Source: a virus
Virus record (IMG/VR): IMGVR_UViG_3300028840_003717
Reading direction: 5' to 3' (one strand)
DNA length: 22,356 nt
Positions 1 to 22,356 of the stretch are shown piece after piece (the stretch's first letter is position 1; every line of letters starts with the position of its first letter). The translations under genes and the position numbers were made by a program. The notes beneath the pieces are model-generated. The model did no database searches. It was given only the letters and a program-made list of their open reading frames with translations, and was not told the origin of the DNA.

Positions 1-306
1 CTGGACAAGCTGGTGGAGCTGTTCCACGGGGTCCTCCCGGAGTCCGAGCGGAAGGGCTGGCCCAAGCCCACGGCCAAGGCGGCGGAGCCGGCGGAGGACC
101 GGACGGAGCTGACCAAGGCGGAGGACCGGGTCAAGACCCTGGAGGATGAGCTGGCCGTGGCCAAGGCGGAGGTCAAGGACGTCAACGTCCGGCTGGCCAA
201 GGCCATGGACCGGGCCGTGGACTCCAACGTGGTCCCCACGGAAAAGAGAACCGGTGAGGGTGATGTGTTCTCATGGGGCTTTGACCTCAACGACCCGGAC
301 GACTAG
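1..306 (+). CDS. 3' end of a capsid scaffold / prohead protease-scaffold gene (5'-truncated by the window)
   Basis: Frame 1 is open from base 1 (LDKLVELFHG...) to TAG at 304-306. Charged coiled-coil-like segment (ELTKAEDRVKTLEDELAVAKAEVKDVNVRLAKAM). Lies directly upstream of the major capsid gene. Function is inferred from position. Confidence 0.55.
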   Translation: MDKLVELFHGVLPESERKGWPKPTAKAAEPAEDRTELTKAEDRVKTLEDELAVAKAEVKDVNVRLAKAMDRAVDSNVVPTEKRTGEGDVFSWGFDLNDPDD

Positions 307-409
307 GAGACCAAACCGGCCGGGTTTCAAAGCCTGACCGGATGTGAGAAGGTAGAGGCAGGCAAGCGGCGGGAGGCCGCGGAGACAACACCACAGAGGA
401 GGAGGGAGT

Positions 410-1345
410 ATGACCCCCACAAGGACGATTCTCCAGAAGGCCGATCTGTCGCTGTCGGACCTGATCACGGACGGTGGCTACCTGGAGCCGGCCCAGGCCA
501 AGAAATTCCTGGAGCGAGCGATCCGACGCGCCAAGCTCTCCGGGATGATCACGGTGACCACCCTGAAGTCCCCAACCCAGATCCTGGAAAACCTCCGGTT
601 CGCCGGCCAGGTCCTCCAGCCGGGGACGTCCGGGGAGGCCCTGACGGAGGCCCAGCGGTCCAAGCCGGACCTGGGGAAAGAGACGTGGAACGCCAAGCTG
701 TTCAAGGCGGAGGTCCGTATCCCGGATGAGGTCCTGGAGGACAACATCGAGGGCCAGGGCCTGAAGACCACGATCATGAACAGGGCCTCCGAGGCCGTGG
801 GCCGGGACGCGGAGAAGGTGGCGATCCAGGGTGACACCAGCTCCACCAACCCCCTCCTGGCCCAACTGGACGGGATCATCGTCCAGGCCACCAGCCACCC
901 CGTCTCCGCCTCCGGAGCGAGGCTGGACGCGGATGAGCTGAAAAAGATGCTCCGGGCCATGCCCAAGGAGTATCTGGACGATCGGGCCAACCTCCGGTTC
1001 CTCACGTCCATCAACGCTCAGGACGACTACCACAGCTCCCTGGAGGCCCTGACGGCCGACAAGGGGATCACGATGATCACGGATGACGGGTCCCCCAAGT
1101 ACAAGGGGATCCCCGTGGAGGACATCCCCCTGTTCCCGGAGGACCTGGGGGTGGGCTCCGATGAGACCGTGACCCTCCTGACCAACCCCAAGAACATCTA
1201 CATGGGGGTGTGGCGGCGGATCAAGGTGGCCACGGACATGGACGTCTCCGCCGGGGTGTTCATCATCGTGATCAGCCTCCGCTTCGATGTCCGCTACGCC
1301 ATTGAGGACTCCGTGGTCAAGCTCACGGAGGTCCTGAACAGCTAG
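410..1345 (+). CDS. Major capsid protein, HK97 fold (311 aa)
   Basis: Strong SD (GGAGGAGGGAG) before ATG. Capsid-like motifs GGYLEPAQAKKF, EVRIPDEVLEDNIEG, AVGRDAEKVAIQGD, LLTNPKNI, RFDVRY. Size and position fit. Confidence 0.9.
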   Translation: MTPTRTILQKADLSLSDLITDGGYLEPAQAKKFLERAIRRAKLSGMITVTTLKSPTQILENLRFAGQVLQPGTSGEALTEAQRSKPDLGKETWNAKLFKAEVRIPDEVLEDNIEGQGLKTTIMNRASEAVGRDAEKVAIQGDTSSTNPLLAQLDGIIVQATSHPVSASGARLDADELKKMLRAMPKEYLDDRANLRFLTSINAQDDYHSSLEALTADKGITMITDDGSPKYKGIPVEDIPLFPEDLGVGSDETVTLLTNPKNIYMGVWRRIKVATDMDVSAGVFIIVISLRFDVRYAIEDSVVKLTEVLNS

Positions 1346-1422
1346 GCCCTGACCGGCCCAGGCTGACCGGCAAGGACACCAACACCGGGGGGTGACCCCG
1401 GGACTCCAGGAGGAGGAGACAG

Positions 1423-1782
1423 ATGGCTCTTACCAACATCACAACGGCCGAAAGCCACAAGGCTCCATCGGCTCCCCTGTTCGCCGTCAAGGTGATCGCG
1501 GACCTGGACGCCAGCTATCCGGCCGGTGGCTACCCCCTGAACGAGCTGGGGGCCACGGACGATCCGGATCGCGTGTTCCCGGGGGCCAAGATCGTCCAGT
1601 CCGCCCCCGTCCCCCACTTCGACGGAGCGGCCACCACCAGGTGGTTCCGGCTGGTGGATGACGGTGGTGTGGCCAAGCTGGCCTGCTACACGGACGCCAG
1701 CGGCTCCCCGGGAGCGGAGGTGGCCGGAGCAACGGACCTGTCCGCCCACACCGGTGTGGAGGTGGAGGGCCTGGCTCAGTAG
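1423..1782 (+). CDS. Probable capsid decoration/cement protein (119 aa)
   Basis: SD GGAGGAGGAG. Immediately follows the capsid gene. Small, Ala/Gly/Thr-rich, with a DASYPAGGY motif of the kind seen in post-capsid proteins. Confidence 0.55.
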   Translation: MALTNITTAESHKAPSAPLFAVKVIADLDASYPAGGYPLNELGATDDPDRVFPGAKIVQSAPVPHFDGAATTRWFRLVDDGGVAKLACYTDASGSPGAEVAGATDLSAHTGVEVEGLAQ

Positions 1783-1859
1783 CCACGGTCCCCGGCCTGG
1801 ACAGGACCGGACGCGACACAACGGGGGAGGGTCCCCCGATGACAAAGTGAGGTAGAGAC

Positions 1860-2510
1860 ATGGCAAGTGACACCCTCCTGGTCCGCCTGAAGGCCCGGAA
1901 CCCCCGGGCCGGTTTGAAGGCCAAGGACTACAGCCTCCGCTACAACAAGCCGGGGAGCCCCCATCATCGCCGGTGGTTCGATTTCAAGCGGCCGATGGTG
2001 TGGCACAGGGTCCCGGCGGAGGTGGGGGAAAAGCTCCGGACCGTGTGTCAGGACCCTTACAGGCCAAGTCCCCTCCTGTTTGACGTATGCACGGAGGAGG
2101 AGGCCAGGGCCTTGGACCACAAGGCCAGGGTGGAACGGGAACGGGCCAAGGCCATTGTGGAGCCCACGGTGGACACGGCCGTGGACATGACCGGCTCCAA
2201 GCCGGCCTCCAATGACGGCCGTGGCGACATGAGGCCGGAGGACCTGACCGTGGCGTCCCGCCGGAGGGAGGCCATGGAGGCGGCTGGCCGCCCCCAGGAG
2301 GCCACGGAGCCTCCGGTGGCCCCACCACCACCACCGGACGATGATGAGCCGGAGGAGCCGGAGGAGGAGCCGGAGGAGGCCAATGACGGGCCGTCAATGG
2401 CCTGGACCAGGGCCAAGCTCATGGCCTATGTCAGGGGGCTGGGGGTCAAGACCACCAAGTCCATGACCAAGGCTGACCTGTTGGAGGCCATAGGGATCGA
2501 TCCGGAGTGA
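1860..2510 (+). CDS. Hypothetical protein with acidic/Pro linker and C-terminal Rho-N/HeH-like helical domain (216 aa)
   Basis: C-terminus WTRAKLMAYVRGLGVKTTKSMTKADLLEAI fits a helix-extension-helix pattern common in genes after capsid genes. It is preceded by the PPPPPDDDEPEEPEEEPEE linker. Confidence 0.65.
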   Translation: MASDTLLVRLKARNPRAGLKAKDYSLRYNKPGSPHHRRWFDFKRPMVWHRVPAEVGEKLRTVCQDPYRPSPLLFDVCTEEEARALDHKARVERERAKAIVEPTVDTAVDMTGSKPASNDGRGDMRPEDLTVASRRREAMEAAGRPQEATEPPVAPPPPPDDDEPEEPEEEPEEANDGPSMAWTRAKLMAYVRGLGVKTTKSMTKADLLEAIGIDPE

Positions 2511-2530
2511 CCCTCCAGGAGGAGGTCCCT

Positions 2531-3031
2531 ATGTCCAACCAATCCACGGATGAGGTGGTGTGGTCCACCTCTGATTTCTCCATCGCGGCCTACCTCCACA
2601 GCCTGGGGGTCCGGCTGGTCAACGTGACGTTCCGCCAAGGCGGCCAACGTCAGGACGCTGTGTTCCACTTCGATGACCGGAGCGGCCGGTGTCCGGAGAT
2701 GGCCATCCGTTTCCTCAACTCGGACGCCTTCAGCTATGACCAGGGCCAACGCGCCCTCAAAAAGCTAGTCTTTGGCTGGGCCGGCCAGGAGGAGGCCGGG
2801 GAGCGGGGGACCTGGTCCACAACGGACTTCCCCCTGGCGTCCTACGTCCTGTCCTCCGGGGCGGAGTTTGTTGGGTTCCGTCGCATCCACCGGAGCCGGC
2901 GGGAGTATGAGTTTTATTTCAAGGACGGGGACGGGAGCTGTGAGGAGCTGTCCGTGGCCTTCGTCAACTCCGCGGCTCATCGCTTTGATCAATCCCAACG
3001 CGCCCTCAAAAAGCTAGTCTTCGGCCGGTAG
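2531..3031 (+). CDS. Tandem two-domain protein, DUF5659-like (166 aa)
   Basis: ATG at 2531 follows SD AGGAGGAGG and is preferred to the GTG at 2507. Two ~72-aa repeats: WST(S/T)DFx(I/L)A(A/S)Y...F(L/V)NSxAxx(Y/F)DQxQRALKKLVFG. The family name is from recall of the motif. Confidence 0.65.
   Translation: MSNQSTDEVVWSTSDFSIAAYLHSLGVRLVNVTFRQGGQRQDAVFHFDDRSGRCPEMAIRFLNSDAFSYDQGQRALKKLVFGWAGQEEAGERGTWSTTDFPLASYVLSSGAEFVGFRRIHRSRREYEFYFKDGDGSCEELSVAFVNSAAHRFDQSQRALKKLVFGR
2746..3021 (+). repeat. 27-bp perfect direct repeat CCAACGCGCCCTCAAAAAGCTAGTCTT (2746-2772 and 2995-3021)
   Basis: Read directly; each copy encodes the end of one protein repeat (QRALKKLVF). Confidence 0.95.
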
Positions 3032-3054
3032 CCTATAGCCTACAAGATCGTCCG

Positions 3055-3086
3055 CCTGTTCGGGTGGGGGGTCCCTGGTCTATACT
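3055..3086 (+). promoter_or_regulatory. Candidate promoter: CCTGTTCGGGTGGGG followed by -10-like TATACT
   Basis: Intergenic. The same 15-mer recurs at 11686-11700 at nearly the same distance from a -10-like TAGGCT. Confidence 0.4.
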
Positions 3087-3183
3087 CCAGGGGGGCCTTC
3101 CCGGGGGGATGGGTCCAGGTTGAGGTCAGGCGGAGTGGGACAGCTACCAGGACACGGCCGTCAGGCCATGAGGAGGAGACACG

Positions 3184-4668
3184 ATGGGACTCACCAGAAT
3201 CCGCCAGGACCATATCTGGTCTGAGAACGCCAGCATTGATGACAGCCTGAACCCCCCGGACCATGACGCCAACGCGGTGGACCTGAAGGACACCCTGGAC
3301 TACATGGCCTCACAGCTTGTGGACATCCTGGGGGAGACCAACTGGTATGACGCCCCGGACCTGTCCGTGTCCGCCATGGCGGCCAAGACATGGCTGGACG
3401 ACAAGAAGGCCCTCCGGGACTACCTCCACCTCCAGGACATCCCTGTCCCGGCCTCCCAAAACTACGTGGTCCTGTCCGCCACGGGGAGCCAAACACCCTC
3501 CAGGCCCATCGCGATCGGAGCGTCAACGTCCGGGTCCGTGGCGGCGGAGCTGTCCGGGGACGTGGGATCTCATGACCTGGCGGAGGTGGCTGGTCCCAAC
3601 GCCCTGAACCCGGAAAACCTGTGCATCGTCTTCGACGGTTCCACCGGTGACCCCATCAAGTCCAGCGGACGGCAAGTCTATGCCCTCCTCCAGGCGGAGA
3701 ACGGGGCGGCCGATGGTGGAGCATGGACGGACACGGCCAACCAAGGCCAGCTCTCTTTCGTCCGGCCCAACGCCACCTATGACGATCTGGAGGCTTGTCC
3801 TGTGGCGGACATTGAGTCCACCTCCATCAACTATGTCTACGCGGACCGGGAGACCCTGTCCCTGTGGGCCGCTTCGGACTTCCGCCGATCGTCGGTCCTG
3901 TTGGACCTGGCGGCCCCTGGTGTCACCATCACCATGGACATCGCATATGACGGCGGGAGCCTGGTCAACGTGGATGACACGGACGTTGACTTCCGCCTGA
4001 CGGACACCAAGCATTTCTATGTTTCGGACGTGTCCGGGGCGGCCCGTATCCTGGACGTCCACGCGGAGGCGGCTGGGGATGAGGTGGACATCAACGCCCC
4101 CGGCGGGATTGACGTGGCGGCCGGTGACCTCACCATGGCCAGCTCCAAGGCCACCATCAACGGGGTGGAGGTGGGTGGAGCGGCCGGCCAGGTGGCCACC
4201 CTGTCCGGTGACCTCATCCTGGACGGGGCCGATGACATCACGTTCACCACGGTCCGGGAGACCACTCCCCTCCCCTTGGACGACGCCACCAACGGTCCGA
4301 TCTCCGGCCTGGCCGGCGGACCCTTCACGTCCATTTCGGACGCGATCGCCTACGCTATCGAGTCCGGGACCAGCCTGACGATCGGGGTCACGGTTCTGGC
4401 GTCCAACTATGCCAGGGACGCCAACATCCCCGGCGGAGCTGGCGGCCTGGACATCTCCGCCGGGAACGGCCACTCCATCGACATGAACACCCCCTCCGGG
4501 GTGGACACCCTCCTGTTCCTCAACGGCCGTCTCCTGTATGGCGGCAACGACTCCACCAATAATGATGCCTATGCTGGAAACAACCCGGCGGCCGGTGACA
4601 TCAAGGTGGACTTCCCCGGTGGCGTCAAGTCCGGTGACGTGTTCATCGCGGTCCAATTCTCCGCCTAG
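3184..4668 (+). CDS. Probable virion structural / fibre-like protein (494 aa)
   Basis: SD GAGGAGGAG. Acidic, Gly/Ala/Thr/Asp-rich, beta-rich composition. C-terminal LLFLNGRLL...GD module resembles the 8090 and 8322 proteins. Confidence 0.65.
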   Translation: MGLTRIRQDHIWSENASIDDSLNPPDHDANAVDLKDTLDYMASQLVDILGETNWYDAPDLSVSAMAAKTWLDDKKALRDYLHLQDIPVPASQNYVVLSATGSQTPSRPIAIGASTSGSVAAELSGDVGSHDLAEVAGPNALNPENLCIVFDGSTGDPIKSSGRQVYALLQAENGAADGGAWTDTANQGQLSFVRPNATYDDLEACPVADIESTSINYVYADRETLSLWAASDFRRSSVLLDLAAPGVTITMDIAYDGGSLVNVDDTDVDFRLTDTKHFYVSDVSGAARILDVHAEAAGDEVDINAPGGIDVAAGDLTMASSKATINGVEVGGAAGQVATLSGDLILDGADDITFTTVRETTPLPLDDATNGPISGLAGGPFTSISDAIAYAIESGTSLTIGVTVLASNYARDANIPGGAGGLDISAGNGHSIDMNTPSGVDTLLFLNGRLLYGGNDSTNNDAYAGNNPAAGDIKVDFPGGVKSGDVFIAVQFSA

Positions 4669-4717
4669 CGGAGCCCCCACGTGAGCTGACCGGCCCGTGG
4701 CCGGAGGAGGTAGAGAT

Positions 4718-5365
4718 ATGACGGACAAGGTAGAGACGATTGGCCCCCAGGACCCCAAGGTCCATGGACAGGTCCAGGGGTTCCAACAGGTCCTCCAGGT
4801 GATGGAGCGGGACGTGGCTGGCCTGAAAGAACGCCAGATCTCACAGGAGGGGATCAGGACCGGGGCCATGGCCGTGGCGGCCCAGGTCCAGGGGATGATG
4901 GCTCCGATCCAGAAGGCTGTGGCGGCGGACACCATGGACCCGGAGGAGGCCAAGCTCCGCCGGGACACGATCATGGGGGCCATGGCCGTGGCGGAGGAGG
5001 TGGCCGCCAAGGCGGAGCGGGAGGCCATCCTCCTGAAGGGGGAGGCCCGTGGCCTGGCCCGTCAGGTCCAGTCCATCCGCAAGCTCCACCAGGGTGTCCT
5101 GGACGGGGAGCGGCGGAAGGCTGAGATGGAGGCGGACCAGGCGGAGGGCCGGTCCATGAGGTCAGGCCCGATCGGTTCTGGGAAGTCCGATGGCCAACAG
5201 GCTGACCAGCCCAAGGTCACGGCCAAGCCCAAGGCGAAGTCCAAGGCCGGCAAGGGGGCCAGGACGGCCTCCAAGGGCTCCAAGGCCAAGGGGAAGGCCA
5301 AGACCCCGGCCAAGGGCTCCAAGGCGTCCAGGGCGGCCACAGCCACCAAGGCGGCCGGGTCCTGA
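4718..5365 (+). CDS. Coiled-coil protein with Lys/Ala-rich (histone H1-like) C-terminal tail (215 aa)
   Basis: ATG at 4718 follows SD GGAGGAGG. Helical N-terminal part, then KPKAKSKAGKGARTASKGSKAKGKAKTPAKGSK. Confidence 0.7.
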   Translation: MTDKVETIGPQDPKVHGQVQGFQQVLQVMERDVAGLKERQISQEGIRTGAMAVAAQVQGMMAPIQKAVAADTMDPEEAKLRRDTIMGAMAVAEEVAAKAEREAILLKGEARGLARQVQSIRKLHQGVLDGERRKAEMEADQAEGRSMRSGPIGSGKSDGQQADQPKVTAKPKAKSKAGKGARTASKGSKAKGKAKTPAKGSKASRAATATKAAGS

Positions 5366-5367
5366 CG

Positions 5368-5823
5368 GTGGGGGTCACCCCGGATAGGTTCCCTGGCTCC
5401 AGGGAGGAGGATGAGCTGGTCCTCCGGCCGGCCACGGAGGACCCGGCCACGGAGGGAGCCCTCCGCTACGTCAACGGGGCCTGGAGGCTGGTGGACGGGT
5501 CCGGTGTCTTCGACCCCAGGACCGGAGGCTCCGGCCTCACCCCGGCTCAACACAACGCCCTGGACCAGCTTGTCCATGACGTCACGGAGTCATGTTTCTA
5601 TGAGATCGCCTACTCCGGGAACAGGATCACCACGGAGACGTGGTGGACGGACGCCACGAAGACCACCAAGGTCCGGGAGATCGGCTACACGTATTCCGGC
5701 TCCCTGGTGACCACGGAGACGTGGCGACAGTATGACGGGGCTGGTGTAGAGGTGGAGGCCCTGACCATCACCTACACCTACTCCGGGAACAGGGTGGTGT
5801 CCGCCACCTATGTGAGGAGCTGA
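5368..5823 (+). CDS. Hypothetical virion protein with three Y(T)YSG beta-hairpin (YD-like) repeats (151 aa)
   Basis: IAYSGNRITTETW / YTYSGSLVTTETW / YTYSGNRVVSATY. Fills the gap between neighbours exactly. GTG start is uncertain. Confidence 0.7.
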   Translation: MGVTPDRFPGSREEDELVLRPATEDPATEGALRYVNGAWRLVDGSGVFDPRTGGSGLTPAQHNALDQLVHDVTESCFYEIAYSGNRITTETWWTDATKTTKVREIGYTYSGSLVTTETWRQYDGAGVEVEALTITYTYSGNRVVSATYVRS

Positions 5824-5827
5824 CACC

Positions 5828-6739
5828 ATGCCGATCGTCCAGGTCATCGTGGATGAGTCCACCTCCAAGGTCATCGCCGGGGTCTACCAATGGGACCGGG
5901 CCTCCGGTGGGATCTTCGTCCCTCCGTCCGGGTCCGCGTTCCCGGCAAGCCCCCAGGAGGGGGAGTGGTTCTTCCGGACGGATGAGGGGATGGCCTACCG
6001 CTACTCCGGCTCCGTGTGGGAGGCCCAGGCGGCGGACGCGGCGGCCCATGACATCGCGGGACAGAAACACACCGGCCAGCTCCCTCACAGCTCCCTGTCC
6101 GGGATCGTTGCCGATGACCACCACCCCCATCCAAACAAGGCCCAACTGGACCTGGTCACGGACGGGGACCATGACGTCCGGGCGGACAATCCACACGGTG
6201 TGTCTCCCGGTCAGATCGGGGCGGCCACCACCAGCCACGCCAGCTCCCACCTCCCCACGGGGAGTGATCCGGTGGCCCGTCAAGCGGAGCTGATCTGTGT
6301 CCGTGAGTCCAACAATGGACAGAACCTGGCGGCCGGCGGGACGGTGATCGAATTTGACACCACCCACCTCAACACGGCCCCATCCCTGTTCACGCGGCTG
6401 GGCTCCACTGAGATCCAGTTTGAGACGGCCGGCCTGGTGGACATCATGGCCAAGGTCACCGTCCGACAGACGGCCGGGACCGGCCGGACGATCAGCATCC
6501 TGGGGGTGGAGTATTCGGATGATGGTGGGTCAAGCTGGACGCTGGTCCCGGGAGCCGGCGGAGCCCTCTACACCAGGAACAACACGGACGGCCACTATGG
6601 GACCCTGGTGGCGTCCGTCCGTGGCCAGGTAGGGGTGGGGGACCGGGTGAGGGTCTACGGGGAGCGGCTGGCCGGGACGGGGACGATCGCCCTGGTGGCC
6701 AATGGCTCCAACCTGGGGATCACGTGGTGGCCCCTATGA
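5828..6739 (+). CDS. Fibre-like protein with His-rich shaft motifs and C-terminal C1q/TNF-like domain (303 aa)
   Basis: FPASPQEGEWFFRTD motif. His motifs DDHHPH, NPHGV and HASSH are typical of trimeric fibres. C-terminal IEFDT...FETAGLVDI...VGDRVRV pattern is C1q/BclA-like. Confidence 0.65.
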   Translation: MPIVQVIVDESTSKVIAGVYQWDRASGGIFVPPSGSAFPASPQEGEWFFRTDEGMAYRYSGSVWEAQAADAAAHDIAGQKHTGQLPHSSLSGIVADDHHPHPNKAQLDLVTDGDHDVRADNPHGVSPGQIGAATTSHASSHLPTGSDPVARQAELICVRESNNGQNLAAGGTVIEFDTTHLNTAPSLFTRLGSTEIQFETAGLVDIMAKVTVRQTAGTGRTISILGVEYSDDGGSSWTLVPGAGGALYTRNNTDGHYGTLVASVRGQVGVGDRVRVYGERLAGTGTIALVANGSNLGITWWPL

Positions 6740-6752
6740 GTGAGGTGGGACG

Positions 6753-7400
6753 ATGAGCCAAGCCTATGACTACCCCCTGTCCTCCGCGTTCCCCAACGGG
6801 ACATGGTGCAAGCTCCGCCTGGACCAGGAGATCCAGAATACGGATGAGATCACCAAGGTCCTGGAGGCCACGGCGGAGGTGGAGGCTGGGGAGCCTCCTG
6901 TGGAGACCGTCCGGGTGACGTTTGTTTCGGCCCTGACGGGGGATGAGCTGGTGGCCCTGGACCGTGTAGTGGCCCAACACACGGGGGAGCCCCTGAAAAC
7001 AGTCCCGGACCCCGTCATCCTGGAGCCTACCGGGGACAACAGCCAGAACCTGGTCATGTATGGCGAATCCTTTGAGGCGGACCTCAACACCACCACCAAC
7101 CATGACGTGGCCTTTGACCACGTCCGCCAGCTCCAGGGGGTGTCCTTTGAGATCACGGACCACCAACGGGGGGACCATGTCCGGGTGGCTGTGTGTCTCC
7201 CGGATGGGACGGAGATCAGGGCCTTGGCGGAGGGGAAGAACGGGGAGGGGATACCAGTCCCGCCGGGGGGTGTGGTGGCCGTGGTGGCGGAGGGGACCGT
7301 GGAGGTCCCGGCCGGGGTCTTGATCAGGATCGCCTACACGTCCACGGCCGTCCAGCTCCCCAAGCCCTATATCCATTTCAGGCTCCGTCAATGGAGGTGA
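6753..7400 (+). CDS. Hypothetical protein, probably virion/fibre-associated (215 aa)
   Basis: SD GAGGTGG, operon-like packing and codon usage like neighbours. No family confidently recognised. Confidence 0.65.
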   Translation: MSQAYDYPLSSAFPNGTWCKLRLDQEIQNTDEITKVLEATAEVEAGEPPVETVRVTFVSALTGDELVALDRVVAQHTGEPLKTVPDPVILEPTGDNSQNLVMYGESFEADLNTTTNHDVAFDHVRQLQGVSFEITDHQRGDHVRVAVCLPDGTEIRALAEGKNGEGIPVPPGGVVAVVAEGTVEVPAGVLIRIAYTSTAVQLPKPYIHFRLRQWR

Positions 7401-7437
7401 GGACCAGGTGATGGTGGGGGAGGGCCAGGAGTAGACC

Positions 7438-8103
7438 ATGAGCAACGGACGATCGGACTCAAGACACACCCCCATCCCCACGGACCTCATGGGCCTCACC
7501 AAGGCCGTCACCAGGATTGAGGAGGGGGTCACCACCATCAAGCGGGACCTCCTCCCTCCCGTGACGGCGGCCTCCGCGGAGGCCAGGGACGGGGTCATCA
7601 AGCTGGAGGGATGGTCCAAGGACCTCACCAGGAGGGTCAGGACTCTGGAGACCACTCCACCTCCGTCTCCGTCTCATGAGTGTCACCAGGACGATCGGCT
7701 GGACGCCCATGATCGGGCCATCACAGTCCAGGAGAAGGAAGTGGCCGGCCTGACCAAGTGGCGGACGTGGCTGGCGGCCATCACCATCCCCCTCCTCCTG
7801 GCGGCGGCCGGGACGGCCGGCAAGGCCATCAACGACTCCGCCACCACCAGGACCGTGGTCAACTCCAACACCAAGGCCATCACGAACCTGGTGGACGCCA
7901 GGGAGCGGGACAGGGACGCGATCATCCGGGAGGTCAGGACGGTCCCGGCCAAGGTTCAACAGGTGGCCACAACGGACCGTGAGGAGCGGGAGGCCCAGGA
8001 CAAGGCTCCCTCCATCACGGAGGTCAAGGCCAAGATGACGGCCAGCCAACGGAGGCGGCTGGAGCGTCTACTCCAGGAGGCGGAGATCGATGACGGGGGA
8101 TGA
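7438..8103 (+). CDS. Coiled-coil protein with one predicted transmembrane helix (221 aa)
   Basis: SD AGGAG. Hydrophobic stretch WLAAITIPLLLAAAGTAG is flanked by coiled-coil-like segments. Confidence 0.65.
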   Translation: MSNGRSDSRHTPIPTDLMGLTKAVTRIEEGVTTIKRDLLPPVTAASAEARDGVIKLEGWSKDLTRRVRTLETTPPPSPSHECHQDDRLDAHDRAITVQEKEVAGLTKWRTWLAAITIPLLLAAAGTAGKAINDSATTRTVVNSNTKAITNLVDARERDRDAIIREVRTVPAKVQQVATTDREEREAQDKAPSITEVKAKMTASQRRRLERLLQEAEIDDGG

Positions 8104-8320
8104 GCTGGTGGAGGATGCGATCGGGGTCATCAACGGGTTCAACACGTCCTACGCCACCCCCACCCCCTACCAGTCCGGAACCCTCCGGGCATTCCTCAAC
8201 GGCCAGCTCATCGCGGCCACGGATGACGATGGGCCAACGGAGACCGGAGCGGACACGTTCTCCATGGGGCTCCCCCCCAGGACGGGTGATAGACTCCGGG
8301 TGAGATACCTGGAGGCTTGA
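8090..8320 (+). CDS. Small beta-rich 'LNGQL' module protein (76 aa)
   Basis: SD GGAG; overlaps the upstream gene by 14 nt. Clear paralogue of the N-terminal half of 8322..8771 (GTLRxxLNGQLI...DDDGPxE...PRxGDxL). Confidence 0.75.
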   Translation: MTGDELVEDAIGVINGFNTSYATPTPYQSGTLRAFLNGQLIAATDDDGPTETGADTFSMGLPPRTGDRLRVRYLEA

Positions 8321-8321
8321 C

Positions 8322-8771
8322 GTGGACCCCATCCTGGAGCGGCTGACCTGGGCCACCATAGACGGAGCCAACACGGATTTTCAGACGTCCGTGGCCTATT
8401 GGCCAGGGACCCTCCGGGTCTACCTCAACGGCCAGCTCATCGGTGAGGCGGACGATGACGGACCGGTGGAGCTGGGGGGCCTGGACTTCCGCCTGGGGAT
8501 CGCCCCCAGGGTGGGGGACTACCTGGACGCATGGTTCCGGACGGAGGCCCCCACCCCGGGAGCCTACGTCCGGCCACCCCGGCCGGCCAAGGCCGTCCAC
8601 CTGACCCCGGACCCCCAGGCGGCCGTGGACCTCCGGCCGGTCCCCCAGGCCACGGAGGTCCCCGATGACGTGGACCTGACACCACGGCCCTCCAAGGCTG
8701 TGGAGCTGACCCCGGAGGGCCTGGCGGCCGTGGACCTCCGGCCCAAGCCTGTCCGAGCTGAGGAGGTATGA
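8322..8771 (+). CDS. 'LNGQL' module protein with C-terminal V(D/E/H)L(T/R)P repeats (149 aa)
   Basis: SD GGAGG, GTG start. Paralogous module followed by five ~10-aa Pro-rich repeats. Confidence 0.75.
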   Translation: MDPILERLTWATIDGANTDFQTSVAYWPGTLRVYLNGQLIGEADDDGPVELGGLDFRLGIAPRVGDYLDAWFRTEAPTPGAYVRPPRPAKAVHLTPDPQAAVDLRPVPQATEVPDDVDLTPRPSKAVELTPEGLAAVDLRPKPVRAEEV

Positions 8772-8772
8772 C

Positions 8773-9822
8773 ATGGCGGCCATCAAGACATTTTTCGTGG
8801 TGGAGTATCTGGACAACGTCCTGACCACCTATGACCAAATGAAGGTCTATCGGACCCTGGACCCCGTGGCTGGCCCGTGGGTGGAGGTCACTGGTCCGGG
8901 GACCAGGGTGGACCTGGTGGCCGGCCAGTCCCTCTATGAGTTTCTGGACCCGGCCGGGACCACGGACTCCTGGTATGCCTGGGCCTACTTCAACTCCGTC
9001 AGCCTGGCGGAGGGGAGCCGGTCTGAGGCCATCCAAGGATCGGACACCGGCGGCCTCTACGCCACGGTGGAGGACCTTCGTGAGGAGGGGGTCACGGTGG
9101 CCATGCTGGACGATGACCGGGCCTTGGCCAAGCTGACCACCTGGAGCCAGGCCATCGAAGCCTGGACCGGGAGGTGGTTTGAGCCACGGTCCAGGACGTT
9201 CCAGCTTGACGGTGACGGAGGGGAGGTCCAGCGGATCGGCCACCCCATCGTCCAGATCAGTGACGTCAAGCTGATCTCCGGCCGGGGGGTGTCCGGGTGG
9301 GACACGGACACCTATGACCTGGAGGACCTGGTGGTCTACAACCGTCACCTGACACAGGGCCTCCTCCGGCCCGATGACAGGATGAGGCCCAAGCTGGCCG
9401 TGGCGGACGTGGAGGGCCGGTTCTCCAGCCTGTCCCTGGCGGACTTCCCAAGGGGGAGGGCCAACATACAGGTGACAGGGATCTTTGGCTGGACGGAGCT
9501 ACAGCCTGGGGACCCTGTTGGGGAGACGGAGCCAGGCTCACAGGTCCCCCTTTCCTACGGGTCCACCCCAAAGCTCATCCGCCAGCTCACCCTCCTCCTG
9601 GTGGTCCGGGACCAGGCCCAAATGGCGGACCTGGACAGCCGGGAGGATTGGTCCATGAGGTGGCGGCTGTTGAGTGAGAAGACCAGGGACCAGTCCTATA
9701 CCATGGCGGCCCTGGGAGGTGGGGCCGGCGGGATGACCGGGGCCTGGACCGGGGACCCTGTCATTGACGGGATCATCGCAACCTACAAGGCCGGCTCCAG
9801 GTCCATGGCGGAGGCCGTGTGA
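8773..9822 (+). CDS. Head-tail adaptor/connector with N-terminal FN3-like extension (349 aa)
   Basis: SD GGAGGT. YATVEDLRE motif, SQAIEAWTGRWF, FPRGRANIQVTGIFGW, PKLIRQLTLLL and SEKTRDQSYT are typical of HK97 gp6/SPP1 gp15-type adaptors. Confidence 0.8.
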   Translation: MAAIKTFFVVEYLDNVLTTYDQMKVYRTLDPVAGPWVEVTGPGTRVDLVAGQSLYEFLDPAGTTDSWYAWAYFNSVSLAEGSRSEAIQGSDTGGLYATVEDLREEGVTVAMLDDDRALAKLTTWSQAIEAWTGRWFEPRSRTFQLDGDGGEVQRIGHPIVQISDVKLISGRGVSGWDTDTYDLEDLVVYNRHLTQGLLRPDDRMRPKLAVADVEGRFSSLSLADFPRGRANIQVTGIFGWTELQPGDPVGETEPGSQVPLSYGSTPKLIRQLTLLLVVRDQAQMADLDSREDWSMRWRLLSEKTRDQSYTMAALGGGAGGMTGAWTGDPVIDGIIATYKAGSRSMAEAV

Positions 9823-9869
9823 TGAGGGGGAGGCTGATCCAACGGTGGTTTGATTCGTGGCGGTTGTAG
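9822..9869 (+). pseudogene. Orphaned original 5' end of the head-closure gene (mini-ORF MRGRLIQRWFDSWRL*)
   Basis: ATG overlaps the adaptor stop (TGATG). The first 8 codons encode the same peptide as the start of 10349..10846, then the frame stops at TAG 9867-9869. Confidence 0.8.
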
Positions 9870-10372
9870 TGACATCATCCGTCCATGCCATTGAAGGACC
9901 CGGAGGCAAGGCGGGAGTATGAGCGTCAACGGAGGGAGCGGATCAAGAGTGACCCGGACCTCCTGGAGCGGAGGAGGGAGCAGAACAGGCGAGGACAGCG
10001 CAAGCAACGCCAGCTCCATCCAAACCGTGTCAAGGCCACGCAAAGACGATACCACAGGGCCAACCCTGGGAAGGCAAGGGAGGCCATCCTTCGGAGGGAC
10101 TACGGGATCGGGATCTCGGACTATGACAAGATGGAGGAGGCCCAGGGTGGCCTTTGCGCGATCTGTGGGTCTGCGGAGACAACCAATGACCCAAGGACTG
10201 GCAAAGTCAGGCGGCTGGCCGTGGACCATGACAAGAAAACAGGATGTGTCCGTGGGCTCCTGTGTCGCCGGTGTAACACGGCCATCGGCCTCCTGGACCA
10301 CGACTCCAACCGGCTCAACAGGGCCGTGGAATACCTGGAGGTGAGCCGGTGCGCGGAAGGCTAATTCAGAGG
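9846..10372 (+). mobile_element. 527-bp free-standing homing-endonuclease-like insertion carrying a recoded host-gene start
   Basis: Deleting 9846-10372 joins MRGRLIQR to FRATIKR in frame and restores the TGATG coupling to the adaptor gene. The segment contains a nuclease gene and is more A-rich than its flanks. Confidence 0.75.
9885..10364 (+). CDS. Endonuclease VII (T4 gp49-like, HNH/His-Me) family nuclease (159 aa)
   Basis: YGI...QGGLCAICG...LAVDHDKKTGCVRGLLCRRCNTAIGLL signature with two CxxC pairs and DH/N catalytic motifs. Arg-rich N-terminal extension. Confidence 0.92.
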   Translation: MPLKDPEARREYERQRRERIKSDPDLLERRREQNRRGQRKQRQLHPNRVKATQRRYHRANPGKAREAILRRDYGIGISDYDKMEEAQGGLCAICGSAETTNDPRTGKVRRLAVDHDKKTGCVRGLLCRRCNTAIGLLDHDSNRLNRAVEYLEVSRCAEG

Positions 10373-10846
10373 TTTCGGGCCACCATCAAGCGGCTGGACA
10401 CGGCGGCCACGGGGACGTCCCCAGGCTATGACTCCGTGTTCCGTGAGGTGGTCAGGACGGACACGGACGGGGACGGGATCGGGGAGCCGGGGAGGGCCTA
10501 CCACCCGGAGGAGGTCATCACCGTCCAAATGGACCCCACCACCCTGGACACCCTCCAGGCCCACACCCTGGGCCAGGACCCGGACTATGACGTGGTGTTC
10601 CTGGCTCACTTCCGTGAGCTGGAGGCCCTGGGCCTGGTGGGGACGGACGGGATGGCCCTGATCCAGGAGGGGACCAGGCTGGTCAAGGTGGAGGACCTTC
10701 GTGGGAACCAGGTCTATCAGCCCAGGGACACGGAGGAGGCCGGCCTGGAGGTCACCGGGGTCACTCCTGTTGGGTGGGGCCTCAACATGGCCAGCCCCTC
10801 CAGGAACCTGTTGGAGGTCCGGCTGTCCAGGCGGAGGCTGGAGTAG
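10349..10846 (+). CDS. Probable head closure/stopper protein (165 aa)
   Basis: SD GGAGGTGA at 10337-10344, GTG start. Lies between the adaptor and the virion morphogenesis gene. GYDSVFRE motif and beta-rich pattern. Confidence 0.7.
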   Translation: MRGRLIQRFRATIKRLDTAATGTSPGYDSVFREVVRTDTDGDGIGEPGRAYHPEEVITVQMDPTTLDTLQAHTLGQDPDYDVVFLAHFRELEALGLVGTDGMALIQEGTRLVKVEDLRGNQVYQPRDTEEAGLEVTGVTPVGWGLNMASPSRNLLEVRLSRRRLE

Positions 10847-11557
10847 ATGGCCAGGGGGTCCACGGTCCGGCTCCAAGGGGACTGGAACGGCCTGGCCAGG
10901 ATGATGACCACGGTGTCCTCCAGGTCCATGTGGAGGATGGCCAGCTCCAGGGCCATGGGCCGCGAGGCTCACCGGCTCCATGGGATCATTGTCAAGGGCT
11001 TCAACTCCCAAGGCCCCAAGGGGGTCAAGTGGAAGAAGCTGGCCAGGATGACGATCGCCCTCCGGAGGGCCGTCCACGGCCGGAGGGGGACCAAGGCCCT
11101 CATGTTGTCCGGAGACATGAGAGCGTCCGTGAAGGTGGTTCAAGAGGGTGAGGACTGGTTCGTGGGTGTCCACCGTTCCGAAAAGGGGAAGGGGGGAAAG
11201 TCCATGGTGGACATAGCCTCCGTCCATGAGATGGGCTCCAAGAAGCCCATCCGGATCAAGGTGACCCCCAGGATGAGGGCCTTTTTCATGGCCATGTTCC
11301 TGAAGACCACCACCCCAGCCCATCGGAAACGGATGGCCCGGTCCAAGCGGTCCGGCAAGCCAGGCCGGGGCCGTATGCCGAAATACGCGATCCTCCCCCT
11401 GGCCAAGTCCACCAAGGTCATCGTGGTCCGTATCCCGGCCAGGCCGTTCATCGGCCCGGTGTGGGAGGCGGAGAAGGACAAGTCCGCGGCCAACATCATC
11501 AACGGGACCCTGGCCAGTATGGGGATGGGGAAGTATGTCAAGGGTCTGAGACGCTAG
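10847..11557 (+). CDS. Virion morphogenesis / neck protein (P2 gpS, Mu gpG, HK97 gp10-like; 236 aa)
   Basis: KWKKLARMTI, LMLSGDMRAS, IASVHEMGS and IPARPFIGP motifs. Very basic. Confidence 0.85.
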   Translation: MARGSTVRLQGDWNGLARMMTTVSSRSMWRMASSRAMGREAHRLHGIIVKGFNSQGPKGVKWKKLARMTIALRRAVHGRRGTKALMLSGDMRASVKVVQEGEDWFVGVHRSEKGKGGKSMVDIASVHEMGSKKPIRIKVTPRMRAFFMAMFLKTTTPAHRKRMARSKRSGKPGRGRMPKYAILPLAKSTKVIVVRIPARPFIGPVWEAEKDKSAANIINGTLASMGMGKYVKGLRR

Positions 11558-11729
11558 CCTGTGGCCCTGGCGGCCTCCAGGAGTCCGGCTGGAGGCCCGG
11601 AGGTATGTTGGGCCGTCCGATCGTTCCGAGGCTCCACGGGCCTCCTGGCGGCCCTCCTGGCCGTGGACCAGCCACACCCCCTTGTCCTGTTCGGGTGGGG
11701 TGTGGTGTGGTAGGCTAAGGTCCGACACC
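11558..11729 (+). promoter_or_regulatory. Structured intergenic region with three inverted repeats and a candidate promoter
   Basis: Stems at 11572-11580/11589-11597, 11633-11639/11661-11667 and 11672-11680/11697-11705. 15-mer at 11686-11700 and TAGGCT at 11711-11716. Confidence 0.45.
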
Positions 11730-12695
11730 ATGACGGCCCCAACGATAGCCACGATCACCCCCACGGAAGGCCACCCTGGGGGGACCTATGTCCTCCGGGT
11801 GGAGGGGGCGGACTTCCAGCTCCCACCAGCTCCGGCGGCCTCCGGCTACGTGGGAGGGGACGTCCCTGTGTCCATGGAGCTGGAGGTCAACGGTGTCCAG
11901 GCGGAGGAGGTCAAGGTGTTCTCCACCAGCCTCCTGACGGCCCTGGTCCCGGCCTTTGAGGGAGACCCCGGGGACCTGGAGACCGGCCTGGCCGTGGACG
12001 TCACCATCCGGAACCTGGACTCCGGTCCAGGGCCGGAGGAGACAACCTACACGGACCTGTTCACCTATCGCCGGACGGCCCTGGCCGGCCGGGAGGGGAT
12101 CGTGGTCAGGGTCATCCGGGAATTCATCCTGTCCCTCCGTCGCCAGGTCCTGGACAACGTGGCCCTGGCCACGGACACGGCCTATGACCCGGAGACGGGT
12201 GACGCCCTGGACACGGTGGCCCTGGCGGACACCCCAGGGATCGCCCTGTTTGGTCCGTCCCTGACGGAGGACCTGTTTCGGCGGAGGCCCACGGGGGAGG
12301 CTCCCCAGGATGCCGGCCTGACGGAATACACCAGGTTCAGGGAGTCCAGCTACATGGTCCTGGGCTTCGATGGAGCGATCGTGGTCAGGGACTCCATGAT
12401 TGAGCTGGTCCAGCTCCAACAGGAGGTGGTCCTGTTCTTTCGGCGGAACCCGGACCTGGTGGTGGCCGTTGACCCTGGGGACGCCAGCCTGGGGAGGGCC
12501 AAGCTGGAGCTGTGGCTAACGGCCCCACCCACGGTGACGGACAACGTCAACCTGGGGGGGACGCGATCGGCCTCGTTCTCGTGCGAGATCCGGAGCGTTC
12601 CGGTTGATGATGATACGTGGCTCCCGGTGGAATGGGGGACCGTCCTGGCGGACCCGGCGGACCTCAACATCCTGACCGGACAGGTGGAGGAATGA
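11730..12695 (+). CDS. Probable tail terminator/completion protein with N-terminal IPT/TIG domain (321 aa)
   Basis: APTIATITPTEGHPGGTYVLRVEGADF...STSLLTALVP...VDVTIRN...FTY is an IPT/TIG pattern. The C-terminal domain and pre-sheath position suggest a terminator. ATG at 11730 is preferred to the TTG at 11682. Confidence 0.7.
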   Translation: MTAPTIATITPTEGHPGGTYVLRVEGADFQLPPAPAASGYVGGDVPVSMELEVNGVQAEEVKVFSTSLLTALVPAFEGDPGDLETGLAVDVTIRNLDSGPGPEETTYTDLFTYRRTALAGREGIVVRVIREFILSLRRQVLDNVALATDTAYDPETGDALDTVALADTPGIALFGPSLTEDLFRRRPTGEAPQDAGLTEYTRFRESSYMVLGFDGAIVVRDSMIELVQLQQEVVLFFRRNPDLVVAVDPGDASLGRAKLELWLTAPPTVTDNVNLGGTRSASFSCEIRSVPVDDDTWLPVEWGTVLADPADLNILTGQVEE

Positions 12696-12696
12696 C

Positions 12697-12990
12697 ATGG
12701 CCAAGGTGACCCTGATCGGGTTGGCCCGGAGACGGCAACAATTCCAGCTCCCCCATGGCGTCTACTGTGAGGCGGCTGGGGAGTGTCGGTGTCAGGACGT
12801 GACGGTCCGGACCCTGGTCCTCAACCCCAAGACAGGGGAGCGGCTGACCAGGATGGTGAGCCACCGTGTCCCCGGGACCATTGAGGTCCCCTACAAGGGC
12901 CAGGTGGAGATCGATGAGGCCATCCTCCGGTGTCCCGGGGTCAGGGCGGCCCTCAACTCCAGACCACGAAAACTCCGGCTCACCAGGTGA
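12697..12990 (+). CDS. Small basic Cys/His-containing protein preceding the sheath (97 aa)
   Basis: SD GGAGG, coupled to the upstream stop. Contains HGVYCEAAGECRC. Confidence 0.7.
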   Translation: MAKVTLIGLARRRQQFQLPHGVYCEAAGECRCQDVTVRTLVLNPKTGERLTRMVSHRVPGTIEVPYKGQVEIDEAILRCPGVRAALNSRPRKLRLTR

Positions 12991-12999
12991 GTCCGGCTA

Positions 13000-13020
13000 C
13001 CAGGTAGAGGACAGGCGGAG
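13000..13020 (+). promoter_or_regulatory. Repeated upstream motif CCAGGTAGAGGACAGGCGGAG
   Basis: 19/21 match at 3115-3135. Related copies at 350-366 and 15863-15882. All are intergenic and ahead of structural genes. Confidence 0.55.
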
Positions 13021-13047
13021 CCCACAGTGAGCCAATAGGAGGAGACA

Positions 13048-15276
13048 ATGGCGAACGCGCAACTTCTCGCCAGCAAGATCGTGGTGACGGAGGAGGAGCC
13101 CAGACTCCGGACCATCCCGGCGGCCCCCACGGCCGTCATCGCGGCCATGGGTGTGGCGGAGCGGGGACCCGTGAGGACTCCCACCCTGGTCCAGTCATGG
13201 GAGGACTTCCTCAACACGTTCGGCGGATTCATCACGGACGGCGATCTGGCCATGGCCGTGTATGGGATCTATCGCCAGGACCCCGGGGCCTCCGTGTGGG
13301 TCACCCGTGTGGTCCACTACGATGACCTGACGGACCCGGACAACCCGGACAGCTCCGCCGCCACGGTGGACCTGGACGGGACCACGGCCACGGCCGTGGG
13401 TGGGGCCGTGACCTCCGGGAATGCTGGGCCGTTCAACCTGGAGCCTGGACAGACCCTGGTCATCCACTGCGATGAGGATGGAGGCGGCCCGGACACGGTG
13501 ACGTTCAACGCCACCAGGGCCACCGTGGCCGGAGCCGGCCTGGCCATCGTGGACCTGACCGGCCTCACCCTGGTCATCACCGTGGACGGTGGGGACCAGC
13601 AGATCATCACCTTCGCCGGGACGGAGGCCACGGCCCAGGACGTGGCGGACACCATCAACGCCAGCCTCCTGGGGGGTGTGGCCATCGTCAACGCTGGGGA
13701 GGTGGACCTCTACGGGGACGTCCGGGGAGCTGGTGGCAACATCACGATCGATGCCAGCTCCACGGCCCTGGCGGAGATCGGCCATTCTGCCGGCTCCACG
13801 GACGGGACCGGGACCTCCGGCCTCCTGGACATCAACGCGGTGACGGCGGCGGAGGCCAAGACCATCATTGAGGCCGGGGTCACCAATCCCGTCACCGGTG
13901 TGACGGTGACGGAGGAGACGTCCGGGGCCATCACCATCACGTCCAACACCACCGGGGTGGCCAGCTCCGTCCAGGTGGAGGTGGCCTCCACGGCGGCCGG
14001 GTTCGGGTTTGACAACGATCTCCACCAGGGATCGGCGGAGTCCACCGGACCCGTGGTCACCGTGGACGGCAAGTATCACGGGACCTATGCCCAGGACCTC
14101 ACCGTGGACGTGGAGGAGGCCACCAACGGGGACGCGGACTACTTCAACCTGTCCGTCAAGACCAGTGACGGCCTGGTCCTGGAGATCTTCCCCAACCTCC
14201 AGGTGGCCGATGACACGGCGGCGGACTTCATTGAGGCCGTGGTCAACGCGGAGACCGGCGGATCGCGCTACATCACCGTGACGGACCTGGGGACCACCAA
14301 CAGGCCGGACGATCAGTCCGTGGTCCCGGCCGGCGGAGACGATGGGATCACCAGCCTGGCCCCGGCGGACTTCGTGGGGGACTCGGCTGGCGGGACCGGT
14401 GTCCACGCCTTTGACACCGTCCAGCTCATCACCCTCCTCATCGCCCCTGGCCAGGCTTCCGCGGCCGTCCAGAACAAGCTGGTGGAGTATTGTGAGTCCG
14501 AGCGGCAAGGGTTCTGCCACGCCCTCCTGGACTCGCCGGAGGCCAACACGGCGGCCCAGGTGGTGGCCTACATGACCAGCTCCGGCCTGAAGAACCTGTC
14601 CGAGCATGGCTCCATGTATTGGCCCTGGATCAAGGTCCTCAACGTGGACAAGACCGTGTTCGGATCGGAGGAGGAGATCACGGTCCCGCCGTCCGGCTGG
14701 ATCGCCGGGGTCATCTCCAGGACGGACGCCAGCTCCCCCGGCGGGATCTACCAGCCGGCGGCTGGAATCGAGCGGGGACGGATCTTTGGCTGTCTCGGGT
14801 TTGAGACGGATGATGTCCTCCGTGAGGAGGTCCGGGACCTGGTCTACCCGGAGCGGATCAACCCCATCACCACGGAGCCGGGACTCCCGCGCTACCTGGA
14901 CGGGATCTGGACCCTGAAGGGTGGGGGAAACTTCCCCACCGTCCCGGAGCGGAGGGCTGCCAGCTACATCGAACGCCAGGTCAAGTCCGGCCTCCAGTTT
15001 GCGCGACACAGCAACAACGATGAGGCCCTACGGGCCAGGGCCTTCCGGACCGTGTTCGCGTTCCTCTACACACAGATGAACCTGGGGGCCTTCCGGACCC
15101 GGGTCCCGTCCACGGCCTTTTTCGTGGACTTCTCGGAGGCCCTGAACCCCCCGTCCGAGATCAACCAATACAAGCTCAACGGCCGGATCGGCTTGGCCAC
15201 ACAGAAGCCGGCGGAATTCATCGTCCTGAAGTTCTCACAGGACACCAGGGCCTTGGAGGAGGAGCTGGCCGGCTAG
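13048..15276 (+). CDS. Contractile tail sheath protein (742 aa)
   Basis: GVAERGPVRTPTLVQSWEDF..FGG, YWPWIKV, VPPSGWIAG, ERINPI and IGLATQKPAEFIVLKFSQ sheath signatures. Confidence 0.96.
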   Translation: MANAQLLASKIVVTEEEPRLRTIPAAPTAVIAAMGVAERGPVRTPTLVQSWEDFLNTFGGFITDGDLAMAVYGIYRQDPGASVWVTRVVHYDDLTDPDNPDSSAATVDLDGTTATAVGGAVTSGNAGPFNLEPGQTLVIHCDEDGGGPDTVTFNATRATVAGAGLAIVDLTGLTLVITVDGGDQQIITFAGTEATAQDVADTINASLLGGVAIVNAGEVDLYGDVRGAGGNITIDASSTALAEIGHSAGSTDGTGTSGLLDINAVTAAEAKTIIEAGVTNPVTGVTVTEETSGAITITSNTTGVASSVQVEVASTAAGFGFDNDLHQGSAESTGPVVTVDGKYHGTYAQDLTVDVEEATNGDADYFNLSVKTSDGLVLEIFPNLQVADDTAADFIEAVVNAETGGSRYITVTDLGTTNRPDDQSVVPAGGDDGITSLAPADFVGDSAGGTGVHAFDTVQLITLLIAPGQASAAVQNKLVEYCESERQGFCHALLDSPEANTAAQVVAYMTSSGLKNLSEHGSMYWPWIKVLNVDKTVFGSEEEITVPPSGWIAGVISRTDASSPGGIYQPAAGIERGRIFGCLGFETDDVLREEVRDLVYPERINPITTEPGLPRYLDGIWTLKGGGNFPTVPERRAASYIERQVKSGLQFARHSNNDEALRARAFRTVFAFLYTQMNLGAFRTRVPSTAFFVDFSEALNPPSEINQYKLNGRIGLATQKPAEFIVLKFSQDTRALEEELAG

Positions 15277-15336
15277 ACGCGGCCCATGACGATGGCCGGG
15301 GCCGTCCAGGCGGCCCTCCGGCCCAGGAGGTGACAC

Positions 15337-15801
15337 ATGGCGGTCCTTGGTGAGGTGACGCGGTTTCAGCACAAATACCGCTTCGACGTCCAGATCGATG
15401 ACTTCCAACACGCAAGGTTCCAGACCTGTTCGGAGCTGTCCGTGGAGGCGGCCAAGATCGAACATTGGGAGGGGGGCTCCCTCATCCCCTACAAGGAACC
15501 CGGCCGGCTGACCTTCACGGACGTCACCCTGGAGCGGGGGGTCACGGTGGACCGTGACCTCTATGACTGGTTCCTGGAGGTGGCGGACGCGGTGGCCAAC
15601 ACCGGACGGGTGATCCCCAAGTTCAAGCGAGACGTGGACATCGTCCAATACGGCCGAAACGGATCAGTCCTCCGCCGGTGGACCCTCCTGGGGGCCTGGC
15701 CCGTCAAGTTTGTGGCCGGGGAGTGGTCCAACGATGATGACGGGGTGGTCATCGAATCCCTCACCCTGACCTTTGACCTGTTCAAGCGTCCGGAGGACTA
15801 G
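15337..15801 (+). CDS. Tail tube protein, T4 gp19-like (154 aa)
   Basis: YRFDVQID, FQTCSELS, PGRLTFTDVTLERGV, LYDWF, RRWTLLGAWPVKF and VIESLTL motifs. Follows the sheath gene. Confidence 0.95.
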   Translation: MAVLGEVTRFQHKYRFDVQIDDFQHARFQTCSELSVEAAKIEHWEGGSLIPYKEPGRLTFTDVTLERGVTVDRDLYDWFLEVADAVANTGRVIPKFKRDVDIVQYGRNGSVLRRWTLLGAWPVKFVAGEWSNDDDGVVIESLTLTFDLFKRPED

Positions 15802-15886
15802 GCCCTCCTGGACATGACCCCCAACCGATTGGACGGGGGAACAGGCGGAGGCCAGTCCCCGTCCAGGTAGAGGAAAGGCAAGGACC

Positions 15887-16786
15887 ATGAGCAATCACGC
15901 CAACCACCAGGCTGATCCCCTTGGAGCTGAGGAGGCGGCCCTCCGGGCGGCCCAGGAGGCTCCAGGAGGCCCGGAAGGCCGGGAGGACCCCAGGCCCGTG
16001 ACGTCCAGCTCCCTGACCGTGGAGGCCCCGTCCGGCCTCACGGTGAGGGTCCGGAGGCTCAAACTCCGGGAGCTGAACATCCTGGCCAACCGAAAACTGG
16101 CCAAAAAGGGGACATCCATCACGGAGCTGTTGAGGTCCGTGTGGGAGGAGACCCTGGACCCGGGGATCTACCAGCCCCCCTTTGTGGAGTGGCCGGAGAA
16201 CAGCTCCGGCCAGGTGGTCCCCAGGTGGGACCAGGTTCTGATCGGGGACCGGACACACATCCTCCTGGCCATCCGGGAGCTGTCGAGGGGGCCGGAGTAT
16301 AGCTTTGAGGTCACGTGTCAGGGTCCGGCCTGTCGCCGGACGATTCCCTGGACGGTGGACCTCCGAAAGCTGGAGCGTCATGGCCTGTCCGATGAGGCCA
16401 GGACCAAGCTGACGGGGGATGGGGAAAACCTGTTCTACCGGGACCTCCCCTACTCCGGACACAAGGTGGCGTTCCGCCTCATGACCGGGGCCGATGAGGC
16501 CCAGGTGGCCAAGGTGGCCTCACAGGACGGAGGGGAGGCCATGGTGTCCGCCTCCATCCTCCTCCGGCTCCCCTACGTCTCCGGAGCTACCAGCCCCCGG
16601 GAGCGTAGGGACTTCGTGGAGGACATGGACCTGGAGGATGCGGCCTGGCTCCAGGACCAATGGGAGGCGGCGGACGTCATGGTCCAACAGGAGATGGAGG
16701 TGGAGTGTCCACATTGTTGGAGGACCCAACGTGTGGCCATCCCCTTTGACGCGGATTTTTTCTGGCATCGCTCATCCCGGGGCTGA
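15887..16786 (+). CDS. Tail assembly chaperone (gpG position), T4 gp26-like with two Cys pairs (299 aa)
   Basis: Between tube and tape measure. LIGDRTHILLAIR, CQGPAC, FRLMTGADE and ECPHC motifs. Ends just after a slippery site. Confidence 0.8.
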   Translation: MSNHANHQADPLGAEEAALRAAQEAPGGPEGREDPRPVTSSSLTVEAPSGLTVRVRRLKLRELNILANRKLAKKGTSITELLRSVWEETLDPGIYQPPFVEWPENSSGQVVPRWDQVLIGDRTHILLAIRELSRGPEYSFEVTCQGPACRRTIPWTVDLRKLERHGLSDEARTKLTGDGENLFYRDLPYSGHKVAFRLMTGADEAQVAKVASQDGGEAMVSASILLRLPYVSGATSPRERRDFVEDMDLEDAAWLQDQWEAADVMVQQEMEVECPHCWRTQRVAIPFDADFFWHRSSRG

Positions 16787-16968
16787 CGGACCTCCGGGAG
16801 CTGGCGTTCCGCCTCCTGTGGTTTCAGCATGGGGGCTCCGGTCTCAACGTCACGATGGATGACGTGATGGACATGGAGCTGGAGGAGGCGGAGTGGTGGG
16901 CTGAACGGGTCCAGGATGAGCGGAGGATAGAGGCCAGGGAGATCAAGGCGCAAGCCAGGAGGAGGTAG
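16756..16968 (+). CDS. -1 frameshift extension of the chaperone (gpGT-like; fusion of about 360 aa from 15887)
   Basis: T TTT TTC heptamer at 16756-16762 in the correct register. The -1 frame is open (FLASLIPGLTDLRELAFRLLWFQHGGSG...KAQARRR*) to TAG 16966-16968, 3 nt before the tape measure ATG. Not in the ORF track. Confidence 0.85.
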   Translation, partial: FFLASLIPGLTDLRELAFRLLWFQHGGSGLNVTMDDVMDMELEEAEWWAERVQDERRIEAREIKAQARRR

Positions 16969-16971
16969 GAC

Positions 16972-19407
16972 ATGGCCGGAGGTATAGACCAGGTTGGGCT
17001 GGGGATTCTTTTCTCCGCCAGGGACATGGCCTCCGGGCCTGTGGGCCTCCTCCGTCGCAACTTCACGGGCCTCCAACAGGCCGTCACGTCCGGGGCGGCC
17101 AGGATCGTGGCCGGGTTCGGGATCGTGGTGGCTGGAGTGACCAGCCTCCGGGCCGGCCTGGACCTCCTCCGTGGGAGCTTCAACCTGGCCGTGACGGCCG
17201 GCCAATTCCAACAAACCCTGGTGGCCGTGGGGGCTGTAACGAGGGCCACCACGGAGGACATGGAGAACCTGACGGAGGCGGCCGTCCAGGCCGGTATCCG
17301 GACCCAATTCTCCCCCCGTGAGGCGGCGGAGGGCCTTCAGTCTCTGGCCACGGCCGGCCTCAACGCCACGGCGGCCACGGAGGTCCTGAACCCGGTCCTG
17401 GACTTGGCCACCGGCTCCCTGGGCCAGCTTGGGGTGGCCGGGGCCGCGGAGACCGTGGTGGGTACACTCAACGCCTACCAAATGTCCGCAAGTGAGGCCA
17501 CCAGGGTTACGGACCAGCTACTCCGGACAACACAGCTCACAAACTTTCAGGCCAGGGACTTCCAGGTTGGCCTGTCCCGGTCCGCGGCGGCCGGAGCCCA
17601 ATTCAACCAACGGTTTGAGAACACCCTGGCCGTGATGGGCCTCCTCCGGAACGCCAACATTGAGGCCAGTGTGGCGTCCACGTCCTACCGGGAGGCCGTC
17701 CGCCGTGTGTTCACGGACCAACAGGCCCTGGAACAGCTCCGGCGGCTGGGGGTCCGGAGCTTCGACGCGGAGACGGGAGCGGCCCGGGACGCGGCGGCCG
17801 TCATGTATGACGTGGCCTCCGCCACCGGGGACATGACCGATGAGGAGCGGTCCGCCATCATCACCAGGATCTTTGGTGTCCGGGGGATGATCGCCTACAA
17901 CGCGGTGGCCCAGGCCCAAACGGAGGTCCTACGGGACGGGACCAGGGTGACCCTCACACAGGCTGAAGCCTACAACCACCTGTCCGGTGAGATCCGGGAG
18001 GCGGAGGGGACGGCCACGGAGTTTTCGGACGCGGTCCTGGGGACGTTCCAGGGACAGATGGTCCTCCTGACCGGGACCATTGAGACCCTCCAGACTGTGG
18101 TGGGTGACACGTTCGCTAAGGTGTTCCGTCCCGTGGTCAAGCTGGTCACGGACACCCTCAACGCCTTCATCCGTGTGTGGCAAGCGATCCCGGAGCAAGC
18201 CAGGTTCGTGGTGGCCGGCCTGGTCCTGTTTACGTCCGCCCTCCTCATGGGTGGTGGTGCGCTGGGGGTGGTGGTTGGAGGGATCGTCCTGGTGGTGGCC
18301 CTCCTGGGGGAGCTGTTACTGGTCATCCTGGGGGTGATGGCGGCCGTGGTCCTGGCCATGGCCCCGGTCCTGGCCGTGTGGGCCGCCATGATCGCGGCCG
18401 TGGTGGCCGTGTATTACGCATATCGCCAGAACCTGGGGGGGATCGCGGACTACGTGGACGGGTGGGTGGCCAGGGTCCGCCTGGCATGGGACGCCCTCCG
18501 GACCCTGTTCTCCGGTGGGGACTTGTCGGACGCGATCATTGACCAGCTCAACTCCGCGGAGAACGAGGGGGTGTCAGCCTTCGTGTGGGGGGTGTGGAGG
18601 GCCTGGCAACGTCTCCAGGAGATATGGATGGGGATCAGGGCCGGGTTCCGGTCCGTGTGGGAGGGGATGGCCCCCGTGTTCCAGGAGCTACAGGGGGCCT
18701 TTGCTGAGGTGGTGGCGGCCGTCCGGGAAGTGTTCACGGCCCTGGGGATGGACCTCCCCACGGAGGGCTACTTCAACCTGGGCCAAACGATCGGCCGTGT
18801 CCTGGGGGGAGCCCTCCGCCTGGTGGTCCAGGGTGTGGTGGTCCTCATCCGGTTCGTGGCCAGGCTGATCCGGATATGGGAGGGCCTACGGCCCGTGGTC
18901 ATGCCACTACTCCGGATCTGGCTTGGGAAGTTCCGGCTGATCTGGGGAATCCTTGGCCCCATCCTCCGGGTCCTGGGGGCTGTCCTCTACGTGGCCAACA
19001 TGATCCTGAACCCGTTCATTTGGCTGTTCCGGATCATTGAGGGGATCGCCAACATCTCCCGCCGGCTCCGGGGACTCCCGGAGACCACGGAGGGGATGGG
19101 GGCGGACGCCAGGGAGCGGGAGACGTGGCGGACCAGGGAACAGGGGATCTTCTCCAGGGAGGAGTCCCGGCGGCGGACGGAGGCCGGGACGGACCGTCCG
19201 GCGGCGGCGGCGGCCGGGGCCAGTGATGAGATGGTCAGCCTCCTCCGATCGATCGATGAGGAGATCGGCGGAGGCCGTGGCCGGGATGAGGGACGGCGGA
19301 CGGAGATCAGGACCACGGTGGAGCTGGACGGAGACGTGGTGGGTGAGTCCGTGGAGGAATGGTTGGACCGCCAGGAGGCTGGTGAGGGACAGACCATTCT
19401 GAGATGA
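16972..19407 (+). CDS. Tail tape measure protein, TP901-like core (811 aa)
   Basis: [43 protein letters not shown] and LRRLGV motifs, a long hydrophobic segment and periodic aromatic repeats. Confidence 0.93.
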
Positions 19408-19417
19408 GGGAGGAGCT

Positions 19418-20077
19418 ATGACAGAGGAGCGGAGGGTCCCACCGGACCAGGCCAACGATGACCAGGGGGGTGGGCTCCGTCCGCTCCCCAGGTCCCTGGC
19501 CATCAACCTGAACAACCCCCCCAAGGCCATGATCGTCAACCTGGCCACCAACGAGCGTTTCCGGCTCCCCTTCAACCCCACCGTCCTGGAGGAGGCCGTG
19601 GAGGCCAGGTTCAACAGGGTGTCCGTCCCTGGCCTGTCCCACCAGCGTCTCCAATACCAGGGGACCTCAAACAAGACGATCCCCCTGGAGCTGTTCATGA
19701 GCCAACTGTCCGTGGACCTCCGGAGGGAACGGGTGGGTGAATCCCCCTACGTTGCCACCACCATGAAGAATTTTCTGGAGTCCCTGGTCTACCCCCAGGG
19801 GGACCGTGAGTCCGGCCAACAGGGGACGCCCCGAATCCTGTTCGTGTGGCCCAGGATGGTGACGATACAGGCCAGGGTCACCAAGATCACGTTCCTCCAT
19901 CGGCAATTCTCCAGCAACACCGGAGCCACCACCATGTTGGTGGCCAAGCTCACCCTGGAGGAGGACCGTGACATGGCCATCCTCATGGCGGAGGTCCGGG
20001 AGCAAGGTGGCCAACACTACCAGGGGGGAATCCCGGAGGAGGGGAGTGAGATCGCGATCGGGGGAGGAGGGTCCTGA
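19418..20077 (+). CDS. Tube initiator / CIS-tube-like baseplate protein (Afp7/Pvc7 N-domain-like; 219 aa)
   Basis: FNPTVLEE, VPGLSHQRLQY, PRILFVWP and AKLTLEE motifs. Follows the tape measure gene. Confidence 0.8.
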   Translation: MTEERRVPPDQANDDQGGGLRPLPRSLAINLNNPPKAMIVNLATNERFRLPFNPTVLEEAVEARFNRVSVPGLSHQRLQYQGTSNKTIPLELFMSQLSVDLRRERVGESPYVATTMKNFLESLVYPQGDRESGQQGTPRILFVWPRMVTIQARVTKITFLHRQFSSNTGATTMLVAKLTLEEDRDMAILMAEVREQGGQHYQGGIPEEGSEIAIGGGGS

Positions 20078-20079
20078 TC

Positions 20080-20427
20080 ATGCCACCGTTGCTCAACAGC
20101 CGATACGAACGGGCCTATGGTGTGGAGGATGATGACGGGGTCCTCTACCTGACGGAACGGGAGCCGTTCCGGTATGACAAGGGCCTCCCCGGGACCCGTC
20201 GTCACGTGGTGGCCTTGGGGGACAGCCTCCAGGTCCTGGCGTTCCGCTACTTCCAAGGGTTCCGCCTCCCCGGGGGGCTTGGACCTGAACACCTGTGGTG
20301 GGTGATCGCGGACTTCCAACCGAATCCCATCCTGGACCCCACCATTGACCTGGAGGTGGGGAGGGTCCTCTACATCCCCTCCCTCCAGGTGATCAAGCGG
20401 AGGGTGTTCGGGGGAGTGAGGAGCTGA
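20080..20427 (+). CDS. LysM / tail protein X-like baseplate protein (115 aa)
   Basis: HVVALGDSLQVLAFRYF...LWWVIADF...DP..DLEVGRVLYIPS. Confidence 0.88.
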   Translation: MPPLLNSRYERAYGVEDDDGVLYLTEREPFRYDKGLPGTRRHVVALGDSLQVLAFRYFQGFRLPGGLGPEHLWWVIADFQPNPILDPTIDLEVGRVLYIPSLQVIKRRVFGGVRS

Positions 20428-20431
20428 CAAC

Positions 20432-21976
20432 ATGCCGGCCTTGGACCCGATCATCAACGTGTCATGGGAGTCCGCCACGGTCCGGGGCCGTCCTGAAACG
20501 CTCCCCACGGACCTCCGGGAACGTCTCCTGTCCGTCAAGTTTGTGGACAAGGTGTCCGGGGCCTCCAAGCTGGACGTCCAGCTAGACAACGCGGACCTGT
20601 CCCTGTTCGATGAGCCCAGGCTGGCGGAGGGAAACAAGCTCCACGTCCAATGGGGATACGCCAACGATCTGACCCCCACCCACGTGGTGACCATCAAGTC
20701 CGTCAAGGGCTGGCGGACCCTCACCATTGAGGGGGAGTCCACGGAGGAGCTGGCGGCCGTGGCCCTCCAGCGGACCAGACTGTGGGAGAACGCCACGGAG
20801 TTTGAAGTGGCGGAGGAGCTGGCCAGGGAGCTGGGCTACACGGCGGAAAACCAACGGGACATCCGTCCGCCGGAGGGATGGGAGGAGGAGCGGCGGGACA
20901 TCCAACAGGCCGGGGAGACGGACATGGCGTTTCTGACCCGGCTGGCCGGCCGGCTGGACCTCCACTGGTATATCCAAGGCGGCCGGTTTCACTTCCACCC
21001 CCCCAACGATGACCAGCCCCCGGCCCATGTCCTCCGGTATTGGGACGATCCGGAGGGAGTGTTCGCCGGGGAGCCCTCCATCACGGAGGGGACCCTGGGC
21101 CTCCCTGGCCGTGTGACCAGGCGGAGCCACAGCCCCCGGCAACGGAGGAGGGTCACCGGCTCCGCCGGGAATGACACGGACACGGACCGGCCGGTCATGG
21201 GGGAGGATGCTCCCCTCCGTGATCCTGGGGAGCCGGCGGCCCTGACGGAGGCGGAGCGGTCCGCGGCGGCGGACGATGACTACTTCTTCCGGTGGGCACA
21301 GGGCCGGGAGAACCAGACTGTGATGGACCCCGTCCAGGACCAGGTGGAGGCCGGGACGGACGGGACCGATGGCCAGGCCAGGAACAGGGCCAGGTCCGGG
21401 TTCCGTAGGGCGGAGCGGAAGGCCATCAAGCTCACCCTCCCCCTCATCGGCCTCACGTGGCTCAAAGCTGACATGACCATCCGCCTGGAATTCGGGGTGG
21501 AGAAGCTGGACGGCAACTACCTGGTGGAGGAGGTGGCCCACACGGTGGGGAACGGCTACGTGTGTCGGGCCACCGTCAAGCGGAACGCCAGCTCCAGGTC
21601 CTCCGCCGGGGCGGCCAGGAACAGGGCCTCCACGGCCCAGGCGGAGGCCAGGATCAGGGCCAACATCGAAAGGCTCAATGAGCTGTTCACGTCCGGCCGG
21701 ATCAACCGGGAGACCTATGACCGGAGGTGGTCCAGGTGGAACGAAAGGCTGGAGGAGCTGAGGTCCGCCAGGAGGGGAGCTGGAGCCAGGGATAGCTCCG
21801 GCCGGCCCAACACGGGGGACGTCCGGCCGGACGGTGAGCTGGAGGCCCGGAGCGGGACGGACGCGGACACCGGTGGCCGGAGGGTGGACTACAACAGGAG
21901 GGGGGCTGACGATGACTTCAGTCTGGACTTCCTGGCCGATGAGCCACGGTGTGAGTCCGTGTTTGAGGGGAGCTGA
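20432..21976 (+). CDS. Baseplate hub, P2 gpD / Mu gp44 / T4 gp27-like (514 aa)
   Basis: LHVQWGY, QQAGETDMAFLTRLAGRL, FHFHPP and LDGNYLVEEVAHTVGNGY motifs, plus a ~130-aa C-terminal extension. Confidence 0.88.
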   Translation: MPALDPIINVSWESATVRGRPETLPTDLRERLLSVKFVDKVSGASKLDVQLDNADLSLFDEPRLAEGNKLHVQWGYANDLTPTHVVTIKSVKGWRTLTIEGESTEELAAVALQRTRLWENATEFEVAEELARELGYTAENQRDIRPPEGWEEERRDIQQAGETDMAFLTRLAGRLDLHWYIQGGRFHFHPPNDDQPPAHVLRYWDDPEGVFAGEPSITEGTLGLPGRVTRRSHSPRQRRRVTGSAGNDTDTDRPVMGEDAPLRDPGEPAALTEAERSAAADDDYFFRWAQGRENQTVMDPVQDQVEAGTDGTDGQARNRARSGFRRAERKAIKLTLPLIGLTWLKADMTIRLEFGVEKLDGNYLVEEVAHTVGNGYVCRATVKRNASSRSSAGAARNRASTAQAEARIRANIERLNELFTSGRINRETYDRRWSRWNERLEELRSARRGAGARDSSGRPNTGDVRPDGELEARSGTDADTGGRRVDYNRRGADDDFSLDFLADEPRCESVFEGS

Positions 21977-21978
21977 CG

Positions 21979-22356
21979 ATGGTGGAGCGGCGGGACAGGG
22001 ACCGGAGGGACCGGAGGTTCATGGGCCTCTACGTGGGCCAGGTGGTGGACCGTGATGACCCGGAGGGCCTTGGCCGTGTCAAGGTCAACGTCCCCGGCCT
22101 CCTGGAGCCCAGCTCCACCTGGGCCTGGCCCCTGGGCTCCCCAGGCGGAGGGACGGCCCAACGCGGGACCTTTGATCCCCCGGCCGTGGAGGCCACCGTG
22201 GGGGTCCTATTCAACCAAGGTGAGGTGGAGGAGCCCTACTACATGACGGGTCCCTGGGGAGCCCCTGGCGGGACCAGTGACATCCCCACCGGAGCCCAGG
22301 TGGGTGAGGGTGATGACCTCCGGGACCGCCAGGTGGCCGTCCAGGAGGATGGTGAG
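21979..22356 (+). CDS. Baseplate spike, gpV / gp5 OB-fold (3'-truncated by the window)
   Basis: Own translation: MVERRDRDRRDRRFMGLYVGQVVDRDDPEGLGRVKVNVPGLLEPSSTWAWP...PPAVEATVGVLFNQGEVEEPYYMTG. Open to the window end, so it is absent from the ORF track. Confidence 0.9.
   Translation, partial: MVERRDRDRRDRRFMGLYVGQVVDRDDPEGLGRVKVNVPGLLEPSSTWAWPLGSPGGGTAQRGTFDPPAVEATVGVLFNQGEVEEPYYMTGPWGAPGGTSDIPTGAQVGEGDDLRDRQVAVQEDGE

Follow-up and report, generated by a model that had tools for sequence, protein, structure and literature searches.

In a 22,356-nucleotide stretch of viral DNA (IMG/VR record IMGVR_UViG_3300028840_003717, hereafter the window), positions 9846-10372 are probably a nuclease cassette that was placed after codon 8 of a neck gene by cut and rescue, and that ends in a donor's SD sequence and codons 1-8. 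The ribosome-binding site and the eight codons borne by the cassette likely keep the neck gene expressed without splicing, the native start persisting upstream as a 15-codon stub.

The window is spanned by a structural operon in which matches to domain and PHROG profiles identify capsid, adaptor, Neck1, sheath, tube, tape measure and baseplate genes. Region 8300-12000 occurs unbroken, with 0 differences, in two public contigs, either of which may be the source of this DNA. The head-tail adaptor gene (8773..9822, + strand; phrog_442, E 1.3e-13) has a TGA stop that overlaps the ATG of the stranded start (TGATG), and the tail completion or Neck1 gene (10847..11557, + strand; phrog_222, E 1.1e-11) provides the context on the other side. 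Between the adaptor and Neck1 genes, which is the expected head-closure position, lies the 165-aa neck gene (10349..10846, + strand), apparently a hybrid of foreign codons 1-8 or 1-9 and a host-like remainder; it matches phrog_14218, a PHROG whose function is unknown. The predicted model of the neck protein (pLDDT 77) had no Foldseek match at E<=0.001; among the weaker rows were T4 neck entries (probability 0.85-0.95), the P1 connector and gp16, alongside tube and Hcp proteins, and no sequence match was found in the PDB. From gene position and these weak fold matches, the gene is likely to encode a head-closure protein (stopper, similar to SPP1 gp16 and T4 gp14), and it is likely essential. 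The designation "head-closure gene" in an earlier note on this DNA can be retained on that footing, that is, with no significant family match behind it. Elsewhere in the window, the two small adjacent genes at 8090-8320 and 8322-8771 are paralogs (54% identity over 56 aa), the second having short Pro-rich repeats at its end. Arginine is mostly encoded by CGG and AGG, and the words GTAC, GCGC, CTGC/GCAG and TGCA are strongly avoided throughout, which suggests host restriction sites.

The peptide MRGRLIQR is encoded twice, on either side of an endonuclease VII gene. The upstream copy (9822..9845, + strand) reads ATG AGG GGG AGG CTG ATC CAA CGG and is followed by WFDSWRL, a TAG (9867-9869) and a TGA. 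The downstream copy (10349..10372, + strand), which overlaps the last codons and the stop of the nuclease gene, reads GTG CGC GGA AGG CTA ATT CAG AGG and continues as the 165-aa ORF. The copies are 527 nt apart and differ in 7/8 codons and 8/24 nt without any change of the peptide, their longest identical run being 5 nt. A re-reading of the sequence found all of this exactly as the earlier note had it, including the TGATG coupling of the upstream copy, its death 7 codons later, the SD of the downstream copy and the nuclease stop (TAA, 10362-10364) that falls inside that copy. The duplication is not due to chance: the probability of RGRLIQR at one fixed position is 1.2e-8, and among random sets of 7 substitutions only 9 of 300,000 kept the peptide. 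CTA and ATT in the downstream copy are rare codons, as had been noted (2% of Leu and 9% of Ile in the window), but rare codons alone are weak evidence, because 2/20 other gene starts are equally low in codon index over codons 2-8 (0.26 vs 0.28). The nuclease stop cannot be invoked as the cause of CTA ATT either, since CTG ATC gives a TGA at the same place. As T9846 is also common to both copies, the left joint lies at 9845 or 9846. In the stub, CAA CGG TGG TTT (9840-9851) could be read as CGG TTT (codons 8-9) with a 3-base duplication, possibly a repair scar, or could be chance.

Relatives indicate which of the copies is native. We fetched 95 loci of the neck-gene family, 89 of which have both an adaptor and a neck-gene match; in 73 of these 89 a motif allowed the start to be called, with 15 lacking the motif and 1 mis-called. 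The closest loci with DNA have 48% protein identity, and close relatives are available as proteins (P0002-P0004, P0035 and P0036, 74-84% identical). The MRGRLI start is near-invariant in 33 neck-protein homologs. The neck start falls within -4..+3 nt of the adaptor stop in 63/73 loci, and a one-base (-1) overlap of stop and start, mostly TGATG, as in the upstream copy, is found in 43/73. Since relatives couple the neck start directly to the adaptor stop, the upstream copy occupies the ancestral position and the nuclease arrived later; both the optional nature of the insert and the ancestral character of the upstream start, as proposed earlier, are borne out by these counts. Judged by sequence, composition and the junction in relatives, the upstream copy is very probably the stranded native start. 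No nuclease-free relative carrying both copies was seen: a second neck start was found neither in the 10 loci checked that have a gap at the junction (L093, and 9 of the 10 loci with larger gaps, as L023 is a twin of L022) nor in six others whose N-terminal motif is the most similar and of which three lie on contigs already in the set; each of these six has one start. In another relative (L082, 1896-1962, on the same contig as L303), a 65-nt spacer separates the adaptor stop from the neck start and holds a 20-codon mini-ORF ending LGGAV-stop; this end resembles the adaptor C-terminus, and the mini-ORF is possibly the remnant of a lost insert.

The composition of the two copies points in the same direction. 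Under an order-3 Markov model trained on the rest of the window, with held-out scoring, the upstream copy scores -1.67, which is typical of the genome. The downstream copy scores -2.58, below all 20 other gene starts (next lowest -2.37) and at a level reached by 0.03% of host windows, a test of the copies that rests on 24 nt in a gene region, the start, that is often atypical. The codon likelihood ratio of stub to replacement is ~1,570. The 527-nt insert as a whole scores below all 6,910 host windows, and its left 39 nt (9846..9884) below 98% of them. The word GCGC, avoided by the genome (0.41 per kb), occurs 3 times in the insert, one of these in the replacement start. Scores are back at host level from 10376 (codon 10), and foreign sequence may extend through codon 9 (to 10375). 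The stub, although a dead end, has undergone no amino-acid change, and all the differences are silent; from this we infer that the copies diverged before the insertion, in different phages, each as a working start. Most likely, then, the replacement start arrived from another phage along with the nuclease, its differences already in place, and was not recoded here.

The earlier note had favoured recoding in this lineage: the start would have been duplicated here and the working copy then recoded, for immunity to the nuclease and against loss by recombination. The silence of every difference and the longest identical run of 5 nt would agree with this, and silent changes can confer immunity, as WHO6 is resistant with 8 of 24 silent changes (bioRxiv 10.64898/2026.08.13.744650, in the part available). 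However, recoding would have had to make eight changes in the working copy, among them a two-base codon swap and ATG to GTG, while the neutral stub took no amino-acid change, and a few changes would suffice. The working copy holds a genome-avoided word and matches the insert, not the host, and an identical duplicate would presumably have been open to cleavage by its own nuclease from the outset if the site lies across the joint. Recoding in place appears very improbable, and the differences between the copies are better explained by a foreign allele that had diverged in another phage before its arrival.

The arrangement of expression signals fits a gene read from its replacement start. No in-frame start other than GTG 10349 lies near the 5' end of the 165-aa gene, which upholds the claim that the downstream copy is the only usable neck start. 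GTG 10349 has a strong SD, GGAGGTGA (10337..10344, + strand; duplex -10.6 kcal/mol with an assumed anti-SD motif, as for all duplex energies here), inside the nuclease codons L-E-V-S. The stub ATG retains its own GGAGG motif (9810..9814, + strand, inside the adaptor gene; -9.5 kcal/mol) and its translational coupling to the adaptor stop. These two signals are what might favour a self-splicing intron or a ribosome bypass in which the upstream start is used. An intron is nevertheless impossible, since the non-coding part of the insert is only 39 bases, Rfam gives no intron match at E up to 5 (3 weak unrelated matches), no U...G boundary in the insert restores both frame and peptide, and the RNA folding of the insert is ordinary (z 0.2-1.1). 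Together with the strong SD of the downstream start, this leaves splicing or bypass with hardly any probability, and the arrangement is splicing-free, as had been claimed. A group I intron with an endonuclease was rejected for lack of an intron core and of a U...G boundary restoring the frame. The left end of the insert (9846..9884, + strand, 39 nt) closes the 15-aa stub ORF (WFDSWRL, TAG TGA), in frame with the nuclease ATG, which lies 15 nt past the stub stop and has no SD (duplex -0.1 kcal/mol, the weakest of 23 starts). Ribosomes leaving the adaptor gene would translate the stub and then re-initiate weakly on the SD-less nuclease gene.

The nuclease gene (9885..10364, + strand) encodes an endonuclease VII-type (DHHRN-like) protein of 159 aa with a basic N-terminal half and a C-terminal catalytic domain (PF02945, E 5.2e-21, residues 69-152), the C-terminal position of the Endo VII domain being shared with the F-CphI clade (PMC6083498, part of the article). 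Both CX2C pairs (C91/C94 and C127/C130) and the motif residues D114, H115, R123 and N131 are present, but the second motif histidine (H43 of T4 Endo VII) is Lys117 here. Among 119 homologs, this position is His in 103 and another residue in 16, Lys in 2. As the H43T mutant of T4 Endo VII is reported inactive (PMC6083498, same part), Lys117 suggests that the nuclease may be weak or dead, with the reservation that 16/119 homologs also do without this His. Given the missing second His, we would not file the protein as a full DHHRN (F-CphI-like) member. P0041 is a full-length relative, at 50%, and the nuclease is free-standing and optional between conserved genes, as are DHHRN homing endonucleases.

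Endonuclease VII genes also occupy this junction in other phages. In L073, a truncated Endo VII gene overlaps a TTG neck start (LRGKLI) whose SD lies in the last nuclease codons, and in L093 two tandem Endo VII genes at the adaptor/neck junction are followed by an MRGALI start. In both, the start motif is altered and neck start and SD lie inside the nuclease end, a donor-type layout without a stub. The nucleases of the window, L073 and L093 form no common clade in a tree that comes from a short alignment and has low support. Such nucleases at the same junction may lend modest support to targeting; the L093 case is weak evidence, because four Endo VII genes, three of which form a clade, lie within 6 kb of its neck-tail region (2151-5834). 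Unrelated genes have entered the same junction in L022, L040, L054, L085, L091 and L092. This is one of the points in favour of a mosaic accident, in which a nuclease and gene-start module of distant phage origin was taken in by homology at the conserved neck start, with an illegitimate left join and no targeted cutting here; the mosaic would have survived only through the start that was carried in, and the nuclease would target elsewhere or be dead, with no cut-and-rescue function. The His-to-Lys change in the nuclease motif would also agree with such an accident, as would the rule, for the free-standing nucleases of T4, that cleavage is distant, hundreds to thousands of bases from the insertion site (PMC2988022, in the sections available). 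For the latter reason the insertion joint need not be the target. Yet none of the unrelated inserts left a stub, whereas four further endonuclease VII loci did (see below); moreover, the nuclease ORF is intact, and the joint falls where the most conserved motif of the family ends, a type of site favoured by homing nucleases (PMC2988022, same sections). We therefore regard the mosaic accident as unlikely, although a better contender than recoding in place, and the position of the joint suggests that it is the cut site.

Under the cut-and-rescue reading that we prefer, the donor phage would have carried a free-standing homing nuclease between its adaptor and neck genes, the neck start overlapping the nuclease end, as in L073 and L093. 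During a mixed infection, the donor nuclease would have cut the recipient allele near codons 8-9. The right end would have been repaired by homology just past the cut, where host-like composition begins again (10376), and the left end would have been joined without homology, stranding codons 1-8. The differences in spelling would have come with the donor allele, and selection for the conserved peptide, acting in both lineages, would have kept them silent. With a site that spans codons 8-9, the donor spelling would make the right junction resistant, a property carried over and not a recoding. A site wholly within codons 1-8 would leave the stub cuttable, and a site across the joint would need the donor spelling for resistance. 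From then on, homing between close relatives could proceed by ordinary two-sided homology, following the model for WHO elements (PMC7282813, in the part available).

Mobile elements that supply a replacement end for the gene they interrupt, with silent differences, include SXT at prfC and the lambdoid phage 21 at icd; these rely on an integrase and att sites and can excise, whereas the 527-bp cassette has neither an integrase nor an att core. In fungal mitochondria, end replacement by endonuclease ORFs is established, in Glomus for atp6, atp9, cox2 and nad3 (PMC3630166, available portion), the same portion also citing an atp6 gene hybrid of Allomyces macrogynus. These mORF hybrids share with the window an endonuclease ORF between two copies of a gene end, without splicing; in them the inserted copy is foreign and functional and the native copy displaced, with which the composition of the window agrees, over 24 nt. 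They differ in that they concern C-termini (tens of codons), LAGLIDADG or GIY-YIG ORFs and mitochondria, whereas the window concerns an N-terminus (8 codons plus SD and start) in a phage structural operon, with an Endo VII-type ORF overlapping the new start. The WHO elements at FBA1 of Torulaspora and Lachancea carry, beside a nuclease, part of an essential gene in a resistant version; the fragment they displace can act as a homology arm, and resistance stems from an allelic difference in sequence (PMC7282813; bioRxiv 10.64898/2026.08.13.744650, both as far as available). They alone have a LAGLIDADG nuclease with a zinc finger, the 3' half of FBA1 as target, a nuclear location, clusters of successive elements and demonstrated cleavage, the window being known from sequence. 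Both fungal systems replace 3' ends and the window a 5' end. A splicing-free way of sitting in an essential gene, as the earlier note proposed, is not unprecedented (PMC3630166, PMC7282813, available parts); what is known already is end replacement by endonuclease ORFs in fungi, and what is new here is the 5' end, the phage and the Endo VII-type nuclease.

In phages, T4 seg/mob and Aeh1 mobE resemble the window as optional, promoter-less nuclease cassettes between conserved genes, with signals of the next gene embedded in the nuclease ORF (PMC2988022, available sections). The phage cases described there are intergenic or divide the host gene so that it yields two polypeptides (mobE in nrdA, mobA in gene 60), and F-CphI relies on an intron (PMC6083498, available part). 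The accessible portions of PMC2988022, PMC10448857 and PMC12724721 contained no duplicated gene start beside a phage nuclease, and no phage precedent was found in the main texts of a literature drawn mostly from non-subscription journals. Besides introns or inteins and split genes, bringing a spare gene end would thus be a third means by which a phage homing nuclease resides inside a needed gene.

Endo VII genes with the same anatomy do occur in other phages. Among 167 distinct Endo VII ORFs, 117 had full flanks, including the window, and were scored for flank duplication against a threshold of 46 (the 99th percentile over 400 shuffled pairs). On inspection, 4 of the 116 others (L120, L192, L125 and L229) have a real duplication of one end of the gene next to the nuclease, a count from a non-random sample made up of relatives of one nuclease and of motif scans, one of which covered 2/64 parts. 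The search for phage nucleases flanked by duplications of the same peptide in different codons was thereby rewarded in L120 (2360-3860), where a queE-like radical SAM gene has a 17-codon stub, MSKIKVAELFYSIQG-VS-stop, in translational coupling with the gene before it; the Endo VII gene comes next, followed by a putative replacement start, MSKIKIAELFYSLQG-EGRY, that overlaps the nuclease end; over 15 codons, the two copies have 5 the same, 8 silent and 2 conservative differences. In a start-anchored test, 6-7 of 7 identities were reached in 2/117 loci, the window and L120, and shuffled pairs never exceeded 5 (n=3,000). In L192 (1022-1797), the Endo VII ORF opens with a DUF5681 N-terminal motif and a full DUF5681 gene follows, before a terminase-like gene; the stub appears to be fused in frame to the nuclease. 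The two others are of a 3' form, closest to the WHO and mORF layouts: behind the Endo VII gene lies a putative displaced copy of a C-terminus, from thyX in L125 (1774-3030, ~41 codons) and from a lambda-type portal gene in L229 (1-1670, >70 codons). No duplicated gene end was found in 17 cultured-phage loci.

By its sequence, the window is thus a clean example of a recurring phage arrangement. One might go further and speculate, more tentatively than for the window itself, that these loci belong to a widespread and as yet unnamed phage class of splicing-free homing elements, each pairing an Endo VII-type nuclease with a resistant substitute for one end, 5' or 3', of a conserved gene (neck, queE, terminase-region, thyX, portal). 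Such elements would act as a natural cut-and-rescue drive and be to phages what WHO elements are to yeasts. Where the 5' end is replaced, the stranded start would have two roles, left homology arm and leader ORF keeping nuclease expression low, and each stub would mark the target site. If stubs do mark cut sites, genome sequences could suffice to give the targets of many uncharacterised DHHRN nucleases, and the short allele pair in the window makes this idea directly testable. For annotation, phage gene ends adjoining such nucleases can be foreign, and the short stub ORFs or GTG starts that accompany them invite mis-annotation. In one further locus (L223, - strand), similar terminator-like hairpins at ~790-830 and 1425-1465 stand on both sides of an Endo VII gene that follows a capsid-like gene, a duplicated signal and not a duplicated peptide.
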